Shown: piece after piece, positions 1-64,000 of the stretch
How the letters are laid out: each line of letters opens with the position of its first letter
Numbering within the stretch: position 1 is the first letter of the stretch
NCBI GenBank assembly: GCA_018238545.1
Contig: JABCTC010000005.1
Coordinates: 1-64,000, forward strand
Direction of reading: 5' to 3'
Source of the DNA: Candidatus Heimdallarchaeota archaeon
GTDB lineage: Archaea > Asgardarchaeota > Heimdallarchaeia > Heimdallarchaeales > Heimdallarchaeaceae
Length of the DNA: 64,000 nucleotides
Position numbers and translations under genes: made by a program
The notes under the pieces: model-generated
What the model was told of the DNA's origin: nothing
What the model saw: the letters and a program-made list of their open reading frames with translations, nothing else
Databases searched by the model: none

Positions 1-275
1 AAGTGTTCAAACACTTGCGAACCATAAATATGGCGAGTTTTCGCCAAGCACTACCCATATATCAGCACTTTCCTATATAAACTCGTAGAAAAATGGAAGA
101 AAATTGGAGAGGTATTAAACATCACCACCTCAACATGTAATGATCGACAGCTTAGAAACTTCTGGTAAGTTTGAATAAGATTTTAATCAGCTGTTGCTTA
201 CGGTTGGATTTATTTTTGAAAATCATGTGATGCGTTACTTTATTAACGGATTTATCTCAAATCTAGTAGTAACCA

Positions 276-701
276 TTGGTGATACAGTTGAAAACGTTTA
301 ATGACATAGTAAGATTTGAAACAGCTGGAGAGATTGATATTATCGATCTAACTGAAAGATTCAGCAAATGTGTACACAAGTCTGGAATTAATAATGGCAT
401 ATTATCAGCTAATGTTATAGGATCAACTGGAGCATTAACGGCAATAGAATATGAGCACCGCGTACTAGATGATTTTAAACAAATTCTACATAAACTAATT
501 CCAAAAGGGGCAGGATATAAACATGATATTATCGATTCCAATGCTCACTCACATTTACGTGCATCCCTAATTGGACCTAGTCTAGCAATCTCAATTCATG
601 AAGGAATAATGCAATTAGGGACATGGCAACAACCTGTTTTTGTTTGTTTAGATGTTAGACCTAGATCAAGAAAAGTAGCGATAACCATCATTGGGGAATG
701 A
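276..701 (+). CDS. yjbQ: YjbQ/UPF0047 family protein (secondary thiamine-phosphate synthase-like)
   Basis: Motifs STGAL..IEYE, NAHSHLRASLIG and LGTWQ are typical of YjbQ; GTG start. Confidence 0.9.
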   Translation: MVIQLKTFNDIVRFETAGEIDIIDLTERFSKCVHKSGINNGILSANVIGSTGALTAIEYEHRVLDDFKQILHKLIPKGAGYKHDIIDSNAHSHLRASLIGPSLAISIHEGIMQLGTWQQPVFVCLDVRPRSRKVAITIIGE

Positions 702-937
702 GATTGAGCTCGGAATATTATGTGATTAGATGTAGAAAGAAGGAATGTGGAAAATTTAGTTATTGCAAAGCTAATCAAAAAACCAAAATGTGTCCCTATT
801 GTGAACATCGTATAATGGTTGAAAAAGCAAACAAAACGGTAGTTAATTCCGTAATCCATGCAAGGAAACTTGTTCAAGAGTTTAATAAAAAACTAGGAGA
901 GATGACCGAACCCTCGTGGTATAAATCTGATACATAA
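698..937 (+). CDS. DUF1922-like small zinc-ribbon protein
   Basis: YVIRC...CG...KTKMCPYC pattern followed by a helix (ARKLVQEFN); ATGA overlap with yjbQ. Confidence 0.65.
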   Translation: MRLSSEYYVIRCRKKECGKFSYCKANQKTKMCPYCEHRIMVEKANKTVVNSVIHARKLVQEFNKKLGEMTEPSWYKSDT

Positions 938-950
938 TGAAATAAAATCA

Positions 951-3287
951 TTGTTAGATATGCAGATTTTTGAAAAAGAAAGTGTCACAATATTTTTTTA
1001 CTCTCATTCAAACATATTACTAATGCCTTATTCAAAAGAAACAATTGAGTTGTTAAGTGATTCACCTTTCAAACAGTTTGTCCTTATGGAGCTAGAAAGA
1101 GAGAGATTGTATCAATCATTCATAGAGATTGATGAATTAGATGAAATTAGTAAAATATGGCTAAGTTTTTCGAAAATATGTGCTCAATCACTCGCAGATG
1201 TTTCATCAATTGCAAACTTGCTTTATGACCGCTATATCGATGAATGGACTAGAGATAAAAAACAAATAGATACTGATGAAAAACGTAAAAAATCATTAAC
1301 TGTAAAAATTGAAGACTTGCAAGAATTTCAGATGGAATCAGCAATATTAATGATTATTTATGCGGAGATAGTAAATACAGGTATCTTTGATACGGTCCCT
1401 TCTGACGATTATTGCATAGCATTTATTGAGGGTCACCGTATTTTGAATCGTATATCACAAACCTACTTTGATTCATCACACCCAAGAGCTTCTAGTATTG
1501 AAGAGCTAATGTTAACAATTCAACTTTTAAATCAGAAGCAGCAGGTACTGAATCTTCTTGAAGAATCACCCTATTTCAAAGAGAAAATTACTACTTCCCA
1601 AGAAAAAGCTTCTTATGAACTAGCACAAGCAGAATTCGATGTTTCTTTTACTGCACAGTTTTTCCAAAAACTGCGAAACGATTGGTGGTGGAATGATTCT
1701 ATAGCATCATATTCTGTTTATGAAAGAAGTTTAGCACATCTACAGAATGCATTAAATATTTACAAAAAACTTCCTGAAGATCCTGAATTTATAGCAAAAC
1801 AAATTGAACAAAATCTTATGCTAACAAACCTTGTAATGAGGAATAGGGAATTCGTTGAACATTATCTTAGACTTAGTTTTGAGGCTTCAAAAAACGACAA
1901 TTTTATTGCAAGTGTTGAATATCTCAATTTGGTATTAGGTTTAGGTAACGAAGCTTTAGAAGCTATCTCAGCCAATATTCAACAAGAACCAACAAATCTT
2001 AAACTAAAAGAGAGGATAATCAAGGAAGAGACCTTTCATACTTTTCTGCAAGGCATATCACTTCTAGCAGCTAAGACATCCCAATTGAATTTTATGGTTA
2101 CCACAGCTAAGAAAGAAGAGTTACAAGAAATCATAAAACAAATTGAGGAAATTGTTAATAGTCCGGATCTCAACATCAACAAAAATTACGTGAGCAGTTT
2201 ACCTTTTGTATATCTAAACTATGTTCAAGAATTTAAAATTGCATTACTTGAAAGTACATCCTATGAAGAAGCAATGAAAAGAGCTGAGCAAAATTTCACA
2301 CGCTTCTTTGAAAGATTAGAATTTGCCACCAGTGATTTAGCAGCTCAGTTAACTAAATTAGATAAGAAGGGTAAAAAGATTAAACAAGAAACAATTTCTC
2401 AAATGATAGAGAATATTCAGAATATAAAACTGGCTACTTACTTTTTGCCAAAAAGTGAAGATAAACTGTATATTGTAAAAGATATTGAATGTCTAGAATT
2501 CATTGCAAACTCAATCCAGTTAGAACAATTTTTGAGGGATAAGGAAACAAATGAAGTTCTTGACTTAATTTATCATGCGAAAGCACATTATTATTCAACA
2601 AAAGCTTTAGAAATAACTCAATTAAGCAGTTTTACAAGAATAGATAGCGAATGGGTTGAAAAGCGATATAGCCAAACATTTATTCAAGGTCAGGATATCG
2701 AGTTACGTCTGTTTGAACTAGCTAGACAGTATCTTTTTCTAAATACAGTAATTGATGAGATTGCTAATGGGTATAAGGTTGCAAATACTAAAGATGAGAC
2801 AATTTCAGAAAATTATCAAACAATTATACAACATGCTTTCAATCAATTTGCTGTTTTTGATGCGATAAATATACGTATTGCTGACGATTGCAATGAATTA
2901 TTAAAACACAGGCAATTATTTAACATAGAATCTTCTGACATCAATTGGAAAGCTATAGAGGTAAAAAAACAGTTAACTGACACTTTAATAGATTTTCTTG
3001 AAGCTACAAAGAACGCTATTCTTGGTTATGGTGCCAGTAACAACAAAGATACATACAAAGCTGCCTCATATTTTAATGATGCATCAAAATTCGCGAAAAA
3101 CGCTAACGAGACAATGCAACCAATATCACATTATGATGAAACATTTGCACAGTTGGCAAAAACCGCCTATGAATATAGTATTTTACTTAAGGAATTGGAT
3201 AGAAAGGCTAGAGCTAATGAAAAATTACAGAACCTTCCAATAGATCAGATATTCAACACTCTGAAACAGCTTACTTTCCTCTCTTGA
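951..3287 (+). CDS. Large hypothetical all-alpha-helical (solenoid-like) protein
   Basis: 778-aa open frame with host-like codon use and amphipathic helices; no recognisable catalytic motif; start may be 960 or 1023. Confidence 0.75.
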   Translation: MLDMQIFEKESVTIFFYSHSNILLMPYSKETIELLSDSPFKQFVLMELERERLYQSFIEIDELDEISKIWLSFSKICAQSLADVSSIANLLYDRYIDEWTRDKKQIDTDEKRKKSLTVKIEDLQEFQMESAILMIIYAEIVNTGIFDTVPSDDYCIAFIEGHRILNRISQTYFDSSHPRASSIEELMLTIQLLNQKQQVLNLLEESPYFKEKITTSQEKASYELAQAEFDVSFTAQFFQKLRNDWWWNDSIASYSVYERSLAHLQNALNIYKKLPEDPEFIAKQIEQNLMLTNLVMRNREFVEHYLRLSFEASKNDNFIASVEYLNLVLGLGNEALEAISANIQQEPTNLKLKERIIKEETFHTFLQGISLLAAKTSQLNFMVTTAKKEELQEIIKQIEEIVNSPDLNINKNYVSSLPFVYLNYVQEFKIALLESTSYEEAMKRAEQNFTRFFERLEFATSDLAAQLTKLDKKGKKIKQETISQMIENIQNIKLATYFLPKSEDKLYIVKDIECLEFIANSIQLEQFLRDKETNEVLDLIYHAKAHYYSTKALEITQLSSFTRIDSEWVEKRYSQTFIQGQDIELRLFELARQYLFLNTVIDEIANGYKVANTKDETISENYQTIIQHAFNQFAVFDAINIRIADDCNELLKHRQLFNIESSDINWKAIEVKKQLTDTLIDFLEATKNAILGYGASNNKDTYKAASYFNDASKFAKNANETMQPISHYDETFAQLAKTAYEYSILLKELDRKARANEKLQNLPIDQIFNTLKQLTFLS

Positions 3288-3351
3288 TTTTTTTCTTTTT
3301 AGATTAAGAGTTATATTTTGATAACAAAAAACGAATTTTTTTTAAACCAGC

Positions 3352-4230
3352 ATGTTTAACTCTCACAAGATGAGTAATCTGCCGATATCTGATGATACAA
3401 TTACTATGTTCAATCAAGCTTATGATGTTATAGATAAAATTAGAGGTGAACCAAATAGTGAGCTTGATCAGTATTCTGTAACAAGAGAAACAAGTCTAAA
3501 GCGTGCATTACTAGTAAACCCTGAAGATTATGATAAGAAGAGAATAGTAATGTTGGGGGATATGGACCTTGTTTCGTTGGGGATAGGAATATTTAGTAAG
3601 CCTAGAGATCTTGCCGTACTTGATTTAGACAAAAGAGTTTCAGAAATTGCCTTAAATATGAAATTTAATCAAAAAATCCGTTCTATTCGATTTGTAAATT
3701 TAGATATAAGAATTCGGATGATTGCTATCTTGAGAAATCAATTTGACTATATTTTCATTGAACCACCTTTGACAAAGGAAGGGCTGGAAGTAGGGCTTTC
3801 AAGGGCTTTGCAATGCGCAAAAAAAGAAGAACCCTCAAAAATTTTCCTTTCTTTTGACGCACCTAACAAAGAAGAACTTGTAGAGAAATACACAGAAAAA
3901 ATGAATTTAACAATTGAAAGTGTAAAGAAATCTTTCAATGAATATATGTTTAATACACCGTTAGGGAAAAAAACTTCCGATTTATTCATAATAAAAGTAA
4001 ATACAAACTCCAAAGAATCTGTCTCAGAACACTACTTCGGACCTTTGTACTTCCGAGAGAGTACGCAAGTTCCTCACCCTTATGAATGCAGTTGTGGAAA
4101 AATCTACAATGTTGGAAAAAGTGGGGAATATAGTTCACTAGAAGATTTAAAGAACAAAGGATGCCCGACATGTGGTCATTCAGAAGATTTTCGGTATGCA
4201 TCAAGCATAATGCTAGATGAAACTCAATAG
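3352..4230 (+). CDS. bpsA: Branched-chain polyamine synthase BpsA-like (DUF43) protein with C-terminal zinc ribbon
   Basis: RGEP..ELDQ..VT.ET...R, LGDMDLVSL, LAVLDLDKR and FDYIFIEPP match BpsA motifs; C-terminal CSC...CPTC. Confidence 0.75.
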   Translation: MFNSHKMSNLPISDDTITMFNQAYDVIDKIRGEPNSELDQYSVTRETSLKRALLVNPEDYDKKRIVMLGDMDLVSLGIGIFSKPRDLAVLDLDKRVSEIALNMKFNQKIRSIRFVNLDIRIRMIAILRNQFDYIFIEPPLTKEGLEVGLSRALQCAKKEEPSKIFLSFDAPNKEELVEKYTEKMNLTIESVKKSFNEYMFNTPLGKKTSDLFIIKVNTNSKESVSEHYFGPLYFRESTQVPHPYECSCGKIYNVGKSGEYSSLEDLKNKGCPTCGHSEDFRYASSIMLDETQ

Positions 4231-4255
4231 AAGTATTAAGATAATATGTGATATC

Positions 4256-4612
4256 ATGCCAGAACCATCAAAGAGAAAGACAATTTGCGCAATTTGCGAG
4301 AAAGACATCATCCTTTCAAGTGATATATTACTCAATGGGTGTCCAAACTGTGGATCTTTCAAGTTCAAAACTTTCAAAGAAGGAAGTGTAAAATTTCAAG
4401 ATGAGAAGGAATTAGATATAATAGTTGAAAAGGAAGTAGACAACACAGATATTCAAGAAGGTTTGGAATCAATTCGGTTAACGAGTGAAGGGATTTTTGA
4501 GGTTGATATAGAGAAACTTCTAACAGAATCAGGAGGGGAAAAACCGATTATCAGTAGGGACAAGGATGGTTCTTATTTCATCAAATTCTCCACAAAAGAA
4601 GAAGAAAATTGA
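4256..4612 (+). CDS. oapC: OapC/ArvC (DUF2072) zinc-ribbon protein
   Basis: CAIC...LLNGCPNCGSFKF and C-terminal ESIRL...G.FE.DI..L...I....DGSY.I; ATG 4256 preferred over 4217. Confidence 0.8.
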   Translation: MPEPSKRKTICAICEKDIILSSDILLNGCPNCGSFKFKTFKEGSVKFQDEKELDIIVEKEVDNTDIQEGLESIRLTSEGIFEVDIEKLLTESGGEKPIISRDKDGSYFIKFSTKEEEN

Positions 4613-4682
4613 AAAATTAAAACTTCTCACTTTTCACAAAATTTTAAATGTCATTAATTAAAGAGAGGAAGAGGTATTCTTC

Positions 4683-5546
4683 TTGGCAATGAAAGAACAA
4701 CTAGCAAAAGAGCAAAGAATCGCAAGTGGAGTTAAAGAAATACTCGAATTTAGAGGATTTAAGATTACTACAATAAATGAAGATGATGAATTTTTAGACG
4801 TTTATGCTGAAAAAATCGGACAAGATGATGAGAAAAAAACAGCATTGGCAAGATTTCCAAAAAATCCACAGGTTGGAGTAAAAACTATTAGAATTCTCGG
4901 GAAACTTCAAGCTGAAGAGGAATTAGATGAAGCATTACTAATTGCTGAAGCCCCGTTAACTCATTACGCAAAAAAAGAATCTGTAAAACTTGGAATAGAG
5001 ATTATCAGTAGTTCAAACCCATTGTTCAATATTTTTGAGCATGAGCTAGTCCCTTATCACACCAAATTATCCAATAAAGAAATCCGTTTATTCCTAATAA
5101 ATTATCAAATCGCAAAACATCAAATCCCAAAAATTTCTGAGTCAGATCCCGCTGTAAAAGCAATTCAAGCAAAACCAGGTGATGTTCTGAGAATTGTCAG
5201 AAATCCCATATTAGGGGAACAAGGAGCTTACTATAGAGTTGTTATAAAATCGGCTTCCAGGCTTCGTTTTACAGAAACATCTTCAAAGAAAAAGAAAACA
5301 GCAGCAAAGAAGACATCGACCAAAAAAGTAACTAAAAAGACTGAAGCAATAGCTGAAGTAAAGCCAGATGGAAAGAAAACAGCTGAAAAGAAGAAAGCAA
5401 CCAAAACTGAAACAAAAGCTAAAGTAAAACCAGATGGAAAGAAAACAGCTGAAAAGAAGAAAGCAACTAAAAAAGTAACTAAAAAGACTGAAACAAAAGC
5501 TAAAACAAAGCCAGCTGAAAAGAAAGCATCGGCTAAAAAGAAATAA
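4683..5546 (+). CDS. rpoH: RNA polymerase subunit Rpo5/Rpb5 with eukaryote-type N-terminal domain and Lys-rich C-terminal tail
   Basis: C-domain FNIFEHELVPYH...QIPKISESDPAVKAIQAKPGDVLRIVR...YYRVV; N-domain RGF...FPKNPQVGVKTIR resembles eukaryotic Rpb5; TTG start after GAGGT. Confidence 0.85.
   Translation: MAMKEQLAKEQRIASGVKEILEFRGFKITTINEDDEFLDVYAEKIGQDDEKKTALARFPKNPQVGVKTIRILGKLQAEEELDEALLIAEAPLTHYAKKESVKLGIEIISSSNPLFNIFEHELVPYHTKLSNKEIRLFLINYQIAKHQIPKISESDPAVKAIQAKPGDVLRIVRNPILGEQGAYYRVVIKSASRLRFTETSSKKKKTAAKKTSTKKVTKKTEAIAEVKPDGKKTAEKKKATKTETKAKVKPDGKKTAEKKKATKKVTKKTETKAKTKPAEKKASAKKK
5322..5492 (+). repeat. Intragenic direct repeats in the rpoH tail (46 bp at 5356-5401 and 5422-5467; 24 bp at 5322-5345 and 5469-5492)
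   Basis: aagtaaa(g/a)ccagatggaaagaaaacagctgaaaagaagaaagcaac occurs twice, 66 bp apart; aaaaaagtaactaaaaagactgaa occurs twice. Confidence 0.9.
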
Positions 5547-5560
5547 TTTAGGGGTTAATC

Positions 5561-6508
5561 ATGATTACATTCCTTTCAGGAGGAACTGGAACCCCAAAGT
5601 TAATTCAAGGCTTTAGAACTATTTTAAGTGACGAAAATCTATCTGTGATAGTAAATACTGCAGATGATATATGGCTCTCGGGAATCTATATCTCACCAGA
5701 TGTGGATACGATACTCTACTTGTTCAGTGATTTGTTAGATAAAAACAAATTTTGGGGTATAGAAAACGACACATTCAACACTTTGAAGATGTTGCACTTA
5801 CTTGGTTTTCCTTCTTGGTTCAACTTAGGTGATCAAGACCTAGCAATTAATCTTTTTAGAACCCGGATGATACAAAAAGGTGCCTCTCAAGAAAATATTG
5901 TGAAAACTCTTTCAAATCTTCTAAATATTAAATCAACAATTATTCCTTGTACAAATAATCACATAGAGACTCGCATTATCACAGAGAAGAAAGGTGATAT
6001 TCATTTTCAAGAATTCTGGGTTAAATATAAAGCAAAAGTAAACATAAAACAAGTTTACATAAAAAATTTAGAAAGTGCAGAGATTCCGGAATCAGTTAGA
6101 AGTACAATCGAAAAATCTGAATTAATTATAATTGGTCCAAGTAATCCAGTAACAAGCATTGGACCAATAATTCAGATAAGGGAGATTGCAGAATTATTGA
6201 AAGAACATAAAGATAAAACAATCGCTATAAGTCCCCTGATTGGCAATAAACCTGTTAGTGGTCCCACTGAAATGCTAATGAAAGCTGAAGGATTGGAATC
6301 TACTCCAATGGGAATTGCAGAAATCTACAAAGATTATTGTTCATGTTTAATAATTGACAACAAAGATTCAGATATGATTAATCAGATACAAAACAAAACT
6401 GGATTAAAAGTTCTTTCTGAAGAAATTTTGTTTAAAAACACTCAAGATGCGTCTAGACTAGCTTACTCTATTTTGAATTGGAGAGGTCATCATGACAAAT
6501 ACGTTTAA
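5561..6508 (+). CDS. cofD: 2-phospho-L-lactate transferase (F420 biosynthesis)
   Basis: LSGGTGTPKL, VNTADD, ISPDVDT, WFNLGDQD, HFQEFWV, IGPSNPVTSIGPI, PVSGP. Confidence 0.95.
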   Translation: MITFLSGGTGTPKLIQGFRTILSDENLSVIVNTADDIWLSGIYISPDVDTILYLFSDLLDKNKFWGIENDTFNTLKMLHLLGFPSWFNLGDQDLAINLFRTRMIQKGASQENIVKTLSNLLNIKSTIIPCTNNHIETRIITEKKGDIHFQEFWVKYKAKVNIKQVYIKNLESAEIPESVRSTIEKSELIIIGPSNPVTSIGPIIQIREIAELLKEHKDKTIAISPLIGNKPVSGPTEMLMKAEGLESTPMGIAEIYKDYCSCLIIDNKDSDMINQIQNKTGLKVLSEEILFKNTQDASRLAYSILNWRGHHDKYV

Positions 6509-7274
6509 AATTCAACCACTTATTGCTCAATCTGCTTTAGCTGGTATTGCAAACAGGAAATTTTGTCAACAGATGTTTGATTTGGGAGCAGGAATGGTCA
6601 CCTTAGGTGGATTCCCAGCTGACAGATTAAATTGTAAAGCATCTTTAAAAATGGAAGAGAGGGGGAAAATAGAATTTATTCCTCCGGTAAAAGAGAGTGA
6701 GTTTTCCGAATGGTTTAATCAAAATCTTTTACTTAACAAGAGGAAGAATACTCAAAGAACCGCTGTCAACCTGAGAATAGTAACTATTGATCAAACGACC
6801 GAAAAATGGTTAAAATCTTTAGATGGAAAAATAGATTTCTTAGAATTAAATGCTCATTGTAGACAAAAAGAAGTCCTATCAATAGGAGGAGGAGAAAGAT
6901 TGCTTAATAACCTAAAAAGGTTAGATCTATTACTAACGAACATCTCAAAATTGTTACAAAAAACAGAATTAGGCATAAAAATTAGAGGGAGTTCTGTCGG
7001 AGATAAGGATGCTTTGATTAATATTTTAGAAAAACAACAAGTTAACTATATTCATATTGATTCTATGTTGAAAGGAGAAAATATTGCGGATATTCAATTA
7101 TTAAAATCGTATTGTGATTCTACTGATATTCCAATTATTGGTAATAATTCAGTAAGATGTATAGAAGATATTAAAAAGATGATGAAGGTAGGAGCTATTG
7201 CTGTATCTGTAGCAAGACCACTTATTACACATCCAAATTTTATCGCTGAGTTAATACAACAATTAGAAGGATAG
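6492..7274 (+). CDS. MJ0144-like FMN-binding TIM-barrel (dihydrouridine synthase-like) protein
   Basis: SALAGI, LELNAHCRQ..., GGGE.LL, IHID, IIGNNSVR, AVSVARP. Confidence 0.75.
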   Translation: MTNTFKIQPLIAQSALAGIANRKFCQQMFDLGAGMVTLGGFPADRLNCKASLKMEERGKIEFIPPVKESEFSEWFNQNLLLNKRKNTQRTAVNLRIVTIDQTTEKWLKSLDGKIDFLELNAHCRQKEVLSIGGGERLLNNLKRLDLLLTNISKLLQKTELGIKIRGSSVGDKDALINILEKQQVNYIHIDSMLKGENIADIQLLKSYCDSTDIPIIGNNSVRCIEDIKKMMKVGAIAVSVARPLITHPNFIAELIQQLEG

Positions 7275-7277
7275 AAA

Positions 7278-7889
7278 ATGACAATTGGAATAGTAATCCC
7301 GTTTAGAGGAACTGACTTAGATAAAAGCCGTCTAAGAGAAGATATGAGTGAAATTAGCGTCAAATATATTCTTAATAGGATGACTCAGCAAGTAATATTT
7401 GAAATTATGAAACTTGATAAGAATGTAAATTTGTATGTTCTATCAAAGAATAAAGTCTCTTTTGATGGTAATTACCAAGTTGGTGAAGATCAAGGAAAGA
7501 ATCTCAATGATTCTCTTCAAAAATTTACTTCAAAAATGAGCGAAGATATAATTATGATAATTATGGCAGATTTGCCCCTTATCAACAAATCTAGAATTAA
7601 TGTTGTTCTGGAAACTGTAGAACAAGAAAAAAAAGTTGTTATAGCTCCTGCAGAAGATTATGGTACAAGTATATTATGCTATAACCGAAATACTTCGTTT
7701 CCATTTTTCTATGGGAAAAAATCAGCAAAGAGATTGGCTAATTATCTCACTAAGACTAGTATCAACTATCAAGTTTTGGAATATGATTATTGTTATCAAG
7801 ATATAGACACACTTAAAGATTTAATAAAATTAAATCAAAACAGCTCTCTACCTGAGTGGTTGAAAAGTTATTTTAAGGAAGTAATTTAA
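7278..7889 (+). CDS. cofC: 2-phospho-L-lactate/PEP guanylyltransferase (F420 biosynthesis)
   Basis: IVIPF....KSRL, LNDSL, IIMADLPL, VIAP...GT, DIDT..DL; same operon as cofD. Confidence 0.85.
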   Translation: MTIGIVIPFRGTDLDKSRLREDMSEISVKYILNRMTQQVIFEIMKLDKNVNLYVLSKNKVSFDGNYQVGEDQGKNLNDSLQKFTSKMSEDIIMIIMADLPLINKSRINVVLETVEQEKKVVIAPAEDYGTSILCYNRNTSFPFFYGKKSAKRLANYLTKTSINYQVLEYDYCYQDIDTLKDLIKLNQNSSLPEWLKSYFKEVI

Positions 7890-9034
7890 TGAAAGAAAAA
7901 ATCGAAAGGATTCAAAACGTTTTACGTAAACAAAAAGTTGATGGATGGGGTGTTTTCTGTCATCATTCTTATGACATACATCTCAAATATCTACTCGAAA
8001 ATTGGTTTTCTGCACCCACGTTAGTTCTAATTACTAAAGAAGGAAAACCAAAAGTGATTGCCTCTAGGATGGAAGCTATGATGATAAATTCAGACATCTA
8101 TGACGTTATTGAATACAAAAAAGGTTCTGAGTTACAAGAATTGCTAAAAAAGCAATTCAATTCAATTCCAAAGGGATCAAAGATAGCACTAAACTTTGTT
8201 GAAGAGGATGAAGTTTTCAAACAGATGAATTATGATATTCTAACCAGTGGTTCATTTAAAGCTTTAACATCCTTAAATAAGGAACTTGAATACGTGTCAG
8301 CAAAAGATATTATTTTTGATATAAGAGCAGTTAAAACAAATAAAGAGATTGAAAACCATCAAGAAGCAGCAAGATTGGCTGAAGAACTTATGGAAGAAGT
8401 TATTGAGCCAAGTATTAAACCAGGTATGAGGGAAAAGGAACTTAATGCGCTTATAGAATACGAATGCAATAAAAGGGGCGGTGTTGCTTTTGAAGCAATT
8501 GTTGCTTCAGGTTCAAATGCTGCAATTCCTCATCATAAAGCAGGAGAAAAGAAGATAGAAGAAAATAACGTTTTGCTTATAGACTATGGTGTATCATATA
8601 ATCTTGCAAATTCAGACATAACACACACCTACTGGATAGGTAAAAAACCACCAGATAACATATTGCGTGCATATGAGGCAGTCGATAAAGCGAAAGAAGC
8701 AGCTTTTAATAAAATAAAAGCAGGAGTTTTATCTTCAGATGTTGAAGACGTAGTACGAGCTAAGTTTGAAGAATTTGGATATGATCACGAAAAACTCTTC
8801 ATTCATTCTACAGGACATTCATTAGGTCTTGAAACGCATGACATAGGGATAGGAATAGCTAAAGCTACACCTGATAGACCAAGCAAACAACTTCTAGAAA
8901 ACTCCATTATAACAGTAGAACCAGGTTTATACTTCCAAGGAGAGTTTGGAATAAGATTAGAAGATGATATAGTTGTAAGAAAGGATGGAATTACCCGTTT
9001 ATCATTTACCCCATCAGAAATGAAATGCCTTTGA
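7889..9034 (+). CDS. pepP: Xaa-Pro aminopeptidase (M24 family)
   Basis: AIVASG.NAAIPHH, LIDYG, SDITHT, HSTGHSLGLETHD, TVEPGLY, GIRLEDD. Confidence 0.92.
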   Translation: MKEKIERIQNVLRKQKVDGWGVFCHHSYDIHLKYLLENWFSAPTLVLITKEGKPKVIASRMEAMMINSDIYDVIEYKKGSELQELLKKQFNSIPKGSKIALNFVEEDEVFKQMNYDILTSGSFKALTSLNKELEYVSAKDIIFDIRAVKTNKEIENHQEAARLAEELMEEVIEPSIKPGMREKELNALIEYECNKRGGVAFEAIVASGSNAAIPHHKAGEKKIEENNVLLIDYGVSYNLANSDITHTYWIGKKPPDNILRAYEAVDKAKEAAFNKIKAGVLSSDVEDVVRAKFEEFGYDHEKLFIHSTGHSLGLETHDIGIGIAKATPDRPSKQLLENSIITVEPGLYFQGEFGIRLEDDIVVRKDGITRLSFTPSEMKCL

Positions 9035-9063
9035 TTTCATCCTCTACTTTCTTTTTACCTTAT

Positions 9064-9609
9064 TTAGTTTATTGAAGTCTCGCAAATCTCACAAGTAGAA
9101 TATCCATGAGGTACTTCTGAACCACAGTTTTTGCAAAAAATGCGATCCTTCACTTGAGTCATTATTGGTACTTCATCTGCTATATCAGAAATTTCTATTT
9201 CGCCTTTTGCAGCTTTCCAAAGTTTTGGACTTATAATACGACCAAGAAATGAACCAAAGAGGTTATTGCAAAGAAATAATATTCCGATCAAAACGTAAAC
9301 GAATAAGGAGAGGAAATAGTTCTCTGAGGTTTCTGATAGCCCGATTCCTTTAACTCCGAAAATCGTAAGAATTGACAACAAAGTTGCACCCAATATAGTT
9401 GCAATAATCAAACCTTCTGTTTTAAAGGCAAAAAAACCGACAATTATTCCAGCGGATAAACTAGTAATAATCAAAATAATATATCGATCCCATTGATCAA
9501 ATGTTTCTATACTAGTGACAACAATATAAGAAAGGTAGGTCATTCCTGCACCTAGAGCGAGAGCTAAGAGGTCAAAACCTAATCTTTGCAGTTCTTTATT
9601 TAATCTCAC
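9064..9609 (-). CDS. Four-TM membrane protein with C-terminal zinc ribbon
   Basis: Four hydrophobic segments; FCKNCG...TCEICE. Confidence 0.75.
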   Translation of the reverse strand: MRLNKELQRLGFDLLALALGAGMTYLSYIVVTSIETFDQWDRYIILIITSLSAGIIVGFFAFKTEGLIIATILGATLLSILTIFGVKGIGLSETSENYFLSLFVYVLIGILFLCNNLFGSFLGRIISPKLWKAAKGEIEISDIADEVPIMTQVKDRIFCKNCGSEVPHGYSTCEICETSIN

Positions 9610-9742
9610 TTGATATTCTAAGTTTTTAAACTATATAATTATTCTGACTTTTACTAAGCAGTTCTTCGTAATACTAGCGTGTGTTTACAATAATATTTCT
9701 GTTTAAGGAAACTTACAAGTATGCTTCTTTAAGGTGAATTAA

Positions 9743-10360
9743 TTGTCATGGAGATTATGGCTAAAATCAAAGCCGAAATCCGTTAACTTAGGGTTTTACG
9801 GAGAAGTAAATGCGGGAAAAACAACTCTCGCTAACAAAATTGGTTTGGATTGGGCAGATCAAGAAGTAGGAATAGTAAGTGAGATTCCTCATGAAACTAG
9901 AGACATTCAAAAATTGGAAAAAGTGAATTTCTCAGCTAATGGTACAAAATTGGATTTAACTTTAATAGATATGCCAGGAATAGCAACTTCTGTTAATCCA
10001 AAGGAATTTCTGAAACATGGTTTAACTGCAAGTGAAGCTATGCAAAGAGCAAAAGAGGCCACCAGAGGAATTATTGAAGCGATAAAGTATCTTGAACAAG
10101 TTGATGTAGCACTTGTTATAATTGACGCATCAAAATCGCCTTTTGATCAAGTGAATTTTACGATCATAGGGAATCTAGAGCATCAGAAAAAACCTTTCAT
10201 TTTAGTACCAAATAAAATTGATTTAGTGGAAGCTGATGTAAGACTTGTCAGAGATGCTTTTAGTCAATATCACGTTGTACCAGTTTCGGCTATTCAAGGT
10301 GATGGTATTGATGAACTTTATGATAAAATTGCTGAGTTAGCTAAAAAGGTGAGGCGATAA
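9743..10360 (+). CDS. oapA: OapA/ArvA Era-like small GTPase
   Basis: G1 GEVNAGKTT, IPHETR, G3 DMPG, family motif QRAKEATRGIIEAIK, G4 NKID, G5 SAI. Confidence 0.9.
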   Translation: MSWRLWLKSKPKSVNLGFYGEVNAGKTTLANKIGLDWADQEVGIVSEIPHETRDIQKLEKVNFSANGTKLDLTLIDMPGIATSVNPKEFLKHGLTASEAMQRAKEATRGIIEAIKYLEQVDVALVIIDASKSPFDQVNFTIIGNLEHQKKPFILVPNKIDLVEADVRLVRDAFSQYHVVPVSAIQGDGIDELYDKIAELAKKVRR

Positions 10361-10362
10361 AT

Positions 10363-10713
10363 ATGAAGTATCGAGTAGACTTTGTTCCATATTCAGAAAC
10401 TAATGACCTCACTGAAGATGAAAAAATCCGTTACATTCTTTCCAAAGTTATGAGGAATACCATCCTTGTACTAGAGAATGGTTTGACACCTACAGAAGAA
10501 ATGAATCTTATCAGTAAAACTATGGGAAAAATCGATTTCGATGATTTTATAGGTCTAAGGTTCTTCTCGTTTGATGGTGGAGATGATTTCAAACTTGCCA
10601 GGTTGTTTGGAAGAGGTTCAAAAAACAAGGTTTTTACCGTTGTGTCTCCTAATGAAGCTGTAACAGTTCAAAAGGATAGACGTGGTATATTATCCATACG
10701 AATTAATGATTAG
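10363..10713 (+). CDS. oapB: OapB/ArvB (DUF2073) protein
   Basis: EKIRYIL..V...ILVLENGLTPTEEMNLI..TM..ID.D.F.G; immediately downstream of oapA. Confidence 0.88.
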   Translation: MKYRVDFVPYSETNDLTEDEKIRYILSKVMRNTILVLENGLTPTEEMNLISKTMGKIDFDDFIGLRFFSFDGGDDFKLARLFGRGSKNKVFTVVSPNEAVTVQKDRRGILSIRIND

Positions 10714-10720
10714 ATTTCAC

Positions 10721-11218
10721 CTATATCTTTCCCAAAATATCCAAAACAAATTGAAAAGTTTCCTCTGTAGAAACATCGGATCGAACAGTAGAAACAATCT
10801 CAGGACCATACAGATTGAGCATATCTGTGAGGATTACTTCCATAATTTCGGCTTCAACGTTCTCTTCAATCTTTTCATCTGTATAACTTCTGTCCATCAA
10901 CCTTTGACGGAGAAGCCCTATGGAAGTCCTGAGAACTATACAAGAAGCAACATAAGCTGGGGGGAGTTCTACTACATGTCCATCTAGGATAAGAGGATTT
11001 AACGAAGAATTTTCTTCAATTAATTCTATTAATCTTGCATTCAACAGATCATCATTCACCACATAACTATCTGTTTCGTCATCAAAGTAGTCATACAAGT
11101 TCTCCTCTTTTACAAGTTTTCCAACCTCGATAAAGGAGAAACCTTCCTTTGAGAGGAGTTTGGAAAGTGTTGTCTTACCTGTTCCTGGAGTCCCGGTAAT
11201 AATAACCGCTTGATTCAT
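10721..11218 (-). CDS. Adenylate kinase AK6/Fap7 (hCINAP) family
   Basis: IITGTPGTGKTT, ILDGH, LR.RL..R.Y..EKI.EN.EAEI; ATG 11218 preferred. Confidence 0.9.
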   Translation of the reverse strand: MNQAVIITGTPGTGKTTLSKLLSKEGFSFIEVGKLVKEENLYDYFDDETDSYVVNDDLLNARLIELIEENSSLNPLILDGHVVELPPAYVASCIVLRTSIGLLRQRLMDRSYTDEKIEENVEAEIMEVILTDMLNLYGPEIVSTVRSDVSTEETFQFVLDILGKI

Positions 11219-11271
11219 TGTTGAATCCTTATTGAAAAAGAATAAAAGCATTTTCACGGAAGAGAGAAGAC

Positions 11272-11306
11272 AGTAGGATAATTCAGAAAAGTAGGAAAAA
11301 TCAGAA
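11272..11306 (+). promoter_or_regulatory. Tandem 17-bp direct repeat upstream of the AbrB/HgcC-arsM operon (candidate operator)
   Basis: agtaggataattcagaa (11272-11288) and agtaggaaaaatcagaa (11290-11306), 18-bp period, just upstream of TATA-like ttattaat. Confidence 0.55.
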
Positions 11307-11347
11307 TGGTTATTAATGCTTAAACAAAAGATAGGTTAGAGATAGAT

Positions 11348-11629
11348 ATGAACAAGGACAGTAAAGACGAGAAATGTTGCCAGTCAAGCTATGAAAAGTT
11401 AGGGTGTTGTCATGTAGAAGGTGTAGCTCAGATTGACAAAAAAGGACAGATAGTTCTTCCAAAGAGTCTTAGGGACGAGATGGGGTTGAAGGAAAAAGAT
11501 AAACTTATCGTAATAGGAATGAGAGACAAAGGGGAGATAGTTAGCATTTCTCTAATAAAAGCAAATACGATGGATAATATGATAAAAATTATGCTCAAGC
11601 CAGTTATGAAAGAAATACTTGAGGAATAA
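11348..11629 (+). CDS. AbrB/MazE-fold regulator, HgcC-like (Cys-Cys motifs)
   Basis: CC.VEG..QIDKKGQIVLPKSLR..MGL...DKL; two N-terminal CC pairs. Confidence 0.8.
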   Translation: MNKDSKDEKCCQSSYEKLGCCHVEGVAQIDKKGQIVLPKSLRDEMGLKEKDKLIVIGMRDKGEIVSISLIKANTMDNMIKIMLKPVMKEILEE

Positions 11630-11639
11630 GGTGAGAAAC

Positions 11640-12482
11640 ATGGAAACAAAAAACGTAAAAAAAATTGTAAGAGATAGATATGGAAAAGTAGCTAAGAGTC
11701 AATCCTCATGCTGCGGTTCCACAAAAGTTGATGCATCTGAAGTAAGCAAAGCAATAGGATATTCTTCACAAGAATTAAGTAGCATTCCTGATGCAGCAAA
11801 TATGGGATTAGGATGTGGTAACCCAACAGCAATAGCTTCACTCAAAGAAGGAGAAATTGTACTTGATTTAGGAGCTGGAGGAGGACTTGATTGTTTTCTA
11901 GCAGCTCAAAAAGTAGGGAGCAAAGGTAAAGTGATTGGAGTTGATATGACGCCAGATATGATTGACTTAGCAAGAGATAATGCGGAGAAGAACAATTTTG
12001 AAAATGTTGAATTTAGATTAGGTGAAATAGAAAATCTACCCGTTGCTAATGATTCCATAGATATTATCATATCTAATTGTGTAATCAATTTATCACCTGA
12101 AAAACAAAGAGTGTTTGATGAAGCATTTAGAGTGCTGAAACCAGGAGGTAGGATTGCAATATCGGATATTGTGCTACTTAAAATGCTTCCAGAATCATTA
12201 AAAAATAATGAAACTTTACTTGCGGGATGTGTAGCAGGAGCGGAATTGAAAGAGAAATATTTAGAAATGATCAAGAATGCAGGTTTCGAAAATGTTGAGG
12301 TTGCAGAAAAAGTACGAACTTCTACTGAGTTAATGGATTCTGGTGAAAGAAAGGGAGACCCCGTACTAGTAGTTGATGGTGAGATAATTGACATTGAAGA
12401 TTTTGAAGAAACAAAAGAAGATGTTGGGTGCATTCAAGATTCAATTCAAAGTATAACCTTGACAGCTACAAAACCAAAATAA
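11640..12482 (+). CDS. arsM: Arsenite S-adenosylmethionine methyltransferase
   Basis: SCCG, NMGLGCGNP, VLDLGAGGGLDC, IISNCVINLSP, GCVAGA; AGGTGA RBS before ATG 11640. Confidence 0.93.
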   Translation: METKNVKKIVRDRYGKVAKSQSSCCGSTKVDASEVSKAIGYSSQELSSIPDAANMGLGCGNPTAIASLKEGEIVLDLGAGGGLDCFLAAQKVGSKGKVIGVDMTPDMIDLARDNAEKNNFENVEFRLGEIENLPVANDSIDIIISNCVINLSPEKQRVFDEAFRVLKPGGRIAISDIVLLKMLPESLKNNETLLAGCVAGAELKEKYLEMIKNAGFENVEVAEKVRTSTELMDSGERKGDPVLVVDGEIIDIEDFEETKEDVGCIQDSIQSITLTATKPK

Positions 12483-12489
12483 AAGAAAT

Positions 12490-12511
12490 AGGGTAAGTTT
12501 TCACTTACCCT
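12490..12511. terminator. Inverted-repeat hairpin between convergent arsM and plsY
   Basis: agggtaagt-tttc-acttaccct forms a 9-bp stem flanked by A/T tracts. Confidence 0.6.
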
Positions 12512-12516
12512 CTATT

Positions 12517-13245
12517 TTATTTCAAAGCTTCATCTGAAAGTTTGCTTTTTCCTCTGAAAACTTTCAGTATGTTCATCTTCTTTGCCTCACCATTTCTTAT
12601 CTTTCTGAAATTGTCCCCTTGTCTGGATAGCATAATTATTGTTATACCAAAAAGCAACACAGCAAGACCGAGATTACATTGTGCCCAAGGCATTAACATC
12701 ACGGAAGGTAAGAACAAAGCAATAACCCCAACTAGGAATGTAACGACAATGTAGGTTATTGATGAATAACCAACAATTGTTATGATAATAGGCCAGAGAA
12801 GAATCCAGAATCCAAGAAGTATAGGATTCGCAAGTGCCATAGAAGCAATTACTACAGTTATACCTTTTCCACCGTGTGAGAATAAATAAATGGGCCAGTT
12901 ATGTCCAAGAATTGCACCAATTCCGCTTAAAGATAAAGCAAAACAAACTAATGTATCATTGAACCAAGGTAATACTAACTCAGAACTCGTAAAATAATAG
13001 GCCCGTGTAATGAAGTAAGGGACAGCCATAGCAATTAGAGATCTAGATACATCAAGGAAGCCGGCAAATATTGCCCAAGGTGTAGAGTTAGTTGCACGAT
13101 AGACATTCCTACCTCCAACATTACCTGAACCAATTTCTCTCAAATCTTTCCCAGTTTTTAGTTTAGTAACAATCCAACTGAAGGGGACAGAACCTATTAG
13201 ATATGAGCTGATAAATACTAGAATATAAACAATTGAAATGTGCAT
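12517..13245 (-). CDS. plsY: Glycerol-3-phosphate acyltransferase PlsY
   Basis: SYLIGSVPF, DLREIGSGNVGGRN, LD, GHNWPI...GGKG; multiple TM segments. Confidence 0.88.
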   Translation of the reverse strand: MHISIVYILVFISSYLIGSVPFSWIVTKLKTGKDLREIGSGNVGGRNVYRATNSTPWAIFAGFLDVSRSLIAMAVPYFITRAYYFTSSELVLPWFNDTLVCFALSLSGIGAILGHNWPIYLFSHGGKGITVVIASMALANPILLGFWILLWPIIITIVGYSSITYIVVTFLVGVIALFLPSVMLMPWAQCNLGLAVLLFGITIIMLSRQGDNFRKIRNGEAKKMNILKVFRGKSKLSDEALK

Positions 13246-13352
13246 GTTCTTGAAATTTCGCGGTTTAATAAAAATTTTTTGTGGGTATAAAATATCTCAA
13301 AACCCTTTCAAGAAACAAATTTTTTAAACTGCTAGTTGCCCAATTAACTATA

Positions 13353-14732
13353 ATGTGCCCTGAAATTTCAAGACATATTTTTAGAGCTTATGACATCAGA
13401 GGGTTATACAACATAGATATAACACCCCCAATTATGTACGAGATCGGTTTAGCATTTGGATCCTATGTAAAAGAAATGCTTAATGGGTCAGAGGTAGCAG
13501 TTGGTTATGATATCCGTCAATCAAGTGTTCCGATAGTTCACTCGTTTATATCAGGAGTGACAGCTGTAGGAATTAATGTTACTTTTGCAGGTACAACTGC
13601 ATTTGGACAAGCACTATTTGCAGGTTGGTCTCTGAACAAAGATGTTATCGCATTTATAACAGCAAGCCATCTACCTCCTGAATGGAATGGCATCAAATTC
13701 TATCATGCAGATGGGGTTGGTTTTTCTGAGGAGGAATTAATGAAGATAAGAGATCGTACAATTAGTAAAAATTTCTCCATAAAAGGTTGGCAAGAAACAG
13801 GCCAAGTAGACAACTATAATGTATCTAAACCTTATTTAGAATTTTTTGTAGATAAATTCAGTTTCTCAAAGAAACTCAAAGTTGCTCTAGACTGTGGTGG
13901 TGGAAGTATGACTCTTTCAGCTCCAGAAGTGTTCACACGTCTTAATTTAGAAGTTGTTCCAATTTATTGTGATCCCGACCCTCTCTTCTCAGGCAGACCA
14001 TCAGATCCCAAACCTGAGAATTTAACTAAGGTAATGGAAGCTGTGAAAGAACAAGATTGTGATTTTGGTGTTGCATTTGATGGAGATGGGGATAGAGCTG
14101 TTATTATTGATAATAAGGGTAAAGTGCTATCTGCCGATCAAACAGGGATTATTATAGGAACGTATGGCTTAAAACAGAAAGATGGAACGATCATAGTCAA
14201 TGTTGAGTGTTCTAAAGCTGTTAAGGAACAACTTGAGCCCTTAGGGTACAAAATCAAACAAATTCCTGTAGGGCACACATACCTCACCATAGAGGCAAAA
14301 CAAGAAAAAGCACCACTAGGTTTAGAATCTAGTGGTCACATTATTATTCCCGAATATTTCTTATTTGATGATGCCATAGTTACGCCGCTTAAGATTGCAG
14401 AAATACTTAATAACTTAGAATCGAGGCTCTCAGATTTAGTAGAAAAAATTCCTATCTATCCCATAAAGAAAGTGGAGATAGACTGCGAGGATGGACTCAA
14501 ATTCGATGTTGTTGAAGCATTTAAAGTAGAAGTTGAAAAAGAATATAAGGAAGTAAACACTCTAGATGGTGTGCGAATAGAGCTGAAAGAAGGATGGGTA
14601 CTAATTCGCCCATCAAACACATCTCCAATAATAAGAATGACAATAGAAGCAAATAATGAACCTGCAATAGAGTCAATCCAGAATAAATTCGAGGATAGAT
14701 TGAAATCGCTAATCAACAAAGCAGCTAAATAA
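13353..14732 (+). CDS. Phosphomannomutase/phosphoglucomutase
   Basis: FRAYDIRG, TASHLP..WNGIK, FDGDGDR, GLESSGH, RPSNTSP; ATG 13353 preferred. Confidence 0.93.
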   Translation: MCPEISRHIFRAYDIRGLYNIDITPPIMYEIGLAFGSYVKEMLNGSEVAVGYDIRQSSVPIVHSFISGVTAVGINVTFAGTTAFGQALFAGWSLNKDVIAFITASHLPPEWNGIKFYHADGVGFSEEELMKIRDRTISKNFSIKGWQETGQVDNYNVSKPYLEFFVDKFSFSKKLKVALDCGGGSMTLSAPEVFTRLNLEVVPIYCDPDPLFSGRPSDPKPENLTKVMEAVKEQDCDFGVAFDGDGDRAVIIDNKGKVLSADQTGIIIGTYGLKQKDGTIIVNVECSKAVKEQLEPLGYKIKQIPVGHTYLTIEAKQEKAPLGLESSGHIIIPEYFLFDDAIVTPLKIAEILNNLESRLSDLVEKIPIYPIKKVEIDCEDGLKFDVVEAFKVEVEKEYKEVNTLDGVRIELKEGWVLIRPSNTSPIIRMTIEANNEPAIESIQNKFEDRLKSLINKAAK

Positions 14733-14741
14733 AGTGATAAA

Positions 14742-15485
14742 ATGAAAATCCCTCTACCTGAGTTTTATTGTCCATATTCGAAAGAGTGTTATCAGTGTTG
14801 TCTAGATACAGAGATGACACTATCTGAAGAGGATATCTCAAGAATAGAGATGTTGGGATATAAAATTGAAGAATTTTTAGAAGAAAAAGATGGTTTCATG
14901 GCATTACAAAATACTGACAACCATTGCATTTTCTTAAAGAATAAAATGTGTTCAATTTATGAAAATCGCCCCCAAGGATGTAGATTTTATCCACTTATAT
15001 ACGACTTCAATACAGAAGATATTGTAATTGACAATTTGTGTGAACACCACGATGTGTTTGATTTAGAAATCTATCGACCACTATTTGATTCAGTTCAGGT
15101 TTTTGTTTACAATTTAATGGGTGAAAGAGAAACAAGAATGAGAAAAACCATGGAAGAAGAGATTAAGGTTGAAGTGAAGGAATCTAAAGAAGACCTTGAA
15201 GACCCATTATCAAAGGAATCTGAAAAAATTAAAAGAGATAAAGAAAAAATCGAGAGGCTGATGGGACAAGCGATTTTGGAAACTCAAGATGAAAGTGTAG
15301 AAAAACTAGAGGAAGCTTTGAAATCTGAAATGAGGGAAATTGAAGAGGAGATTGAGGAGTTAGAGAAGGGAATGCAAGCAGATTTAGTTTCTGCAGAGGA
15401 GTATATCAAAATTACAGAGGAGGGCATAAAATCTGAAATAGAGGAATTAGAAAAAAGAAGGAAAAACGTAGAAGAAGAAGATTAA
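14742..15485 (+). CDS. YkgJ-family cysteine-cluster protein with long acidic coiled-coil tail
   Basis: C...CYQCC, CIFL...CSIYENRPQGCRFYP; E/K-rich C-terminal half. Confidence 0.85.
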   Translation: MKIPLPEFYCPYSKECYQCCLDTEMTLSEEDISRIEMLGYKIEEFLEEKDGFMALQNTDNHCIFLKNKMCSIYENRPQGCRFYPLIYDFNTEDIVIDNLCEHHDVFDLEIYRPLFDSVQVFVYNLMGERETRMRKTMEEEIKVEVKESKEDLEDPLSKESEKIKRDKEKIERLMGQAILETQDESVEKLEEALKSEMREIEEEIEELEKGMQADLVSAEEYIKITEEGIKSEIEELEKRRKNVEEED

Positions 15486-15539
15486 TAGTATTATTGGAGA
15501 ATTGAGAAATTAAACAAGAAGAGAAAAGGGAGTTAAAAT

Positions 15540-16457
15540 TCATAGTTGTTCAATTTTGAACCAGAGCTCAATGAGATCTTTTGAGCCACCTACAAATCCT
15601 ACTCGTTGATGAAGATAGTGCATCTGTGTTAATTTCTTAACATCAAGTGGATTAATATTTTCATATTTTATTTCATGTCCATCAGCTGTAATGTAGAAAC
15701 CATCACCATTAACCTTAGATAGGATGTATAGATAGGGAATTATCTCATAGATGAATCTAAGTTTAGGGGCGAAATAGCCAAAAACACCAGTTTTCTCAAA
15801 AACATTATTCATATCTTGTACCATGCACCCTCCATATCTATTTTTACCTTTAATATCTAAAGCATCTACAAAGAGTTTCTGTTTTGCAGAATGGTCATTA
15901 TATTTACCACCTAAACCAAAAACAGGACTTTTACTTGGACTTATATCTAAGGAATCTCTTATTACACGGAAGTTTTCTCCATCATGAACAAATTGTATAA
16001 AACCTAAATCAGTAGCCAAATCGAATCGTAAGTAAAGGGTATAACTTACAGTTAAAGCAGCGACAGTTTGACCACCTTTATTGATTATGTTTACTATGGC
16101 TCCAGGGCTTCTAGTTCGTATAATCGAGGAACCATCGATAAAATCTCCGAGAATAATATAGTTCCCCGTCCCTTCCATAATATTATTTTCATCAGTTTCT
16201 TCACCCAGTAGTAAGGAATAGAGATGATTTGGCATTCTTTGGAGGAAAAGCTCGTGTGTAGCTATGTCAAGGCTAAGTTGTTCATCACCAGAAACATTAA
16301 TAATTCCTGAATAATCATTTTCACCTAATAAGAAGGTAAGAATCTGTTTTGGGACATCCAAACTAATAGTTATAAGCTCTCTTAGTAAATCGCCTAATTC
16401 TTTTGATTCAAGTTCATCCAGATATGTGTCTAGTGTATGATATTTTATTATTGACAT
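15540..16457 (-). CDS. fbp: Fructose-1,6-bisphosphatase class I (divergent)
   Basis: N.SGDEQLSLD, GEE, DFIDGSS, RYGGCMVQD, KLRFIYE..P. Confidence 0.82.
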   Translation of the reverse strand: MSIIKYHTLDTYLDELESKELGDLLRELITISLDVPKQILTFLLGENDYSGIINVSGDEQLSLDIATHELFLQRMPNHLYSLLLGEETDENNIMEGTGNYIILGDFIDGSSIIRTRSPGAIVNIINKGGQTVAALTVSYTLYLRFDLATDLGFIQFVHDGENFRVIRDSLDISPSKSPVFGLGGKYNDHSAKQKLFVDALDIKGKNRYGGCMVQDMNNVFEKTGVFGYFAPKLRFIYEIIPYLYILSKVNGDGFYITADGHEIKYENINPLDVKKLTQMHYLHQRVGFVGGSKDLIELWFKIEQL

Positions 16458-16468
16458 ATGCTCAAATC

Positions 16469-17641
16469 CTAGTAAGTATTTGATAGATTGTTTTCGACTA
16501 TATACTTATAGCATAATATAGCCGTACCTTTCATTTTCAATGCTTCTATAAAGTCATTCATATCAGAAACAGCTTGAGCGATTATAGAATCTTTTGTGCT
16601 GGTTTTAATACTTTCAACTTCATTAAAGAACTCTTTCCAAGCATATTTTGAACTTTTAGCAAAAGTTGTATGCTCATCTACATCTGGTTTACTGTAAGTA
16701 TCAAGTACCCATTTCCTCATCTTTGCATATAATTCTGGTTCATCAACTTCAAGTATTTTGTAAACTAACCTCTGCCAATGAGTGCCTATATTTCCTTTAG
16801 CTATATTACCATGGGGGAATGTTGATCCAATAACCTTGACTGGAGTACCGGTAATGCCATGCTGTGCTATTCGAGTATGATATCCAAACTTCTTAAATTC
16901 ATCAACTATTTCTACTGTCCTTTGCACATTGATTCCCAATTGTGGTACAACTTTACCGTTTGCGTCAACACTGACACCATGAGTAGACCCGTTTGCTATT
17001 GCAAGATAATCTAATTTCACACCACTCTTTTCTAAGTATTGAACATAATGAGATGCTTCTTCAACACTAGTAAATTCTGTGATCCCAATTTCTCCAACCT
17101 CACCTTCTAAACCATATGGTTTGTCACCCAATTTTTCTTTCAAAAAATCGAACAGTATTAAGCCTTTAGAAAGAATATCCTTTAGTTGTCCGCTGACAGT
17201 TGTTTCCTCTCTGTTGAAGAGGAAGGAAGTATCAATGGCATATCCTGAAAAACCTGCCTCAATTCGAGCATTGATCTCATTCAGCACATTAGACACTTCC
17301 TCGTCAGTGCCTTTTTTTACGGTTAGATGATCAGCATGTAAAGCATAAGCATACCATTGCTCTTTTGCAGCTGCAGATTGACATCTTTCTGCAAATTTTT
17401 TAGGGGTATATCCTGTATATCCACCACTAAGAGACATCTCACTCAATGCAAGTTCAAATATCACAACCGAATTTGTTTGTTTTGCTGCTCTTAATATTCC
17501 TCTAATAACTTCCTCAGTTGCTCTCGGATTTATAGCAGCAATGATTGTTTCTTCTCCTAACACTCCATTCGCAATGAAATTCATGGGAAGTGGAGCCCTT
17601 GGAGTTTCAAAGAATTCAATAACATCTTGTTCTAGAACCAA
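16469..17641 (-). CDS. fba: Class II fructose-bisphosphate aldolase
   Basis: LHADH, AIDTS, EGEVGEIG, LAIANGSTHG, AQHGITG, KGNIGT; TTG start. Confidence 0.9.
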   Translation of the reverse strand: MVLEQDVIEFFETPRAPLPMNFIANGVLGEETIIAAINPRATEEVIRGILRAAKQTNSVVIFELALSEMSLSGGYTGYTPKKFAERCQSAAAKEQWYAYALHADHLTVKKGTDEEVSNVLNEINARIEAGFSGYAIDTSFLFNREETTVSGQLKDILSKGLILFDFLKEKLGDKPYGLEGEVGEIGITEFTSVEEASHYVQYLEKSGVKLDYLAIANGSTHGVSVDANGKVVPQLGINVQRTVEIVDEFKKFGYHTRIAQHGITGTPVKVIGSTFPHGNIAKGNIGTHWQRLVYKILEVDEPELYAKMRKWVLDTYSKPDVDEHTTFAKSSKYAWKEFFNEVESIKTSTKDSIIAQAVSDMNDFIEALKMKGTAILCYKYIVENNLSNTY

Positions 17642-17765
17642 ATAATAACACCGTGTGAAGGATATAATAGATATTTTAAGAATTTTTTCCTATGGATAGA
17701 GCAAAGTTTTCATTCATATAAATTTAAAAAAGGTTAATAGCTTAAATAAGTGAAAAAAATTATAC

Positions 17766-17785
17766 GAAGTTTTTTATAAAACTTC
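17766..17785. promoter_or_regulatory. Palindrome overlapping a TATA box in the divergent fba/DUF4234 intergenic region
   Basis: gaagtttt-ttat-aaaacttc (8-bp arms) encloses tttataaa about 25-30 bp upstream of ATG 17807. Confidence 0.45.
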
Positions 17786-17806
17786 ATTGAATAATGAGTG
17801 ATTAAA

Positions 17807-18106
17807 ATGGTTGAACAAAGAAATCCCTTAATGGTTTTGATCTTGATAATCATCACATTCGGCATCTATGGTCTAGCGTGGATGGTAAAAACAAAGAATG
17901 AAATGAACGAGTTAGGAGCAGATATTCCAACAGCTTGGTTCATTATTATACCTATCTTGAACCTATAGTGGTTCTGGAAGTACTGTGAAGGTTTTGCAAT
18001 CGCTACACAAAAGATGGAAGCTATTGTACTATTCTTAATCTATCTAATCTTCTCTCCAGCTGCAGTATGGATTGTTCAATCTGGACTAAATGAGAAAGCA
18101 ACATAA
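17807..18106 (+). pseudogene. DUF4234-like small membrane protein with one in-frame TAG (codon 54, 17966-17968)
   Basis: Manual translation MVEQRNPLMVLILIIITFGIYGLAWMVKTKNEMNELGADIPTAWFIIIPILNL*WFWKYCEG...WIVQSGLNEKAT; absent from the ORF track. Confidence 0.8.
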
Positions 18107-18167
18107 TCTCATTTTTCCTAATTTTTTTTTTACTTAGAATTTTTTTCTTTATTTGATTTTGTCTTTC

Positions 18168-18260
18168 CACACACGTTATGAAACTTGGTTAAACTTGCCA
18201 AAGGCGTCTAACCGTCGTTTAAATGGTTCCCCTCACGTGTGTTGAGGGGAAGAGATCGGA
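18168..18260 (-). ncRNA. Putative omegaRNA/reRNA 3' region overlapping the tnpB end
   Basis: 9-bp hairpin ttcccctca-cgtgtgt-tgaggggaa (18227-18251) in the last codons of tnpB, where TnpB guide scaffolds are expected. Confidence 0.45.
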
Positions 18261-20162
18261 AGGAAGGAGAGTACCTTGGAGGGAAGCGATATTATGAGCA
18301 GCGTTATTATGAGTGTTGACGACTTGACCACATTTACCACAAGGGGCAAAATCATATGGACCTGAACCAGGTTGACGGAGAATAGCCCCTCCACAAGTGT
18401 GGTGAATACTGCTGGTATGGTAAGGGTTGACAGTCTCTAAGCAGATATCGTAACCTAACTCAAGTGAAGCCAACCAGACAGCTTTCTTGTAAATGTAAAG
18501 GTTATCAGGCATGGTGTAGATAGCTTTAGCTAACGCTCCTTTAGCTCCAGTAGGGTCAGTTGTCAACTCCTCAATCTTCAGAGTCCGACACCTCTTCTTA
18601 ATCATCACCGCAGCTAAGAAGTGGGGTAAACGACGAGTAATCTCACGAAGTAAACGACTCCGACGTCTATAGACTCTGTTGAGTTCTCCCTTGAGTTTAC
18701 AACTGCCAAGAATGTCGTATTCTTTACGTTTGCGGAGGAAACCGAGGTTGAGCTCTTCTAGGACTTTCTCTAGATGTTTGTAACGTTCAGCCAACTTCAT
18801 CAAATCCTTAGGAACTGAAACGGGGGGGTTAAACGCTACCATAAACTCTCCTAAACGGTTGATGTCTACCCCTATAACTTGCTTCCTCTTTTTAGGAATC
18901 TTAGGGAGGTATGTATGGAGGAGTTTATGAGAGTGGAAACAGTCATGTGTCCCTTCTAAGACCACATCTACAGGGGGTTTGAAACTGGGAGCACTGCCAC
19001 TACTTATTTGGAAAACTTTTATCTCTGCACCATTCTTCAAATACTCTCGTACTTTGGGAGGGAACAAAACTTGAGCTGTTAGTTTCTTCTTCCCCATTTG
19101 TGGAAAGCCTAAGGTGGTAGTTCCATGGTTCTTTACTTGTCTGGTCAAATCTTTTGCATTCCCTTCGCGGGTGATAACATACTCTTTCTTCATTAACAAT
19201 TTAATTGGTAATCTTCCATGTTTTTTACGTTTGAATGGTGGGGGAACAAGTCTGGCTACAGGTAAGCCTTGTAATAACTGAGGGACACTCTGCATGAACT
19301 GGTCAAAGAGTGTGAAAACTACCACTTGCCTTACGGCAGAGAAGAGTTTTCGAGTAGGTTTACCTATAAGTTTGGCTAGTTCCTTAGCTAATTTTTTGAG
19401 ACTTTTCCAACGAGAAGGTTGAAAGCTGTTGATCCACGAGGTGAGAAAAGGTGCAACTACTTGTTGCTCCTTTTTTAAGAGCTGGAGTTTGTTCATGAAC
19501 GCTTGCTGGTTCCTCGTGAGAGTGGGTAGTTGTGAGAAAGTAGTAGTATGGTAAGCTAATGCGTCGTCAATCGCTTGCACCACATCATGTTGCTTGTAAG
19601 TGGGTAAAGCCCCATTGAAGACTAACGCATTGGAGAAATAATAGTTCCTCTGTTTCTTCTTGTTGTAGCTGTCCAGTTGCATTCTAGAACTTGTCAGAAG
19701 ATTAATGATGTATCTTCTCTGTAGTCGCCAATATTTCCCCAGACTGCTTTCAGTATAAGGCGAACGACCAAAGACCATCCACTCCACCAGTTGTTGAGGG
19801 TTCTTATGCAAGAAATTGAGCAATCCCTGCACTTTCTGCTCTTTGTCTATCTTCCCTTTCACTGCTATCTGGAGCCAGTGGTAAGCGCTCTCAGCGATGT
19901 TAGGATTCTTCCCCACCGCTTTCCCTACTTGGCGAACAAAGAAGCGTTCTTTGGGGTTAGAACGATAGAGGTCTAAAGCTTTTTTGACCACATCTTGACC
20001 GAGAAGGTCGTGTTGTCTCTCTTCTAACCTTCGTACTCGTCGGTTAATTTCTTCTCGTTGAGATGGTGAGACACACTTCAGCGCTACCTGATAACTCCTC
20101 ATCACCTTGTCTAAGTTAATAGGGGGAGAAGTTTTAGAGGTACTTGCTGCTTGTGTGCCCAT
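18219..20162 (-). CDS. tnpB: Large (647 aa) TnpB/Cas12-like RuvC protein
   Basis: RuvC-I VIGVDIN, RuvC-II LKIEEL, VNPYHTS, Zn finger HxxC...CxxC, RuvC-III-like NTHNNAAHNI; long N-terminal extension. Confidence 0.85.
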   Translation of the reverse strand: MGTQAASTSKTSPPINLDKVMRSYQVALKCVSPSQREEINRRVRRLEERQHDLLGQDVVKKALDLYRSNPKERFFVRQVGKAVGKNPNIAESAYHWLQIAVKGKIDKEQKVQGLLNFLHKNPQQLVEWMVFGRSPYTESSLGKYWRLQRRYIINLLTSSRMQLDSYNKKKQRNYYFSNALVFNGALPTYKQHDVVQAIDDALAYHTTTFSQLPTLTRNQQAFMNKLQLLKKEQQVVAPFLTSWINSFQPSRWKSLKKLAKELAKLIGKPTRKLFSAVRQVVVFTLFDQFMQSVPQLLQGLPVARLVPPPFKRKKHGRLPIKLLMKKEYVITREGNAKDLTRQVKNHGTTTLGFPQMGKKKLTAQVLFPPKVREYLKNGAEIKVFQISSGSAPSFKPPVDVVLEGTHDCFHSHKLLHTYLPKIPKKRKQVIGVDINRLGEFMVAFNPPVSVPKDLMKLAERYKHLEKVLEELNLGFLRKRKEYDILGSCKLKGELNRVYRRRSRLLREITRRLPHFLAAVMIKKRCRTLKIEELTTDPTGAKGALAKAIYTMPDNLYIYKKAVWLASLELGYDICLETVNPYHTSSIHHTCGGAILRQPGSGPYDFAPCGKCGQVVNTHNNAAHNIASLQGTLLPSDLFPSTHVRGTI

Positions 20163-20214
20163 CTTCTACTCGTACGTATAATCCTTAAATTGCTATTTAA
20201 ACCCGAGAAAAACC

Positions 20215-20814
20215 TCAATTGTCTGGTGGTGCTTTTCCTCTCCTCTGTCTGTGCAACCTCCCTGCAAAAGAGGTGACGAGAGCGATCATATCTTCTACCA
20301 GTTTGTTCTCCGCTGCTTTCTCTTCTCGTTGATATATGGGGATAACTTTCGTGTCAAAAGTTTGGCAGAATTAGTTGATCACCTTCGTTCCAAACCTCGC
20401 TATCCTATCTCTATATGTACAAATGACAGCAAAAGGCTGCTGCGTTGCTACTGCTTTCAGAAGTGAGTGTAAACCTTTTCTCTGGTCATTCATCCCCGAA
20501 GCAATATCAGTAAAGATCCTTCCCACTTTCCACCCTTGTTGGTGAGCAAAAGACCGTAGATGTTCTTGCTGGGTCTCCAGTTCTTTCTACTGTTTTGCCC
20601 CACTTACTCTCGCGTATCCCAGCACCATCTGGTTGTGCTGAGGGTTGTCTTCCCCCTCTTGTTCTTCTTCTCCTAACATCTGGGAGAGTTTGTATCTCCT
20701 GTGCCCTCCTCTTGTCCTCCCATAAGGGAGTATTTTCTCTTCCCTCTCCCACCTTCTCATAGTACTCGCAGATACTCCTTGTATGGATGCTGCTTTGCCA
20801 ATTCTTACCAACAT
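20215..20814 (-). pseudogene. tnpA: IS607 TnpA serine recombinase (MerR-HTH plus resolvase), interrupted by two in-frame stops
   Basis: GVSASTMRRWE..RTRGGHRRY, GYARVS, DIASG, YRDRIARFG and LVEDMIALVTSFAGRL are all in one frame; TAG at 20587-20589, TAA at 20371-20373. Confidence 0.92.
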
Positions 20815-20963
20815 AGTTCTGCTTTTGTTGAATCTTCAAAAATTCTTTTACTTCTTTTGGCAAGATTGAGCACTATTTTCTTCAGCAGTTGTCAACAGTA
20901 TTTAAGACAGAATAGTCCAATAATATCATAATGGTTTTTACTAATAAATAGGAGAGTATAATA

Positions 20964-21959
20964 TTGAAATATAGAAAAGTTGGAAAATCAGGACTTAAAA
21001 TTAGTGAGATATCTCTTGGTTCTTGGTTAACATATGGTGGTACAGTAGAAGACGAAATAGCCAAGAAATGTATTGCAGAAGCAATTGAGAATGGAATAAA
21101 TTTCATTGATTCAGCAGAAATATATGCAAAGGGGGGGGCAGAAAAAGTTATAGCTGACTTCCTCAAGGACGAGACAGTTAACAGAAAAGATCTCGTAATC
21201 TCAAGCAAATTATTCTGGCCAATGTCAGAAAACATAAATGATTGGGGATTAGGCAGAAAAAACGTAATGAACGCAATTGATGGAACATTAGAACGGTTAA
21301 ATACAGACTATGTTGATATCTATTATTGTCATAGATATGACTATTTGACTCCATTAAAAGAAACTGTTCAAGTCATGGATGATTTAATTAAAAGTGGCAA
21401 GATATTATATTGGGGTACAAGTGTATGGACAGCTGCACAATTAGAAAGAGCCGTTGCAATTGCAAAGGAATTTCATGCTCATAAACCCACGGTTGAACAA
21501 CCTCTTTACAATATGTTTGTAAGACACATCGAAATGGAAATCATGCCCGTCGCGAAGACTCATGGTATTGGTTTCACAGTATGGTCTCCATTAGCACAAG
21601 GACTTCTAACGGGTAAATACAATGAAAAAATACCAGAAGGTAGTAGAGCTTCAAAATCTGAATTTCTTAAGAAAAATCTTACAGATGAAAACATTGCAAA
21701 GATTAAGAAACTAGGAGAAATTGCTAAATCTTTAGATATCTCCATGAGCCAATTAGCTTTAGCATGGATCTTACGACGTCCTGAAATATCATGTGCGATT
21801 ATTGGTGCAACAAAACCAGAACATGTAACAGAAAATGTTAAAGCTTCTGATGTGGTATTTTCAAAAGATATTCTTTTGCAAATTGATCAAGTATTAGACA
21901 ATGAACCAGAATGGCCATTAACTTATAAACCAAATCTATATACTGATAAAATGAGGTGA
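20964..21959 (+). CDS. Aldo/keto reductase (Kv-beta-like subfamily)
   Basis: GKSGLKISEISLGSW, IDSAEIY, SSK, YCHR, EQPLYN, WSPLAQGLLTGKY. Confidence 0.93.
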   Translation: MKYRKVGKSGLKISEISLGSWLTYGGTVEDEIAKKCIAEAIENGINFIDSAEIYAKGGAEKVIADFLKDETVNRKDLVISSKLFWPMSENINDWGLGRKNVMNAIDGTLERLNTDYVDIYYCHRYDYLTPLKETVQVMDDLIKSGKILYWGTSVWTAAQLERAVAIAKEFHAHKPTVEQPLYNMFVRHIEMEIMPVAKTHGIGFTVWSPLAQGLLTGKYNEKIPEGSRASKSEFLKKNLTDENIAKIKKLGEIAKSLDISMSQLALAWILRRPEISCAIIGATKPEHVTENVKASDVVFSKDILLQIDQVLDNEPEWPLTYKPNLYTDKMR

Positions 21960-22035
21960 AGTCTCATTTTTCTCTTTTTCGCTTGAAACTTTATTTCTTT
22001 TTAATTTACAAATGAATTTTAGCCAAAGTAAGCAT

Positions 22036-22968
22036 CTATTTCTTCTTTTTGTCCTTTCGTCTTCTTTTTTCTCGTTCTAATCTTTCTTTCTTATATTTTT
22101 TGAGCATTAGTTTATCCAATTGTTCCTCAGTCAAATTTGGTGGTTTTACTAGAGGTTCAGGATGTTCAATAAGTTCTTTAACCATGTTAATTGTTGGACC
22201 AGTGTAGCTTCCTGGAGCGATTCGATCATCTATACTGATTCTTAGGTCCATCACATTTTTGATTTCTACTTCATCAGTTTCTTCATTTATTAATTGAGCT
22301 TTGTGCATTTTTCCAAAAGTGATTAAAACTCCTGTTGTTCCTAATTCGAAGAGATGATGATAAACGGAATCAACATCAATTGAACCTAAGTGAGCTAGAA
22401 ATGCAGTGGACCACATAGGTATATCCTTTGTAAAAGCGTATATCGGAAAATTGCGTTCATCTGTCCAACGCATAAGCCAGAAAATGAATCTTATGCTCCA
22501 TCTTGGCATTGCACCCCAAAATTTAACATCTTGTTCGTTTTTATTTACACCGAATCGAGACTCATATAGATGGTAGGATACTGTTTTTTGAACGGTTTCC
22601 AGGGTGTCATATGGGTCAAATTCAATCATTGCATTCACTTCCTCCCCATCTTCAGTTTTCTCTTTCTTAACGACAAAAGAGAGAATAATCTGGTTTCTTT
22701 GCCATAATCTTCTTCCAGATACGAACCTGTTTATCTTATAACGCTTAGCTACTGTTCTAACACATGCCGCTAAATAGATTTGAAAAAGGGTTAATTTGTC
22801 TTCTTCAGCTCGACCTTTATTGTACTCTTCCAAAAACGCGCGAGTATGTGTTAAATCAATTTGAGTTTTGCTAAAAATAGTACTATCCAGTTTCTTTCGC
22901 ATAATGTAAAACTCAAGTTCATGAAATTTACTGGTTTTTACTAACTCTGCATCGGGTCTTCTTGTCAT
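22036..22968 (-). CDS. Stand-alone 2-oxoacid dehydrogenase E2 catalytic-domain-like acyltransferase
   Basis: INRFVSGRRLWQRN, FLAHLGSI, YHHL...GT, ISIDDRIAPG; no lipoyl domain. Confidence 0.8.
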   Translation of the reverse strand: MTRRPDAELVKTSKFHELEFYIMRKKLDSTIFSKTQIDLTHTRAFLEEYNKGRAEEDKLTLFQIYLAACVRTVAKRYKINRFVSGRRLWQRNQIILSFVVKKEKTEDGEEVNAMIEFDPYDTLETVQKTVSYHLYESRFGVNKNEQDVKFWGAMPRWSIRFIFWLMRWTDERNFPIYAFTKDIPMWSTAFLAHLGSIDVDSVYHHLFELGTTGVLITFGKMHKAQLINEETDEVEIKNVMDLRISIDDRIAPGSYTGPTINMVKELIEHPEPLVKPPNLTEEQLDKLMLKKYKKERLEREKRRRKDKKKK

Positions 22969-23149
22969 TATTCACAATCTCCTATCTGCTTAACTATAAT
23001 TATCAAATGAAGTATTCGTAAGATAAACGTCTTTTATTTATATGTTTCCTCTAATATTGTAGAAATTTATAGACAAAATATCTTACTGGTTTACAAGTAG
23101 AATTTAGGTCAAAGTGAATATTTATTTGTTGAAAAGAGTTGCTTGATTT

Positions 23150-23560
23150 ATGTCATTAGTTATCTCAGTTGAATTAGATTTAGACCATAGTAGATTTGAA
23201 GAAATTGAAACTGTTACTCGTAATATCCTTTCGGAGCACGGATTTGGAGCATTAACAGAGATAGATGTTAGAGCAACGTTAAAGAAAAAGATAGATGTTG
23301 ATATTCGTCCTTACAAAATTCTCGGTGCGTGTAACCCACCTTTAGCACATCAAGCAATAGAGCTTATGCCTGAAATAGGTGTTCTTCTTCCATGCAATGT
23401 AATTATCTATGAAAATAAAAAAGGGAAAATAATTGTTTCAGCTATGAATCCTGATGTAGCTATGAGTGTTGTAAAAGCAGATGGAATTAAAGAATTAGCT
23501 AGTTCAGTAACAAAAAGTCTAAGAAAGGTCGTTCGTAAGATAGAAGAGCATTTTGCATAA
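23150..23560 (+). CDS. DUF302 domain protein
   Basis: GFG.LTEIDV.ATLKKK, YKILGACNP, IGVLLPCNV. Confidence 0.92.
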   Translation: MSLVISVELDLDHSRFEEIETVTRNILSEHGFGALTEIDVRATLKKKIDVDIRPYKILGACNPPLAHQAIELMPEIGVLLPCNVIIYENKKGKIIVSAMNPDVAMSVVKADGIKELASSVTKSLRKVVRKIEEHFA

Positions 23561-23580
23561 TAAATAGAGAGAAATTAGAG

Positions 23581-24204
23581 TTATTCTGGGGGTCTCTCCA
23601 TCAACCAATGATCTATTTCTGTATCAGGGATAGTTGTTTTGTTTATAACCTCAAATCCATAATGAAGATAAATGTCAACATTAGACCTGCTTTGAGTTTC
23701 TAAAAAGCAATGAACTTTGTCTTGATCTAATCTATTTAACATGGGTCTTAACAGCTTGCTTGCAAATCCTTTTCCCTGAAATTTCGGATCAACGCCTATT
23801 GGAGCTAAATAAAGATGAGGGAAACTCGCGTGTTTTTTATGTAAAGCAGAAGTGAAATCACCTATCTTAGACATTCTTATAATAGCATCTTTTCCAACAG
23901 TGCGGAACAGATTAAAACCTCCTGCTCTCATGTTTCTCCAATTTGTCATTTCAACATTGTCAGAGTAAACCCATACTGCTAAACCCTCTAAATTAGATGA
24001 TGTTGCATAAACTTCACCATAACGTAATCCATACTTTATCCGAAATTGGAAGTAGTGGTACAACTTTTGTTTTCTTGTTTCTTTTTCTGGAAACATCAAT
24101 ATTGCTAAAGAATCTTCAATAAATACTCTCGAAAATAATTCCGCAGCTGAATTTAGATGATTTTTTCTTAATCGACATAGATTTTCAAGTGAATAAGTCA
24201 TCAC
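23581..24204 (-). CDS. GNAT family N-acetyltransferase
   Basis: HLYLAPIGVDPKFQGKGFAS, LET...NV.IY..YGF. Confidence 0.9.
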   Translation of the reverse strand: MMTYSLENLCRLRKNHLNSAAELFSRVFIEDSLAILMFPEKETRKQKLYHYFQFRIKYGLRYGEVYATSSNLEGLAVWVYSDNVEMTNWRNMRAGGFNLFRTVGKDAIIRMSKIGDFTSALHKKHASFPHLYLAPIGVDPKFQGKGFASKLLRPMLNRLDQDKVHCFLETQSRSNVDIYLHYGFEVINKTTIPDTEIDHWLMERPPE

Positions 24205-24260
24205 GAGGATTTGTGTAAAGAGTTATTTAAAACTATACAAAAGAAGGAGAAAAGATAAAT

Positions 24261-25505
24261 TTAAAATTTATCTGTATTCTCTTTAGCCCATTCATCAGGA
24301 TCATATTTTGGAGGCATACATCTCAAAGGTTTATCTGCATAGTATCCAAGAGCATACCTAGCTTGAATGATTTTTTGTATTTCATTAGTGCCTTCGTAGA
24401 TTGTTGCTCCTCTGACATTGCGATAATAGCGAGCAACTGGATAATCATCACAGAAACCATAAGCGCCATGTATCTGTATTGCTCTATCAGCACAACGAAC
24501 TGCAGCATTAGTTGCATACCATTTTGCAAGTGAAGTTTCTCTTGTATTCACTTTACCAAGATTTTTAGTCCAACCTGCTTTCCAAGTTAGCAGTTCAGCT
24601 GCTTCAATATCTGAAACACTATCAGAAATCATTCCTTGAACAAATTGATGTTGTCCAATTTTCTTTCCGAATGTTTCACGTTCATTTGCGTACTCAACCG
24701 CTGCCTCAAGCGAAGCTTTTGCTCCACCAACTGCACCTCCTGCAACAGTATATCTTCCCCAATCAAGCCCAGCCATAGCCACTTTGAATCCCTCATCTGG
24801 TAATCCTAGAAGGTTTTCCTTTGGTACACGAGTCTCATTTAAGTGCATCCAACCAGTTTCGCCTGCTTTAATACCCATCTTGTTTTCAAGATTTCCAGTA
24901 GTTATACCACCAAAATCACGTTCAACAATAAAAGCTCTCATGCCTTTATGACGAACATCTATTTCATAAGCGAAAACTAGAAAGATGTCAGAAGAAACAG
25001 TATAACTAATCCACATTTTTTCTCCATTTATTACCCACTCATCACCATCTAGATAACAAGTTGTTTTAAGTCCAGCAGGATCACTTCCAGCAGAAGCTTC
25101 AGTTAAACCAAATGTACTCATTTTTTCTCCTGTTGCTAACATCGGCAGATATTTTTTCTTCTGCTCCATATCTCCCCATTGCCAAATTGTGGATGTAACT
25201 AGTCCATTATGGACACTTAGAATAACTCTAAAAGCAGTATCTATCCGCTCTAATTCTTCACAGGCAATAGCAAGTGAAATGTAATCAAGTCCTCCTCCGC
25301 CATATTTTACGGGGATGCTTAATCCCAAGATTCCTTGATCAGCCATTTTTTTAAGAATTGGCTTGTGAAAAGTATGAGATTGATCCCATTCCTTGATATG
25401 AGGGGCAATCTCCGCTTCAGCAAATTCCCTTACAGATTGTTTGACCATCTTTTGTGTTTCACTCAGTCCAAAATGTGGTCCTATTTCACTAAGTTGTTCA
25501 TACAT
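24261..25505 (-). CDS. Acyl-CoA dehydrogenase
   Basis: FGLTEASAGSD, INGEKMWIS, RETFGKKIG, AIQIHGAYG, IYEGTNEIQ; ATG 25505 preferred. Confidence 0.95.
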   Translation of the reverse strand: MYEQLSEIGPHFGLSETQKMVKQSVREFAEAEIAPHIKEWDQSHTFHKPILKKMADQGILGLSIPVKYGGGGLDYISLAIACEELERIDTAFRVILSVHNGLVTSTIWQWGDMEQKKKYLPMLATGEKMSTFGLTEASAGSDPAGLKTTCYLDGDEWVINGEKMWISYTVSSDIFLVFAYEIDVRHKGMRAFIVERDFGGITTGNLENKMGIKAGETGWMHLNETRVPKENLLGLPDEGFKVAMAGLDWGRYTVAGGAVGGAKASLEAAVEYANERETFGKKIGQHQFVQGMISDSVSDIEAAELLTWKAGWTKNLGKVNTRETSLAKWYATNAAVRCADRAIQIHGAYGFCDDYPVARYYRNVRGATIYEGTNEIQKIIQARYALGYYADKPLRCMPPKYDPDEWAKENTDKF

Positions 25506-25640
25506 AAATAAACACCAATTATAATTCAACTTTGATTTGCAGTTGGGTGTCTTTAAAAGTTTCTTAATGAATATGAAACACTATATCAAGTACAATTAGT
25601 ATTTTTTGGAAAAATCTATCTACGAAGTATTTCAACTACT

Positions 25641-26060
25641 TCAAATTTTTTTAATAAGTTCTATGAAGAAATCTTCTGAGAAAATATTTGTTTCTGAAGA
25701 AACTAAACTCCACTTTCCTGATTTAATAATCTTTAGAACGCCAACCTCGATTAATTCGTTAATATGGTGCGACACTGTGGATTGTGAGAGACTAAGAATG
25801 TGCTCTATTTCACATGCGCAACGTATCCCATTCATAATTAACCAGAGGATAAGCAATCTATTTTTATTACTTAAAGCTTTGAACAGTTTTAAGACGTTCT
25901 GAATTTTGCTATCGGTTTCCATTCTCAGAACCTCTTGTTCCAGATATTCTAATTTGCTTAATCTTTTCTCTGAATCCTCAATAAAAACACCTTGATCATA
26001 AAGAGCATCTAGCTTGTTTTTTAACTCTTCAACGGAAGCATCATGATTTGAATCTTTCAT
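25641..26060 (-). CDS. arsR: ArsR/SmtB family transcriptional regulator
   Basis: FKALSNKNRLLIL, CACEI, LSQSTVSHHINEL; divergent from the arsP operon. Confidence 0.85.
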   Translation of the reverse strand: MKDSNHDASVEELKNKLDALYDQGVFIEDSEKRLSKLEYLEQEVLRMETDSKIQNVLKLFKALSNKNRLLILWLIMNGIRCACEIEHILSLSQSTVSHHINELIEVGVLKIIKSGKWSLVSSETNIFSEDFFIELIKKI

Positions 26061-26167
26061 AATCCAGTAACAGTTAATTGCATAATTCCATAAAACTTTC
26101 TATAGCAATTAAATTACAAAAATCAACAATAAATTTTGATAACTAAAGGATTTAACAATAAAGTTAT

Positions 26168-26187
26168 ATATCGAGGTTCTTCGATAT
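26168..26187. promoter_or_regulatory. Candidate ArsR operator palindrome
   Basis: atatcga-ggttct-tcgatat overlaps TATA-like ttatata just upstream of the permease start. Confidence 0.7.
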
Positions 26188-26202
26188 GAAATATAGGTAA
26201 AT

Positions 26203-27594
26203 GTGATGTCAGTATTTTGGGAAAAAATCTTGGAAATGCTTTTAGGGGGAGTATATGCCATGGCAGATTATCTTTCCCTTCATGTCCTCCTATGCTTAAT
26301 CCCCGCATTCTTCATAGCTGGAGCGATGATTGTTTTTGTTCCAAAAGAGACTATAGTAAAATACATGGGAAAAGATACACCAAGGATAGTTGCATATCCT
26401 GTTGCAGCAATTTCAGGATTATTATTGGCTGTATGCTCGTGTACAGTATTACCTCTCTTCGCAGGCATTAAGAAAAAGGGAGCAGGACTTGGTCCAGCCA
26501 TGACATTTCTCTTTGCAGCTCCAGCAGTGAATATTCTAGCGATAACCTATACAGGTGTGTTGATAGGAATGGATATAGCTATTGCTAGAGCTATTCTTGC
26601 ATTAGGATTTGCGATAATCATTGGACTACTAATGGAATTAATCTTCAAAGAAAAACCAAAGAATGAAAAATTGAATGACAATGAAGAAAAAATTCTGGAA
26701 GATGAGAACAAAGAGGAGACAGTAGAATTAAAGAAAAAAAACAAAGTTACAGGTAAAGGCGTGTTAAATATCAGTCTTGTGGTTTCATTAATTTTAACAG
26801 GTGTTCTTATAGCTTTTCTGAATCAAAGTAATCTTCAATCATTAGGTGTTAGTAATCCACCTTTAATTCAAACAATCATATGGGGATTTGGATTAGGGAT
26901 ATTAATTGCTTTGTTCTTCATACAAAGAAATACAGAAGTTAATCTGTTTCTTGGATTACTCTATCTACTTTTCACCGGAACATCACAAATAAGCTATTTT
27001 TCAGTCAGTGGATCAAGCACTGAACCAGAAATTTCTCGTTCATTTGAATATTTCACTACTGAAGCATTCAGAGTAGATTTAATGAATATGGGGATAAAAA
27101 CAGCACTTTCATTTGCTGTAGCAATTGCAATAATAATTTACGTGACTATGAGAGTTGATAAGGCAGATACAAAGGAATGGATGACTGAGACATGGACATT
27201 TGTAAAACAGATCTTCCCATATTTGATTATAGGCGTTTTTATAGCTGGATTTTTAGCAGTTCTAATTCCAGCTGATTTTATTCAAGGTTTGGTAGGTAAG
27301 AACACTGTTGTTGCAAATTTAATAGGTGTTCTTTTCGGAGTTGTGGCCTACTTTCCAACACTTATGGAAGTCCCAATTGCAAAACTCTTTCTTAATTTGG
27401 GTATGTCAAGAGGAGTATTATTAGCTTATCTTCTTGCAGATCCTGAACTATCTATTCAAAGTATTCTAGTTACACGAAAATTTATTGGAGATAAGAAAAA
27501 TTTTGTTTATATTCTTCTTGTAATCATCTTTACGGTAATTGCAGGATTATTATTTGGTTTACTAGTATCTAAAGAGCCAATAAGTTTCATTTAA
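26203..27594 (+). CDS. arsP: ArsP/DUF318 family permease
   Basis: HVLLCLIPAFFIAGA, LAVCSCTVLPLFAGI, FLFAAPAVN, YFPTLMEVPI. Confidence 0.9.
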   Translation: MMSVFWEKILEMLLGGVYAMADYLSLHVLLCLIPAFFIAGAMIVFVPKETIVKYMGKDTPRIVAYPVAAISGLLLAVCSCTVLPLFAGIKKKGAGLGPAMTFLFAAPAVNILAITYTGVLIGMDIAIARAILALGFAIIIGLLMELIFKEKPKNEKLNDNEEKILEDENKEETVELKKKNKVTGKGVLNISLVVSLILTGVLIAFLNQSNLQSLGVSNPPLIQTIIWGFGLGILIALFFIQRNTEVNLFLGLLYLLFTGTSQISYFSVSGSSTEPEISRSFEYFTTEAFRVDLMNMGIKTALSFAVAIAIIIYVTMRVDKADTKEWMTETWTFVKQIFPYLIIGVFIAGFLAVLIPADFIQGLVGKNTVVANLIGVLFGVVAYFPTLMEVPIAKLFLNLGMSRGVLLAYLLADPELSIQSILVTRKFIGDKKNFVYILLVIIFTVIAGLLFGLLVSKEPISFI

Positions 27595-27607
27595 ATGAGG
27601 TGTAAAA

Positions 27608-27853
27608 ATGTCAGAAAAAAAACAGATACAGATTATTGGTAAAGGTTGTAAAAAATGTGAAAGGCTTCATGATGAAGTAATTAAAGCTGTTAAGGACACA
27701 GGAAGACCAGAGGAGTATGAAATAACCAAAGTGACTGAAGTTAACAAATTTGCAGATTTAGATATTTTCATCACGCCTGGTTTACGGATTAATGGTCAAG
27801 TTATAAGTGAAGGTCGAGTATTAAGTGCAAATAAGATAAAGGACTACCTCTAA
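27608..27853 (+). CDS. Small thioredoxin-family redox protein (MTH895-like)
   Basis: IIGKGCKKCERL, TPGL.ING...SEG; GAGGTG RBS. Confidence 0.9.
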   Translation: MSEKKQIQIIGKGCKKCERLHDEVIKAVKDTGRPEEYEITKVTEVNKFADLDIFITPGLRINGQVISEGRVLSANKIKDYL

Positions 27854-28065
27854 TAGTACATGTAAAAAAGATTATAGCAAAAATTGGTGTAAATAACAAT
27901 AATGCTTCGTACTTCACAAGTCAGTGTAGTATACACTCAAGTTGGTTCATAAGCAAAAGAATATAGATTAATGTTACTTTGCTCCTTTGCAAAGAATTTT
28001 ATTGGATGAATTAGAAAGTAAGATTTGGGTATAGTAATAATTGGATTGACAGGAGGCCTATATCG

Positions 28066-28764
28066 ATGACCGATGAGATAAAGCATTATGCAACAGGTTC
28101 AGTTATCCCATTAGGAGATGGGTTCACTGGTAAGTCTGTGCTGTCACGCCTAATTATTGATCCTAAGCTTTCTGATGAAAAACTTAATCATATTCTACTC
28201 AGAACAAGAAAGTCTTACAATATTGAAATTGAATTCAGCAGCGAAGAAATTATTACAGAAGATCAACCAGTAATAACAACTTTGCAATTTTATGTGTTCC
28301 CAGGACAAAGACAAAAAATCTCTGAAAAAAGTACAACCTTTGATGAAATACTCGATTTTTTTGATTGTTTTCCAGTTCTGCTAAAAGTCTCAGTTTTGCT
28401 GCTAATCTATGATGTAACTAAAGAAACCACTCTCCAATCTCTTGAGATGTGGTTGCGTTTTGCACTAGTAAAAGATTGGATATACAAAGACACCCTGATT
28501 ATACTGGTTTCAAATAAAACAGATCTCGAACCTGCTAACGATGACACAATCAACCTAGTAAAGGACACAATATACGGTTACATACAAGATCATGAATTAC
28601 CAGTTGAAAAAGAACAGATAAAATCCATAAAAACTTCATGTGTAAGGATGGAGGGAATTGAAGAATTAAGAAAAATGGCTTTAGAATGGATTGCAGAGAG
28701 AGGAATAAGAGGGGTAGGAATAAGAGATATAGAGAATCTTGGAGAAAAAGAGAAAAAAGAATAG
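28066..28764 (+). CDS. Divergent Ras/Rab-like small GTPase
   Basis: G1 GDGFTGKS, atypical G3 VFPGQ, LLIYDVT...TLQSL..W, G4 NKTD, G5 TSC...GIEEL; GGAGG RBS. Confidence 0.8.
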   Translation: MTDEIKHYATGSVIPLGDGFTGKSVLSRLIIDPKLSDEKLNHILLRTRKSYNIEIEFSSEEIITEDQPVITTLQFYVFPGQRQKISEKSTTFDEILDFFDCFPVLLKVSVLLLIYDVTKETTLQSLEMWLRFALVKDWIYKDTLIILVSNKTDLEPANDDTINLVKDTIYGYIQDHELPVEKEQIKSIKTSCVRMEGIEELRKMALEWIAERGIRGVGIRDIENLGEKEKKE

Positions 28765-28985
28765 ATTTTCACCCCACCATATTAGAAGAGTAGGTTACAT
28801 TCATACTTGGAATGATTCTGTCAAATAGAGCTTTTCTAACAAGGTGGTCATTATTAGAAGGTACCGCCCATTGCACTATTTTGCAACAAAAAAGAAATGA
28901 AAATAACCACTACTAATAAACTTCACAGAGTAGTACAATTAGATTTGATAGACGCTTTTTTATATTTGAGATAATATGCAAATGT

Positions 28986-30260
28986 ATGAATGGAGCTAGT
29001 TCTAAGCTTTGTTTCTATTGTGTTGAATACAAAAAAGTGGCTAAGGATTATCCCTTAAACTATGCTTTTGTTGACCATGAAGAGATTACACCAAGATGTT
29101 ACTTGCACTGGCAATATGAATGTAGCAATTGCAAAAACATGACACATTTTAATGGGATCGCTTGGTGTTCCGATTGTAAAGAGTTCACTTGCTTAAGCTG
29201 TGCTGATGAACATATGGTCAAAAAGAAGTTTTTAGTCTATGATTATTACTATACAATTGATTGCAAAAAATGCAATAAACCAAATCCAGCTCTAGATTAT
29301 GCAGAATTTGAAGGTTCTCACCCTTTTCAAATTGGAAATTTAGTTCCTATAGAAGATGTTGTAGTCTGGATGCCGATTCATCCAGAAGAAGCTGTTTCCG
29401 ATCAATTTCCAAATCCTACATGGGGAGCTAATAGAGTAGAAAATATGGGTAACATTAATACTATAACTAGATTAGAATCGTTAGAAAAAGCAGATCCAAA
29501 ATCAGTTTGGGATGCAAATGCTCCTAATTGGGCTAAAAATTGGTCTGAAGGAGGAGATTTTAATCATAAATACTTCATAATTCCTGAAGTCCTTAGATTG
29601 CTAGACGTGAAGGAAGCGGAAAAGGTTCTAGATGTTGCTTGTGGTGAAGGAACAGTAGCACGTCATTTAGCAAATAAAGGAGCACGAGTAACGGGAATAG
29701 ATTATTCTAATATGATCGATTATGCAACAAAGAGAGAGTGTGAAGAAAGATCAGGGATAAACTACCTAAAAAGTGATTCTCTAAAAATTTCTGAAACATT
29801 CGGTAAAGAATCTTTTGATAAAATAGTTTGTAACATGGCCCTCATGGACATTGAGAATTATAAATCATTGCTCAAACAAATATCAGAGGTATTGAGAGAA
29901 AGCGGTACTTTTGTCTTTAGCATAACGCACCCATGTTTCGCAGTTCCAACTACAACAACTGTAAGAATCCCTAAAGATAGTCAAAGAAATGAAGATAAAA
30001 TACGGATTGTAAAAAATTACTTCGAGAAAAAACCTACATTAGTGCAAGGGAAAAGTGGTTCTGTCAATTTACTATATTTCCAAAGAACAATTAGTGATTA
30101 TATCAATGCTTTACAAGAAGTAAATATGGTTATTACTGAGATGAGTGAACCTCAAGCCTCTGAGGAATTGAAAGAAAAATTTCCACGAGACACATATCTT
30201 GACATGGAACTCGTTCCTTATTTCCTAATTGTAAAAGTGAAAAAAGCTAGTGAATTATAA
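28986..30260 (+). CDS. Multi-Cys zinc-finger domain fused to a class I SAM methyltransferase
   Basis: N-terminal CxxC, CxxH and four more CxxC; C-terminal VLDVACGEG, FDKIVCNMAL, FSITHPCF. Confidence 0.85.
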   Translation: MNGASSKLCFYCVEYKKVAKDYPLNYAFVDHEEITPRCYLHWQYECSNCKNMTHFNGIAWCSDCKEFTCLSCADEHMVKKKFLVYDYYYTIDCKKCNKPNPALDYAEFEGSHPFQIGNLVPIEDVVVWMPIHPEEAVSDQFPNPTWGANRVENMGNINTITRLESLEKADPKSVWDANAPNWAKNWSEGGDFNHKYFIIPEVLRLLDVKEAEKVLDVACGEGTVARHLANKGARVTGIDYSNMIDYATKRECEERSGINYLKSDSLKISETFGKESFDKIVCNMALMDIENYKSLLKQISEVLRESGTFVFSITHPCFAVPTTTTVRIPKDSQRNEDKIRIVKNYFEKKPTLVQGKSGSVNLLYFQRTISDYINALQEVNMVITEMSEPQASEELKEKFPRDTYLDMELVPYFLIVKVKKASEL

Positions 30261-31049
30261 TTTCAGCTTTAAAACTATAGGACAATGATCTGAACCCATT
30301 ACATCAGACAGCATGTAAGCATCTGTAAGCTTATCTTCCAAATCCTTTGAAACAAAGAAATAGTCGATTCGCCATCCAACGTTTCTATCTCGTGCACCAA
30401 TATTTCTCATAGACCACCAAGTATAGTGCTCAGGGCCTTTGTTAAATTTTCTAAAAGAGTCTATAAAACCTGCTGCGATTAATCTGTCAATCCATTCCCG
30501 CTCTTCTTCAAGAAATCCAGATATATTTTCATTAGCTTTAGCATGAGTTAAATCAATTTCAGCATGAGCTGTATTGACATCTCCACAAATGATAATTGAT
30601 TTACCTTCCTCTTTCAATTTTATAACATAGTCTAGAAAAGCATCGTAAAAATCCATTTTGTAATGTAATCTTTCTTTGTTCAATTTTCCATTTGGGAAAT
30701 ATACATTGAATAATATAAAATTGCTAAATTCCGTTTCTACAACTCTTCCTTCAACATCGAATTTTTCTATTCCGAGATTGTTATTTACTCTAACAGGCTT
30801 AGTTTTAGAGTATGTAGCTACACCACTATAACCTTTTCTTTCAGCTGAATGCCAATAACTTTTGTAACCTTGAGGACTGAGTATATTGTCTGAGAGTTGA
30901 TTAATTTGAGCTTTTGTCTCTTGTATACACAAAAGATCAGGAGATGTTTTATTCAACCAATCGTTGAATTTCAGGTTCTCATGCACTTCTTTTTTTGATA
31001 CTGCTCGAATGCCATTAACATTCCATGAAATCAATGTTATTTCACTCAT
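30255..31049 (-). CDS. xth: Exodeoxyribonuclease III (AP endonuclease)
   Basis: SWNVNGIRA, LCIQETK, GYSGVA, VYFPNG, CGDVNTAH, GWRIDYF, GSDHCP. Confidence 0.97.
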   Translation of the reverse strand: MSEITLISWNVNGIRAVSKKEVHENLKFNDWLNKTSPDLLCIQETKAQINQLSDNILSPQGYKSYWHSAERKGYSGVATYSKTKPVRVNNNLGIEKFDVEGRVVETEFSNFILFNVYFPNGKLNKERLHYKMDFYDAFLDYVIKLKEEGKSIIICGDVNTAHAEIDLTHAKANENISGFLEEEREWIDRLIAAGFIDSFRKFNKGPEHYTWWSMRNIGARDRNVGWRIDYFFVSKDLEDKLTDAYMLSDVMGSDHCPIVLKLKL

Positions 31050-31275
31050 ATGACATAAATTATTAGAATTCTATCTTAAATGTTGTGAGTAATGTTTGAT
31101 GAGCTTTAACCATTTGGTTTAATCGATTCACTTTCAAATACAGAGATGAAATCAAATGCATTACCTAGTATAAGCATAAGTTTACAGATTATCCCAAGAA
31201 GTTAAACACTTTTCTTTATTAATTAAACATATGCTTAATAAAAAGGCTAGATATTATAAGTTAGGTGCAAAAAAA

Positions 31276-31401
31276 ATGGCAGCAAAAATAAAAACCGGAA
31301 AAACAGAAAAAGATCACGTATTAATAGCTAGATTAGCCAGAAAACATTCAATTGTTGAACAATTAACAGTAGCAGTTAAAAATGGTTACATGGCGTACTA
31401 G
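31276..31401 (+). CDS. Small basic 41-aa protein (unannotated)
   Basis: MAAKIKTGKTEKDHVLIARLARKHSIVEQLTVAVKNGYMAY; AGGTG RBS-like motif, upstream TATA-like elements, downstream T-rich tract. Confidence 0.55.
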   Translation: MAAKIKTGKTEKDHVLIARLARKHSIVEQLTVAVKNGYMAY

Positions 31402-31473
31402 CTTCTTTCTATCTTTCTTTTAAGTATTATTTAATATTTTGAATTAGACTATTAAATTAAAAAATGAAGGGTC

Positions 31474-32805
31474 TTAGTCGGTTTCCAAGGTTTTGTCCTC
31501 AAATTTTTTCTTGAATAAATCGTAATCGCCGAGCAACATTATTGGTAAAGCAATTATTAGAAATACTGTGACTATTGGTCCAATCCATATTAAATCAAAA
31601 TTAGACCCTTGAGAAAGCAGATATCCCACTAAAATGAACCCTCCAGCTTGTGCGATATTGGTAGGTATACTTTTGAATCCGGTATAGACCCCAGACCTAT
31701 TCTGCTGTGTATCTTTCTCATCCTTATCCGCAATGTCAGCAATAATAACATAAGGGAATAGAAAAGCTGCTGACATTCCAAAAACAGCAAAAAAGCCAAA
31801 AGTATAACCTTGTATAATTAAAGGAACTAAAGGTATTTTCCCAACTATTAGTGTTAATGGCATCCAGACTAAGAGAAAGCTATATGAAATTATCAATGCG
31901 ATTTTTATTCCTTTCTTCTTTGAAACAACGGACCACGTATAGAATCCTATGACCATTGCTACAAACATTAAAACTGCAAAAATGAAATTATCAAGTGTGG
32001 TATTAAATCCTAGCACATTATGCACGAAATCCAACATTAGAACAGACATAAGTGTAATTCCAATACTCAGAATCGCATAACTTATCATCCAGATAACATA
32101 GTTTTTGTTCTTCAAGGCTACTTTCAATTCTTTCCATATGTTTTTCTTTTCTGTTGCTACATGTTTCTCTTTTATGGAAACCAAAGCTGGAATAAACATA
32201 AGAATTTCAACAACAGAAAAAAGTATTGCGAATAATAGTAAAACTAGTGCTGCATCTCCGACTACTCCACCGGATTCTTGAATAGTGCCAGCCATAAGTA
32301 AAGAGAATCCAGCACCTACTGCACCACCAAACAGATTGGTGACATTCATAATTGCTGAAACACCTACTCTTTCTTCATGTTTAGTTAGTTCAGGTAGCCA
32401 AGATTGATACGGAGTCAGTAGAAAACCGTAGAAGAAATGAAATAATGAATTCCAGATTAGTAGCCATAAAAATATTCCAGTTTGGCTTTCATTTGGAATG
32501 ATAAAGTGGGGAAGAAATAGCATTGTAAACGAAAGACCTAGTAATGGAGCACCTATCAAAATGAAAAGTTTTCTTCGTCCATATTTAGACTTGGAAGATG
32601 ATAGAGAGTCAGAAACAAAGCCAAAGAAAAAGGATGATATACCTATAACTAGCTTTCCTACAGCATTTCCAATACCATTTAACATCGGATCCAAATCTAT
32701 TGTATTACTATACATCCAAAAAGTTGCTAAAAATACAACGTTTAATAGGATAGTTGTTCCAAAACGACAAATTCCATAATAGATTTTTTGGCGAAATGTA
32801 AGCAT
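31474..32805 (-). CDS. MFS transporter, GPH/MelB-like
   Basis: About 12 TM segments; SD.....SKYGRRK, TPYQSWLPELT...ER, IADIAD......RSGVY.G. Confidence 0.88.
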   Translation of the reverse strand: MLTFRQKIYYGICRFGTTILLNVVFLATFWMYSNTIDLDPMLNGIGNAVGKLVIGISSFFFGFVSDSLSSSKSKYGRRKLFILIGAPLLGLSFTMLFLPHFIIPNESQTGIFLWLLIWNSLFHFFYGFLLTPYQSWLPELTKHEERVGVSAIMNVTNLFGGAVGAGFSLLMAGTIQESGGVVGDAALVLLLFAILFSVVEILMFIPALVSIKEKHVATEKKNIWKELKVALKNKNYVIWMISYAILSIGITLMSVLMLDFVHNVLGFNTTLDNFIFAVLMFVAMVIGFYTWSVVSKKKGIKIALIISYSFLLVWMPLTLIVGKIPLVPLIIQGYTFGFFAVFGMSAAFLFPYVIIADIADKDEKDTQQNRSGVYTGFKSIPTNIAQAGGFILVGYLLSQGSNFDLIWIGPIVTVFLIIALPIMLLGDYDLFKKKFEDKTLETD

Positions 32806-32985
32806 ATTGCAGCCTCCGAGTTTTTTCCGTTTTAAAACAACTTTGTCAGATAGTTCGTTGAGTTATATAAAATTATGCAAAAAAGAATAGAAAAATTTTG
32901 AGCAGTAAAACAGTAACTAGTGAAAATATTCTTATATTGAATTTATTCCACTATTATTCAACAAAAATAATTATGTTGTGTTTAC

Positions 32986-33870
32986 ATGTCCAATGAAGAA
33001 ATCCAAAAAATAACCAAACAATTAGAAAACAAAAATCCTGCTATGAGACAATTAGCACTAGAACAATTATCGTCTCACAAACAAGATCATACTGCTATGA
33101 ATCTAATAATTCGAACTCTACAAGATGAAGATAAAGGTGTCCGAACCTTTGCAGCGGAGATTTTAGGAGATATTGAAGATCGACATGCATTGATTGCGCT
33201 AACACACATTTTAGAGGATAAAGACTGGGAGGTAAGACAAGCAGCTATAGGTTCGTTTGGGAAACATAAGAATCCTGAAACTATTCCATTTCTCGTACAA
33301 TCTTTAAGAGATGAACACCCACAAGTCAGGTATTCAGCAGCAAAAGAATTGAAAAAATTTGATAGCCCATCCATGATAGAACCTCTTTTTGATATGTTAA
33401 AAGATGGTACAGATTCAGTTAGGGAAGAAGCTAAATCCACTTTATTGAATTTCCAAGTCAAGGTGCCTGCATCATTAATTGCACGTTTTATCTTAGACCT
33501 CAATAAAACAGTAAAAGAAGTTGCGGTTGAATTTCTTACTACTAGAGTAGAAGGAAACCCCCTTCCACATTTGGAGAAAGCTTTAGAAGATAAAGAATGG
33601 TCTATACGTCTTCTAGTTCTTACAGAGTTAGGGAAGATAATTGAAAAAGAAGAGATTCAAGACTCTAAAATCTTGCAAATGAATCTTAAAATCTTGGATG
33701 ATGAAAATGCTAGGGTTAGATTTGAGGGTTTAAAAAATCTTAAAGAATTAAATGATATTTCAACGATTGATAAGCTAGGTGAGATCGCTAGAAATGATGA
33801 AGATTCAAATAATAGATTAATGGCTACTGAAACCATGACGTTTATCCGAAGGTCGGTAAGACTAGAATGA
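32986..33870 (+). CDS. HEAT/PBS-repeat protein
   Basis: Repeated L.D.D..VR..AA..LG units. Confidence 0.9.
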   Translation: MSNEEIQKITKQLENKNPAMRQLALEQLSSHKQDHTAMNLIIRTLQDEDKGVRTFAAEILGDIEDRHALIALTHILEDKDWEVRQAAIGSFGKHKNPETIPFLVQSLRDEHPQVRYSAAKELKKFDSPSMIEPLFDMLKDGTDSVREEAKSTLLNFQVKVPASLIARFILDLNKTVKEVAVEFLTTRVEGNPLPHLEKALEDKEWSIRLLVLTELGKIIEKEEIQDSKILQMNLKILDDENARVRFEGLKNLKELNDISTIDKLGEIARNDEDSNNRLMATETMTFIRRSVRLE

Positions 33871-33949
33871 TATTTGCATGATAACACCATCATTTTTCTC
33901 ACTACTTTTCCCCTAAAATTTTTATATAGTCTTCTTATCAGCAAATTAT

Positions 33950-34198
33950 ATGAAGCCACCAATGTGCACAATATGTTATAAAGAATTTCTAGATACTGAG
34001 GAAGGCGGTTTAGTTTACTTTCAAAAACGAAGTAGTGATGAAAGATGGATTAATGTTATGAAAGAAGAAAGTATGCAAGGTCATCCACCCTTCGCAGAAT
34101 GGTTCTGTGCAGAGCATTACGAGGCTGCAAAAGAGTTGAAAGAACTCACTATAGATGAAGCTATGAAAATTCTAAAGGAAAAATATCCAACGAGTTGA
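33950..34198 (+). CDS. Small CxxC...CxxH protein, tandem copy 1
   Basis: MKPPMCTIC...GGLVYF...HPPFAEWFCAEH. Confidence 0.8.
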   Translation: MKPPMCTICYKEFLDTEEGGLVYFQKRSSDERWINVMKEESMQGHPPFAEWFCAEHYEAAKELKELTIDEAMKILKEKYPTS

Positions 34199-34202
34199 TT
34201 TT

Positions 34203-34433
34203 ATGAAGCCACCTGTATGTGTAATTTGTGATGTAAGGTTTGATCCTCAAAAAGAAGGAGGGGTAGTTAATTTTGCTAAACGGGAAGGGGATATTGAGTG
34301 GGATAAAAAGAAAATAGTTGAACATCCTCCATATGCAGAATGGTTCTGTGGAAGGCATTTTGATTATGCAGAAAGTTTATCGGAACTTACTAAAAACATA
34401 GCTATGCCAAAAATAAAAGAGCGATTTATTTAG
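34203..34433 (+). CDS. Small CxxC...CxxH protein, tandem copy 2
   Basis: MKPPVCVIC...GGVVNF...HPPYAEWFCGRH; clear paralog of the upstream ORF. Confidence 0.8.
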   Translation: MKPPVCVICDVRFDPQKEGGVVNFAKREGDIEWDKKKIVEHPPYAEWFCGRHFDYAESLSELTKNIAMPKIKERFI

Positions 34434-34610
34434 AAAGAGAAAATTGTATACTCAAAATTAACAATTTTCTAAATTTACTAAATATTTTCCAGAAAAAAGG
34501 CAATTAAGGATTATTGACTGGAAAGAAGTGCCAAACAAACAGTGTTTAAACAAACTTCGTGTCATTACCACAGTAGTAAATTTATTATTCTATTGCAGCA
34601 TATTAAATAA

Positions 34611-36569
34611 TTGAGGCTTTTGAATCTGAGCACCTACCCTAGAGCAAACTTTGAACATGTACGGAAGCTAATTAGTGAAGGAAAGTATGAAGAAGCCTTA
34701 AAAAACTTGAAAAGTATTCAAAAGAAGGGAGATTTGGAAGAGAAGAAGCTGATAAATTGCCAGATTCTCAAAAGTGAGATATATAATAAAACAGGCAAAT
34801 ATGAAAAAGCTCTGAATTTAGCAGAAGAAGCTCTTGAGAAATGCAAGGATCCTGACGACTGTTTAGCTATTCTAGATGCAACAAATGAAACAGCTTATTC
34901 CTATTGGCGATTAGGTAAACTCGAAGAAGCTAAAAAAATACTTGATAAAAATAAACAAATTATTAAAAAATTAAAAGGCCAAAAAATAGGATCTGTTATA
35001 CAAAGAGAAGCTAGAACTTACAGAATAAAAGGAGTACTTTATCATACAGAAGGTAATTTTGAAGAGGCAGAGAAATATTACAGAAAAAGCCTCTCTTTAT
35101 GGGAAAAAATTGGAGATAAGCAAGAAATAAGTTCGATTTTTAATAATCTTGGAGTTCTAAATAGATCAAAAGGAGAGCTTCACAAAGCCTTAGGGTATTA
35201 TCAAAAAAGTTTGTTTCTTTACAAAGAGTTTGGTAACATAGATGATATCGCTACATCTCTAAACAACATAGGGAATATATTTCGCTATCAGGGAGAGTTA
35301 GATGAAGCATTAAGTTACTATAAACAAAGTCTTGATAGTTGGGAAGAAATTGGCAATAGTCAATTTGTTAGTTTAGCTTTTTACAATATTGGAGAAGTCT
35401 ATCAACAAAAAGGGAAGTTTGATACAGCTATACGTTATTTCAAGCAAAGTCTCTCATTGAGAGAGGAGATAGGAAATAAGCAAGATATAGCTATGACTTT
35501 ATTTTATTTAATTTCGGCTTCTTTGGATTCAAACAATACAAAAAGTGCACAAAGATATTTAGATAGATTAAGATATATAGAATCTTCTAAAAAGAATTCT
35601 TTTGTCAGTCAGTTACGAAAAATTGCTGAGGCAACTCTTTTAAAAACGAGTCCGAGGATGAAACATCGAGTCGAAGCTCAAGAACTTCTTCAGAAAGTAC
35701 TTGAAGAAGAAATTGTTGATCATTCATTAACAGTTATTGCGTTAATTGGATTAAGTGAATTACTTCTAGATGAGCTTAAGATTTCAGGAGATCAAGAGAT
35801 TTTTACGCTTCTCCAAGCTATGGTAAGCAGTCTGTTTGATATAGCAAAACATCAAGATTCTCACAATTTACTAGCGAAAACTTACTGGTTACAGAGCCAA
35901 ATAGCCTTAGTTGATTTAGACTTAGAAAAGGCAAGAGAATTACTGAATAAAGCTCAAGAAATTGCAGAAAGAAAGGGATTACGCAAATTAGCTATTAGTA
36001 TTTCAAGCGATCACGATTCTTTATTGAACCAATTGAGTGAATGGGAGAATTTGATTAACAAAAAAGTAGGGCTGAAAGAAAGAATAGAGCTTGCTCAGCT
36101 TGGTGGTCTGGTTGTAAAACTGATCAAGAACGGAAATTCTGGTGCTACAGAAATTATTAATGAAGAACCTGTTCTACTTATTGTCTTATCTGAGAATGGA
36201 ACACCCCTATATACAAAGAATTACGTTGAAGGTAGTCAATTTGATGGAGTCTTGATTGGAGGATTTCTTGCAGCAATAATTAAATTTAGCCAAGAAACAT
36301 TCGCAAGTGAGGGATCAATTGAAAGGATTAAACATCAAGAGTACACTTTACTAGTAAAAGCAAAGAAGCCATTTCTTTTTAGTTATGTAATTAAAGGACA
36401 AACCTATTCAGCAATGCAAAAGTTAGAAGCTCTAACTAGAATTATAGGAACATCGACATCTATATGGGAAGATCTACTAAGAGCAATAAAAACATCAAAA
36501 CCGATTTCGGTGGCCTCTAGAAATATGATTGATGAATTAGCTAAAATGGTCTTTCCCAGCAAAGCTTAG
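34611..36569 (+). CDS. TPR-repeat protein with C-terminal longin-like domain
   Basis: Multiple NN(L/I)G..Y...G....AL.YY.KSL repeats; C-terminal VLLIVLSENGTPLY...LIGGFLAAI..FS.E.F...I. Confidence 0.85.
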   Translation: MRLLNLSTYPRANFEHVRKLISEGKYEEALKNLKSIQKKGDLEEKKLINCQILKSEIYNKTGKYEKALNLAEEALEKCKDPDDCLAILDATNETAYSYWRLGKLEEAKKILDKNKQIIKKLKGQKIGSVIQREARTYRIKGVLYHTEGNFEEAEKYYRKSLSLWEKIGDKQEISSIFNNLGVLNRSKGELHKALGYYQKSLFLYKEFGNIDDIATSLNNIGNIFRYQGELDEALSYYKQSLDSWEEIGNSQFVSLAFYNIGEVYQQKGKFDTAIRYFKQSLSLREEIGNKQDIAMTLFYLISASLDSNNTKSAQRYLDRLRYIESSKKNSFVSQLRKIAEATLLKTSPRMKHRVEAQELLQKVLEEEIVDHSLTVIALIGLSELLLDELKISGDQEIFTLLQAMVSSLFDIAKHQDSHNLLAKTYWLQSQIALVDLDLEKARELLNKAQEIAERKGLRKLAISISSDHDSLLNQLSEWENLINKKVGLKERIELAQLGGLVVKLIKNGNSGATEIINEEPVLLIVLSENGTPLYTKNYVEGSQFDGVLIGGFLAAIIKFSQETFASEGSIERIKHQEYTLLVKAKKPFLFSYVIKGQTYSAMQKLEALTRIIGTSTSIWEDLLRAIKTSKPISVASRNMIDELAKMVFPSKA

Positions 36570-36632
36570 GGTAGCAGTATTTTGTTTGACGCTTTAGAAA
36601 ACTTAATTACTTAAGGTAAGTTCATATTTAAC

Positions 36633-37076
36633 ATGTCTTTAAAAGAAGAATTACAAAGATTCACTAAAAATCCATGGGGAATTGGTGTTATAATATCTTG
36701 GATACTCCTAATCGTATTTTCTCTATATTATATGATTTGGTCGTTCATTATAGCTGCACTTCCATTCTCTGGGATAAACGTGTTAATGGGATTAATTCAA
36801 TTATTAGTACTTGGTTCAGCTGTTTTATATCTACTAACATATCTCATTGAACCCAAGGTCAATTATGACAGTATATTATTATACAAAGTGTTTTCATTCG
36901 TACCTTTAGGTATTATCTATCTAATAGCAGTGTTAGCAGGATATCTTACCTTCGTAACACTTCTGTGGCCATATTCTACAATGTTTTTAGCAAGTATAGG
37001 GATTATTTTATGTACCTATTATTATCTAAAGAAGAAAGATGAAACATCTGTAGCTACAGCAGAAGAAGAAATATAA
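36633..37076 (+). CDS. Four-TM hypothetical membrane protein
   Basis: Four hydrophobic segments; own intergenic spacers. Confidence 0.75.
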   Translation: MSLKEELQRFTKNPWGIGVIISWILLIVFSLYYMIWSFIIAALPFSGINVLMGLIQLLVLGSAVLYLLTYLIEPKVNYDSILLYKVFSFVPLGIIYLIAVLAGYLTFVTLLWPYSTMFLASIGIILCTYYYLKKKDETSVATAEEEI

Positions 37077-37195
37077 AAATAAATAGATGATTTCACTAAG
37101 ATATAATAATAATTATTGTTATTAATCCTTTTTTTTAAATAACTTTTTAATGTTTTTTTACAATACATATTATAAGTATTTGAAACGGGGATTAA

Positions 37196-38173
37196 ATGAA
37201 AACAAAAATTAATCGTTACAGTCTATTGATAATTTTTATAGCGAGTTTAGTAATAAGTAATATAGCGATTACAACTTCAACTGCTGTATTAACCCAACCA
37301 ATCATTGCGGACCATACAATTGTAAACATAGTTCGTTATGACCAAATACCTGAATCAGCGATTATCTATGCTAAAAATACCCTTCACATTGCTTATGAGC
37401 ACACATCTCATGGTTCTCAAATACCTGGTGGGATGGCACCATTAGCTGCTTTTAAAGAAGGGGGTGGCGGAACAGTGGGGCTGTATTCTTATAACAGTAC
37501 TTTCCTCCATGACGATGCTATGGCAAGTTATGCTGCTTCGGCTGCAGATTTGGGTTATGCAGATTGGGCAGAAGCTACAAGAAATTATCTAGAAGATCCT
37601 GCAAACGCTGATTGTAATGTGATAATGTGGTCATGGTGTGGTCAAGTAAACGACTATTTAGGTCAAACCATGATAGATCATTACCTAGGTCCAATGTCTC
37701 AACTTGAAACAGACTTTCCTGATGTGATGTTTGTGTATATGACTGGTCATGTTGAGGGGTTAGGGATAGGTGGTAGCGTTTGGCTCAGTAATGAACAAAT
37801 AAGAAATCATTGCAAAGACAATAACAAGATACTTTTTGATTTTGCTGATATCGAATCCTATGACCCAGATGGAAATTATTATGGTGACAAAAATGTAACT
37901 GACAGCTGCAGCTGGTACAATGAGACACATAATGGCAATTGGGCTTTAGATTGGCAAGCAACACATACTGAAGGTGTTGACTGGTATGACTGCGTCTGTG
38001 CTCATAGTCAAGCATTAAATGGAAACTTGAAAGCTTATGCAATCTGGTGGTTATGGGCAAAACTTGCAGGATGGAGCCCCACAGTAAACGAAAGTATCGC
38101 AGCTGTACCAATCATAAGTGTCATAGCTGTATCTATTGCAATAATGGTTCTAAAGAAATATGGTGAAAAATAG
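37196..38173 (+). CDS. Secreted, C-terminally anchored protein (possible SGNH-like hydrolase fold)
   Basis: Signal peptide; HTSHGSQ, MWSWCGQ, YMTGH, FDFADIESYDPDG, CAHS..LN; C-terminal TM plus KK. Confidence 0.7.
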   Translation: MKTKINRYSLLIIFIASLVISNIAITTSTAVLTQPIIADHTIVNIVRYDQIPESAIIYAKNTLHIAYEHTSHGSQIPGGMAPLAAFKEGGGGTVGLYSYNSTFLHDDAMASYAASAADLGYADWAEATRNYLEDPANADCNVIMWSWCGQVNDYLGQTMIDHYLGPMSQLETDFPDVMFVYMTGHVEGLGIGGSVWLSNEQIRNHCKDNNKILFDFADIESYDPDGNYYGDKNVTDSCSWYNETHNGNWALDWQATHTEGVDWYDCVCAHSQALNGNLKAYAIWWLWAKLAGWSPTVNESIAAVPIISVIAVSIAIMVLKKYGEK

Positions 38174-38177
38174 ATAC

Positions 38178-38738
38178 CTAACTCGTATCCTTTTTCTTTA
38201 TTTTCAACAGTTTAATTAAAGAAGAAAACTTTGTGAAATCAACTTCTTCTGGATCATCTTCCTTTGAGTTCCATCCAAAAAGAAATTTAGCATCTCGGGG
38301 GAATTTTGTTACATACCATATGAAAAATTGGTTCTTTGTTTCTACATCTTCAATTAGTTCATACTTTGCTGGGAATTTACGAAAACCAATTTTCACTTCC
38401 ACATCATCAGGATTAGCTAGGAGATTATTGAACCAATGAGCTTTCCCACCTCTTCCTGCAACAACATAAACCTCTCCATCTTTTCTTCTATATTCAAGAG
38501 GAGTTGTCCTCACTTTTCCTGTTTTTCGTCCCTTTGTGGAAAGTAAAAGAAATATCTTACCAAAACCAAATAGGGGGAATATTCCTAATTTATAAAGGGG
38601 GATAGTAACATATTTGTTAAGGCGTTTCCAACGTTTTAACGATTTTTGCTTTTGAATCTTATCACCAAATAGGAAATTATGCTCTACTGAGCCTGGACGG
38701 GGAAACACTCCACCTTCCCTTTGATCTGATTTATTCAT
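38178..38738 (-). CDS. Deazaflavin (F420)-dependent nitroreductase family (DUF385/Ddn)
   Basis: LLLSTKGRKTGKVRTTPL, AG.GG.A.WF.NL.ANP. Confidence 0.9.
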   Translation of the reverse strand: MNKSDQREGGVFPRPGSVEHNFLFGDKIQKQKSLKRWKRLNKYVTIPLYKLGIFPLFGFGKIFLLLSTKGRKTGKVRTTPLEYRRKDGEVYVVAGRGGKAHWFNNLLANPDDVEVKIGFRKFPAKYELIEDVETKNQFFIWYVTKFPRDAKFLFGWNSKEDDPEEVDFTKFSSLIKLLKIKKKDTS

Positions 38739-38852
38739 AAATTACCATGAAATGAAGCTTAAATAAAGATTGTCCGCAATAAATAAGTGAACTCTTGATT
38801 ACCCAAAAGTATTTGTTTTCCTTTTGTACACATATAATTTGAGGTTCTATAG

Positions 38853-39239
38853 ATGAAAAAAGATAACTATCAAGCATCATATGTATCTGAAATGATAGAT
38901 GAAGATGATGGTGTTGACGATTTTGAGGGATATGAGGAGGTTGAATTTGAGATAGGTCTTGAGTTATATGAACTAGGATTAGATGAAAACAAAAGAAAAG
39001 ATGCATCCAAAGAGGGAGATAAAATGACATTCAGGTTATTGTTTTCAGCATTATTGGCACTTATTTTTATGATTATCACTCCTTTGACAGCAAAACAAAT
39101 TGATCTGATAACTTATTGGTGGGCACCTTTGATTGCTGCATTTGTGGGAGCTTTAATAGGAGCATATATTGGTTCTATTTTTGATGCCTTCAACTTTAAT
39201 CTACCACGTAAAGAGAATAAAATTGATGTACAGCAGTAA
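38853..39239 (+). CDS. Hypothetical protein with acidic N-terminus and two TM helices
   Basis: D/E-rich first half, two hydrophobic segments. Confidence 0.65.
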   Translation: MKKDNYQASYVSEMIDEDDGVDDFEGYEEVEFEIGLELYELGLDENKRKDASKEGDKMTFRLLFSALLALIFMIITPLTAKQIDLITYWWAPLIAAFVGALIGAYIGSIFDAFNFNLPRKENKIDVQQ

Positions 39240-39283
39240 ATTCTTTTGAATCACTTTTTATATATGAGAAATGAAATATTATA

Positions 39284-40189
39284 TTGATTCACATGGGGAG
39301 AAAGAAATATTTTCTTATGTTAATATTATTATGTTTCAATTTTTATTATTCAACTGACATAATTGTTGCAGCAAAAAACTACACAATTGAAGCTCAAGAT
39401 AGTATAATACTTACTTACGAAGAATCATCAGAAAGTATTGTTATTTTAGAATTTGAAAATTATGAAGCAAAGAAGTTTCATGTTGAGGTTAAAAATTTGA
39501 GTAATATGATATTATCCTCACGATACAATTATACACAAAATTTACACTTAGCTTTTATTAAAGAAGGTCAATATACTGTTACCATAACAAACCCAAATAA
39601 CGAAAATATGGAAATCAGTTTAGAACAAGATTCTTTTCCAATTTCATTCAATTCAAATACTGGGGGATATTCTTACAAGGATGATCTCTACTGTTGGAGT
39701 TTCAATTCTGTAGAAGAATCTTATAGAGCTATATTTCCAATAAGCACCATCAATTCAAAATACTATGAACTTTTCTTCATTGTTGCAAATTATGACACAT
39801 TAGGTAATATCTGGCTTTCATACAAGAATCCAACAACTGAATCATATTGGGCAGCGTATCTTGATCCTATAAGTTATTCAAGAAATGGAAAAGTATCGGT
39901 TAAAATTGAGGAAGGGATGAGTTGGCTAGTTACAGATTTATCAATAACAAGTGATTGTAATGTGTTGATTATCCTTTACGATGCACCAATATTCACAGCA
40001 TTAGGCAAGGTTTTAGTGGGTATAGTTACAACTGGGGTAGCAATTGTCATGTTCTTATTTGTTTATTATAACCCTCTCAAGTACAGAAAACGTAAGGTTG
40101 GAGGGAAATCTTATGATAGTATTAAGAGTGATTACGAGTCATCTGAAAAAATGCCATTGAAGATAAAAGAAGTGTTTAATGAAGAGTAA
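39284..40189 (+). CDS. Single-pass cell-surface protein (beta-rich ectodomain)
   Basis: Signal peptide, N/Y/S-rich ectodomain, C-terminal TM followed by KYRKRK; start may be ATG 39293. Confidence 0.75.
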   Translation: MIHMGRKKYFLMLILLCFNFYYSTDIIVAAKNYTIEAQDSIILTYEESSESIVILEFENYEAKKFHVEVKNLSNMILSSRYNYTQNLHLAFIKEGQYTVTITNPNNENMEISLEQDSFPISFNSNTGGYSYKDDLYCWSFNSVEESYRAIFPISTINSKYYELFFIVANYDTLGNIWLSYKNPTTESYWAAYLDPISYSRNGKVSVKIEEGMSWLVTDLSITSDCNVLIILYDAPIFTALGKVLVGIVTTGVAIVMFLFVYYNPLKYRKRKVGGKSYDSIKSDYESSEKMPLKIKEVFNEE

Positions 40190-40220
40190 AACAAAAAAAA
40201 TAGAAAGAAAAAATGGAAGT

Positions 40221-40604
40221 TTATTCAATTTTTATTTCTTTTTCAAATTTCCAAAAACCATGTATATTGCAATAAGAGGTAGCAATAAGTTTTCCTGATT
40301 TTTCAGTTTTTAGTTGAAAAACTGCAAAGGGTTCAGAATAAACTCCACTTGTATCTGGACCGTTAATTGAAGCACCGTGAGCATCAAAATTAGCTAATCC
40401 AATTTGATAAGGATATTTCTCACCTTCTGGCCAAAACATTAGTTTTATCCATGAAATGTGATGTTCTGTTTTGTTGGGATGAGAGATCTCTTTACCTACA
40501 CTAACAGTAACAGGGGTTTTTTCTCCACTCTTAACAACGTCAACTACTTCAATAACAGGCACATGTTTTTCTGTTTTCCAATCAGCTGTTCCATATAAGT
40601 CCAT
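40221..40604 (-). CDS. Class II superoxide reductase-like (SORL/neelaredoxin) protein
   Basis: ADWKTEKHVP, VGKEISHPN..EHHI.WI, SYCNIHG.W. Confidence 0.93.
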   Translation of the reverse strand: MDLYGTADWKTEKHVPVIEVVDVVKSGEKTPVTVSVGKEISHPNKTEHHISWIKLMFWPEGEKYPYQIGLANFDAHGASINGPDTSGVYSEPFAVFQLKTEKSGKLIATSYCNIHGFWKFEKEIKIE

Positions 40605-40716
40605 ATGTACTCACCTAAGTTATTGGAACTACATCTATAAATAAATTTCTTGGAAGAACAAAAATTTGCAAAATAATAATAATAATAAGTAACAAAAGAA
40701 AAGGAAAAAAGAGATT

Positions 40717-41148
40717 CTAATCGTCTTCGAGAACAGTGGGTTCAAGTGGGTAAGATTCTTTTGTTGGAGATGGTTGACCAGACTGATGAGCAGAAATATC
40801 GCTTTCTACCTCGTTTAGTTCTTGCTCTAGTTTATCTATTTCTCCTTCAACCTTTTTGATTCTTCTCTCAAACTCTCGTATTTTATATTCTTTTTCAGCG
40901 ATGTGCGCTTCTTTCTTCTTTGTTGCAACCTCACTTTTGAAAGCTTTATCTATCAACCCTTGTTGTTCAAAATCAATTTTCTTTAACAATTGTTCCTCTC
41001 GTTCTCTATTATCTCGAGCTTTCTTCTTCATTTGCTCAGCAATTTTTTTCTTCAAATCTTGCAAATCGCCTAGTTTTTTGAAAATGTCTTCTTCTACGTC
41101 GTGTTTTTTCTCTAGAAGTTTAAAATAATGAACATTCGATTCACTCAT
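40717..41148 (-). CDS. Hypothetical coiled-coil protein
   Basis: E/K-rich heptad pattern throughout. Confidence 0.7.
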   Translation of the reverse strand: MSESNVHYFKLLEKKHDVEEDIFKKLGDLQDLKKKIAEQMKKKARDNREREEQLLKKIDFEQQGLIDKAFKSEVATKKKEAHIAEKEYKIREFERRIKKVEGEIDKLEQELNEVESDISAHQSGQPSPTKESYPLEPTVLEDD

Positions 41149-41335
41149 ATTAATCCAAATTATTAGGGGAGATGATTGTTTTTAAATTTATAGAAATAAG
41201 GGAGATTAGAAAGTTCCGTTAAATTTTCTTAAGAAAAAATGGTAGAAATAAATGAAGATAGAAAAGAAAAATTTAAGAAGAAAAGCAATTGAAAGAGATT
41301 AGGTGTAAGAGTAAATACACATACACAAAAAAAAT

Positions 41336-41459
41336 CGGACCTTAGCTCAGTGGCTTAGAGCTCTCGGCTGTAGTCAGGAGACACCCTTGTGAACAATGAT
41401 CAAGGCGTCAGTCGGTAGTAACCGAGCGGTCCCGTGTTCAAATCACGGAGGTCCGACCA
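41336..41459 (+). tRNA. tRNA-Tyr(GTA) with 47-nt canonical intron (41374-41420) and encoded CCA
   Basis: Acceptor cggacct/aggtccg (C1:G72), anticodon stem ctcgg/ccgag, GTA at 41370-41372, T-arm ccgtg-ttcaaat-cacgg, BHB helix CUGU/GUAG. Confidence 0.95.
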
Positions 41460-41468
41460 CTTTATTTT

Positions 41469-42227
41469 TTATTTTGTTTTCTTACCTATTGCTGTAAATA
41501 CGGGTATAAAGATCATCCTTCTATTCTGCTTAATCAGCTGTTGCTCTTTTTCCATAATTTGTTTAAACTCTGTTTCTGTAATCAGATTCGCCTCTAACAC
41601 TCTTTTCCATTCTTCCTCTATGTTATTAATTAAAGATTCTTTGTTCCAGGTTTGAGCTATAACAGAGATCTCAGTTTCTAGCCCTGCGGATTCAAAATAG
41701 GAGAGTAATTTTCTTCCAGCTAAAGGATCAGCACCTTCGTCTCTTAGATATTCAGTATGTTTTTTACCAAGGTTCATTTCAGGATATTCAACCCACCCTC
41801 CATAATCAGGTTCAGCTAAAGCTGCAACATATCCTTGTTTTTTACATACTCTGTAAATTTCATTCATTGCTTTAGTCGGATTCTTTAACCACAATAAGAG
41901 ATATTGAAAAAGCACAATATCGAATTTATTATCTTTCAAAGGAAGGTTTTCAACAGCCTCCACAAGAAATTCTACGTCTTCAACTCTCTGCTTCGCTACT
42001 TCAATCATTTTTTCATCTATATCGATAGCTGTTATCTTAGCAGATGTTCGAGATCTTAGTTCTCTAGTTATTGTTCCCATGCCACAACCAATTTCTAAGA
42101 TGTTTTTTGCTTTGGTTAAATCTATCTTTCTGTAGATTTGGTTGCGAAAAAAAAGGGTCCAAGAAGCTTGACGTTCAAACTGTTCTACTATTTCTGGACC
42201 CCAATTAACTCTCGGTTTTTCATTCAT
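41469..42227 (-). CDS. Class I SAM-dependent methyltransferase (third gene of the rSAM operon)
   Basis: ILEIGCGMG, IDID, LPLKDNKFDIV, LAEPDYGG; ATG 42227 lies 22 bp after the rSAM stop. Confidence 0.9.
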   Translation of the reverse strand: MNEKPRVNWGPEIVEQFERQASWTLFFRNQIYRKIDLTKAKNILEIGCGMGTITRELRSRTSAKITAIDIDEKMIEVAKQRVEDVEFLVEAVENLPLKDNKFDIVLFQYLLLWLKNPTKAMNEIYRVCKKQGYVAALAEPDYGGWVEYPEMNLGKKHTEYLRDEGADPLAGRKLLSYFESAGLETEISVIAQTWNKESLINNIEEEWKRVLEANLITETEFKQIMEKEQQLIKQNRRMIFIPVFTAIGKKTK

Positions 42228-42249
42228 TTGAGACACACATTTGACAATA

Positions 42250-43557
42250 TTATGAGAAGGATTCTCTACAAACAGTAGTTGGAGCACTATAATTAAGAGG
42301 ACATCCTCCTCCACAGATTTCCACTTCAGGACAATCAGTGCACTCATCAGGTAGATATTTCATTTTCCTTAAACTCTTAGCAAGCTTGTGGTTCCATATT
42401 TTCTTCCATTTTGTGTTCAAGATATGGCCTAGTGGTTCAAAATAACTTTGACATGGAAGAACCATACCATCAGGTTCTATTGCCATGGCAATATGAGCTG
42501 CTGTGCATTGCTTTAATCCTAACCCTTTTTCAATTGGATTAAAATCGCAGTATCTTGTAGGACTGTACCAGAGGAAACCCATGTCTTTTTCTTCTGCTTT
42601 GTTCATTATCCGACTAATAACATCATCCAATGCTTCGACAGAGAGAGTGAAAGCTTCATCTTTTCCGCCTCCTGATTTGATGATACCATTTGCAGCAAAA
42701 TGGTCTATACCTAGAGAATCGAGGAAATCTATTGTTTTCTCAATATCTTTTATATTGTAAGGAGTTAAGGTTGTATTTGTTAAGATGTACACTGGAGTAG
42801 GAACGATGTTTTTTATTCCTTGAACAGTTTCTTTCCAAGCTCCTTTGAAACCGCAAAGTTCATCATGAAGCTTCTCATCGTGACTCTCGATTGTGATTTG
42901 GAAATGATCTATTCCAGCAGTAACTAGTTTGTCTACAAATTTCTTATCCTTAAACATCCTACCATTCGAGATTATACCAGTAATAATTCCCAAATCTTCA
43001 GCATAAGCTACTAACTCTGGTAAATCCTTTCTTAATGTAGGTTCCCCACCAGTAAAAGTTACATGAGGAATACCAATTTCCCACAGATTGTCTAGTACTT
43101 GTTTCCATTCGTCTGTAGTCAATTCAATGATTTCTCTCTTATGTTCGACATAACATTTAGTGCATTTATTATTGCATCTGTAGGTTAAGGCTAAATCCAT
43201 ACGTAAAGGAGCAGAGAAAGGAGTTTCTAGTAAAGAACTGATGTCTTGAGATAAGTGTTGCACAGGATCGATATCGGGTTTTGTTAAGAGATCCATTATT
43301 GATGTCTTGAAATCTACTAAGTCGTTCATCAGTTGAATCTCATCTACACGATATTTTCTTTTAACTTCGGATACAATTTCCTCATTGGTTTTCCCTTCAA
43401 TTATTCGAGAAGCAAAATCTGTTGCAGTTCTGTTTAAATGAAAAATTCTTGTAGCATTTACCAAGAGTAAACTATTACCCTTTTTCTCTTTCCTTAAATG
43501 CATTCTTGCAAAAGTATCTAAATTCCTTATATGGGACATTTTCTTTTCTCGCATCAT
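42250..43557 (-). CDS. PqqD/RRE-radical SAM-SPASM peptide/protein maturase
   Basis: N-terminal HLNRTA..F...I.....EEIV......Y.V......D...F (PqqD/RRE-like), CNNKCTKC, FTGGEP, SPASM C-x17-C and CTDC.....CGGGC; ATG overlaps the upstream stop (ATGA). Confidence 0.92.
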   Translation of the reverse strand: MMREKKMSHIRNLDTFARMHLRKEKKGNSLLLVNATRIFHLNRTATDFASRIIEGKTNEEIVSEVKRKYRVDEIQLMNDLVDFKTSIMDLLTKPDIDPVQHLSQDISSLLETPFSAPLRMDLALTYRCNNKCTKCYVEHKREIIELTTDEWKQVLDNLWEIGIPHVTFTGGEPTLRKDLPELVAYAEDLGIITGIISNGRMFKDKKFVDKLVTAGIDHFQITIESHDEKLHDELCGFKGAWKETVQGIKNIVPTPVYILTNTTLTPYNIKDIEKTIDFLDSLGIDHFAANGIIKSGGGKDEAFTLSVEALDDVISRIMNKAEEKDMGFLWYSPTRYCDFNPIEKGLGLKQCTAAHIAMAIEPDGMVLPCQSYFEPLGHILNTKWKKIWNHKLAKSLRKMKYLPDECTDCPEVEICGGGCPLNYSAPTTVCRESFS

Positions 43558-45233
43558 CTTCCACCTCCGGCACAGGCACAGGCACAAGCACAGGCACAAG
43601 CACATCCTCCGCCACCACCACCACTTCGACCACTGCTTCTGGAAACAGGGGGACGAGTAGCTTTTTGTAAAGATTTTGTGAAGGTTTGTGGTTTTGCTAT
43701 GACTCCTGATTGGAGACTGCTAATTGGACCAACATGAGTTGATCCACTGTGGTGTTGAATCCTGAAGAATGATCTAGAAGCAGACCGTGTATATGAACGT
43801 CCTGTATAGAAATAGTAATTTCGGACATACCAATGTGGATAGTAGTAACCATCTCCTCGTCTTTCAAGACGTTCTTCATATCCTTCATCAACCATAATCC
43901 AAAGAAATGCATCTTTGAGTTCAGGAGTAGTTTTCTTCATCTCCTCCCATGATTTATCGATAATTTCCTCATAATGCTTCTTTGTTCTTCTAACGGAGTA
44001 ACCTTTCATCTTTTTCGAAACACCTTTAATACGTATTATGAGAGCTTTTTTCAATTCAGTTTGGTGAACTGGTTCTCGAGGGATAGCACCAGAACTAGCA
44101 CCTTTTTTCCATTTTATATCTTCCTTATTTCTTCGTCTAATACCCGCTATAATGCTTTGTTGATATTTAGGAAGCTGAGTAATTACTTGAGAACTAGCAA
44201 CCACTTGAAACCTTAAAACGGGTTTTGTGGTCTCAATCTCCAAATAACCTAATTTCATCATTTCAAATAATATCAACGTTGCAACTTGAGCTAATGGTCT
44301 TTGTAATAGTATTGCAACTTGTGAGGGAGTTAAATCCTTCTTCACACCCCCACCTAGAGTTGTTACTATTGGTGGAAGGTATTCCTTGCTCTTTCTTCTT
44401 TTCCTCAATAAGTAAAATATTACAATCACGGCCACTATAGCAAAGAAAATAATTATGTCTCTGTTGTTATATAGGGTTAAACTCCAGAAAACACTATGTA
44501 CTTTCACATATTCCTCCGGAAGACCAACAGCTGACATGTATCCTTGGGAAGGAGAGCCAATTTTATTAAATTCAATATAAGGTCCATCTGAAGATGAAGC
44601 TACAGATGTTGCATCACTAGGTTCAGCATGTAAAACATTCCAATCTGAAGAAGTTTGTCTTACTTTTGTTTCATCAATGTCAGTCAAAATTTCTGGAAAA
44701 TAATATCTTACTCTTCTTTCAGTTGTGCCACTTGCAAAAGAACCATCATACCAAGTTTGGAGAAAAACTACGGATGCAAAACCCTCTACACTGTCAGGAT
44801 ATACCATTGCAGGATTGTGACAAAAGACTTCTAAAACACCAAATTCTCCAGGATCAATTTGACTAGCACCAAGCCAAATTTCAACACCGATTTCTATATA
44901 CTCGCTTTTTTTGATTTTTGAACTAGCTATCTCTAAACCGTTCAATTTCGCGGTAACAGAGGATAACTCATAGTGATCATTTGGAAACCCAACATCAATT
45001 ACATCTATTGAACTATAACCAGGAATACAATAGAATTCCATCTCATAATATATATCAATTGAACCATCTTCTAAAATGTGAATATCTGTATACATATAAG
45101 GAATTTCAAAACCATAAACAGCATCTAATGTTGTTAATCCGTCATCGAAATCACTCGCTAAACTAGCACCAGAAACGATAAAAATCGATATGAACAAAGA
45201 ACAACTCACAAATAATAATAACCTTGATCTCAA
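43554..45233 (-). CDS. Single-pass membrane protein (DUF2207-like architecture) with C-terminal Gly-rich (Cys-Ala)6 tail
   Basis: Signal peptide, DIHILEDGSIDI.Y ectodomain, TM followed by RKRRK, LTPSQVAILL, ends SGGGGGCACACACACACAGGGR. Confidence 0.88.
   Translation of the reverse strand: MRSRLLLFVSCSLFISIFIVSGASLASDFDDGLTTLDAVYGFEIPYMYTDIHILEDGSIDIYYEMEFYCIPGYSSIDVIDVGFPNDHYELSSVTAKLNGLEIASSKIKKSEYIEIGVEIWLGASQIDPGEFGVLEVFCHNPAMVYPDSVEGFASVVFLQTWYDGSFASGTTERRVRYYFPEILTDIDETKVRQTSSDWNVLHAEPSDATSVASSSDGPYIEFNKIGSPSQGYMSAVGLPEEYVKVHSVFWSLTLYNNRDIIIFFAIVAVIVIFYLLRKRRKSKEYLPPIVTTLGGGVKKDLTPSQVAILLQRPLAQVATLILFEMMKLGYLEIETTKPVLRFQVVASSQVITQLPKYQQSIIAGIRRRNKEDIKWKKGASSGAIPREPVHQTELKKALIIRIKGVSKKMKGYSVRRTKKHYEEIIDKSWEEMKKTTPELKDAFLWIMVDEGYEERLERRGDGYYYPHWYVRNYYFYTGRSYTRSASRSFFRIQHHSGSTHVGPISSLQSGVIAKPQTFTKSLQKATRPPVSRSSGRSGGGGGGCACACACACACAGGGR
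43569..43604 (-). repeat. Hexanucleotide repeat TGTGC(T/C) x6 encoding (Cys-Ala)6
   Basis: tgt gct tgt gcc tgt gct tgt gcc tgt gcc tgt gcc; variation only at Ala third positions. Confidence 0.95.
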
Positions 45234-45390
45234 ATTTTTTGCTCCCCAATTATTCTGTTAAAGTATATCTTTAATATGTCAAATCATTGAATAAACTAAT
45301 AATTAAAGTTATTGTATTAAATTTTCCAAGCTAAAATTCTATCACTAGTTGGCAAGATTTATTACAAGGATTACTTTCTGTTCCAATAGC

Positions 45391-45744
45391 ATGACCTCTG
45401 AAGGATTCCAAAAGATAATGCGAGTTATTTGGGAACAAACAAAGCCCTTACTGAGATTTTTACTAACAGTGACAGTCATAATGTCAATAGCAATTATAAT
45501 TATGCTATTTGTTTGGGGTTTTGATTTTCAAGATGATGCATTTCTCGTACTAGTTATAGCTGATATCTCTATTCTCATAATTTTTGTTGTTGGATTAATC
45601 ATTGTTGGAGTTAGACACGTGTTTACTGATTTAACAAAGGGTGATGAAGTTCCATGTAGGTTCTGCGGAGAGGATATAACAGGTGGGAGTAACATTTGCA
45701 CAAACTGTGGCAAGGACAATAGAAAGTTCACAGATTCAACATAA
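45391..45744 (+). CDS. Two-TM membrane protein with C-terminal zinc ribbon
   Basis: Two hydrophobic helices; CRFCG...CTNCG; ATG 45391 preferred. Confidence 0.75.
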   Translation: MTSEGFQKIMRVIWEQTKPLLRFLLTVTVIMSIAIIIMLFVWGFDFQDDAFLVLVIADISILIIFVVGLIIVGVRHVFTDLTKGDEVPCRFCGEDITGGSNICTNCGKDNRKFTDST

Positions 45745-45817
45745 GCGTTTCTTAATCATGGAGAATTTAATAAGAGTACAAAATAAATTAAACAAAAACC
45801 AGAAACTAAGAAGGACA

Positions 45818-46735
45818 TTATTTCTTTTTTACAGTTCTTTCTCCTTTTACTAATTTCTTTTTGCCTTTTTTCGCTGCTGGTTTTTTCTTGATTTTATAAA
45901 TAATCCTTTGAATATCTTTCTGTACCTCAATTTCTATCTTGATCCCACTACTTTTTGTTCTTTGTTGCCATTGATAATTGAGCAAATCAATATACTCTTT
46001 TTCAGTCATTTTCTTGACAACTGTCAATGATTCTAATGCTTCAAGTTCTCTAAATCCATCAAAAATAACCTCGTAATCGTCAGTTTTTTTCATAATTACT
46101 CCTTTCCACCCTTCTACATTTGCGCCCATAACCGCTATATAGGAGATATATTTGAAGGGACCTTCAAGAAAACCAAACAAAGTATCAACTTCTTCGATAA
46201 ACTCTGCTTTATCATTAAACAACATTTTGGCTTTCTGTTTTCCACTATCGTCCTTTATTTTCATATACATTTTATTTATAAGAGCAACTTTTCTCACTGC
46301 TGACATAAATCCTTTCCATTTTTCATCCAGCCTTGGAATCTCAGTTCTTTTTCTTCTGGTTTCCCCATATATTGGCACAGTCATGGTATTAATTCTAGAA
46401 AGCACTAATTTTTGAAATTCGTTTCTTGGGTGTTTTAGAGTCCAAGTAATGTCCATACTTTCAGTTGGAGAGGTTCTAGTTGAACTATGAATGAGAATTC
46501 TGCCGTCTTCAAGTTTTTTGATAAAACGAGGATAAACCCTAAACCTCGCCATCGTGTTATGGAAATTTGCTGTAATCATACTAAGGAAAGCCTGAATTAC
46601 ACCTTCCAAACCATCTCCCTCAAGCAACGTTTCAAGCTCCCATTGCCTTCTTTCATTTACCACGGCTTCAAGAGATAACAGAAACTGGTTGATAAATTCA
46701 AGTTCATTTTCTGAAATATTAACTGTTTGAACCAT
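45818..46735 (-). CDS. Hypothetical protein with Lys-rich C-terminus
   Basis: 305-aa open frame; no family recognised. Confidence 0.7.
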   Translation of the reverse strand: MVQTVNISENELEFINQFLLSLEAVVNERRQWELETLLEGDGLEGVIQAFLSMITANFHNTMARFRVYPRFIKKLEDGRILIHSSTRTSPTESMDITWTLKHPRNEFQKLVLSRINTMTVPIYGETRRKRTEIPRLDEKWKGFMSAVRKVALINKMYMKIKDDSGKQKAKMLFNDKAEFIEEVDTLFGFLEGPFKYISYIAVMGANVEGWKGVIMKKTDDYEVIFDGFRELEALESLTVVKKMTEKEYIDLLNYQWQQRTKSSGIKIEIEVQKDIQRIIYKIKKKPAAKKGKKKLVKGERTVKKK

Positions 46736-46809
46736 AAGGATCAGCAGAGTATAGTGATATATTCACGTTCTCACATTACTTATATCTATTTTTGCATTTA
46801 TGATGTTCA

Positions 46810-46920
46810 TTTGTCTTCTTGTCTTATTAGACAAAGCTAAGTACATGTCGTGCTTAGAGCTCATGATATAGGGCGAAGATACTCTATACTCACTCTGAGT
46901 GGATACATCACGTATCCTCC
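46810..46920 (-). ncRNA. Putative omegaRNA overlapping the tnpB 3' end
   Basis: Consecutive minus-strand stem-loops: ggatac-gtgat-gtatcc, actca-gag-tgagt, ctaag..cttag, ttgtct-aata-agacaa. Confidence 0.55.
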
Positions 46921-48120
46921 TATCCCGTTCACCCTGCGTTTAGGCAAGGCTTTCGGATCGCTTTTTATCAATATATTATATGCAGCGTTAACATCAGCAT
47001 TGATCAAATAGCCAGTAGCAGAACGGAACAACCCTCGGCGAACCCTTTTCCCCTTGTACTTCTTACGATAACGGGGAAATTCATTATCCAGGAAACTGCT
47101 CTTGGAGGTGTATTGTTCAGGAATCGTCTCCACCTTTATCCCTTGCTCAGCTCCTTTATATTTTAGCATATCGATGATTTTCAAGTAAGGGATGGTGACG
47201 AACATCTGGGTGGTCTTTTTCCAGAAATGGAGATTCTGTTTCCATAGCTCATTGTAGCCTATGATCACTTCATGGAGCCCTCGTTCGACCCACAAGTCTA
47301 CCAGATACTTGGTTAATTTGTGGATAGCATCATTCAGTTTCCTTCTCCACTTTTCTTTGAGTTTGTAGTAAGCTGGGCCATACTTGAGTCTGTTCTTATT
47401 TTGCAAATGCTTTCTCTGCTGCTGACTATACTGTAGTTGTAATTTCTTCTGTTCTTTCAAATAATATTGTGTAATGGATTTTATGCCTTTCCCTGCATCT
47501 TTGATAACAATCGGTCTTCCTCCGAGGTTATCTACGAAAGTGGCAAGGTTGTCCATCCCTAACTCTATCGCTCCTTTTCTGATTATTTTCTTCTTGAGAT
47601 TGGGTATACTCTTGAGATAAACAAGTTCAAGGGCATAGTGAGTTCTCCTTGGAATGATTCTTACTTCTCTTAACTCCGCTTGAGCTGTCAGTCTTGTCTT
47701 GCAGGTGTACTTCACTTTCTTAGGTAGCACCAACCATCCATTTACTATCTTCGCTTGTTGATTGGTGAAGATGGCTACCACTTCGCCATCCTTCTTCTTG
47801 TAGTTAGGTGGATTAGGCATGGCAAAAAACAATGTTGGGTTCCTCTTCCACTCTTGTTTCGCTTGGAAATAGCTCTTCCAACATCTAGAAAGAAGCTTGA
47901 GCGTCTGTTGGGCAACATGGGCGGGAAGAACACGATAGCACTCCTCCAGTTTCAACTGTTTGTCAAGACCGTAGTAAAAGAGAAGTTTGCTTGTTTGCTT
48001 CAAAGAAGTTTTTATTAGAAAATTTGCCCGATTATAGAGATTTTTAGCTTGATGACAGATTCTGCTAAGTGCTGGATGATACACCACTTCTATACGTTCT
48101 GCACGCAGTACCTTTGCCAT
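46861..48120 (-). CDS. tnpB: TnpB RNA-guided endonuclease (rearranged RuvC-II subtype; RuvC-I D>E)
   Basis: AKNLYN.AN, QQTLK, AIELGMDNLA, VIIGYN, PEQYTSKSSFLD, GLFRS...INADVNAAYNI. Confidence 0.92.
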   Translation of the reverse strand: MAKVLRAERIEVVYHPALSRICHQAKNLYNRANFLIKTSLKQTSKLLFYYGLDKQLKLEECYRVLPAHVAQQTLKLLSRCWKSYFQAKQEWKRNPTLFFAMPNPPNYKKKDGEVVAIFTNQQAKIVNGWLVLPKKVKYTCKTRLTAQAELREVRIIPRRTHYALELVYLKSIPNLKKKIIRKGAIELGMDNLATFVDNLGGRPIVIKDAGKGIKSITQYYLKEQKKLQLQYSQQQRKHLQNKNRLKYGPAYYKLKEKWRRKLNDAIHKLTKYLVDLWVERGLHEVIIGYNELWKQNLHFWKKTTQMFVTIPYLKIIDMLKYKGAEQGIKVETIPEQYTSKSSFLDNEFPRYRKKYKGKRVRRGLFRSATGYLINADVNAAYNILIKSDPKALPKRRVNGIGGYVMYPLRVSIEYLRPIS

Positions 48121-48260
48121 CCTTCGTTGACCTAGAGTTCACTATAAAAACACCCGTACTATCACTAAAATTTTTCTAGATTTACAACTTAACAAGACAA
48201 AAAGACAAAGCATATTCATAATAATGAAGTAAAAGCGAAAAAGATGAATGTTGAATTAGT

Positions 48261-49028
48261 TTAGAAGAACAGATATTCATCGTCTTTAGACTTTTTCTTG
48301 GCTTTTCTTCTTCTTCGCTTTTTCTTTTGAGATTTCTCCAATTCCTCCCTAACCAGCTCTAATATCGGTTCTTTGATGCCTAAATCCTCGTCAAGGGTTT
48401 CCGCAATCTTACTCATTGTCTGATAAATTAGCAATCTCATTTTATTTTTTGTTTCCCTTCTATATACACGTTTTAGTGTTTCCAAAGATTCTGAGTCAGC
48501 ATAATTAGGTATAATATTCAGAGACATTTGAATTGGGGAAGCAGATTTTTCATTCTGTATTACTTCAAGTAATAAGTCTTTTATTTCATCTTTTTTTAGT
48601 TTTCCTCGATCATGCAATTTACGAATTGCCATTGAACGAACAATTTCATTTTCATCTTCTTTTGATATTCTACTCAGAAAACCTTCAATTTTTGGAGATG
48701 ACATATATCCGATTGCTTCAATCAACACAAGTTTAACGCTATTTTCTCTTTCGTATGCATAAAATTCCATTAGTTTTTGTGCAATTTCTTTCTTCTTTGT
48801 ATCCTTCAAAATAAGAATGGCTTTAATTCGTACCCTCTCATATTTCTCCTTCTCAACAACTTTGATGAGAAATTCCATGTTATTCTTATCTATTTCTTTC
48901 TCCGATATCGAAATGAGTTCTTTCAACTTCGTCACATCAGGTGAGTTGTTGAATTTTTTCAGTCTCTGCTCCAATTTCGAATCCATTGTAGTTCTAGTAA
49001 ATACATTCCTTCTTTTAAGGTTGCTCAA
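48261..49028 (-). CDS. HEAT-repeat protein with basic C-terminal tail
   Basis: E..E.VR..AI..L repeats; KKKRRRRKAKKK tail; start may be ATG 48986. Confidence 0.8.
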   Translation of the reverse strand: MSNLKRRNVFTRTTMDSKLEQRLKKFNNSPDVTKLKELISISEKEIDKNNMEFLIKVVEKEKYERVRIKAILILKDTKKKEIAQKLMEFYAYERENSVKLVLIEAIGYMSSPKIEGFLSRISKEDENEIVRSMAIRKLHDRGKLKKDEIKDLLLEVIQNEKSASPIQMSLNIIPNYADSESLETLKRVYRRETKNKMRLLIYQTMSKIAETLDEDLGIKEPILELVREELEKSQKKKRRRRKAKKKSKDDEYLFF

Positions 49029-49073
49029 TTTTTGAGGTTTTTATAAGATTATGAAGAGATATTATGAAGACAG

Positions 49074-49628
49074 TTGACTACAATACTAGACGAAAATAAA
49101 CAGGAGCTTGAAGGTTATGCCATTGTTTATTTTGCCGATAGTGGCTTTGAGTTATTTGCATCCAGTCTAGATAATCCTAAATTAGACATTACATTGACAA
49201 ATTATCCTACATTGATGGGGATGATGCAAAATCAAAAAATCGAAGGCTTAGCTTCCTCAAAAATCAATAATAACACTTTTCTTTTTGCTTATGCTTTGAA
49301 CTTAAAAAACTTAAATGCAAGAGATTCCCGTTTGAAGCATGAAACAGTGACAATAGTCAATTTTGTAGTCTCACGAGAATTATACAAAGAACTTATCGTA
49401 AACTTTGATGATTTTGAACAATTCTTGGAATCCTATTTTCAACCTATCAGGTTTCTTTTTGATCTTTATGCAGTCGACTTTACTAAAGTAATACCTATAT
49501 TTCAAGAAAGGCAGCGCATAATAGAAAAAACTAGAAAAAGAAACAATGGAGAAGGAGAAAACTCTTTAGCTACGGAATTTAACAATTGGTTGAAATCAGC
49601 AGACTTTTCCAAAGAAAAAAATAAGTAA
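49074..49628 (+). CDS. Hypothetical protein, possibly longin/uDENN-like fold
   Basis: YAIVYF.DSG.EL...FAY.....ARDSR....TIVNF pattern; fold call is tentative. Confidence 0.6.
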   Translation: MTTILDENKQELEGYAIVYFADSGFELFASSLDNPKLDITLTNYPTLMGMMQNQKIEGLASSKINNNTFLFAYALNLKNLNARDSRLKHETVTIVNFVVSRELYKELIVNFDDFEQFLESYFQPIRFLFDLYAVDFTKVIPIFQERQRIIEKTRKRNNGEGENSLATEFNNWLKSADFSKEKNK

Positions 49629-49686
49629 CAAGCATATAGTATTTTTTTTATATCACATATTCCCCTGTTCTTTTAAGTGAGATTTA

Positions 49687-50601
49687 ATGCATGAAATTAG
49701 GTTCCATGGTAGAGGAGGTACTGGAGCAGTTATGGCTTCAAGAGCACTTGCTAAGGCGGCGTTTTATGCAGGAAAGAATGCTGTATCCTTTCCATCTTTT
49801 AGTGCTGAGAGAAGAGGAGCATTGGTTTTAGCGTTTGCTCGAATCAACACTAAGAAAATCTACCGAAAGTCACAAATCTACGAACCTGACACAATTGTTG
49901 TTTTAGATAGTTCCCTAATTGAGTTGAAAGATGTCGCAAAAGGTCTAAAACCTGACGGAATCGGAATTATCAACACAACAAAGAAACCTAAGGAGATAAC
50001 ATTATCCAAAGTGATTAAACTTGGGGTTGTAGATGCAACAAGTATTGCTAAAGAAACTCTAGGGCAACCATTTGCTAATAGTGTCATATTAGGTTCTTTA
50101 ATTAGGAGTACAAAATTAGTTGGAATGGAAGAATTAGAGAAGGGTATTCTGTCTGTATTTGGTGCAAAACTGGGAGAAAAACAAGCAAAGAGAAATGTTG
50201 AAGCAGCTCGTAGAGGATATGAAGAAACACAATTTGGTAAATCACATGGAGGAAGAAATTACTCTAAATTGCAACCATGGTTACCATCTGTAGAAGAGCT
50301 GCCTATTGGAACTATCTTGCCAAAAACCACAGTTTCAACTGGACAGTTAATTGGACCAGGATCTGCAATCACACGGATAACAGGTACGTGGAGTTACATC
50401 AAGGCAGATATCGACCCAGAACTTTGTATTAAATGTCTTAAGTGTGTATTTCATTGTCCTGAGGGGACCATCCACCGAAAAAATAATGTTGTAATTGTAA
50501 ATAAAGCATATTGTAAGGCCTGTGGAATTTGTGAATCAATTTGTCCAGTAGATGCTATAAAAATGATAAAAATAAAAGAGTTTTCAGAAATCAAACCCTA
50601 A
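49687..50601 (+). CDS. 2-oxoacid:ferredoxin oxidoreductase gamma-delta subunit fusion
   Basis: EIRFHGRGG.GAV, FPSFSAERRGA, NSVILG; C-terminal TGTW, CIKCLKCVFHCP and CKACGICESICP. Confidence 0.92.
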   Translation: MHEIRFHGRGGTGAVMASRALAKAAFYAGKNAVSFPSFSAERRGALVLAFARINTKKIYRKSQIYEPDTIVVLDSSLIELKDVAKGLKPDGIGIINTTKKPKEITLSKVIKLGVVDATSIAKETLGQPFANSVILGSLIRSTKLVGMEELEKGILSVFGAKLGEKQAKRNVEAARRGYEETQFGKSHGGRNYSKLQPWLPSVEELPIGTILPKTTVSTGQLIGPGSAITRITGTWSYIKADIDPELCIKCLKCVFHCPEGTIHRKNNVVIVNKAYCKACGICESICPVDAIKMIKIKEFSEIKP

Positions 50602-50605
50602 GCTC

Positions 50606-51478
50606 TTATTTGTATCTATCTAAATCATCTTTGTTATTTCGGTATTTTCCAGAGACTGATTTAGAATCAAAAGAGTAATCATTATTCGAATTACTTTCTT
50701 TTGCATCATTTTCAAAATCTTCTTCGTTCTCAAAATCTTCGAAATCTTCGAAATCGTTTTCTTCTGTATCTTGGTAGAATTCTATTTGGGTTTCAAGAAA
50801 CGAAGTATCAAATTCAGTAATTTTATTTGAGTGAAAATCTCTATTAATGTGAGTTTCTACTTCTTTTAGAGCCATTAATGCTGCATCATAATCGATGTCA
50901 AAAGTATTACAATAGGATAAAACAGCTAATACAGGAACACTATATGCTGTACCTTCTGTAAGGAGAAAACTTATTGGTCCTCTGATTGATAAGTCATCTC
51001 TGAAGGTTCTTTTTGTTCCATAAACTTCTGTGTATTTATTGGTAGGAACTAAAGCTATCCAAGAATCATCTGTAGTGTCTCTTACATCCTCTCTCAACCC
51101 ACCAATTATAATGTATCTCTTAGCATTCCAAGATAGAATCTCCTGTGCTAACCACTTCCAGAATGCGTCTGGTAAAGCATCGTAACCAACTACAGGGATC
51201 GGTAAACGCGAAGCTACCAAAACAACTTTTTCTTTCTTGTCGCTGGAATCTGCGTTCATAGAGTATACAGTAATTGGAGTTTCAATGTTAGCCTTATGAA
51301 ACCAACTCATCGTTCCCCAAAAACCAACAGAGACAACATCAGTCTCTTCGACAAGATGATTTAAGACAGTGGTTCCCACTGAACCGTAGCCCGTAAAACC
51401 TAGAATCACTGTCGTGTCAGAATCTATAATTGAGGTGTCAAAGGACATCTGATTAAGAAAAAGTGTTTTATTTTTCAT
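50606..51478 (-). CDS. PAC2 proteasome assembly chaperone family protein with acidic tail
   Basis: VILGFTGYGSVG....NHL, IIIGG, I.GPISFLL, D.DAA; EDFEDFE tail. Confidence 0.8.
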   Translation of the reverse strand: MKNKTLFLNQMSFDTSIIDSDTTVILGFTGYGSVGTTVLNHLVEETDVVSVGFWGTMSWFHKANIETPITVYSMNADSSDKKEKVVLVASRLPIPVVGYDALPDAFWKWLAQEILSWNAKRYIIIGGLREDVRDTTDDSWIALVPTNKYTEVYGTKRTFRDDLSIRGPISFLLTEGTAYSVPVLAVLSYCNTFDIDYDAALMALKEVETHINRDFHSNKITEFDTSFLETQIEFYQDTEENDFEDFEDFENEEDFENDAKESNSNNDYSFDSKSVSGKYRNNKDDLDRYK

Positions 51479-51574
51479 TGTTTGATGAAGATATTTACAT
51501 GTGGTTAAAAAATTGATGGTTAGAGCGTTTTTTTGCGCTCAATTTTTGTTTGAATTTACTAGTTTCTGGTAAAT

Positions 51575-53170
51575 TCATGCTTCCTCAAGTTCAGTTTCTT
51601 TATCTTTTCTTCTCACTTTAGATTTATCTATAAATTCCTCTTCTTCAGGCCATAAGAAGGAAGCAATTGTAGTAAAGATAAGCAACAACACAATTGGAAC
51701 TAACAAGCCTATGAGATTATATGCAAAATTATCTGTTCTATCAGAAATTGCAAACACAATCATCAATGCTACACCACCTAAAATTATCCCAATTATTTCA
51801 CTTACTGAAATAATTGTCTGTTGAATACTCATAGTAGATCCATGTCTTTCTTCATCCATTCCGATTGAACTGCTATCTCCTAAGCGACCACTTATTGCGG
51901 GAAAATACGCTGCACCCAGGACGAGTGATATTACTAGTAATATAAGAATCCACCAGTTACTCGTAAAACCATCTGGATCAAATTCTGACGTGGGGTCATA
52001 CCAAGGTTGTCCTCCTGTCATGAAATTTCCAAAAAAGGATATTCCAATAACAACTGCCATCATTAGTAAACCTGCAACGCCTATTGAAAGAGCTTTCCGA
52101 CGTCCTATCTTATCAGCTATCCAACCCCAAAAGGCCATAGGCAGTCCCATAGTCAAAGTAAATACAACCGTAGTTAAACCAGCATCTGCAGGACTTGATT
52201 CAATTGACAAAATTAAGAAACCCCAGTTGTTCAGAATACCAATTATTGCAGCTGTTCCCAGCAGAGGTAAAACTATTCCTCTTCTGCTCTTATCAACCAT
52301 GAGTTTCCATGACATTAACAGCTCTTGTTTAACACTGTACTCTTCATGTTCAAGAACAGGTTTGGTTTTATCAATCATGAGAAAAACAACAACTGCAGAG
52401 ATTATTATTGCAAAAGCAAATAAAAGATAAAGATAGGCAAGTCTTTGGGGGTTGTTGGGTTGCCAATAAGTAATAACGTTTCTTGCACTTAGACTAAGTT
52501 CGTTAATTTTAGCAAAAAGATTGATTCCCCCGATCCTAATAAGCTCATTAACGCCAACTATGGAATTGTAAAGAACACCTGCTAAAAGAACACCTGCAGA
52601 TCTACCTCCAGAAACAGCTACATTGTATAGACCCATTTTAGTAGCTCTTGTTTCATAAACTGAAAATCTGGATATGTAGCCATAAGAAGCATTCACCTTG
52701 ATAGAACCTGCTAGACCATGCAAAAAATGAAATAAACTCATTCCAAAGATCATCAAACCATTAGCTAAGGGGATTATACCAATCCATCCTTGCCAATTGA
52801 GAGCACAAATTCCATAACCAATTAATATTAATCCTCCGGCAGCTGTTCCTAGTAGAATCCACCGTTTTGCATCAGACACATCAGATCTAAAACCAAAATA
52901 TCCCGAACTGATGATCACAGCAATGGCATAAGTTATTTCAACGAATATTATTGACAGATTCGCTTCCCAACCCTCCATTCGAAGATGAAGAAAGATGTAA
53001 ATTGGCATTAATACAGTTGTGCTGCCAAATGCGACTCTGAGGAAAAAAGTTGAGATTAAAATTCCAATAAAAGAAAGAGTAGGTCTCTTTTGAGTGTATA
53101 AATCATCGCCATCGTTTGTTTTGTCCAGAGTACCATCCAATTTATTTGATGATTTGTTGCGCATATTCAT
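51575..53170 (-). CDS. MFS transporter
   Basis: About 12 TM segments; motif A GWIADKIGRR. Confidence 0.85.
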   Translation of the reverse strand: MNMRNKSSNKLDGTLDKTNDGDDLYTQKRPTLSFIGILISTFFLRVAFGSTTVLMPIYIFLHLRMEGWEANLSIIFVEITYAIAVIISSGYFGFRSDVSDAKRWILLGTAAGGLILIGYGICALNWQGWIGIIPLANGLMIFGMSLFHFLHGLAGSIKVNASYGYISRFSVYETRATKMGLYNVAVSGGRSAGVLLAGVLYNSIVGVNELIRIGGINLFAKINELSLSARNVITYWQPNNPQRLAYLYLLFAFAIIISAVVVFLMIDKTKPVLEHEEYSVKQELLMSWKLMVDKSRRGIVLPLLGTAAIIGILNNWGFLILSIESSPADAGLTTVVFTLTMGLPMAFWGWIADKIGRRKALSIGVAGLLMMAVVIGISFFGNFMTGGQPWYDPTSEFDPDGFTSNWWILILLVISLVLGAAYFPAISGRLGDSSSIGMDEERHGSTMSIQQTIISVSEIIGIILGGVALMIVFAISDRTDNFAYNLIGLLVPIVLLLIFTTIASFLWPEEEEFIDKSKVRRKDKETELEEA

Positions 53171-53382
53171 TATTCCTTAATTGATAATCGAAGTGTGTCA
53201 GTCTTATTATTAAAATTTTTGCTGATATTTTCAGATTTAGCTTTTAGTTATTGATTAAAGTGAGTAGCAAAATTAACTTGGAATAAAAACACCAACTGAG
53301 AGTACTTAAACGAAAATCGACATAGTTCATAAGTGAAATGTTTAATTATTATAAAAAAATACCTTGAAGTATACGAGAAGTA

Positions 53383-53417
53383 GCGTAAAGTATTTAAGAA
53401 AGGCATAAAGTATTTAA
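53383..53417 (+). promoter_or_regulatory. Tandem 15-bp direct repeat of a BRE-TATA-like element
   Basis: gcgtaaagtatttaa (53383-53397) and gcataaagtatttaa (53403-53417), 20-bp period, upstream of ATG 53470. Confidence 0.55.
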
Positions 53418-53469
53418 TACTGTAAGAACATAAAATAATTATTAATAGAACAGATGGAGAATTAGAAAA

Positions 53470-53898
53470 ATGAGCAGTGAAAAGCAGTCCGTAACAATTG
53501 CCAAGATGGTCAAATTAGAGGCTGAAAGGCCGATTGAACTACCCGAGGAATTTTTATCAGCTCTAAAACCCGATGGCAAGACTTATGCTGTCTTGATTTT
53601 AGCTCCCAACACTCGAATAATCAGAATAATTCCAACAAGTACAAATGAAGTCGCGAAGATTAACATCAATATTGGGAAACTTTCTCCTGATTTCCTTCGT
53701 AAGATGGGTTCTATTTTCATCAGACTTGGTATTAAGACACTCTACAGTACTGGTCTTTGTTTCACTCAGAGCGCCTGTGTGTATGAAGGGTACATTGACT
53801 CTGATGAATTAAAGGAAGTCAGTATTGATCAGATCAAAGATGAGCTTGAAAGAATTGAAGGCGTATCGAGTGTCGAGGTAGAAACGCTAACAGTATAA
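53470..53898 (+). CDS. Hypothetical protein, possible AbrB-like N-terminus plus ACT-like C-terminus
   Basis: RPIELPEEF..AL; C-terminal beta-alpha pattern ending ELERIEGVSSVEV; GGAGA RBS. Confidence 0.7.
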   Translation: MSSEKQSVTIAKMVKLEAERPIELPEEFLSALKPDGKTYAVLILAPNTRIIRIIPTSTNEVAKININIGKLSPDFLRKMGSIFIRLGIKTLYSTGLCFTQSACVYEGYIDSDELKEVSIDQIKDELERIEGVSSVEVETLTV

Positions 53899-53912
53899 AG
53901 GGGCCAACCTTA

Positions 53913-54629
53913 TTGGTTCAACGGAGTAGGAAAAAAGAAAAAAGATTAAATTTACTCCTTCACCCGTTGCGCCGTGAGATTTACAGACTAGTGTGTGAAA
54001 CCCCAGGGGTTTACTTTTTTGAATTATCTAGTGCATTAACAGCTCCACATGGTACTGTAAACTGGCATCTTAGAAAACTAGAAGAGGCAAGTTTGATAAA
54101 TTCTATGAAATTTGGAGGTAAAAGAGTTTATTATTCCCGAAATTTGCGTACAAAAGATGTTGAGAAAGCTTTTGTTGTTTTGAAGCATGTGACAGCACGT
54201 AAGGTTTTTGCACATATATTAAACAGCGAGAACTGCCACCAAACACAAATTGCTCGGAGCTTGGGTATTCATCATGACACAGTTCGTCACCATACTCTGC
54301 GTATGGAGAAAGCAAATTTAATTGAAAGTTTTAAAGATGGAAGAAAAACCTGTTATAGGCTTGGAGAGATTGGGAAAAAACTCCAAGAAGATAGTTTGAA
54401 TACAATCTCAAACACATATATCGCAGCTCTGATGGACATTCTTGAAGAAAGTTGTCTTCATCCAGAAATAGAGGAAATAAGTACAAAGCATCTGACAATA
54501 AGAATCGAATGTCCTGGATCAACAGATGCTACTTTTACAATTTCGTTAGATCAATGGTCATTTGATGAAGAAGAATTCGATGTTGTACAAACTGAGGGAG
54601 AAAGAGAAATTGCTCAAGAGGAATCATAA
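53913..54629 (+). CDS. Tandem winged-helix (double ArsR-like) transcriptional regulator
   Basis: HPLRREIY..V...PG..F.EL...L....GTV.WHL.KLE and a second wHTH QIARSLGIHHDTVRHH..ME. Confidence 0.85.
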   Translation: MVQRSRKKEKRLNLLLHPLRREIYRLVCETPGVYFFELSSALTAPHGTVNWHLRKLEEASLINSMKFGGKRVYYSRNLRTKDVEKAFVVLKHVTARKVFAHILNSENCHQTQIARSLGIHHDTVRHHTLRMEKANLIESFKDGRKTCYRLGEIGKKLQEDSLNTISNTYIAALMDILEESCLHPEIEEISTKHLTIRIECPGSTDATFTISLDQWSFDEEEFDVVQTEGEREIAQEES

Positions 54630-54630
54630 T

Positions 54631-54675
54631 TTCACACAGAGTGCTTGTGTGTATGAAGGCTATATCGACTCTGAA
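54631..54675 (+). repeat. Diverged 45-bp copy of the internal segment 53761-53805 of the upstream gene
   Basis: Encodes FTQSACVYEGYIDSE versus FTQSACVYEGYIDSD; differences only at codon third positions. Confidence 0.9.
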
Positions 54676-54790
54676 ATTGATTGTTCTAGATGAAACGGGA
54701 TTTTTTTACAAATAAGTCAATTAATTAACCAAAAATAAATTTCTTCAAAAAAATAGCTTTATAAGGGAATTTGGCAATCCATCATAAGGA

Positions 54791-55816
54791 GTGTCAAATA
54801 TGAGTTCGAAGACTAAAGTATCTTCTACTAAAAGTAAAAAATCAACTAAAATCGATATTAAAGGCCTTGCAAAGAAAATTAAAGAAATTAAGAAAAACAT
54901 GAGCAAGGTAATTGTCGGACAAGAAGAAGTTATAGATGCAATGATTACAGCACTTATCGCAGATGGTCATGTTCTGCTTGAAGGAGTGCCAGGAATTGCA
55001 AAAACATTAATGGTACGTGCTTTATCAAAAGCAGTTTCAGCAGAGTTCAAAAGAATACAGTTTACTCCAGATCTTATGCCATCAGATGTTACAGGAGTTA
55101 TGGCTTACAAACCCGAAACAGGTGAATTTTACTTCAAACAAGGACCGGTTTTTACAAATTTGTTACTAGCAGATGAAATTAACAGAGCGCCACCCAAATC
55201 TCAAGCTTCAATGCTTGAAAGTATGCAAGAAAAGCAAGTAACAATTGAGAAAAAAACCTACAACCTTCCAGAACCATTTATTGTTTATGCAACTCAGAAC
55301 CCAATCGAAACTGAGGGAACGTATCCTTTACCTGAAGCTCAAATTGATCGTTTTGCCTTCAAAGTTCTAGTAACCTATCCAAAAGAGGATGAGGAAGTAG
55401 AAATCGTAGAAAGGTTTACTGGTGAGCATGATTCTTACGATAAATTGGAAGATATTAAACCAATACTGACTGCCAACGATGTAATCGAACTCCAAAAACT
55501 TGTTCGTAAAGATGTTACCATTTCTGATGAATTAGCTAAATATATCGTCCGTATCGTCAATTTAACTCGTGAAAGTGAGGAAGTATATATGGGTGCAAGT
55601 CCAAGGGCAAGCTTATGGATGACAATTGCCGCAAAAGCATCCGCAGCGATGGAAAGCAGAACTTATGTTAATCCAATTGATATACAAAAGATAGCTAAGA
55701 ACGTTCTTAGACACAGAGTTCTTATTAAGCCTGAATACGAATTTGATGGCACCACATCTGAAATAATTATTGACCGAATCCTACAACACACTCCTGCACC
55801 TAGTGTTCAATCATAG
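54791..55816 (+). CDS. moxR: MoxR family AAA+ ATPase
   Basis: GHVLLEGVPGIAKT, RIQFTPDLMPSD, LLADEINRAPPKSQ, ATQNPIE.EGTYPLPEAQIDRF. Confidence 0.95.
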   Translation: MSNMSSKTKVSSTKSKKSTKIDIKGLAKKIKEIKKNMSKVIVGQEEVIDAMITALIADGHVLLEGVPGIAKTLMVRALSKAVSAEFKRIQFTPDLMPSDVTGVMAYKPETGEFYFKQGPVFTNLLLADEINRAPPKSQASMLESMQEKQVTIEKKTYNLPEPFIVYATQNPIETEGTYPLPEAQIDRFAFKVLVTYPKEDEEVEIVERFTGEHDSYDKLEDIKPILTANDVIELQKLVRKDVTISDELAKYIVRIVNLTRESEEVYMGASPRASLWMTIAAKASAAMESRTYVNPIDIQKIAKNVLRHRVLIKPEYEFDGTTSEIIIDRILQHTPAPSVQS

Positions 55817-55841
55817 AGTTTGAAAAATTCAATTACAGAGT

Positions 55842-58049
55842 TTGAAAAGTATGAAACTATCTCGGAAATCCATATTCCTTTTAGTTATTGTCCTTGAAAT
55901 ATCAGGGCTTATAGTGGTAAGTGGGCTTACTATAAACTCCAAATTGAACGATTCATCGAATATTCAAGCTCAAGCTGAAGATTTGACAGTGACCATTGAA
56001 AAAGATCAGTTCTATTTCAAAAATGACACCGTAAAATCAAACGCCTACATCTATTGGGCAGAACTTGAAGGTGGTAAGTTAACTATTTATGGAAACACTT
56101 CAGACATGTACCAAATAGAATTTTGGGATGGTATAGGCAACCTTACTCAAAAAACAGAAGAACAAAATGGCGATTATGAGATTTTTCCAGACAGGATAGT
56201 TATTACTATTCGCACAACAGAGTTGTATTATCAGATACGAAGTAATTATTATCCAGATTATTTTCTTGATACAAATTTCATAGTTATTTTTGATACATTC
56301 TGGGCTCAATTCAGCTATTTGACTCCAGAGGGAGAGGAGAGATATGCGCCAGTAAATTATCATAATAGGCAATTACTTCCAGAAGGGGCTGGAATAGTAA
56401 GCTATGCCCCAACAGATGGAGCTATTATCGTAAAGGAAGGAAATTCATTTGGCATAGTTTGGGAATATTCTGAAAGAGCTATGGACCCTTTCCATGAACC
56501 ATTAACTTATGAAATAACATATAATTTTGATCCAATCTATCTGCAGTTTACAGAGCAGATGTTTAATAATCAACAGCAGCAACAAGAGAAAGAACAAATT
56601 GATAATTTGCTAGATTTATTAAAAACATATTTCAAATTAATAACTTATTTTGCTATAGTTTTAAGTGTTATAGCTGCACTTCTTGGTTATTTAAGAGCAA
56701 AAAGGAAATTTAAATCACGATTAAATGAAGCACGAAATATGCCAAAAAAAATGCTGAAAGACATCGAAAAAGAGACCGATACCGGCAAAAGGGTTTCTTC
56801 AATGTTCAGTGTTCTTTTCTTGGTATTAATTCTCTCTTCAGCACTTCATCAAGGAGATAATTTGACAGAGGCTCAAGATGTATCATATCTAGCTAATAAT
56901 AGACAAATTACAATAGATGACTATTCTGAACTAGAGGCTTCTAGTGAGAATATTTTATACGACACTTCCATTGATTTAGGTAAAGATGGCATTGCGTATG
57001 AAACGGTGACAATAGAACTCCCGTACACTATAGATAATTTCAGTATCTGGGTTGATACAACAACAGTACTTGATTTTAGAGCTTACAACAGCTTAGGAGC
57101 ACCAATATCTTATCAAGAATTTACTGATCATTTTCTTATAAGAAATGTTCAAGGATATGTTAAATATGAGATAGTGAAACCTTACATTTACTATAACAAT
57201 AGCAATATTCTAGTGTATATAGATTATTTTTGGTTACTTTTCGTAGACGAAGAAGCAGAGGAGGAAGATATAGGATACTTGAAAGCAGATATAGATTTCA
57301 CTATAGTAGTTCCTGATGGAGCGATACTATATAGTGCATCTCCAGAAGATATTTTGACTCTATCTCAAACTCCAGAGGGGAGAAGAAAAGTATCATTCTC
57401 TGATACAGATAGACAAATCGATCCTTATCATGAACTTTTCTCAACACAAGTGACTTTCTCCTATATAGATGTGATAGAAGCTATAGAAAACCAATCAGCA
57501 AGATTCGAGCATTTCCAAGTCGATATAGAACTGACAACTGAGCAGATAATAGAGTTTACTAGAAATTTGATCTTCATAAGTTTATTAGGTTTAATTGCAC
57601 CTATACTATCATTTCTCTTAACATACTTCATAATGAGAAGAAGGATGATGCGTAAAATCAAAGAAGAGGAACAAAAACATGAGATGCTTATATCGGTCGA
57701 GGAAATTCAACTAAGGGCAATGAAAGATGCGCTAAAAATAGATATTTCAAAAGAACCTTGGAAAGCAATGCTTGGAGAATATTGGGAATTATTGTCCTAT
57801 CTTAGCAGATTTACACCTGTTAATATGCTAGGATTAAATGAAGAGATACATGAAAAGACTGTTCGCAAGTATCTTCCTTCAATGTTAATATCAGAAACCT
57901 TAGAATTATTATCTGTTGGAAAAGCCCTTTCAGATAATTGGAAGAACGAAGAACAAATACACTATACAAGACACCAAGCTCGAGATTACCTTGAATCAGT
58001 GATGAAATTGATTGAGAAAACAGAAAAATGGAGAAAAGAGAATTCATGA
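55842..58049 (+). CDS. Membrane protein with two internally duplicated extracellular domains
   Basis: LLPEGAGIVSYAP...DPFHE versus VVPDGAILYSASP...DPYHE, each followed by a coiled coil and TM. Confidence 0.8.
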   Translation: MKSMKLSRKSIFLLVIVLEISGLIVVSGLTINSKLNDSSNIQAQAEDLTVTIEKDQFYFKNDTVKSNAYIYWAELEGGKLTIYGNTSDMYQIEFWDGIGNLTQKTEEQNGDYEIFPDRIVITIRTTELYYQIRSNYYPDYFLDTNFIVIFDTFWAQFSYLTPEGEERYAPVNYHNRQLLPEGAGIVSYAPTDGAIIVKEGNSFGIVWEYSERAMDPFHEPLTYEITYNFDPIYLQFTEQMFNNQQQQQEKEQIDNLLDLLKTYFKLITYFAIVLSVIAALLGYLRAKRKFKSRLNEARNMPKKMLKDIEKETDTGKRVSSMFSVLFLVLILSSALHQGDNLTEAQDVSYLANNRQITIDDYSELEASSENILYDTSIDLGKDGIAYETVTIELPYTIDNFSIWVDTTTVLDFRAYNSLGAPISYQEFTDHFLIRNVQGYVKYEIVKPYIYYNNSNILVYIDYFWLLFVDEEAEEEDIGYLKADIDFTIVVPDGAILYSASPEDILTLSQTPEGRRKVSFSDTDRQIDPYHELFSTQVTFSYIDVIEAIENQSARFEHFQVDIELTTEQIIEFTRNLIFISLLGLIAPILSFLLTYFIMRRRMMRKIKEEEQKHEMLISVEEIQLRAMKDALKIDISKEPWKAMLGEYWELLSYLSRFTPVNMLGLNEEIHEKTVRKYLPSMLISETLELLSVGKALSDNWKNEEQIHYTRHQARDYLESVMKLIEKTEKWRKENS

Positions 58050-58765
58050 AAAAAGTTAGCAAAATTATAGTTTTTATTTTACTTATAAGCATACTAGCTT
58101 TAGATTTTACAAGTTATGTTTCAATAAGTCAAGAGTCAGTATATACATCACCAAAGGAGACATTGGAAATCAATGGAGATACAAATTTCACTGTATATTC
58201 AACAGCACCTTTAACTTGGGAGTCAAACAGTCAGACAAATTATACAGTTTACTTTAATTCCACTGGCGTGCCCCTAGGTGAAAATATTACTCTTGTAAGT
58301 GTCGCAATTTACTATAATATTCCTGATAATCCCCACAGACAACAAGCTCGTATTCTTACTCCTCAAGTTAATCTAACAGGTGTTAACCAACAATATGAAA
58401 TATTGAGTTCTCTACGACCTCCCTCAGATGCAGATGAGTTTAACATAACAATTGAAATCGTTGCTAGAAGCACATCTGAACCTGAAAACAAATTATTCGA
58501 AACACAATTCCCAGGGGATGGAATATATATTGATATTAAAACGGACTTGGTTCTACCTGTAATAAATCTTCCAGGATTCCCAAATATCGAAACTTTTGCA
58601 AGGTGGATTTTCATTTTTGCAGTTGCTTTTGTAATAATCTCCTTACCAGCAATTTTCGTTGTTTCTTTCAAAATCCAAGATTTTGTGAAAACACGTAAAA
58701 AAAGTGGAAAGAAGGAGAGAACCAAAACGAGAAAAAGTAAAAGAGAAGGAGGAAAGAAAAAATGA
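58046..58765 (+). CDS. Single-pass cell-surface protein
   Basis: Signal peptide, ectodomain with many N-x-S/T sequons, TM, very basic tail; ATGA overlaps. Confidence 0.78.
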   Translation: MKKVSKIIVFILLISILALDFTSYVSISQESVYTSPKETLEINGDTNFTVYSTAPLTWESNSQTNYTVYFNSTGVPLGENITLVSVAIYYNIPDNPHRQQARILTPQVNLTGVNQQYEILSSLRPPSDADEFNITIEIVARSTSEPENKLFETQFPGDGIYIDIKTDLVLPVINLPGFPNIETFARWIFIFAVAFVIISLPAIFVVSFKIQDFVKTRKKSGKKERTKTRKSKREGGKKK

Positions 58766-60354
58766 GCTCTAAGGAAACCACCACACCACTTGAAAGATCA
58801 ATGAAAAAAATGGATATTTTAATGAGATCCTTTGGAATGCGCACTAGAATCTTCAAAGGAAGAACTCGAGCAGTTGTAAAGGGAACTAGAAAGGTTTATC
58901 CTTACGAGTTAAATGCCACTATCGTTGAAACTGCAAGAGGGGTCGGAATCAGAGTTAAACTAGAAAGAACTTGGTATACTTTTCTCAAACTAATACCATT
59001 TTCGATAATTCTAATATTCTCATTATTGCAGTATTTTGTACCATCTGCGGGACAAGTGATTGCAGATGCTACAGGTGTTAATCTTTTTCTACTTATTTTA
59101 GGACCGACGCCAAACCCTATTGGACTCTGGGTTATTCTACCAATAATTGGCATTGTAATAGTTGGATCCGAGATTCTGGAACGGATAATAAGAGCTAGAT
59201 ACATCCAAAATAGAATGCCTCGTTTCTTAAGCGGAGCAGAATGGATGGTTGCTGAACCACCTGTTGCACTCGATATAGTAAGTTCATCCAATAACTTAAT
59301 TTGGTTAATGTATGTGATACTTATTATCATTTTTGCACCCTTATCCTTCCATGAAGAAATCTATGCAAAATTTCTAGAGGTTTATCAAGTTGAATCAGCT
59401 GCTTTGCGAAGCACAACACTGCTTATCTCTGTATTAGATGTAGCACTTGTATCTGGAATCATGTTTGCTATTCTTTATCAGAATTATGAGAAATTTAGAG
59501 GAAGTTTAGACAGGCAGCAAATGAGACATGACATTAAGCTTGAAGGTCAAACACGACAAATGTTCCAAGTTGTTCTAGGAGCAATATTCCTCGCAACACT
59601 TGAAATATCATTATTCTATTTCGCTTTCTGGTCTGCAATTACAGTAGTACAGGTTTTAATGTTCTATGGGATAACTATAGCTTCAAGTGTACTAGGTTGT
59701 TGGTTGTACTGGCAAAAGGAGAGTTACAACTTTATTGCAATGGCTATCTGGTTCTTTCTAATAGATGTTATAATGATATTCCTTAATGCGGACGATTCTT
59801 CCTACTCTTGGATGATTATTTGTCACCTATTCCTCATACTCCTAATAGCTATTCTTTCAATGAATAGGCATTTTGAGCAATATCTAGAGAAAAAGGGTGT
59901 GTATGAACCTAGTTGGATTTTCAATCCCTTACCAATATTTTCTTTTATCGCTGTATTTCTAAAGAAAAAGGTTAGGGGGGTTAAAGGAGTAGAAAAGGAT
60001 CTAGATGAAATCTTAGACGAAGAAATGAAAGATAGAGTGAAGGAAAAAGAACCTCTATTCATTGATATAGGAAAAGTACGAATCAAAGGTAAAGAAGCTG
60101 TTAAAATCATTGAATATTATGAAAGATTAACTTCAAGAATAGTTAAAGGTGAGTTAAACATACTTTCTCTCACTGCTCTCGATGATCAAATCAAAGAGAT
60201 TGTCAAATCTGACAAAAATCTAATGAAAGAAGCTGACCTGTTTTTCTCTACTGTTGACAGTCTCCTATGGCATGATGATTATAAACTCAAAGATGGTGAA
60301 AAGGTTCTCAAAATTGGAGAGAAACTGTATAATGAAATAATTAAAACAAGGTGA
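58762..60354 (+). CDS. Polytopic membrane protein of the MoxR operon
   Basis: About 8 hydrophobic segments; ATGA coupling. Confidence 0.78.
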   Translation: MSSKETTTPLERSMKKMDILMRSFGMRTRIFKGRTRAVVKGTRKVYPYELNATIVETARGVGIRVKLERTWYTFLKLIPFSIILIFSLLQYFVPSAGQVIADATGVNLFLLILGPTPNPIGLWVILPIIGIVIVGSEILERIIRARYIQNRMPRFLSGAEWMVAEPPVALDIVSSSNNLIWLMYVILIIIFAPLSFHEEIYAKFLEVYQVESAALRSTTLLISVLDVALVSGIMFAILYQNYEKFRGSLDRQQMRHDIKLEGQTRQMFQVVLGAIFLATLEISLFYFAFWSAITVVQVLMFYGITIASSVLGCWLYWQKESYNFIAMAIWFFLIDVIMIFLNADDSSYSWMIICHLFLILLIAILSMNRHFEQYLEKKGVYEPSWIFNPLPIFSFIAVFLKKKVRGVKGVEKDLDEILDEEMKDRVKEKEPLFIDIGKVRIKGKEAVKIIEYYERLTSRIVKGELNILSLTALDDQIKEIVKSDKNLMKEADLFFSTVDSLLWHDDYKLKDGEKVLKIGEKLYNEIIKTR

Positions 60355-60358
60355 GAAT

Positions 60359-61297
60359 TTGACTGTAGTGGATGAAAAAAAGACTGTGCGAGAAGAAAAG
60401 GGTAAAATAAAAATACCTCTCAAAAAGATTAAGAGATTGGAAATCTTAGCTAAAGAGAGGTCCACAAGTTTTCTTCAAGGACATCGTAGATCCATTTTCA
60501 GAGGGCCAGGAACCGAGTATGCTGATCTAAGAGAGTATAACGAGGGAGACGACTTGAGGTTCATTGATTGGAATGCATCATCACGTGTTCCATTCAAATT
60601 GATTGTGAGAGATTATGAACAAGAGAGAAACACTAACATAATCATGATGATGGATACTAGTCATTCCATGCTACTGGGAGAACCAATCCCAAGAATAAAG
60701 ATGGCTGTTGAATCCATTGCTACACTTGCTTACACAGTAATGAATAACAGAGATAAATTTGGGTGGGCATCTTTTTCTGATAAAGTACACAACTATATTC
60801 CACCAAGAGGAGGAAAAACTCATCTCTATCATGTATTCAATGAAATGCTGAAAATTGCTCCTCATGGAACAACTAATATCGGAGAGACAGTAAGAGAGAT
60901 TGCACTTTCACAGAAAAGGAGATCTATCATAATCATTCTAACTGATTTGCATAGTGATTTAGAAGGGGCATTAGATGGCTTCAAGATTGCAAAAGCAAAA
61001 AGACATGAGTTAAAGCTCATACACATTCATGATCCAGAAGAATTCTTATTTCCAAAACAACCTAGGCAGATTAAATTCCAAGATCCAGATACTGAGGAGA
61101 TACAAGTGATTAACTTCAGTAATCTTCTCGAACGAGGTAAATTTATGTTTGAACTTGGTTTGCAAATTAATAAGATTAATGACTTTAAACGAAGTATAAG
61201 AGGACTCAATATTGATGTTATTGATGCACCTACAACAATCTTAACTGAAAAGCTGTTATTGGCTTATTTCGGAACTAAAAGAAGGAGCCTTATGTAA
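60359..61297 (+). CDS. DUF58 (vWA-like) MoxR partner protein
   Basis: G..RS..RG.G.EYADLREY..GDDLRFIDWNASSR, MIDAS-like DTSHSM, IILTD. Confidence 0.93.
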   Translation: MTVVDEKKTVREEKGKIKIPLKKIKRLEILAKERSTSFLQGHRRSIFRGPGTEYADLREYNEGDDLRFIDWNASSRVPFKLIVRDYEQERNTNIIMMMDTSHSMLLGEPIPRIKMAVESIATLAYTVMNNRDKFGWASFSDKVHNYIPPRGGKTHLYHVFNEMLKIAPHGTTNIGETVREIALSQKRRSIIIILTDLHSDLEGALDGFKIAKAKRHELKLIHIHDPEEFLFPKQPRQIKFQDPDTEEIQVINFSNLLERGKFMFELGLQINKINDFKRSIRGLNIDVIDAPTTILTEKLLLAYFGTKRRSLM

Positions 61298-63159
61298 TGA
61301 AGAACATTAAGATATCTACAATATTTATAATTTTCTTGTTCTTATTCAGTTCAAGCACTCTGTCAATTATTGAAACTACAAGCATCGTTATAGCAGGTAG
61401 TTCAAGTTCAGGAGACATTCCACCTCCAAGTGGTTCTGGCGGTGATACGGGAGGAGGAGGAGCTGCTGGAGGATTATATCTCAACTACAGAATCCCATTA
61501 CTGTTTCGCTCTGGTCCCTATGGTCCTTCGTTAATTGCAATAAATTCTATAGAAAATGAAACATTAGTTATTTTCGAATTCAATAACACAAGATTTCCAG
61601 ATTACACTGCAGTGATAAATGTAGGTGAAACCTTAATTCTAGATCCTTCAAAAATACCAGAACTCAGAAATGGTTCACTTATTCAAGCTTTTACCCCGCT
61701 TCAAATTACTGTTTTTCATCAATCTAATTCGCCCGGATTTGATGATACATATTCCTACTCTCCGTTAGTGATGCAAATGTGGGGAAGAATTTACCAATCA
61801 GTTTACGATGATATGCGTGCTATCATTGTTGCAGGATATAATAACACAGAAATTGAAATTAGAACTCCTGGAAAAGAATCAGAATATATTGACATACCTT
61901 TAATTGGTCAAACTACAAATATCACTGTTTCTAAGGATACGATTATTGAAGCAAATGGTCCAATAGGAGTGGTTTTTTACTCTCTATCTAGCACCACTGG
62001 TTCTTTTACTTTTACAGGCATACCCCACTTTCTCTGGGGAACTGAATACTTCGTTTACAGTAGACCAGCAAATGACACTTTACCTCTACTTGAAGGGGAC
62101 ATAGAACTGTCAATATCAGCTGTAGGATTAGGGGAGAAGATACACGCTATTACAAATCTCAATGATGATCATCTTGTAGATATTCCAGATAATGAATCAG
62201 TTTTAGTTCCAAATAGTAATCTAGATCCCGGAGAATACTATCACAACTTTGTGAGTCTTACTACATATTTTTCACTAACAGCTTTGTATAATTATACATA
62301 TAATGGAGTAGCTCACAAATCAGCTATTGGATATATTTCGGTCGAAAATATGAAATACGCAGAACTATTCTACACAAAATTCGCTTATAATAACAGCGAA
62401 CTTAAATCTGTTATCTTAACAGATGCAACACCAGTATATCCTCTAGTTATTCTTGGAATGGACATATACCTTGACATCGAAAATTATATCGAATTAAACA
62501 AAGGGGATTACTTCTCGTATAGTGGACATGAGTATTTAGGTGTTTTTGGAAACGGATCAGTCTATTCTTTTGTAGAAACATCTACCCCCGAAACAATCAA
62601 CTGGAATAGTTCCACAAACATTCTTTATCCACTTAATTTATTCTCATATAAGTATAGTACATCAACTTATTTCCCCTCCTGGTACAGATTCCCCAACATA
62701 AATGTAAAAGAAGTGTTGATTAGTCCTAAAATTCCTACAGAATTCCGTAGATTACAGTTAGATATTTTTGTTCAAAACAACGGTTCAATTCCTTCTGCTC
62801 CGTTTTGGGTAACTGTTTATGTTAATGATTCACTAAAAATCAATACAAAACTGGATGGTATAGATATTAATCAGAGTATCCCTGTAACATATGAAGAATT
62901 CCAAAGCTTTGGTTTAAAAATTCTAAATGTTTCAATATTCACGGATTCTCAAAACCAAATATTTGAACTCGCAGAATTTGACAACTCGCTTCAATTCTTT
63001 ATTGAAATTAAGCGTAATTGGAACATAATTTATACAGGGGTTGCCATAGCAGTCGCAGTAGTAGGGTTTGTTGTATACATTATTACAAAAAAAATAGTAA
63101 AACAACGTAAAAAGAACAAATCTCGATTCGATGTTATTCTCAGTGATATTGAGGTCTGA
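61297..63159 (+). CDS. Cell-surface protein (IgGFc-binding-like N-terminal repeats, CARDB/Ig-like domain, C-terminal TM)
   Basis: Signal peptide, Gly/Pro linker, WG..Y repeats, VQNNGS....F.V..Y.N, DSQNQIFE..E.DN, TM plus basic tail. Confidence 0.75.
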   Translation: MKNIKISTIFIIFLFLFSSSTLSIIETTSIVIAGSSSSGDIPPPSGSGGDTGGGGAAGGLYLNYRIPLLFRSGPYGPSLIAINSIENETLVIFEFNNTRFPDYTAVINVGETLILDPSKIPELRNGSLIQAFTPLQITVFHQSNSPGFDDTYSYSPLVMQMWGRIYQSVYDDMRAIIVAGYNNTEIEIRTPGKESEYIDIPLIGQTTNITVSKDTIIEANGPIGVVFYSLSSTTGSFTFTGIPHFLWGTEYFVYSRPANDTLPLLEGDIELSISAVGLGEKIHAITNLNDDHLVDIPDNESVLVPNSNLDPGEYYHNFVSLTTYFSLTALYNYTYNGVAHKSAIGYISVENMKYAELFYTKFAYNNSELKSVILTDATPVYPLVILGMDIYLDIENYIELNKGDYFSYSGHEYLGVFGNGSVYSFVETSTPETINWNSSTNILYPLNLFSYKYSTSTYFPSWYRFPNINVKEVLISPKIPTEFRRLQLDIFVQNNGSIPSAPFWVTVYVNDSLKINTKLDGIDINQSIPVTYEEFQSFGLKILNVSIFTDSQNQIFELAEFDNSLQFFIEIKRNWNIIYTGVAIAVAVVGFVVYIITKKIVKQRKKNKSRFDVILSDIEV

Positions 63160-63163
63160 AAAA

Positions 63164-64000
63164 ATGGTTGCCAATCTAGAAGATAATCAAATTAAGAAAC
63201 GTAAAGAAAACGAGAAAGAAGAGTTTACGCCCCTTAGCGTGATATTAGCTAGGGATCTTATTTTCATGGATTGGACTGTTCAATTTGGAGGACAGATATT
63301 AGGATTGATAGTTGGTGTGCTCTTAGGTTTTCTATTTGGTGCAAATATGGGCGCTTTGTTTGGTTTTGGTGACTCAGATACCATCGATTTTTCAGCTTAC
63401 CTTGCAATACAGATAGGAACAATAATTGCTGTTCTAGTTTTAAGTGTTTTTTATATTCAGAAGATGGGTATTAAAATTAATTCACCAAAGAAGATAGCAA
63501 GAAACAAACTTAATATAGCAAAAATATCTTTCTTTGGTCTTTCTTTCATCTTTGCTCTAGCTTTACTATATAACTCTGTCCTCGTTCCTGCAGTTCATAA
63601 AGTTGCAGGGATATTAGTTGAACCAGGAGTCCCAGAACCTGGCACAGAACCAACACAGGGAGTTTATGTTGATTTTAAAACCACCAATCAATATATTTTT
63701 CTTTTAGTAACAATAATGTTAGCAGTTGCAGTTTTTGCTTTGCTTTTTGCTGGCATCATGTATGCGATCAACGTCAAAGTTAATACAAAAATAGGTGTCG
63801 CAATCGGCTCATCAACAATTTTGTTAACCTTCTATCTACTTTCTCAAGGTTCAATTCAGTCTTACATATTAGAAGCATTTTCTACGAAATCATATTCTTT
63901 ACTTTTAGTTTTTCTTACTGATTTCTTCTATTATTTGCTAGTCGCATTTATCACAATATTGGCTTATCACTTAAGTAGAAGGATTGAACTTTCAGTTCTT
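63164..64000 (+). CDS. Polytopic membrane protein, truncated at the window end
   Basis: Open frame from ATG 63164 (MVANLEDNQIKK...) to the end of the window with about 7 hydrophobic segments; not in the ORF track. Confidence 0.75.
   Translation, partial: MVANLEDNQIKKRKENEKEEFTPLSVILARDLIFMDWTVQFGGQILGLIVGVLLGFLFGANMGALFGFGDSDTIDFSAYLAIQIGTIIAVLVLSVFYIQKMGIKINSPKKIARNKLNIAKISFFGLSFIFALALLYNSVLVPAVHKVAGILVEPGVPEPGTEPTQGVYVDFKTTNQYIFLLVTIMLAVAVFALLFAGIMYAINVKVNTKIGVAIGSSTILLTFYLLSQGSIQSYILEAFSTKSYSLLLVFLTDFFYYLLVAFITILAYHLSRRIELSVL

What the first reader, a model, noticed from the sequence alone, without database searches (positions are those of the whole stretch)
4683..5546. Eukaryote-length Rpb5 with a histone H1-like tail, outside the rpo operon
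Seen: about 110 aa precede the RpoH core and include RGF and FPKNPQVGVKTIR...EEELDEALLI...LT..AK. After the core come about 90 aa of K/A/T-rich repeats, partly from recent 46- and 24-bp duplications. No rpoB/rpoA genes are adjacent. Established: typical archaeal Rpo5 is only ~75-85 aa, and the N-terminal jaw domain (FPEEPKVGIKTIK-type motif) is a feature of eukaryotic Rpb5. Inference: this is a jaw-containing Rpb5 with a basic tail that may bind DNA, possibly a second paralogue giving an alternative RNAP form.
Basis: partly seen in the sequence, partly recalled or inferred. Interest (0 to 1): 0.7.

Follow-up and report, generated by a model that had tools for sequence, protein, structure and literature searches.

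The report
Archaeal Rpo5 with jaw and lysine tail
This Heimdall-group (Asgard) archaeon makes its only RNA polymerase subunit H/Rpo5 in the long two-domain form that papers call eukaryote-only, with a dead-nuclease "jaw" domain, and adds a floppy lysine-rich tail, so this part of our own polymerases probably already existed in archaea.

Summary
The ORF is real: 4683-5546 on the + strand, 287 aa. It has three parts.

- **Jaw (aa 1-112).** An inactive restriction-endonuclease fold. Sequence, profile and fold comparisons all show it is homologous to the N-terminal jaw of eukaryotic Rpb5.
- **Core (aa 115-187).** A canonical Rpb5_C/RpoH domain.
- **Tail (aa 191-287).** Predicted disordered, 38% lysine, net charge +29, and carrying a recent 66-bp tandem duplication.

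It is the genome's only rpoH, so it is not a second paralogue. It lies in a gene neighbourhood conserved across its family, away from rpoB and rpoA.

The jaw-bearing form occurs in about half of 369 Asgard genomes with a match, and its gene tree follows taxonomy. The lysine tail is confined to one genus: it is present in all 23 genomes, with different lengths and repeat units. Sister genera carry acidic tails or none.

The tail resembles histone H1 in composition only. The closest functional analogue is the lysine-rich, dsDNA-binding C-terminus of Sulfolobus Rpo13. DNA binding by the tail is inferred, not tested.

The papers I could search say archaea lack the Rpb5 jaw. I found no report of an archaeal one. 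This scan had already noted the same architecture on at least 11 other genomes.

The parts
4642..4649 (+). TATA-like box TTTTAAAT about 40 nt upstream of the start codon; GAGGT (4671-4675) is a possible Shine-Dalgarno site 7 nt before the TTG
   Evidence: Read directly from the sequence. This is inference only: no transcript data, and no archaeal promoter tool was run.
4683..5546 (+). rpoH/rpo5 gene, 287 aa including the stop codon; start is TTG at 4683 or ATG at 4689
   Evidence: ORF list. A 285-aa database protein 100% identical over 99% of the query would fit a start at the 4689 ATG. Homologues begin at the position of 4683. It is the only Rpb5_C match in the genome.
4683..5018 (+). N-terminal jaw domain (aa 1-112): inactive PD-(D/E)xK restriction-endonuclease fold, homologous to the eukaryotic Rpb5 N-domain
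   Evidence: The AF2 model shows alpha-beta-beta-beta-alpha-beta-alpha-beta with pLDDT 77-94. VIA-align gives Z 13.8 with 180 residues aligned, model 4..188 against human RPB5 4..210. The N-domain alone hits a true eukaryotic Rpb5 at E 8.5e-6 among 1.84 billion proteins. An Asgard-only profile aligns end to end with Arabidopsis NRPB5A at E 2.2e-37. Mrr_cat matches at E 1e-3, below threshold. By eye, from the alignment and my recollection of the Mrr motif, D39 is kept but the (E/Q)xK position reads A-R-F.
5025..5243 (+). Rpb5_C / RpoH assembly domain (aa 115-187)
   Evidence: PF01191 scores 76.1 bits against a cut-off of 23.5 and 78.3 bits in the genome scan. It superposes on archaeal Rpo5 chains at Z 11.4, rmsd 2.4 over 77 residues.
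5253..5543 (+). Lysine-rich, intrinsically disordered C-terminal tail (aa 191-287), preceded by the conserved SRLR(F/L) junction
   Evidence: 38% K, net +29, pI 10.5. AF2 pLDDT is about 40-46 with no secondary structure from aa 194 onward. The frame is open while the other two + frames carry 5 and 13 stops. Basic tails occur in all 23 genomes of the genus.
5340..5472 (+). 66-bp tandem duplication (22 aa, ...TETKAKVKPDGKKTAEKKKATK...) inside the tail
   Evidence: TRF: period 66, 2.0 copies, 92% matches, no indels. An exact 38-nt repeat sits at 5364 and 5430.

Best explanation
This is the single, essential rpoH/rpo5 gene of a Heimdallarchaeaceae genome. It encodes a three-part RNA polymerase subunit.

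1. **C-domain (aa 115-187).** This is the universal archaeal/eukaryotic assembly domain that docks the subunit on the largest RNAP subunit. Family membership is shown; the docking role is inferred from the family.
2. **N-domain (aa 1-112).** This is a catalytically dead restriction-endonuclease fold, homologous to the jaw of eukaryotic Rpb5 (shown). [quoted passage not shown] The loop that contacts DNA in eukaryotes (TPSA) is conserved here as T93-H94-Y-A-K-K (inferred).
3. **Tail (97 aa).** This is a disordered polycation that grows and shrinks by tandem repeat duplication. It most likely gives the enzyme extra, sequence-independent affinity for DNA or nascent RNA, as the lysine-rich C-terminus of Sulfolobus Rpo13 does at the same corner of the enzyme (inferred, untested).

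The jaw is old and vertically inherited across many Asgard families. The basic tail is a genus-level addition.
For: **Single copy.** There is one PF01191 match in the 91.8%-complete genome. No rpoH lies at rpoB.

**Jaw homology.**
- phmmer against human RPB5 aligns residues 65-207 to query 47-185 at E 3e-18, including FPKNPQVGVKTIR opposite FPEEPKVGIKTIK.
- The N-domain alone finds a bona fide eukaryotic Rpb5 (Rpb5_N E 1e-39) at E 8.5e-6.
- An Asgard-only profile matches Arabidopsis NRPB5A over 1-205 at 131.7 bits, above the archaeal short Rpo5 chains at 117 bits.
- The top 36 Foldseek PDB hits are all full-length Rpb5 or its ASFV (viral) homologue, best E 1.3e-13.
- VIA-align gives Z 13.8.
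- T93 is invariant across Asgard plus eukaryote sequences and aligns with the T of TPSA. The DNA-contact role of TPSA is from PMC6690254.

**Vertical inheritance.** The BpsA_C-like / OapC-like / rpoH / cofD order is conserved in 5 genera of the family. The gene tree groups the window's class (support 82/90) and every family sampled more than once as one clade.

**Spread.** The N-domain query hits 135 of 399 phylum genomes. The profile query gives full-length matches in about 200 of 369.

**Tail.**
- It is predicted disordered.
- It is basic in 23 of 23 genomes of the genus, with net charge +8 to +54 and differing repeat units.
- Only 9 of 3,482 ORFs in the genome carry such tracts. Three of the others sit on proteins with DNA-associated domains: a giant TopoVI-B with HhH repeats, an HhH_5 protein and a PCI-domain protein.
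- Lysine codons in the tail are 43% AAG, against 5% in the rest of the gene (Fisher p 0.002) and 27% genome-wide.
- No Rpo13 is found in the genome.
- The lysine-rich C-terminus of Rpo13 binds dsDNA, and Rpo13 sits where the Rpb5 jaw sits in eukaryotes (PMC3479171).
Against: - Pfam RNA_pol_Rpb5_N does not reach its cut-off (13.7 against 27 bits; no hit at E <= 0.1).
- The Asgard jaw lacks the insertion of about 13 aa that eukaryotes have after beta-1.
- No experiment or multimer model places the jaw on the polymerase.
- Sister genera carry acidic tails (net -6 to -16) or none. The tail's charge is therefore not a constant requirement, and its function could be something other than DNA binding.
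- No proteomic evidence shows that the tail is kept in the mature protein.
- The tree leaves the eukaryotic branch (animals only, length 2.24) unresolved on the Asgard backbone. Descent of the eukaryotic jaw from an Asgard one is likely but not shown, and its direction is not shown either.
Confidence: 0.72

Rival explanations
1. Convergent fusion. An unrelated Mrr/NucS-type nuclease domain was fused to RpoH in Asgard archaea independently of eukaryotes, so the likeness to the Rpb5 jaw is only a shared fold.
For: Pfam scores the N-domain better as Mrr_cat or NA-iREase1 than as Rpb5_N. The N-domain also superposes well on EndoMS/NucS, at Z 11.6 and rmsd 2.6 over 100 residues.
Against: Used alone, the N-domain retrieves a eukaryotic Rpb5, while none of the hits I scanned (Pfam run on 9 of 16) was a full-length Mrr-type nuclease. 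The Asgard-only profile aligns without a break through jaw, linker and core of plant Rpb5. Domain order, junction and motifs are shared: R24, the FP..P.VG[IV]K motif and T93..AK. Both lineages lack the catalytic (E/Q)xK.
Confidence: 0.06
2. The tail is a neutral by-product. Slippage-prone A-rich repeats at the 3' end are tolerated because the C-terminus is solvent-exposed, and they have no function.
For: Length (29-160 aa) and repeat unit differ between close relatives, and there is a 92%-identical duplication here. Sister genera have acidic tails or none. The DNA is 54% A.
Against: All 23 genomes of the genus keep an open, strongly basic tail (30-41% K in the complete ones), although the alternative frames are full of stops. 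C-terminal ends such as ...AKKK or ...SKKSAK recur within subgroups. AAG is enriched among lysine codons. Such tracts are rare in the proteome.
Confidence: 0.2
3. One reading: this is a second Rpb5 paralogue that forms an alternative RNA polymerase alongside a canonical short RpoH at the rpo operon.
For: The gene lies outside any rpo cluster. Tandem pairs of long-form rpoH do exist in another Asgard family, f31.
Against: There is only one Rpb5_C match in the genome. rpoB is preceded by an XPB-like helicase, not by rpoH. Each of the 29 other genomes of the family, like this one, shows exactly one match, and the locus is syntenic in all 28 relatives' loci examined.
Confidence: 0.03
4. The jaw-bearing form came into Asgard archaea by transfer from eukaryotes or giant viruses, rather than being ancestral.
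For: Giant-virus and ASFV Rpb5 homologues exist and match the fold. The tree does not resolve where eukaryotes attach.
Against: The gene tree inside Asgard follows taxonomy across more than 15 families, with deep divergences of 30-40% identity. The Asgard jaw is the simpler form, lacking the eukaryotic insertion. Earlier scan notes report the form in Bathyarchaeia too (not tested here).
Confidence: 0.05

Closest known systems
Eukaryotic Rpb5 / RPABC1 (POLR2E; yeast ABC27; PDB 1dzf, 7vba_E, 8uhd_E, 7eu0_E), shared by Pol I, II and III
   Same: Two-domain architecture, with a dead PD-(D/E)xK jaw followed by the assembly domain. Same order and junction. Shared motifs: RGY/F, FP..P.VG[IV]KT[IM][KR], T..AK and HELVP.H. 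Full-length fold match at Z 13.8.
   Different: About 29% identity. Pfam's Rpb5_N model does not reach its threshold. The eukaryotic insertion of about 13 aa after beta-1 is absent. TPSA reads THYA. There is a 97-aa lysine-rich tail that eukaryotic Rpb5 lacks. The host is an archaeon with a single RNAP.
Canonical archaeal Rpo5/RpoH (75-85 aa; PDB 8cro_H, 4qiw_H, 7ok0_H, 2waq_H)
   Same: The C-domain is an ordinary member: 43-45% identity to Thermococcales Rpo5 and Z about 11. It is single-copy.
   Different: Canonical RpoH has no N-domain and no tail, and usually heads the rpoH-rpoB-rpoA operon (PMC10833476). Papers state that archaeal RpoH lacks the N-domain (PMC3906176; PMC6690254; PMC3479171).
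Sulfolobus Rpo13 (a functional analogue, not a homologue)
   Same: Rpo13 occupies the place of the Rpb5 jaw next to Rpo5. Its disordered lysine-rich C-terminus (11 K in 22 residues) binds dsDNA non-specifically with Kd about 2 uM (PMC3479171). This is the same kind of polycationic appendage at the same corner of the enzyme.
   Different: Rpo13 is a separate small helical subunit. No Rpo13 is detectable in this genome. Here the basic tract is four times longer and is fused to Rpo5 itself.
Mrr / NucS(EndoMS) / NA-iREase1 restriction-endonuclease-fold domains
   Same: The same alpha-beta-beta-beta-alpha-beta core. Other Asgard long forms pass the Mrr_cat and NA-iREase1 cut-offs. EndoMS matches at Z 11.6. 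This is the likely evolutionary source of the jaw.
   Different: The catalytic (E/Q)xK is replaced, here by A-R-F (read by eye). The domain is always fused to Rpb5_C. Direct sequence similarity is to Rpb5 rather than to nucleases.
Histone H1 C-terminal domain / chlamydial HC2 (PF07382)
   Same: A lysine-rich, disordered, repeat-built polycation. Some homologues' tails carry a precomputed PF07382 hit.
   Different: This protein has no linker-histone globular domain and no HC2 hit. It is T-rich rather than A/P-rich and has no [ST]PxK motifs.

Membership tests
Rpo5/RpoH/Rpb5 (PF01191 assembly domain) | Match to RNA_pol_Rpb5_C above Pfam's gathering score | tested here: met
   76.1 bits against a cut-off of 23.5, profile positions 1-73 of 73; 78.3 bits in the genome scan.
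Rpo5/RpoH/Rpb5 (PF01191 assembly domain) | Fold of the C-domain superposes on solved Rpo5/Rpb5 | tested here: met
   9bct_H: Z 11.4, rmsd 2.4, 77 of 77 residues. 8cro_H: Z 11.1.
Rpo5/RpoH/Rpb5 (PF01191 assembly domain) | Physically a subunit of the RNA polymerase | not testable with these tools
   Needs purification or a structure. Being the genome's only homologue makes it very likely.
Eukaryote-type two-domain Rpb5 (PF03871 + PF01191) | Match to RNA_pol_Rpb5_N above Pfam's gathering score | tested here: not met
   No hit at E <= 0.1 in hmmscan. The genome-wide best hit is this ORF, but at 13.7 bits against a cut-off of 27, profile positions 50-84.
Eukaryote-type two-domain Rpb5 (PF03871 + PF01191) | Significant sequence homology of the N-domain to eukaryotic Rpb5 N-domains | tested here: met
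   aa 1-112 alone hit P0063 (Rpb5_N E 1e-39) at E 8.5e-6 in 1.84e9 proteins. The Asgard-only profile aligns with 7eu0_E over 1-205 at E 2.2e-37. Human RPB5 residues 65-207 align at E 3e-18.
Eukaryote-type two-domain Rpb5 (PF03871 + PF01191) | N-domain adopts the Rpb5 jaw (restriction-endonuclease-like) fold in the same arrangement | tested here: met
   AF2 pLDDT is 77-94 over aa 11-110. Foldseek's top 36 hits are all full-length Rpb5 or its ASFV homologue, with about 208 aligned columns. VIA-align gives Z 13.8 with 180 residues aligned. This rests on a predicted model, not a solved one.
Eukaryote-type two-domain Rpb5 (PF03871 + PF01191) | DNA-contacting TPSA loop of the jaw | tested here: inconclusive
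   The position aligns and T93 is invariant, but the motif reads T-H-Y-A-K-K. DNA contact was not tested.
Eukaryote-type two-domain Rpb5 (PF03871 + PF01191) | Loss of the PD-(D/E)xK catalytic residues (non-enzymatic jaw) | tested here: met
   Read by eye from the alignment: D39 is retained, while the (E/Q)xK position is A-R-F here, V/A-R-I/L in other Asgard forms and V-F-F in the eukaryote. The positions rest on my recollection of the Mrr motif, not on a computed alignment to it. NA-iREase1, an 'inactive REase' family, is matched by relatives.
Histone H1 / linker histone | Globular winged-helix linker-histone domain | tested here: not met
   No such Pfam family at E <= 0.1. The tail is modelled as coil with pLDDT about 40.
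Histone H1 / linker histone | K/A/P-rich tail with S/TPKK-type motifs | tested here: not met
   K 38%, but T 18%, A 14% and P 3%. No [ST]PxK motif.
Rpo13 | Match to RNA_pol_Rpo13 (PF12136) | tested here: not met
   The genome's best hit is 13.1 bits against a cut-off of 25, in an unrelated 446-aa frame. Rpo13 is cited as an analogue only.

The most novel reading that the evidence does not exclude
The two-domain Rpb5 is an archaeal invention. An Mrr-like nuclease domain was inactivated and fused to Rpo5 before eukaryotes arose, so the eukaryotic polymerase's lower-jaw 'guard rail' was inherited from the Asgard-like host. In one Heimdall genus the subunit then gained a built-in polycationic DNA or chromatin tether that takes the role Rpo13 plays in Sulfolobus and is tuned by repeat expansion.
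Probability: 0.5. Interest if true: 0.75.

Novelty: new variant of a known kind. Interest (0 to 1): 0.62.

Why it matters
**What the literature says.** Reviews and structural papers treat the Rpb5 jaw as a eukaryote-only embellishment.
[quoted passage not shown] - A PD-(D/E)XK survey lists PF03871 as Eukaryota only (PMC3424549).
- A 2026 survey of archaeal RNAP small subunits still describes the N-domain as a feature of the eukaryotic subunit (PMC13257274).

**What changes.** A vertically inherited, jaw-bearing Rpo5 in roughly half of the Asgard genomes sampled adds a core transcription component to the list of eukaryotic signature features that predate eukaryotes. It offers an archaeal system for asking what the jaw does: downstream-DNA guidance, or factor docking. 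It also suggests that Pfam's Rpb5_N model is too narrow.

**The tail.** It is a natural experiment in tuning polymerase-DNA affinity through a fast-evolving disordered region.

Tried and rejected
- **Pfam Rpb5_N** fails both as an hmmscan of the protein and as a genome scan. Homology had to be shown by phmmer, a custom profile and fold comparison.
- **A second rpoH.** I searched the whole genome and the rpoB and rpoA loci and found none.
- **H1 or HC2 membership of the tail** is rejected.
- **Rpo13 in the genome** is absent.
- **Phylogeny to place eukaryotes.** The tree used 35 rows and 190 columns under LG+C20. Only animal Rpb5 sequences were at hand, because the best-120 list was all metazoan. 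Eukaryotes sit on a branch of length 2.24 joined to an unresolved backbone, so no sister group can be named.
- **Literature.** Eight searches and nine papers queried found no report of an archaeal Rpb5 jaw. Subscription journals and supplementary tables of the Asgard genome papers were not searchable, so prior mention cannot be excluded.
- **Not attempted.** The sigma-70 promoter scan, which is not applicable to archaea, and a multimer model with Rpo1, for which no tool was available.
- **Not checked.** Database entries P0048 and P0049 start at MFNIFDH and so lack the jaw. I did not check whether that is an annotation clip.
Full report
**What is there**

The window is contig C82 of a 3.63-Mb, 128-contig genome that is 91.8% complete. 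Close homologues are labelled Candidatus Heimdallarchaeota or Heimdallarchaeaceae. The ORF at 4683-5546 (+) encodes 287 aa. It starts with TTG at 4683 and has an in-frame ATG at 4689. Homologues begin at the position of the TTG, and a GAGGT lies 7 nt upstream. A 285-aa database protein 100% identical over 99% of the query would fit an ATG start. I leave the start codon open.

Pfam finds RNA_pol_Rpb5_C at aa 115-187 (E 1.8e-21). It also gives sub-threshold Mrr_cat and NA-iREase1 matches over aa 16-109. There is no RNA_pol_Rpb5_N hit at E <= 0.1.

**The N-terminal domain is a homologue of the eukaryotic Rpb5 jaw**

Four independent lines agree.

- **Pairwise sequence.** phmmer against PDB sequences aligns human RPB5 residues 65-207 with query 47-185 (E 3e-18). 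The alignment runs through FPKNPQVGVKTIR opposite FPEEPKVGIKTIK.
- **N-domain alone.** I searched aa 1-112 alone against 1.84 billion representative proteins and got 16 hits. They included other Asgard long Rpo5 proteins and one protein, P0063, at E 8.5e-6. Pfam confirms P0063 as a genuine eukaryotic Rpb5 (Rpb5_N E 1e-39). None of the nine hits I scanned with Pfam was a full-length Mrr-type nuclease.
- **Profile.** A profile built only from Asgard long forms (A3) aligns end to end with Arabidopsis NRPB5A (chain 1-205, 131.7 bits, E 2.2e-37). That scores above the short archaeal Rpo5 chains, at 117 bits.
- **Fold.** An AlphaFold2 model of aa 1-196 (mean pLDDT 79.5; 86-94 across most of the N-domain) shows alpha-beta-beta-beta-alpha-beta-alpha-beta. 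Foldseek's top 36 PDB hits are all full-length Rpb5 chains or the ASFV homologue, with about 208 aligned columns and best E 1.3e-13. VIA-align gives Z 13.8 with 180 residues aligned, model 4..188 against human 4..210.

The formal Pfam test fails: 13.7 bits against a cut-off of 27, although the genome-wide best hit is this ORF. I read this as a model trained only on eukaryotes.

The domain also resembles EndoMS/NucS (Z 11.6), and relatives pass the Mrr_cat and NA-iREase1 cut-offs. That fits the known assignment of the Rpb5 N-domain to the PD-(D/E)xK superfamily (PMC3424549). Reading the alignment by eye against my recollection of the Mrr motif, D39 survives but the (E/Q)xK position reads A-R-F. 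In the eukaryote it reads V-F-F. The domain therefore appears to be non-catalytic in both lineages.

Compared with eukaryotes, the Asgard jaw lacks an insertion of about 13 residues after the first strand. The eukaryotic DNA-contact loop TPSA (PMC6690254) aligns with T93-H94-Y-A-K-K. T93 is invariant across the Asgard and eukaryote rows.

**It is not a second paralogue**

The genome has one Rpb5_C match, which is this gene. rpoB is an unsplit 1,132-aa gene on contig C86. It is preceded by an XPB/ERCC3-like helicase and a SurE gene, not by rpoH. rpoA1 lies about 10 kb away on the same contig.

The local order BpsA_C-like / OapC-like zinc ribbon / rpoH / cofD recurs in 28 loci from five genera of the family. 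The detached position is old and stable.

**Distribution**

- With the N-domain as query, 135 of 399 genomes of the phylum match. The window's family scores 28 of 29. The largest family, f20, scores 0 of 135.
- With the A3 profile, 369 of 399 genomes match.
- All 150 listed matches span profile positions <=21 to >=190.
- By E-value (<= 1e-39) I count about 200 long-form genomes in roughly 20 families. This is my tally from the table, not inspected one by one.
- f20 and about ten smaller families match only at the level of the C-domain, 1e-19 to 1e-34.
- A maximum-likelihood tree (35 rows, 190 columns, LG+C20+F+G4) recovers every family sampled more than once as one clade, and recovers the window's class as one side of a branch (82/90). 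This points to vertical descent.
- Eukaryotes, represented by animals only because one search returned nothing else, sit on a very long branch joined to an unresolved backbone. The tree does not say which Asgard lineage, if any, is their sister.

**The tail**

Residues 191-287 are 38% K, 18% T, 14% A and 8% E. Net charge is +29, against 0 for aa 1-190, and pI is 10.5. There is no [ST]PxK motif. A full-length AF2 model gives pLDDT of about 40-46 and no secondary structure from aa 194 onward.

The DNA holds a 66-bp unit twice (5340-5472, 92% matches), plus exact 38-, 24- and 18-nt repeats.

- **Within the genus.** Every one of the 23 genomes has a basic tail, 29-160 aa long (some are cut by contig ends), with net charge +8 to +54. 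The repeat units differ: KTTTKPKP, KKTTPAK, PAAKPKEATKK and TPSKTAAKPKK.
- **Outside the genus.** Genus g3 has a basic-then-acidic tail (net -16). Genus g5 has a short acidic tail (net -6). My parsing script did not extract tails for g2 and g4. The neighbouring family f5 has none.
- **Reading frame.** The tail's frame is open, while the other two forward frames carry 5 and 13 stops.
- **Codon use.** Lysine codons are 43% AAG in the tail, 5% in the rest of the gene and 27% genome-wide. This is a weak hint of selection against long A-runs.
- **Rarity.** Only 9 of about 3,482 ORFs in the genome have comparable tracts. The longest others sit on a 4,234-aa TopoVI-B/HhH protein, an HhH_5 protein and a PCI-domain protein. 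In this organism, such tracts tend to sit on proteins that handle DNA.

From all this I infer that selection acts on charge and disorder rather than on sequence.

**How it most likely works**

*Shown:* a single-copy Rpo5 with a jaw homologous to that of Rpb5, plus a disordered polycationic tail.

*Inferred from family knowledge:*
- The C-domain anchors the subunit to the largest subunit (PMC6690254).
- RpoH and Rpb5 lie next to downstream DNA (PMC2847245 abstract).
- In Sulfolobus that space is filled by Rpo13, whose lysine-rich C-terminus binds dsDNA non-specifically (PMC3479171).

This genome has no detectable Rpo13. My best reading is that the jaw guides downstream DNA as in eukaryotes, and that the tail adds non-specific electrostatic affinity for DNA or nascent RNA. 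The acidic tails of sister genera warn that the appendage may serve another purpose, such as partner recruitment, solubility or condensate behaviour.

**Comparison with what is known, and novelty**

The gene is a full member of the Rpo5/Rpb5 family by its C-domain. By its N-domain it is a divergent relative of eukaryotic Rpb5 that fails Pfam's curated threshold. It is not a histone H1 relative.

In the searchable literature I found only statements that archaea lack this domain. Recent Asgard and RNAP papers do not mention it.

This scan had already recorded the same architecture on at least 11 other genomes. Those notes include Heimdall genomes with lysine tails, 'triple-jaw' forms and Bathyarchaeia. 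The lysine-tail and Asgard-wide parts I confirmed independently here. The 430-500-aa frames I saw in family f4 fit the triple-jaw notes. The Bathyarchaeia claim I did not test.

I rate this a new variant of a known kind. It is moderately to highly interesting for transcription and eukaryogenesis. The main open points are the function of the tail and the phylogenetic direction.

Noticed in passing
G000 contig C62:39355-52059 (locus L036), not in this window: A 4,234-aa ORF with a TopoVI-B transducer domain, many HhH/RAD51D_N-like repeats and a C-terminal (KPKA)n basic tail. Earlier scan notes on this genome already describe it as a giant Top6B.
   Followed up: partly
Asgard family f31, e.g. G352:C32:8016-8552 and 8624-9244; G358:C85:263-787 and 901-1488 (locus L059): Many genomes of this family carry two jaw-bearing rpoH genes in tandem. 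In the tree the two G358 copies pair with each other (83/53), which suggests recent duplication.
   Followed up: partly
Asgard family f4 (same order as the window), e.g. G045:C107:5242-5568, G046:C18:67009-67338: N-domain matches lie in open frames of 430-500 aa, sometimes two per genome. This fits the 'triple-jaw' Rpo5 of earlier scan notes.
   Followed up: no
window 3352-6508: The gene order BpsA_C-like protein (3352-4230), OapC-like zinc-ribbon protein (4217-4612, overlapping by 14 nt), rpoH, cofD (5561-6508) is conserved across all five genera of the family. Why rpoH travels with an origin-associated-protein homologue is unexplained.
   Followed up: partly
window 951-3287: A 778-aa ORF with no Pfam family above threshold.
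   Followed up: no
G000 contig C86 (locus L034): The rpo cluster is broken up. Unsplit rpoB (1,132 aa) follows an XPB/ERCC3-like helicase. Divergently oriented L30e and NusA-like KH genes lie beyond its 3' end, and rpoA1 is about 10 kb away.
   Followed up: partly
database proteins P0048, P0049 (179-182 aa): Heimdall RpoH entries that begin at MFNIFDH. They have the core and the lysine tail but no jaw. This may be start-codon mis-annotation, as an earlier scan note suggested.
   Followed up: no

Follow-up and report, generated by a model that had tools for sequence, protein, structure and literature searches.

A large IS607 TnpB of Heimdallarchaeaceae with an invariant RuvC-III histidine is a likely RNA-guided nuclease of vacated insertion sites

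We analysed a 64,000-nucleotide stretch of Candidatus Heimdallarchaeota DNA (the window), in which an IS607 element occupies positions 20894-18169 of the minus strand and carries a tnpB gene (18219-20162, minus strand) for a 647-aa product. Judged from sequence comparisons, this TnpB is fairly likely to be a D433-E531-H618 nuclease of an active IS607 family of Heimdallarchaeaceae, cutting the sites that the element has vacated. Insertion by the family's serine recombinase takes place immediately behind RCYGT (ACTGT in this case), and the (Y)GT core recurs at the right end, which also encodes a conserved, predicted three-part RNA of about 85 nt that ends in a pseudoknot and is followed by variable flank. 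The first-pass annotation had proposed a large, distinct lineage of OMEGA-type effectors carried by IS607, and this the analysis supports. The features discussed are collected in Table 1.

The boundaries of the element can be read from its relatives. Three congeneric genomes (G010, G021 and G002) carry an empty allele of the same site, in which the left flank and ACTGT run directly into the right flank; ACTGT is therefore host sequence, and the element is 20894-18169. The exact empty junction was found in these congeneric genomes and not in the metagenome contigs. When left ends in the genome were located by an independent internal motif, 14 of 14 started at RCYGT (background 0.0019 per nt), and the final trinucleotide was identical in target and right end for 19 of 20 elements, as TGT-TGT or CGT-CGT. 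As expected of IS607, a short core is common to target and right end, terminal inverted repeats and target duplication are absent, and a TnpA with a MerR-type HTH and a resolvase domain lies upstream of tnpB, though it is broken in the window copy. The crossover core is GT, possibly YGT, and not the GG dinucleotide found in most IS607 members (PMC13565253); the core is a variable feature, and GG is not obligatory. The subterminal motif of the left end is inverted relative to a motif in the right end (18186-18202), and the two are probably TnpA binding sites.

The family appears to be mobile in this genome. We found 27 right ends, all ending at the equivalent of 18169 and all with different flanks, together with MITE-type non-autonomous derivatives of about 340-400 bp that have the left and right ends of the family. 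The internal sequence of the roughly 400-bp type has no match to the window element, and many of its copies lie at contig ends. The window tnpA is interrupted by nonsense codons at 20587-20589 and 20371-20373, and the element depends for movement on TnpA provided in trans, which might come, for instance, from contig C71 of the same genome, where an intact, 83%-identical tnpA lies; the copy on C102 is intact too. Among the loci examined, the tnpB ORF is intact in 39 of 40 (one is short), whereas about 5 of 24 have a full-length, open tnpA. Since the TATA-box-like motif upstream of tnpB is conserved among family members, we infer that it is tnpB's own promoter; a sigma-70 promoter scan was set aside as not applicable to archaea. 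Beside the right flank, a small membrane-protein gene (17807-18106, plus strand) has an internal TAG at codon 54, which looks like a recent nonsense mutation or a sequencing error, because G010, G021 and G002 differ there (apparently a Tyr codon).

Table 1. Features of the IS607 element and related loci (window coordinates unless a genome, locus or residue is named; G000 is the window genome).
Feature	Position	Strand	Basis or remark
ACTGT, host target motif and predicted TAM; crossover core is its final GT/TGT, found again at right end	20895..20899	-	empty alleles
IS607 left end	20815..20894	-	subterminal motif 20856-20872 within
tnpA serine recombinase pseudogene, MerR-HTH + resolvase	20215..20814	-	NF033518 IS607 transposase matches both pieces
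TATA-box-like motif, ~35 nt upstream of tnpB	20194..20201	-	conserved among family members
RuvC-I D433, motif GVDIN, with invariant N435	18864..18866	-	both 121/121 close homologues
RuvC-II E531, motif KIEEL	18570..18572	-	116/117 homologues covering the site
RuvC-III H618 replacing Asp, motif NTHNNAAHNI	18309..18311	-	113/113 covering homologues
tnpB domains	residues: WED strand 20-29; helical block 33-305; WED 320-404; RuvC/finger 429-627	-	AlphaFold model
Predicted omega-RNA scaffold / right end, ~81-87 nt	18169..18255	-	third-codon-position conservation, folding, covariation
Scaffold parts	hairpin 18249-18229; second stem ~18221-18183	-	prediction
7-bp pseudoknot	loop 18241-18235 with tail 18176-18170	-	covariation
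Predicted guide (host right flank)	18149..18168	-	conservation stops sharply at 18169 in 27 copies
Non-autonomous elements	G000: C21:11427-11830, C43:96165-96560, C90:3734-4130, C51:3046-3381		
tRNA-Cys cassette of the window genome	G000:C68:51090-52427 and C49:57100-63122 (L116, L118, L137, L156)		transposase-free TnpB + scaffold + D-arm-antisense guide
tRNA-Cys gene	G000:C68:51090-51163 (genus alleles: L119-L136)		D-loop hypervariable in genus
Further solo cassettes, fixed guides	tRNA-Asn L073, L076, L079, L084; tRNA-Leu L069, L070, L072; tRNA-Pro L074; tRNA-Ser L063		
Other solo cassettes with fixed guides	L077, L083; L090		

The 647-aa protein is barely detected by sequence profiles (PF07282, E 3e-5; the NF040570 TnpB profile gives 22.8 bits, far under the NCBIfam cut-off of 100), and its identities to canonical TnpB, Cas12 and Fanzor proteins are 13-18%. 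With an HMM of 86 homologues, the top PDB sequence match was CnCas12f1 (8hr5_A, E 1e-8). H618 aligns without gaps to the RuvC-III Asp in the NADYNAA motif of that solved Cas12f, and so occupies the RuvC-III Asp position. With D433 in GVDIN and E531 in KIEEL, the initial description of a 647-aa ORF with intact RuvC-I and RuvC-II and a His at the RuvC-III Asp is borne out. The zinc finger does begin with HxxC, as had also been noted: the site is H587-x-x-C590 / C608-x-x-C611, and all four ligands are invariant in the family.

An AlphaFold model (pLDDT 86) has the WED-REC-RuvC-zinc finger fold of TnpB / OMEGA proteins, with D-E-H instead of the D-E-D triad. In a structure search with this model, the TnpB/Cas12f fold spanned residues 18-633 (Z 12-13); AsCas12f (8dzj; Z 13.3, rmsd 5.0, 358 aligned), ISFba1 TnpB (Z 12.6) and 8h1j TnpB (Z 12.1) were essentially tied as full-length matches, and the RuvC part alone best matched ISFba1 TnpB (PDB 8iaz; Z 14.1, rmsd 4.7, 198 aligned). 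The additional 200-250 or so residues had been read as 200 or more extra helical residues at the N-terminus. They form an enlarged REC lobe instead, because the first WED strand precedes the helical block. A search of the Atlas with the REC region gave low-overlap matches only, to small TnpB N-terminal fragments (Aq_aa04, MJ0013 and SSO2105_N). A link to the origin of Fanzor2 is not supported. The pro-Fanzor signature consists of DPG at RuvC-I, a Glu six residues before the first CxxC and an Asp after the second (PMC10711439). Here RuvC-I reads DIN, E531 lies in the canonical strand 56 residues before the finger, and the third residue is His, so that the signature motifs are absent and Fanzor2 ancestry is unsupported.

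Is the histidine a private decay of this copy? Among 121 close homologues (40-97% identity, the named ones from Heimdallarchaeota), every one of the 113 that cover the site has His. Its codon is split evenly in 40 coding sequences (CAT 20, CAC 20), in which dN/dS against the window copy is 0.09-0.18 for the whole gene and 0.06-0.14, an equal constraint, for the REC lobe alone. The invariance and the synonymous codon turnover exclude private decay, the outcome that would have undone the first-pass proposal. A profile search of 50%-identity representatives (E below 1e-10) widened the family to 175 proteins, among them full-length ones of about 600 to 1,784 aa. The H618 column of 124 aligned distant rows holds 102 His, about 6 Gln and 1 Asp, the remainder being gaps or misaligned fragments; several distant members have Gln at this position, or Asp replacing E531. 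The mean column identity of the clade is 27%, and D, E, H and N are fixed throughout it; A621, three positions after H618, is invariant in the family.

Named distant members come from Odinarchaeota, Promethearchaeota, Thorarchaeota and Heimdallarchaeota, all of them Asgard archaea. The family profile matches 40 of 250 genomes of the phylum and 18 of 18 of the genus; no relative was found in the viral contigs searched. One 1,047-aa member sits behind an IS607-type resolvase. Giant relatives of 1,200-1,800 aa (P0183 at L094, P0175, P0187, P0157, and P0164 at L095), at least one of them from Odinarchaeota, have the D-E-H RuvC at the C-terminus. In a quick tree, IS607-type and tRNA-linked members formed one clade (support 100) and the IS607-type members a subclade of it (support 100); the tree does not give the order of events, and its rows L045, L075, L081 and L090 were wrongly picked ORFs and were disregarded.

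An Asp-to-His change at RuvC-III is not new as a class. Six large TnpB branches with altered RuvC-III have been catalogued, and in the largest, RIIIr-4, His is conserved across the clade as it is here (PMC10691335). RIIIr-4 has no zinc finger, and some of its members are MazE/RHH-linked, whereas the window family keeps the finger and is IS607- or tRNA-linked; since the finger is kept, it is not RIIIr-4 as defined. It could be the archaeal branch Ser-6 or RIIIr-6 of that catalogue. Our literature search found no account of the Asgard clade, or of the sizes, target, RNA and tRNA-linked branches that go with it.

The RNA was delimited by conservation and covariation. Third-codon-position conservation rises abruptly at 18255, reaching 0.76-1.0 only from there onwards, and the non-autonomous copies have only the last ~86 nt in common with the right part of the element. 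This stretch folds into two stems (z -3.0), and the 7 nt just ahead of the terminal base can pair with the complementary loop of the first hairpin. Of the cells of this pseudoknot in 32 diverse members, 94.6% are paired, and five of the seven pairs show two-sided changes; relatedness inflates these counts, yet two-sided changes are seen in several sub-branches. None of 500 shuffles reached the overall score, and slid registers were only 32-54% paired. TnpB and Cas12 RNAs typically have a pseudoknot beside the guide, and the predicted RNA has the structured right end, with a pseudoknot beside a variable guide, of TnpB / OMEGA systems. The RNA had first been placed at ~18168-18350; an RNA of 180 nt is unsupported, as conservation starts near 18255. 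The resulting scaffold of about 85 nt is short for TnpB, and it has no match in Rfam.

As the initial reading had it, no CRISPR-like array lies nearby: a simple repeat-spacer scan found none in the window or the assembly, from which arrays may be missing. Nor were array-like repeats found downstream of four larger relatives. The window TnpB has the same WED/REC/RuvC/zinc finger fold as Cas12f (8dzj, 8hr5) and the mid-size Cas12 proteins (Cas12p, Cas12l, Cas12j), and its size and short RNA resemble those of mid-size Cas12. In contrast to type V systems, in which a CRISPR array is the source of guides, no array or cas genes were found here, and the guide would come from the transposon flank.

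We propose that TnpB, made from its own promoter, would bind the right-end RNA with the first 16-20 nt of the flank as guide, read ACTGT as TAM and cut the empty or vacated allele, and that repair from the occupied copy would restore or spread the element. The only perfect match of the guide in the genome is its own locus, and the occupied locus would be spared because the bases before the match read TGTGT, not ACTGT. His618 may act as the third metal ligand, like His143 of Thermus thermophilus RuvC, with the invariant Asn435 perhaps helping; we take the D363-type Asp of TnpB to be equivalent to this His143 and not to Asp146. The steps of binding, TAM reading and cutting are drawn from established IS607 biology; in the IS607 IStron, the TnpA target is the TnpB TAM and the scaffold ends in the core (10.1101/2023.11.20.567912), a geometry that the window element shares except that its core is GT, not GG. 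ACTGT as a TAM is derived from TnpA insertion sites, not from TnpB.

The organization is that of IS607 TnpB-omegaRNA systems such as CboIStron TnpB, ISXfa1 and ISFba1, in which a serine-recombinase tnpA is followed by tnpB, the target lies at the left junction with its core repeated at the right, the scaffold forms the right end and the guide comes from the flank. The window TnpB differs from IS607 TnpBs in length (647 versus ~400 aa), its REC lobe of ~270 residues, D-E-H in place of D-E-D and its HxxC/CxxC finger, and the element differs in its RCYGT target with a (Y)GT instead of a GG core and in its ~85-nt scaffold.

Several lines of evidence favour cutting: the invariance of D, E, H and N with codon turnover at H618 and purifying selection; the retention of tnpB while tnpA decays; the empty sites, the 27 right ends with distinct flanks, the MITEs, the intact tnpA copies and the pseudoknot covariation; and, indirectly, the mismatches of gene-bearing tRNA-Cys cassettes to their own tRNA (see below). 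Active RuvC resolvases naturally have a His at the equivalent position, as a third ligand (PMC3592405), and conserved rearranged RuvC sites are expected to stay active (PMC10691335). Other observations count against it: RuvC resolvases with His have a fourth acidic residue three positions on, where this family has A621, and the guides of some sister cassettes are perfect or nearly perfect matches to their own tRNA gene, with a non-matching TAM as the sole possible protection. A screen of 59 orthologues reports activity for a RuvC-II-rearranged member, and its text states none for a RuvC-III-rearranged one (PMC10278001). Our literature search found no reported demonstration of DNA cutting by a TnpB with a RuvC-III His.

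The same absence of a fourth acidic ligand would suit an enzyme whose D-E-H site makes it a nickase, a slow or Mn2+-dependent cutter, or a nuclease of another substrate (ssDNA, RNA, or its own omega-RNA during processing). Such activity would suffice to bias retention or homing without frank double-strand breaks. A changed substrate specificity has been suggested for rearranged sites (PMC10691335), and the Gln or Asp replacements in several distant members and the tolerance of near-self guides in some sister cassettes point the same way. We nevertheless regard this reading as unlikely, given that the TAM-core-guide geometry is exactly that of double-strand-cutting IS607 TnpBs and that no sequence feature demands another substrate.

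Less likely still is a nuclease-dead, RNA-guided DNA binder, TldR- or Cas12k/m-like, which would protect the element in one of several ways: it could prevent excision or renewed insertion, recruit TnpA, or repress transcription where the guide finds a match. The canonical carboxylate is lost, and the REC lobe is enlarged, as it is in the binding-only Cas12m and Cas12k. Like TldRs, the protein is TnpB-derived with a non-canonical RuvC residue and its own putative promoter, tnpA is frequently lost, and sister branches have fixed tRNA-directed guides. In TldRs, however, the RuvC site decays progressively and the guides address host promoters (10.64898/2026.09.22.753285), whereas here the three catalytic positions and N435 are fixed across the divergent clade, the gene lies inside a mobile IS, and the guide differs at every insertion and is not aimed at promoters; nor do tRNA-Cys guides follow the host's own allele. 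We found neither a decayed triad, nor a conserved promoter guide, nor a location outside a mobile IS, and the earlier suggestion of an absent, TldR-like nuclease loses its footing accordingly. A passenger gene without current RNA-guided function, in which the His survives as a frozen accident, as the dead tnpA of the window copy might hint, is very improbable, and appears largely refuted by invariance, codon turnover and pseudoknot covariation, along with purifying selection and a multi-phylum-level spread within Asgard archaea.

Sister members at about 40% identity lack tnpA and have the same scaffold, with guides antisense to adjoining tRNA genes: the tRNA-Cys D-arm, the tRNA-Asn T-arm, tRNA-Leu, tRNA-Pro and tRNA-Ser. 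The tRNA-Cys cassette region of the window genome looks like an integrated island, although no integrase was recognised among its ORFs. About 5 kb away lies a 46-nt duplicate of the 3' part of tRNA-Cys, and past this duplicate come another scaffold and a guide that differs from the first. The D-loop GG is lost in 9 of 19 tRNA-Cys alleles of the genus, tRNA-Cys is the only one of 28 detected tRNAs of the window genome without it, and mean pairwise differences over six genomes are 12.7 for tRNA-Cys versus 3.7 for tRNA-Thr. Alleles of tRNA-Asn vary mostly in the acceptor and T stems.

In their D-loop core, the guides of the tRNA-Cys cassettes correspond more often to an allele of another genome than to their own. 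The 6-nt D-loop core is identical to another genome's allele in 9 of 17 guides (6 distinct cores) and to the own allele in 1 of 17; column shuffles expect 3.8 matches where 9 were seen (P ~0.001, with kin not independent). Within guide positions 1-12, every gene-bearing tRNA-Cys cassette differs from its own tRNA at three or more positions. Only in G001 does a guide match its own tRNA almost perfectly, and that genome (88% complete) yielded no Cys-type gene. This pattern fits a harmful, allele-discriminating enzyme. It may also reflect drift of an old tRNA copy: the mean mismatch to the own allele, about 5.4 of 16, roughly equals that to the average other allele, and certain tRNA-Ser (L063), tRNA-Leu (L069) and tRNA-Pro (L074) cassettes match their own genes perfectly or nearly so, though beside non-RCYGT sequence. 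RCCGN-like sequence beside tRNA protospacers is no independent proof that TnpB reads this TAM, because the original TnpA insertion would explain it. A tRNA-Cys-like match to the Heimdall D-arm/anticodon pattern lies at 6220-6251 of viral contig L157; as this was the only viral contig matched, a viral target of the tRNA guides is unsupported in the contigs searched.

In a tentative extension, which we would sooner doubt than assert, Asgard archaea at large would have D-E-H RNA-guided nucleases of 600-1,800 aa with an RNA of ~85 nt, Cas12-sized but without CRISPR, whose tRNA-linked branches act as allele drives. The transposase-free branches would cut competing tRNA alleles and push tRNA-Cys into escape variants that lack even the otherwise conserved D-loop GG, and guides would be renewed to match the escape alleles. 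A likeness exists in SegB, a free-standing homing endonuclease of phage T4 (PMC13565253): in both, a nuclease gene beside tRNA genes could favour the inheritance of its own tRNA allele. The sister cassettes differ in being RNA-guided and chromosomal, and their cutting and homing are only predicted.

What is added here to the known class of RuvC-III-His proteins (PMC10691335) is a proven target site, a pseudoknot and a tRNA-Cys sister cassette with guides matching other genomes' alleles. DNA cutting by TnpBs of this kind was predicted in 2023. The empty alleles and the covariation define the predicted TAM (ACTGT), the scaffold (~18255-18169) and the natural target, which makes cutting by a His-TnpB directly testable at this locus. 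A large protein with a very short RNA represents the shift from RNA to protein that is thought to underlie Cas12, and here that shift is seen outside CRISPR, among the closest archaeal relatives of eukaryotes. Should the tRNA-linked sisters prove to cut, tRNA sequences would be shaped by a natural RNA-guided drive.

Follow-up and report, generated by a model that had tools for sequence, protein, structure and literature searches.

An alternating Cys-Ala tail on an archaeal membrane protein as a likely substrate of the neighbouring RRE-radical SAM-SPASM enzyme

Introduction

RRE-dependent radical SAM enzymes are usually mined through short open reading frames (ORFs) with N-terminal leaders. A locus at positions 41469-45233 of the window, the 64,000-nucleotide stretch of Candidatus Heimdallarchaeota DNA that was analysed, raises the question of whether such an enzyme can act on a full-size membrane protein. 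An earlier note had described three co-oriented genes there, and had proposed that the Cys-rich tail encoded by the first is modified by the product of the second. We followed this proposal through the anatomy of the locus, its conservation and linkage, the class of the enzyme, and a structural model of the complex.

Results

The three genes are co-oriented, as had been described, and lie on the minus strand; Pfam domains confirm the two enzymes. The first gene (43554..45233) encodes the proposed substrate, a 559-aa membrane protein with a TTG start and a DUF2207-like architecture, an assignment that draws on the ORF 45233-43554, homologues and a model. The second (42250..43557) encodes an RRE-radical SAM-SPASM enzyme of 434-435 aa. 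The third (41469..42227) encodes a 252-aa class I SAM methyltransferase, recognised by Pfam and by its neighbourhoods as a member of a subfamily that travels with the radical SAM gene. The reported overlap is present: the membrane-protein stop TGA (43554-43556) overlaps two in-frame radical SAM ATGs, at 43557 (an ATGA overlap) and at 43554. So is the 22-bp gap, since the radical SAM gene ends at 42250 and the methyltransferase starts at 42227. The last Gly codons of the tail double as a purine-rich, ribosome-binding-like site ahead of the radical SAM ATG. An Rfam search returned no match, and a scan for promoters and terminators stayed at about shuffle level.

The membrane protein begins with a hydrophobic segment (residues 5-23, 45165..45221), a probable signal peptide by hydropathy, modelled as a helix over residues 3-22. 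A beta-sandwich follows (residues ~40-240, 44514..45116; AF2 pLDDT 85.8), which is predicted to be extracellular and whose fold resembles the ribophorin I lumenal domain and the N-terminal domain of M1 aminopeptidases (Foldseek E 4e-8 to 1e-6, ~220 aligned columns). The single TM helix (residues 258-276, 44406..44462) is followed by the basic stretch RKRRK, and across 83 homologues the mean net charge over the 10 residues preceding the Tyr motif is +3.4. Because of this basic stretch, the positive-inside rule places the C-terminal half in the cytoplasm and the ectodomain outside; hydropathy counts of TM segments across homologues are too crude to fix topology parity. The putative cytoplasmic half contains a folded domain (residues ~300-510, 43704..44336; AF2 pTM 0.84) with a weak likeness to the GPP34 fold of GOLPH3/Vps74. 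VIA alone gave this match, with modest Z scores of 6.3 (rmsd 4.1, 162 aligned) and 5.5 and the next match at 2.8; Foldseek returned nothing significant for this domain. The tail (residues 538-559, 43557..43622) consists of a Gly6 linker preceded by Ser, then (Cys-Ala)6-Gly3-Arg, the proposed core. The previously described anatomy of a signal-like N-terminus, TM helix, RKRRK, Tyr-rich segment and tail thus stands, except that the linker has six Gly and not five.

Neither Pfam nor NCBIfam matched the membrane protein of the window. Its family is large and unnamed, with 886 clusters at 50% identity and at least 5,600 at 90% identity, all unnamed among those listed. Carriers include many anaerobic bacteria and archaea; they belong to Chloroflexota, Planctomycetota, Methanomassiliicoccales and several Asgard lineages, and include the culturable Ornatilinea apprima. 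The loci of a genome labelled Syntrophothermus are of the Chloroflexota-like form, and only one viral contig carries the tail.

In the 3.6-Mb genome, the tail of the window is the sole such motif in any long ORF. No variation occurs in its last 10 residues across 84 homologous loci, yet each position uses all synonymous codons, and the (Cys-Ala)n-GGGR tail of the whole family is nearly invariant despite this free synonymous change. A microsatellite or slippage origin was rejected for this reason. In a more divergent clade, the tail consists of Cys-His-x-Ala repeats (Cys-x-x-x tails), one of which weakly matches TIGR04117, a model of Cxxx-repeat radical SAM targets (E 2.8e-6, below cut-off).

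Co-occurrence of Cys-Ala tails with RRE-radical SAM-SPASM genes, to which the earlier note had looked for a check on its proposal, was found at several levels. Among 162 tail loci with at least 1.6 kb of downstream sequence, 115 had an intact radical SAM gene directly downstream of the tail gene and 129 had one within the locus. Where the two were unlinked, a radical SAM orthologue was found elsewhere in the genome in all nine cases checked (E<=1e-115), and 20 of 20 further loci from a phylum sample carried the enzyme. Of 399 Asgard genomes, 63 encoded the two together, 2 had just the membrane protein and 9 just the enzyme, and the remaining 325 lacked both in their Cys-Ala form. In family f5, each of the three genes occurs in 11 of 22 genomes, and these are the same 11. 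The trees of membrane protein and enzyme were correlated (mirror-tree r 0.88); relatives are not independent, and part of this correlation comes from common descent. A divergent 131-aa zinc-ribbon membrane ORF of the window (45349-45744) was considered as the upstream partner seen in the family, but found no support, with E 0.07 and conservation in just 3 close loci.

Pfam found PqqD (2.2e-6), Radical_SAM (PF04055, 8.4e-28) and SPASM (PF13186, 4.8e-10) domains in the enzyme. Its N-terminal RRE scored 28.3 bits against a cut-off of 23.4 for PF05402, and its profile matched the TfuB1 RRE (6jx3, E 5.7e-5). In 154 sequences the CxxxCxxC motif is 100% conserved and seven SPASM Cys are 98-100% conserved, with a further downstream Cys in 85, in line with the 7-8 Cys that serve two auxiliary clusters in such domains; their spacing aligns with that of CteB. 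Its best match in the PDB is the sactisynthase SkfB (E 8e-31), and no curated cut-off for sacti- or ranthipeptide maturases was reached (SkfB 115 of 300 bits, AlbA 75 of 850, StsB 85 of 625).

Which part of the membrane protein would the RRE bind? The N-terminus, where QhpC and CrpA carry their leader, is here the hydrophobic segment described above. The earlier note had placed the leader just upstream of the tail; conservation and the model of the complex point elsewhere, to a YxxP-x5-GxG motif at residues 285-296 (44346..44381). Among 85 sequences Y285, G294 and G296 are 100% conserved and P288 98%. The motif [Y/W]xxPx[L/V/I/F/A] is a known lasso RRE motif (PMC13381572). In the model, the RRE docks on residues 282-300, just after the TM helix, and tail residues 551-559 enter the barrel at the active site, ~258 residues beyond the motif. 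The model scored 0.81 and the best control 0.00; of the solved complexes 58 out of 80 reach the mark for this score, as do 2 of 110 mismatched pairs. Our custom alignments and ligands fall outside this calibration. Runs shared at least 45% of contacts, with partner pLDDT of at least 75. RRE-leader complexes have already been solved for CteB and TfuB1, so part of this result may reflect likeness to them. Overall, the leader is most likely the YxxP..GxG motif directly under the predicted membrane boundary. A leader within the last 100 residues was rejected, as neither model nor conservation points there, and a model of only those residues would miss the motif.

The methyltransferase had been proposed as a tailoring enzyme. 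It is a frequent partner, present in 58 of 96 long loci, but not an obligatory one: the Cys-x-x-x-tail clade has none, and homologues also occur without the system. It is accessory. Among its best PDB matches is LahSB (6uak, E 2e-23), a RiPP-associated C-terminal carboxyl methyltransferase (PMC11285071). This match does not assign an acceptor, because it covers the SAM-binding half only and phosphoethanolamine methyltransferases score slightly better.

Discussion

Synteny, phylogenetic profile and the complex model make it likely that the RRE-radical SAM-SPASM enzyme acts on the Cys tail of the full-size membrane protein. The core of the earlier proposal is thereby supported; the position of the leader needs revision, as does the part of the methyltransferase, a frequent rather than an obligatory partner.

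The nature of the product is less certain, and thioethers specifically have about an even chance. Six catalytic-proximity positions of the enzyme read Y-T-I-T-Q-S, five of them invariant in 154 sequences. The corresponding residues are Y-T-I-S-K-L in StsB and F-F-T-S-H-Q in CteB (PMC10288494), and Y-T-F-S-Q-L in SkfB as read from our alignment. Compared by eye, without the scoring of PMC10288494, three of six are identical to StsB and three to SkfB, against none to CteB. The active site thus appears closer to SkfB and StsB, which makes Cys-to-Cα thioethers our best guess. Other chemistry on the same tail, such as epimerisation of alternating residues, Cys oxidation or an MftC-like C-terminal oxidative decarboxylation, appears unlikely. 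It would fit the model, whose barrel contains the final nine residues with the C-terminal Arg among them, and the family search, where MftC, AhbD and BlsE-type decarboxylases score comparably. In that search PqqE and NirJ2/AhbD gave the top NCBIfam scores, all below cut-off (PqqE 139 of 381 bits, NirJ2 136 of 500, AhbD 121 of 500, MftC 85 of 265), and the conserved neighbours included no cognate PqqE, NirJ2, AhbD or MftC pathway genes. An extra Cys before the SPASM motif, 98% conserved, may also occupy the AuxI site, open in CteB, so that AuxI would be fully ligated. Nevertheless, the final tail residue varies in related clades, where the Cys and the Gly pair persist, and the proximity profile appears to lie nearer the sactisynthases.

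Equally unlikely is that the tail serves unmodified as a metal or Fe-S site, with the membrane protein anchoring the docked enzyme, which would act on a cofactor, a lipid or another protein. Cys-x-Cys and Cys-His repeats are classic metal ligands, and 107 of 140 loci have a gene for a zinc-ribbon membrane protein upstream. A catalytically dead pseudo-SAM paralogue is common, suggesting that docking without catalysis exists. In addition, the enzyme is present in nine family f12 genomes (72-89% complete), mostly alongside the methyltransferase, in which neither membrane protein nor tail is detectable. On the other hand, in the Cys-x-x-x-tail clade tail type and enzyme change together with the YxxP motif kept, in the model the tail reaches into the active site, and no other conserved biosynthetic gene was found in 244 loci.

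We give only a slim chance to the membrane protein being a giant precursor whose modified tail is cut off as a small RiPP. The Ser/Gly/Arg linker ahead of the core is flexible (low pLDDT from residue 534 onward), which together with the leader-core order would suit a RiPP, but the neighbours include no conserved protease or exporter, and both the ectodomain and the cytoplasmic domain are kept as folded units. Slimmer still is the chance that the enzyme really acts on a separate short precursor, its linkage to the tail being incidental. The f12 genomes would allow it, but their enzyme loci showed no conserved short ORF rich in Cys, and the tail pattern was absent from four of them. Nor is any short precursor conserved in homologous loci, just as the earlier note had found none near these genes; the short tail ORFs were rejected as precursors because they are pieces of the membrane gene broken by frameshifts.

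A protein-borne RiPP-like modification system therefore remains our preferred explanation, with a probability somewhat above even; a pseudo-SAM paralogue fused to the membrane protein in one genome also speaks for it. The membrane protein would sit with the ectodomain facing out and the C-terminal half in the cytoplasm, and the RRE would bind the YxxP motif under the membrane as an internal leader. The GPP34-like domain and Gly linker would then let the distant tail reach the active site, where, judging from the enzyme class, a 5'-deoxyadenosyl radical would take a hydrogen atom from a tail residue that couples to a Cys sulfur. The most likely product would be a hairpin in which sactionine (S-Calpha) crosslinks join Cys to Ala or Gly, proposed by analogy with the links formed by StsB in StsA, whose core is CxCxC...GxGxG. 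The methyltransferase would probably then methylate the tail, speculatively at the C-terminal carboxylate or a free Cys, and the modified tail would probably stay attached, perhaps as part of a membrane complex in which it would bind metal or signal on the cytoplasmic side. The fullest version, a cross-domain system with a lasso-type juxtamembrane leader and a remote tail that bears a methyl group and several sactionine-type crosslinks and is retained in a complex with the zinc-ribbon protein and the pseudo-enzyme, is tentative, at slightly under even. If true, an internal leader on a membrane protein would extend across the whole family and be missed by short-ORF mining, and Asgard archaea would gain a new post-translational modification. 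Leader and core would also be separable by a folded domain, which is relevant to engineering site-specific protein crosslinks.

How does this system compare with known ones? The literature searched, subscription papers lying outside it, held no description of the tail motif, of DUF2207 with radical SAM or of Asgard RRE systems, and no precedent for an integral membrane substrate with an internal leader. The earlier view that no characterised system is like this one thus holds for the family, but radical SAM thioethers on whole proteins are published, reportedly in QhpD/QhpC. In Methanococcus voltae, the RRE-radical SAM-SPASM enzyme CrpC puts Cys thioethers on the whole adjoining protein CrpA (PMC13692751). 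CrpA resembles the window protein in being archaeal with a Cys-rich C-terminal region, and here too a Cys-rich whole protein adjoins such a gene, by linkage, with RRE engagement modelled. However, the CrpA repeat differs (TIGR04463 family, not among the top family matches here), and QhpC and CrpA have N-terminal leaders and ranthionine links, against a proposed internal juxtamembrane leader on an integral membrane protein here.

DUF2207 membrane proteins, Atlas structural neighbours at TM 0.38-0.41 on a multidomain model, may share the overall architecture; the Cys-Ala tail and dedicated enzyme are specific to the present branch as far as tested. The window protein and ten homologues gave no DUF2207 hit (PF09972/PF20990), and a distant homologue scored 21.6 against a gathering score of 24.4 bits. 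For TIGR04222 membrane proteins, low-complexity Ser/Gly/Cys C-termini have been proposed as substrates of an adjoining MNIO RiPP enzyme (PMC12452194). That likewise unproven system differs in enzyme class, looser linkage and tails predicted to be periplasmic; the window protein had no TIGR04222 hit, and one homologue a weak one (E 0.008, 15.8 against 43 bits).

SkfB, AlbA, CteB/SCIFF and PapB have the same fused RRE-radical SAM-SPASM/twitch architecture as the window enzyme, which scores far under their curated cut-offs. They act on short precursors, usually with a protease and transporter absent here, whereas the present core is the tail of membrane proteins of 500-950 aa. The sactipeptide systems StsA/StsB/StsC and BlaA/BlaB share alternating Cys (CxCxC) followed by Gly and an RRE-dependent radical SAM enzyme (PMC10288494), and StsB adds a Thr/Ser pair to the three identical proximity residues. 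StsA, however, is a short soluble peptide served by a discrete RRE, whereas here the core ends a 559-aa membrane protein.

Conserved pairing of the membrane protein with the radical SAM enzyme

Re-reading the window DNA confirmed three co-oriented minus-strand genes: a 559-aa membrane protein (43554..45233), a radical SAM enzyme (rSAM, 42250..43557) and a class I methyltransferase (41469..42227). The membrane protein has a hydrophobic N-terminal segment and one TM helix (258-276) followed by a basic stretch, and ends in Gly6-(Cys-Ala)6-Gly3-Arg. The ATG of the rSAM, an enzyme that combines PqqD/RRE, radical SAM and SPASM domains, overlaps the membrane-protein stop, and the methyltransferase starts 22 bp downstream of the rSAM. 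Named homologues, at 75-85% identity, are from Heimdallarchaeota/Heimdallarchaeaceae. Nearby lie a 131-aa protein (45349-45744, +) with two TM segments and a zinc ribbon at its C-terminus, divergent from the operon and retained in only three close loci; a tRNA gene (41336-41459, +), called as Asn(GTT) and carrying a 47-nt intron in the anticodon loop, detected only with the ARAGORN intron option and converging on the methyltransferase stop; and a 419-aa ORF (46861-48120, -) that by its sequence looks like a candidate TnpB/IS605-family protein.

The co-occurrence of Cys-Ala-tailed proteins with RRE-rSAM genes, which the earlier note proposed to test, was seen among homologues. Downstream DNA was sufficient at 162 loci; the tail is followed directly by an rSAM-like gene at 122 of these (CxxxCxxC intact in 115), and 129 carry an intact rSAM somewhere in the locus. 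Where the rSAM is not adjacent, an orthologue lies elsewhere in the genome (9 of 9 genomes checked). All 20 further loci of a phylum sample contain an rSAM, and 14 show a five-gene set made up of a zinc-ribbon membrane protein, the membrane protein, the rSAM, a Cys-less pseudo-SAM and the methyltransferase. Across 399 Asgard genomes, by our own thresholds and with related genomes not independent, the Cys-Ala type is represented by both genes in 63, the membrane gene only in 2 and the enzyme only in 9. One family (f5) has all three genes in the same 11 of 22 genomes. The main evidence against exclusive pairing is the nine enzyme-only genomes (one family, f12, 72-89% complete), in which neither membrane protein nor tail was found. 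Homologous loci share no conserved short precursor, protease or exporter, in line with the earlier note, which reported no short precursor ORF nearby.

The methyltransferase, supposed to be the tailoring enzyme, proved a frequent partner (58 of 96 long loci) but not a constant one (0 of 89 genomes in the group containing a clade with Cys-His-x-Ala tails). It remains next to the rSAM where the membrane gene lies elsewhere. Homologues occur in 18 f20-family genomes without the system, and a second, unlinked paralogue in the window's own genome (G000:C100:27717-28433) and most of its family. Because three archaeal homologues with tails not ending GGGR have the rSAM and no adjacent methyltransferase, and because the methyltransferase partially matches LahSB, C-terminal carboxyl methylation is weakly suggested.

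In the Cys-His-x-Ala clade, which is common in family f31, the enzyme and the membrane protein paired with it are both divergent. This sister system, without methyltransferase, was seen in other Asgard lineages (loci L047, L048, L252-L256, L258-L263); L256 has a hybrid tail, and in f31 a metallophosphoesterase gene lies immediately 3' of the tail.

Further genes recur at homologous loci. A membrane protein of ~127 aa, whose C-terminal zinc ribbon ends in EPKW, is encoded immediately upstream of the membrane gene at 107 of 140 loci (e.g. L160:5226-5573, L317:5729-6103) and is a fourth core component; the window holds no clear orthologue. At 47 of 96 long loci (e.g. L053:4123-5316, L257:2288-3712) the enzyme has a Cys-less paralogue, an RRE-pseudo-SAM that may act as chaperone, scaffold or regulator; none was found near the window locus. 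At L285:486-3332 (P0118) a single 948-aa ORF fuses it to the membrane protein, with the methyltransferase next; this one instance could be a read-through artefact. SPFH/Band_7 and zinc-ribbon genes near two archaeal loci only (L286:3063-4139, L289:6333-7313) recall B. subtilis YdjI-type membrane-stress modules (PMC10936438).

The tail, its proposed leader and the likely chemistry

Judging from 84 homologous loci, the tail is held by protein-level selection, since ten residues are invariant with every synonymous codon in use. The family, assigned by neither Pfam nor NCBIfam, comprises 886 clusters at 50% identity (profile search) and at least 5,619 at 90%. Nearly all full-length members terminate in Cys-Ala repeats plus GGGR, frequently with one inserted Gly or Ser. 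A tail-only DNA pattern matched Anaerolineae, other Chloroflexota, Planctomycetota, Acidobacteriota and Myxococcota among bacteria, and Methanomassiliicoccales and Asgard archaea among archaea. In the structure model (pLDDT 85.8), the predicted ectodomain resembles ribophorin I and M1 peptidase N-domains, the overall build appears DUF2207-like, and the cytoplasmic domain would have a weak likeness to GOLPH3/Vps74 (Z 6.3); none of these folds gives the function. At six loci (L188, L189, L195, L207, L216, L238) the membrane-protein gene is duplicated in tandem; every copy has a tail, and one enzyme set is shared between them. The ectodomain is duplicated in homologue P0016, and the end of a short-tailed member was seen on one IMG/VR viral contig (L051:5856-6152).

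Besides the tail, the most conserved cytoplasmic segment is Y285-x-x-P288...G294-x-G296, directly after the TM helix. Its Y285-x-x-P288 part, retained in the Cys-His-x-Ala clade, resembles the motif [Y/W]xxPx[L/V/I/F/A] bound by lasso-peptide RREs (PMC13381572). Given this conserved, lasso-like segment just under the membrane, we built a complex model of the enzyme and the entire cytoplasmic part of the membrane protein. The complex scored 0.81 (best control 0.00), passing a mark that 58 of the 80 solved complexes reached, as did 2 of the 110 mismatched pairs, with contact agreement of at least 45% and partner pLDDT of at least 75 across runs. The RRE is predicted to contact residues 282-300, where the expected errors are lowest; the tail residues 551-559 would sit inside the enzyme barrel. 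The model supports putative RRE binding at 282-300, and its pass may partly reflect likeness, because RRE-leader complexes have already been solved. Conservation and model agree with the proposed cytoplasmic leader, but not with its placement just upstream of the tail: the motif lies at 285-296, a median of 258 residues from the core.

The tail is probably the substrate of the enzyme, and thioethers have about an even chance of being the product. The closest solved relative of the enzyme is SkfB. Two points count against a sactisynthase-like reading: the enzyme reached no curated family cut-off, and an extra Cys, 98% conserved, could on alignment close the AuxI site, which is open in CteB; the last SPASM Cys is missing in 69 of 154 enzyme sequences. 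In the catalytic-proximity scheme of PMC10288494, which compares six residues, the enzyme has Y-T-I-T-Q-S (five positions invariant in 154 sequences), StsB Y-T-I-S-K-L, CteB F-F-T-S-H-Q and, from our alignment, SkfB Y-T-F-S-Q-L. Among characterised cores, the one closest to the Cys-Ala tail is CxCxC...GxGxG, on which StsB installs three Cys-Gly sactionines (PMC10288494).

Comparison with known systems

The system likely works like sacti- and ranthipeptide systems; those have a short precursor and this one does not, which places it outside the class. The earlier view that no characterised system is like this stands for the membrane-protein family, of which we found no description in the literature searched, but not for radical-SAM thioether formation on whole proteins, which is known from QhpD/QhpC and CrpC/CrpA (PMC13692751). 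For another enzyme class, MNIO, membrane proteins of TIGR04222 have been proposed as substrates (PMC12452194). What appears new here is the proposed integral membrane substrate, its putative internal leader, the folded spacer, and the pseudo-enzyme and zinc-ribbon partners.

Follow-up and report, generated by a model that had tools for sequence, protein, structure and literature searches.

A cytoplasmic Cys-Ala repeat tail as candidate substrate of a neighbouring radical SAM enzyme in a Heimdallarchaeal genome

Background

To our knowledge, the RRE-bearing radical SAM/SPASM enzymes described so far nearly all make small secreted peptides. The precursors of sactipeptides and ranthipeptides, leader and core together, are typically shorter than 100 residues. 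Cys-X-Cys arrays are classic ligands of metals or Fe-S clusters. Haft's ACGX-repeat peptide system (TIGR04340), which is compared here by model name, is presumably a short repeat served by a dedicated radical SAM/SPASM enzyme. In StsA of Streptomyces sparsogenes, Cys2, Cys4 and Cys6 are linked to glycine alpha-carbons by StsB (PMC10288494). CrpA of Methanococcus voltae is crosslinked as a whole protein by the RRE-rSAM-SPASM enzyme CrpC, with thioether (ranthionine) bridges (PMC13692751), and QhpD pre-forms three intra-peptidyl crosslinks in QhpC, a component of quinohemoprotein amine dehydrogenase (PMC7876137). The HXS system is reported to consist of His-Xaa-Ser repeats in HxsA that are matured by the radical SAM enzymes HxsB and HxsC (PMC13128918).

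At the locus described here, the apparent substrate is instead the last 16–25 residues of a membrane protein of ~550 residues, and these residues are nearly constant across hundreds of bacterial and archaeal species. The locus lies in the window, the whole 64,000-nucleotide stretch of Heimdallarchaeal DNA that was analysed. The repeat and gene junction picked out in an initial annotation of this DNA are real, but their strand had to be corrected to the minus strand (Table 1).

Table 1. Positions of the genes and tail elements in the window
Feature	Position	Strand	Detail
Gene A, 559-aa membrane protein	43554..45233	-	ORF and translation
Leader-like segment, ~residues 505–529 of gene A	43647..43721	-	two short helices (AF2 models) ending in a T-x-P motif
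Ser and Gly run, variable-length linker before the repeat	43605..43625	-	3–7 Gly in congeners
Ser codon AGT	43625-43623	-	
Six Gly codons GGT GGT GGT GGC GGA GGA	43622-43605	-	
(TGT GCY)x6, (Cys-Ala)6, conserved tail core	43569..43604	-	
GGA GGT GGA AGA, C-terminal GGGR, invariant	43557..43568	-	followed by TGA stop, 43556-43554
TGATG, gene A stop (43556-43554) overlapping conserved gene B ATG (43554-43552)	43552..43556	-	
Gene B, 434-aa RRE/radical SAM/SPASM enzyme	42250..43554	-	Pfam
Gene C, 252-aa class I SAM-dependent methyltransferase	41469..42227	-	Methyltransf_11 1.6e-25; 22 nt after gene B

Gene A belongs to a large unnamed family

Gene A encodes a single-pass membrane protein. A signal peptide or N-terminal helix is followed by a beta-sandwich ectodomain (~residues 40–240), one TM helix (~residues 258–282, then RKRRKSK) and a cytoplasmic domain, and the last 24 codons (43554–43625) encode S-G6-(CA)6-GGGR and the stop. 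The AF2 model of the protein has a pLDDT of 73. Orthologues were found in 21 of 23 congeners, with only ~50% identity between the whole proteins.

Neither gene A nor its bacterial relatives could be placed in a Pfam or NCBIfam family. The DUF2207 models (PF09972/PF20990) likewise gave no match to gene A or to ten relatives at the gathering score; just 2 of 30 family members matched them, at E 0.16. The Atlas puts clusters bearing DUF2207 near the gene A family – a lead only – and the literature mentioning DUF2207 contained nothing on this cassette. With the cytoplasmic domain as query, Foldseek found no match at E ≤0.001, and VIA-align gave a middling match to GOLPH3/Vps74 (Z 6.1).

A profile search gathered 913 clusters of gene A relatives. 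Among the 151 best representatives of these clusters, 139 end in variants of (CA)n[G/S/VS](CA)n-GGGR. The other 12 all stop short of the tail region, and at least two of them are labelled partial by their source. Cysteines number 5–10 per tail across the family, with a mode of 7, and are confined to the last 16–25 residues. The family that gene A represents is large and unnamed, and its members are single-pass membrane proteins recognisable by this tail, which lies on the cytoplasmic side and consists of a flexible linker of Ser and Gly, the Cys-Ala repeat and a GGGR end that does not vary. The motif was not described in the literature searched; a full-text search for it returned only unrelated DNA strings, and a search combining radical SAM, Cys-Ala, repeat and membrane protein returned analogues only.

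Radical SAM enzyme, methyltransferase and gene order

Gene B matches three Pfam domains: a PqqD-like RRE (PF05402, residues 33–83) at a modest 28.3 bits against a cut-off of 23.4, a radical SAM core with a CxxxCxxC motif (PF04055, 98 bits, above the gathering score), and a SPASM domain (PF13186, 40.2 bits against 21.5). In residue numbers counted from the ATG at 43557, the cysteines of the CxxxCxxC motif (C128, C132 and C135) are invariant in 80 of 80 orthologues; so are six of the seven SPASM cysteines (337, 351, 369, 406, 409 and 415), and the seventh, C419, is present in 79. The closest solved structures are SkfB (1e-27), PqqE (2e-20) and SuiB (3e-15, aligned over residues 8–423). By its three domains, gene B fits the predicted profile of the RRE-dependent radical SAM/SPASM peptide maturases, the group of SkfB, AlbA, CteB, SuiB and PqqE. 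Its scores against NCBIfam equivalogs all fell below the cut-offs (PqqE, the best, 139/381, NirJ2 136/500, SkfB 115/300, StsB 85/625, HxsC 82/268, ACGX rSAM 66/400), as did those of a bacterial orthologue, so that the type of reaction is not readable from homology. The number of SPASM cysteines was considered as a guide and rejected – the seven conserved ones and an eighth found in 27 of 80 orthologues are compatible with several chemistries.

Among the weak PDB matches of gene C is the C-terminal carboxyl methyltransferase LahSB (3e-12). A methyltransferase gene also follows the radical SAM gene in other Asgard families and in many bacterial cassettes. Among the congeners, gene B follows gene A at each of the 19 loci where it can be seen, and the 7 loci with enough downstream sequence all continue with gene C. 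In bacteria, 62 of the 68 loci with at least 1.5 kb of downstream sequence have a gene of the radical SAM family there, the catalytic orthologue being the first at 58 of them; about 6 of the 68, and one Asgard family, have no adjacent enzyme. Genomes of the Asgard family f16 do not have the tail gene linked to the enzyme, but a 47–48% identical radical SAM and methyltransferase pair is found elsewhere in 4 of 4 of them. Both the tail gene and the radical SAM gene are missing from one congener, G009, which is ~90% complete. In the genomes tested, the two genes were jointly present or jointly absent. Genomes with the tail gene also have a radical SAM/SPASM gene that bears an RRE, in most cases directly after the tail gene, and often a class I methyltransferase.

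No separate small precursor ORF was found in the cassette: the stop of gene A overlaps the start of gene B and only a 22-nt gap follows gene B, which leaves no room for one. ARAGORN found no tRNA at 41000–42000. A divergent ORF at 45349–45744, encoding two TM helices and a zinc ribbon, was weighed as a possible counterpart of the 2TM-zinc-ribbon-EEPKW gene that is conserved upstream in bacteria; the two have no sequence similarity, and only the closest kin retain the ORF.

The Cys-Ala tail is selected as protein

Within the repeat, cysteine is always encoded by TGT, and alanine in turn by GCT, GCC, GCT, GCC, GCC and GCC. The copies therefore differ solely at the third positions of the alanine codons, as had been noted at first sight, but the alternation of GCT and GCC that had also been described is not strict. 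The GC-richness noted at the same time is borne out, with a GC fraction of 0.61 for 43554–43625 against 0.345 in the window and 0.34 in the genome. This is the only run of three or more (TGYGCN) units in the 3.6-Mb assembly.

Such an array could be a hexanucleotide microsatellite that replication slippage made and keeps, with no selected function or perhaps as a phase-variation switch. TRF indeed scores a period-6 array (43569–43604, 6.0 copies, 90% matches), and relatives differ by a single unit, (CA)5 against (CA)6. Against this, the twelve repeat codons of the 20 six-unit congeners always encode Cys or Ala, with no amino acid change at all, although synonymous differences occur at 11 of the 12 positions; GGGR is kept in 21 of 21 congeners. 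The length changes seen were whole Cys-Ala units of 6 nt, none of them shifting the frame. The tail is also retained in relatives of 24–36% overall identity across bacterial and archaeal phyla, and distant GC-rich genomes encode the same peptide with very different codons. Slippage as the sole explanation appears exceedingly improbable, and on these alignments it can be regarded as effectively refuted. Since the amino acids are invariant while the codons turn over synonymously, the tail is almost certainly under purifying selection at the protein level. The initial annotation had argued against simple slippage, and had named tail-less orthologues or frame-shifting lengths as what would speak against it; comparison of repeat number and codon usage among orthologues bears out its view.

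The geometry proposed with it fared less well. It had been suggested that the cysteines would all face one side of an extended strand. Most family members break the repeat with a hinge of one or two residues (G, S or VS), for example (CA)4-G-(CA)3, which would flip the register, so a one-faced cysteine array is not a conserved property. The AF2 model leaves the tail without structure (pLDDT ~30) and neither supports nor opposes any geometry. The idea that an uninterrupted repeat goes with loss of a Cys-less radical SAM paralogue was rejected, as hinged (CA)4G(CA)3 Asgard cassettes also have no such paralogue.

Upstream of the tail, the leader-like segment ends in a T-x-P motif that reads TRPP here and TNPxP in bacteria and lies 17–25 residues ahead of the first cysteine. 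In an alignment of 20 cytoplasmic domains, T242 is nearly invariant and P244 invariant. This segment could be where the RRE docks.

End of gene A and start of gene B

The sequence GGAGGTGGAAGATGATG is present at the end of gene A as described. Three starts had been put forward for gene B, at 43557, 43554 and 43539. The ATG at 43557–43555 overlaps the TGA, so that the ATGA overlap first reported exists in this sequence; it is not the conserved form of the start, being found in 8 of 21 congeners. The internal Met at 43539 is present in 11 of 21. A second in-frame ATG, at 43554–43552, shares one base with the stop, and the corresponding TGATG or TAATG is found in 21 of 21; a TAATG overlap likewise occurs in another Asgard family (L103). 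Of the three candidates it is the ATG at 43554 that conservation marks as the predicted start of gene B, and this gives expression work its start codon.

The 16S rRNA of this genome ends in ...GGATCACCTCCT, with CCUCCU at its 3' end, and GGAGGTG in the mRNA (43568–43562) is complementary to it over 7 nt. Across the genome, SD-like 5-mers are most frequent at −14 to −10 relative to starts, and GGAGG stands here at −14 from the conserved ATG. GGAGG is invariant in 21 of 21 congeners, a count that overstates independence because the congeners are close kin. The first Gly codon of GGGR is GGA in all 21, compared with 35% of the Gly codons before the repeat. The two Gly codons after it, by contrast, have changed repeatedly at their third positions (T/C and A/T/C). 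At Asgard loci with a spacer between the two genes, the first Gly codon is not fixed (GGC, GGG, GGG, GGA). In bacteria, 17 of 27 abutting pairs have GGAGG in the tail against 14 of 38 spaced pairs, a weak contrast (Fisher p = 0.047) between non-independent loci with crude start calls.

These comparative observations bear out the earlier proposal that the terminal Gly codons double as a ribosome-binding site and couple the two genes, and we consider a functional SD site with translational coupling to be quite probable. The SD 14 nt before the ATG and the base shared by stop and start would allow ribosomes to be handed over to gene B; in this Heimdallarchaeal genus, where the genes abut, ribosomes finishing the substrate would pass directly to the gene for its enzyme. 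GGAGG might instead be a by-product of three Gly codons and local codon bias, with gene B translated through termination and reinitiation at TGATG or through some other signal, without SD pairing. Any GGN GGN pair needs only one base, an A, to read GGAGG; GGA is a common Gly codon in this AT-rich genome and, as noted, accounts for 35% of those nearby; the congeners are closely related; and SD-like 5-mers precede only a minority of genes, ~3–7% per motif with crude ORF starts. We nevertheless regard the by-product reading as unlikely, since the one free base is always A next to two glycine codons that have changed, the motif falls exactly within the SD window of the genome, spaced Asgard loci do not keep GGA, and abutting bacterial pairs are enriched in GGAGG.

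GGGR persists even at loci with spaced genes, so the peptide end came first and the SD role is secondary. As in ordinary coupling, the SD falls within the final codons of the upstream gene and there is a stop/start overlap, and nothing is unusual in kind. What is special is that the SD is made from codons of an invariant peptide motif, where one synonymous base would carry the signal – a small, clean example of a second code.

Proposed function of the tail

The Cys-Ala tail is probably the substrate of the neighbouring radical SAM enzyme. The whole protein would present the tail in cis as a core peptide; the RRE of gene B would dock on the helical T-x-P segment ~20 residues upstream, and gene B would modify the tail cysteines. 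Gene C might then add a methyl group, possibly on a thiol or on the terminal carboxylate. Our best guess for the chemistry is radical SAM thioether crosslinks plus methylation. The likeliest links would be bridges from Cys-S to Ala or Gly carbon, like those of SkfB, StsB and CteB, but a thioether product as such is only tentatively put forward. The account as a whole – tail as core peptide, radical SAM modification, methylation and SD coupling – is reasonably probable.

The tail could also work unmodified as a metal- or iron-sulfur-binding module, metallothionein-like or a Cu/Zn thiolate site, with the radical SAM enzyme acting elsewhere or using the tail for docking or cluster delivery. CxCxC arrays with as many cysteines as these resemble thiolate-cluster ligands, and the tail gene stands apart from the enzyme in one Asgard family and at a few bacterial loci. 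We think this rather improbable, as gene B has a peptide-recognition RRE and belongs to a peptide-crosslinking SPASM group, tail and enzyme genes share their presence and absence, and the cassette has no room for an alternative small substrate gene. A pure metal site would also leave the invariant GGGR end and the conserved T-x-P segment unexplained.

If the tail is modified, this would be a widespread new protein modification, and Bellilinea caldifistulae and Anaerolinea thermophila are cultured carriers. There is perhaps an even chance that the cassette covalently modifies a full-size membrane protein on its cytoplasmic tail in a way not described so far, such as with a thioether ladder and a methyl cap, and that the modified tail and not a released peptide is the end product, perhaps as a rigid module that binds a metal or a partner. 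Radical-SAM protein maturation would then include a new class, common to Chloroflexota and several more bacterial phyla as well as to Asgard and other archaea.

Comparison with known systems

The cassette resembles StsA/StsB/StsC and BlaA/BlaB (PMC10288494) and SkfA/SkfB in that the radical SAM enzyme is RRE-dependent and carries a SPASM or twitch domain, and in having cysteine at every second residue. Its CxCxC blocks are flanked by Gly runs. The candidate substrate differs from StsA in being the C-terminal tail of a 559-residue membrane protein, not a small leader-core peptide, and in having 5–10 cysteines and no GxGxG acceptor block; gene B scores far below the StsB cut-off. At this length and with no separate small ORF, gene A also falls outside the short precursors of sactipeptides and ranthipeptides. 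In the HXS system, a conserved cassette likewise combines a short repeat with radical SAM/SPASM enzymes of its own, but the repeats and the enzymes differ (HxsC, 82 against 268). The ACGX system has another repeat and another enzyme (66 bits against 400).

In CrpA/CrpC and QhpC/QhpD, a radical SAM enzyme crosslinks a whole Cys-rich protein encoded alongside it, not a short secreted peptide, much as gene B would act on gene A. CrpA and QhpC are soluble and have other repeat motifs (C-X-X-Q/D in CrpA), whereas gene A is membrane-anchored. CrpC has the same domain order as gene B: RRE, radical SAM, SPASM.

Sequence of the Cys-Ala tail

Gene A, a membrane protein gene, ends in ...SGRS-GGGGGG-CACACACACACA-GGGR-stop on translation, directly ahead of an RRE/radical SAM/SPASM enzyme (gene B) and a methyltransferase (gene C). 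The initial annotation of a tail of six Cys-Ala units was confirmed; it is encoded on the minus strand and is far from chance. TRF reported a period-6 array of 6 copies (43569–43604), and this was the only run of at least 3 TGYGCN units in the assembly. The Cys codons are TGT throughout and the Ala codons are, in order, GCT, GCC, GCT, GCC, GCC and GCC. The copies thus vary at Ala third positions only, as annotated, but do not strictly alternate between GCT and GCC. The repeat was also correctly described as GC-rich in an AT-rich genome (61% GC in the tail stretch, 34.5% in the window and 34% in the genome), as were the Gly-rich terminal string and the ATGA overlap: GGAGGTGGAAGATGATG is found at the gene A/gene B junction and holds two ATGs in frame with gene B, at 43557 (ATGA overlap) and 43554 (TGATG overlap). 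At the other end of gene A, the apparent start is a TTG at 45233, common to the congeners, with GGGGAG 8 nt upstream (45231–45247, minus strand).

Features of the tail gene and the two genes that follow it
Feature	Position	Strand	Description
Gene A	43554-45233	-	559-aa ORF
Six Gly codons before repeat	43622-43605	-	codon-by-codon reading
(TGT GCY)x6	43604-43569	-	codon-by-codon reading
GGA GGT GGA AGA TGA, gene A end	43568-43554	-	codon-by-codon reading
Gene B	42250-43554	-	RRE + radical SAM + SPASM
Gene C	41469-42227	-	class I methyltransferase

Conservation of the tail as a peptide

Orthologues of gene A were found in 21 of 23 genomes of the same genus (congeners). Read as DNA, 20 of the 21 tails were G3-7-(CA)6-GGGR and one was (CA)5. 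The 20 six-unit tails had no amino acid changes, with synonymous variation at 11 of the 12 repeat codons (TGT/TGC; GCT/GCA/GCC/GCG), in proteins that were only ~50% identical overall. Length differences were whole 6-nt units, and no frame-shifted forms were seen among the 21 tails. The tail is selected as a peptide and is not a product of slippage, as the initial annotation had proposed; tailless orthologues and frame-shifting length variation, either of which would have argued against this, were looked for, and the tails were instead found to be kept, changing in 6-nt steps.

A profile built from 12 sequences matched 913 clusters at E ≤1e-3 (252 at ≤1e-30) among 1.84 billion representatives. 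The tail was present in 139 of the 151 best representatives; the other 12 all stop before the tail region, and at least two of them (P0008, P0010) carry a 'partial' label from the source database. The commonest forms in this set were (CA)4G(CA)3-GGGR (49) and (CA)3G(CA)4-GGGR (21), followed by (CA)5-GGGR and (CA)2G(CA)4-GGGR (10 each). Three-block tails also occur (e.g. CVCACVS-CACVCACVS-CACACA-SGGAG), and the number of Cys per tail has a mode of 7 and a range of 2–10. It had been suggested that alternating Cys residues would all face one side of an extended strand. This is not a property of the family: most members place G or S (one residue) or VS (two) between CxCxC blocks, which suggests hinged blocks instead of a single unbroken strand.

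A scan for CACACA[GS]GG in one genome per GTDB species gave at least 369 confirmed relatives. The 80 loci among the matches listed were mostly from Chloroflexota/Anaerolineae, among them Bellilinea caldifistulae, which is in culture, and MAGs labelled Anaerolinea thermophila and Herpetosiphon sp., with others from 'delta proteobacterium' MAGs, Cloacimonadota, Edwardsbacteria, Zixibacteria and Acidobacteriota. Of 250 evenly sampled Asgard genomes, 87 had a match, with a patchy distribution by family. One Asgard family (f10) has, in 40 of its 59 genomes, ORFs of 720–750 aa matching only the cytoplasmic half of the profile (E 1e-20 to 1e-40). Neither a Cys-Ala tail nor an adjacent radical SAM gene was seen in the two loci inspected (L115, L116); these ORFs may be a tail-less paralogous family.

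Linkage of the tail gene and the enzyme

Gene order was A-B in all 19 congener loci in which gene B was visible, and A-B-C in all 7 with enough downstream sequence. HMMs made from the Heimdall radical SAM enzyme and methyltransferase were run on the 80 bacterial loci. Of the 68 loci offering 1.5 kb or more of downstream sequence, 62 had a gene of the radical SAM family there, and in 58 the catalytic orthologue of gene B (RS1; 400–535 bits) came first. Where 4 kb or more was available (56 loci), the orders found were RS1, psRS, methyltransferase (21); RS1, psRS (14); RS1 (9); and RS1, methyltransferase (5). Here psRS denotes a paralogue in which the RRE and the GGEPTLR barrel are retained but the cluster cysteines are lost, with CxxxCxxC (and the SPASM cysteines) missing in 49 of 52 copies. 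It is present in most Chloroflexota cassettes (L023-L102, e.g. L055:8002-9267) and absent from all Asgard cassettes examined; those of three families (f1, f5, f13) consist of tail gene, RS1 and methyltransferase, with or without a tail hinge. In a further Asgard family (f16; L114, L119-L122) the tail gene stands alone and the radical SAM-methyltransferase pair is on another contig: RS1, 47–48% identical, was elsewhere in all 4 genomes, with an adjoining methyltransferase in both loci examined (L119, L122). One congener (G009, ~90% complete) had neither the tail gene nor RS1.

Bacterial cassettes also have a co-directional upstream gene for a protein with two TM helices and a zinc ribbon, ending EEPKW, conserved in 73 of 80 loci. 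In the window, an ORF divergent from gene A (45349–45744, plus strand), kept in the closest congeners only, has the same architecture, with two TM helices and a C-terminal zinc ribbon, and is not similar in sequence to the bacterial gene.

Predicted start codon and ribosome binding site of gene B

Three starts had been offered for gene B: 43557, 43554 and 43539. In 21 of 21 congeners the final base of the stop codon is also the A of an ATG (TGATG or TAATG), while the position of 43557 was ATG in 8, ATA in 12 and GTG in 1, and a Met equivalent to 43539 was found in 11. This comparison identifies 43554 as the conserved predicted start, and the other two are not favored.

The 16S rRNA of this genome ends in ...GGATCACCTCCT, and SD-like 5-mers peak at -14 to -10 before ORF starts and are rare elsewhere (by crude genome ORF starts). 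GGAGG starts at -14 relative to 43554, within this range. The base that makes GGN GGN into GGAGG was A in 21 of 21 congeners. By comparison, 35% of the Gly codons preceding the repeat were GGA, and the two Gly codons that follow this base varied at their third positions (T/C; A/T/C). These results uphold the claim that the last codons of the tail double as the SD of the radical SAM gene. An Asgard locus from another family (L103) has the same arrangement, GGA GGT GGT CGT TAA TG.

Conservation of GGGR itself is not owed to the SD, because GGGR is kept in bacteria and archaea in which a spacer of tens of bases precedes the radical SAM gene and carries that gene's own SD; in these the first Gly codon is free. 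GGAGG was found in the last 18 nt in 17 of 27 abutting bacterial pairs versus 14 of 38 spaced pairs (Fisher p = 0.047, with non-independent loci and crude start calls). The tail peptide would be ancient, and in lineages in which the two genes became contiguous, a single synonymous position would have been fixed, letting the tail double as an SD. Putative translational coupling of gene A to gene B follows from this anatomy.

Outside the window, the helix-45 region of the 16S rRNA (3' end; contig C86 of this genome, G000, minus strand) is ~30 nt longer than the usual sequence, ...GGTAnCCGTAGGGGAACCTGCGG..., and the extra stretch holds a perfect 9-bp hairpin, AAATTTAGA-TGAG-TCTAAATTT. A small insertion in the rRNA, or a mini-intron, could account for it.

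Architecture of the encoded proteins

Model searches placed gene A in no Pfam or NCBIfam family. Its AF2 model (pLDDT 73) has an N-terminal helix, a beta-sandwich ectodomain, a single TM helix (~residues 258–282) followed by RKRRKSK, a helical/winged-helix-like domain, and a disordered tail (residues 528–559, pLDDT ~30) to which AF2 assigns no structure. The C-terminal half should be cytoplasmic, since RKRRKSK follows the TM helix. A conserved helical segment ~20 residues ahead of the first Cys ends in T-x-P (TRPP in the window protein, TNPxP in bacteria), with the Pro invariant in a 20-sequence alignment of archaea and bacteria; this is a plausible candidate docking site for the RRE.

Foldseek gave the ectodomain weak matches to ribophorin I and to M1 aminopeptidases, in each case to the N-domain (E ~1e-8, TM ~0.25). 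The cytoplasmic domain modelled alone (residues 285–527; 43653–44381, minus strand) had pLDDT 79 and pTM 0.78. Its sole stand-out structural match in VIA-align was GOLPH3/Vps74 (GOLPH3, 3kn1, Z 6.1 over 167 residues; yeast Vps74, Z 4.9; next unrelated match, Z 3.1). These fold matches are leads, not assignments. Clusters bearing DUF2207 lie near the family in the protein Atlas, and DUF2207 Pfam models barely reach it (2 of 30 members, E 0.16).

By Pfam, gene B combines a PqqD-like RRE (28.3 bits; cut-off 23.4) with a radical SAM core and a SPASM domain (98 and 40.2 bits, respectively), and it falls below every curated NCBIfam cut-off (top, PqqE, 139 versus 381). Its nearest solved structures are SkfB (1e-27) and PqqE (2e-20), and SuiB matches over the full length including the RRE (3e-15). 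Gene C has weak PDB matches, including LahSB (3e-12, Rossmann core only). For the tail protein there is no covering Pfam or NCBIfam model, and for the enzyme and methyltransferase none that claims them at cut-off.

Proposed function and relation to known systems

The best-supported explanation of these sequence patterns is that the tail would serve as an in-cis substrate of the radical SAM enzyme. With a stop/start overlap and then a 22-nt gap, the window cassette leaves no space in which a distinct precursor gene could lie. The main rival is that the tail is an unmodified metal or Fe-S thiolate site. The favored reading is modification, in which the radical SAM enzyme would form serial thioethers from Cys to Ala or Gly carbons and methylation would follow, given that the enzyme belongs to the peptide-crosslinking RRE/SPASM group and given the precedents below. 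LahSB methylates C-terminal carboxylates of peptides (PMC11285071), and the weak match of gene C to it makes methyl esterification of the invariant C-terminal Arg a testable idea, no more.

A full-text search found the tail motif in none of the papers in the library covered. The system is classed as RRE-radical SAM-SPASM maturation with the membrane protein's own tail as the candidate substrate. Whole-protein substrates have precedents in CrpA/CrpC (PMC13692751) and QhpC/QhpD (PMC7876137). For the motif itself, StsA/StsB comes closest: Cys2, Cys4 and Cys6 of StsA, a CxCxC arrangement, are joined by StsB to Gly alpha-carbons in a hairpin (PMC10288494).
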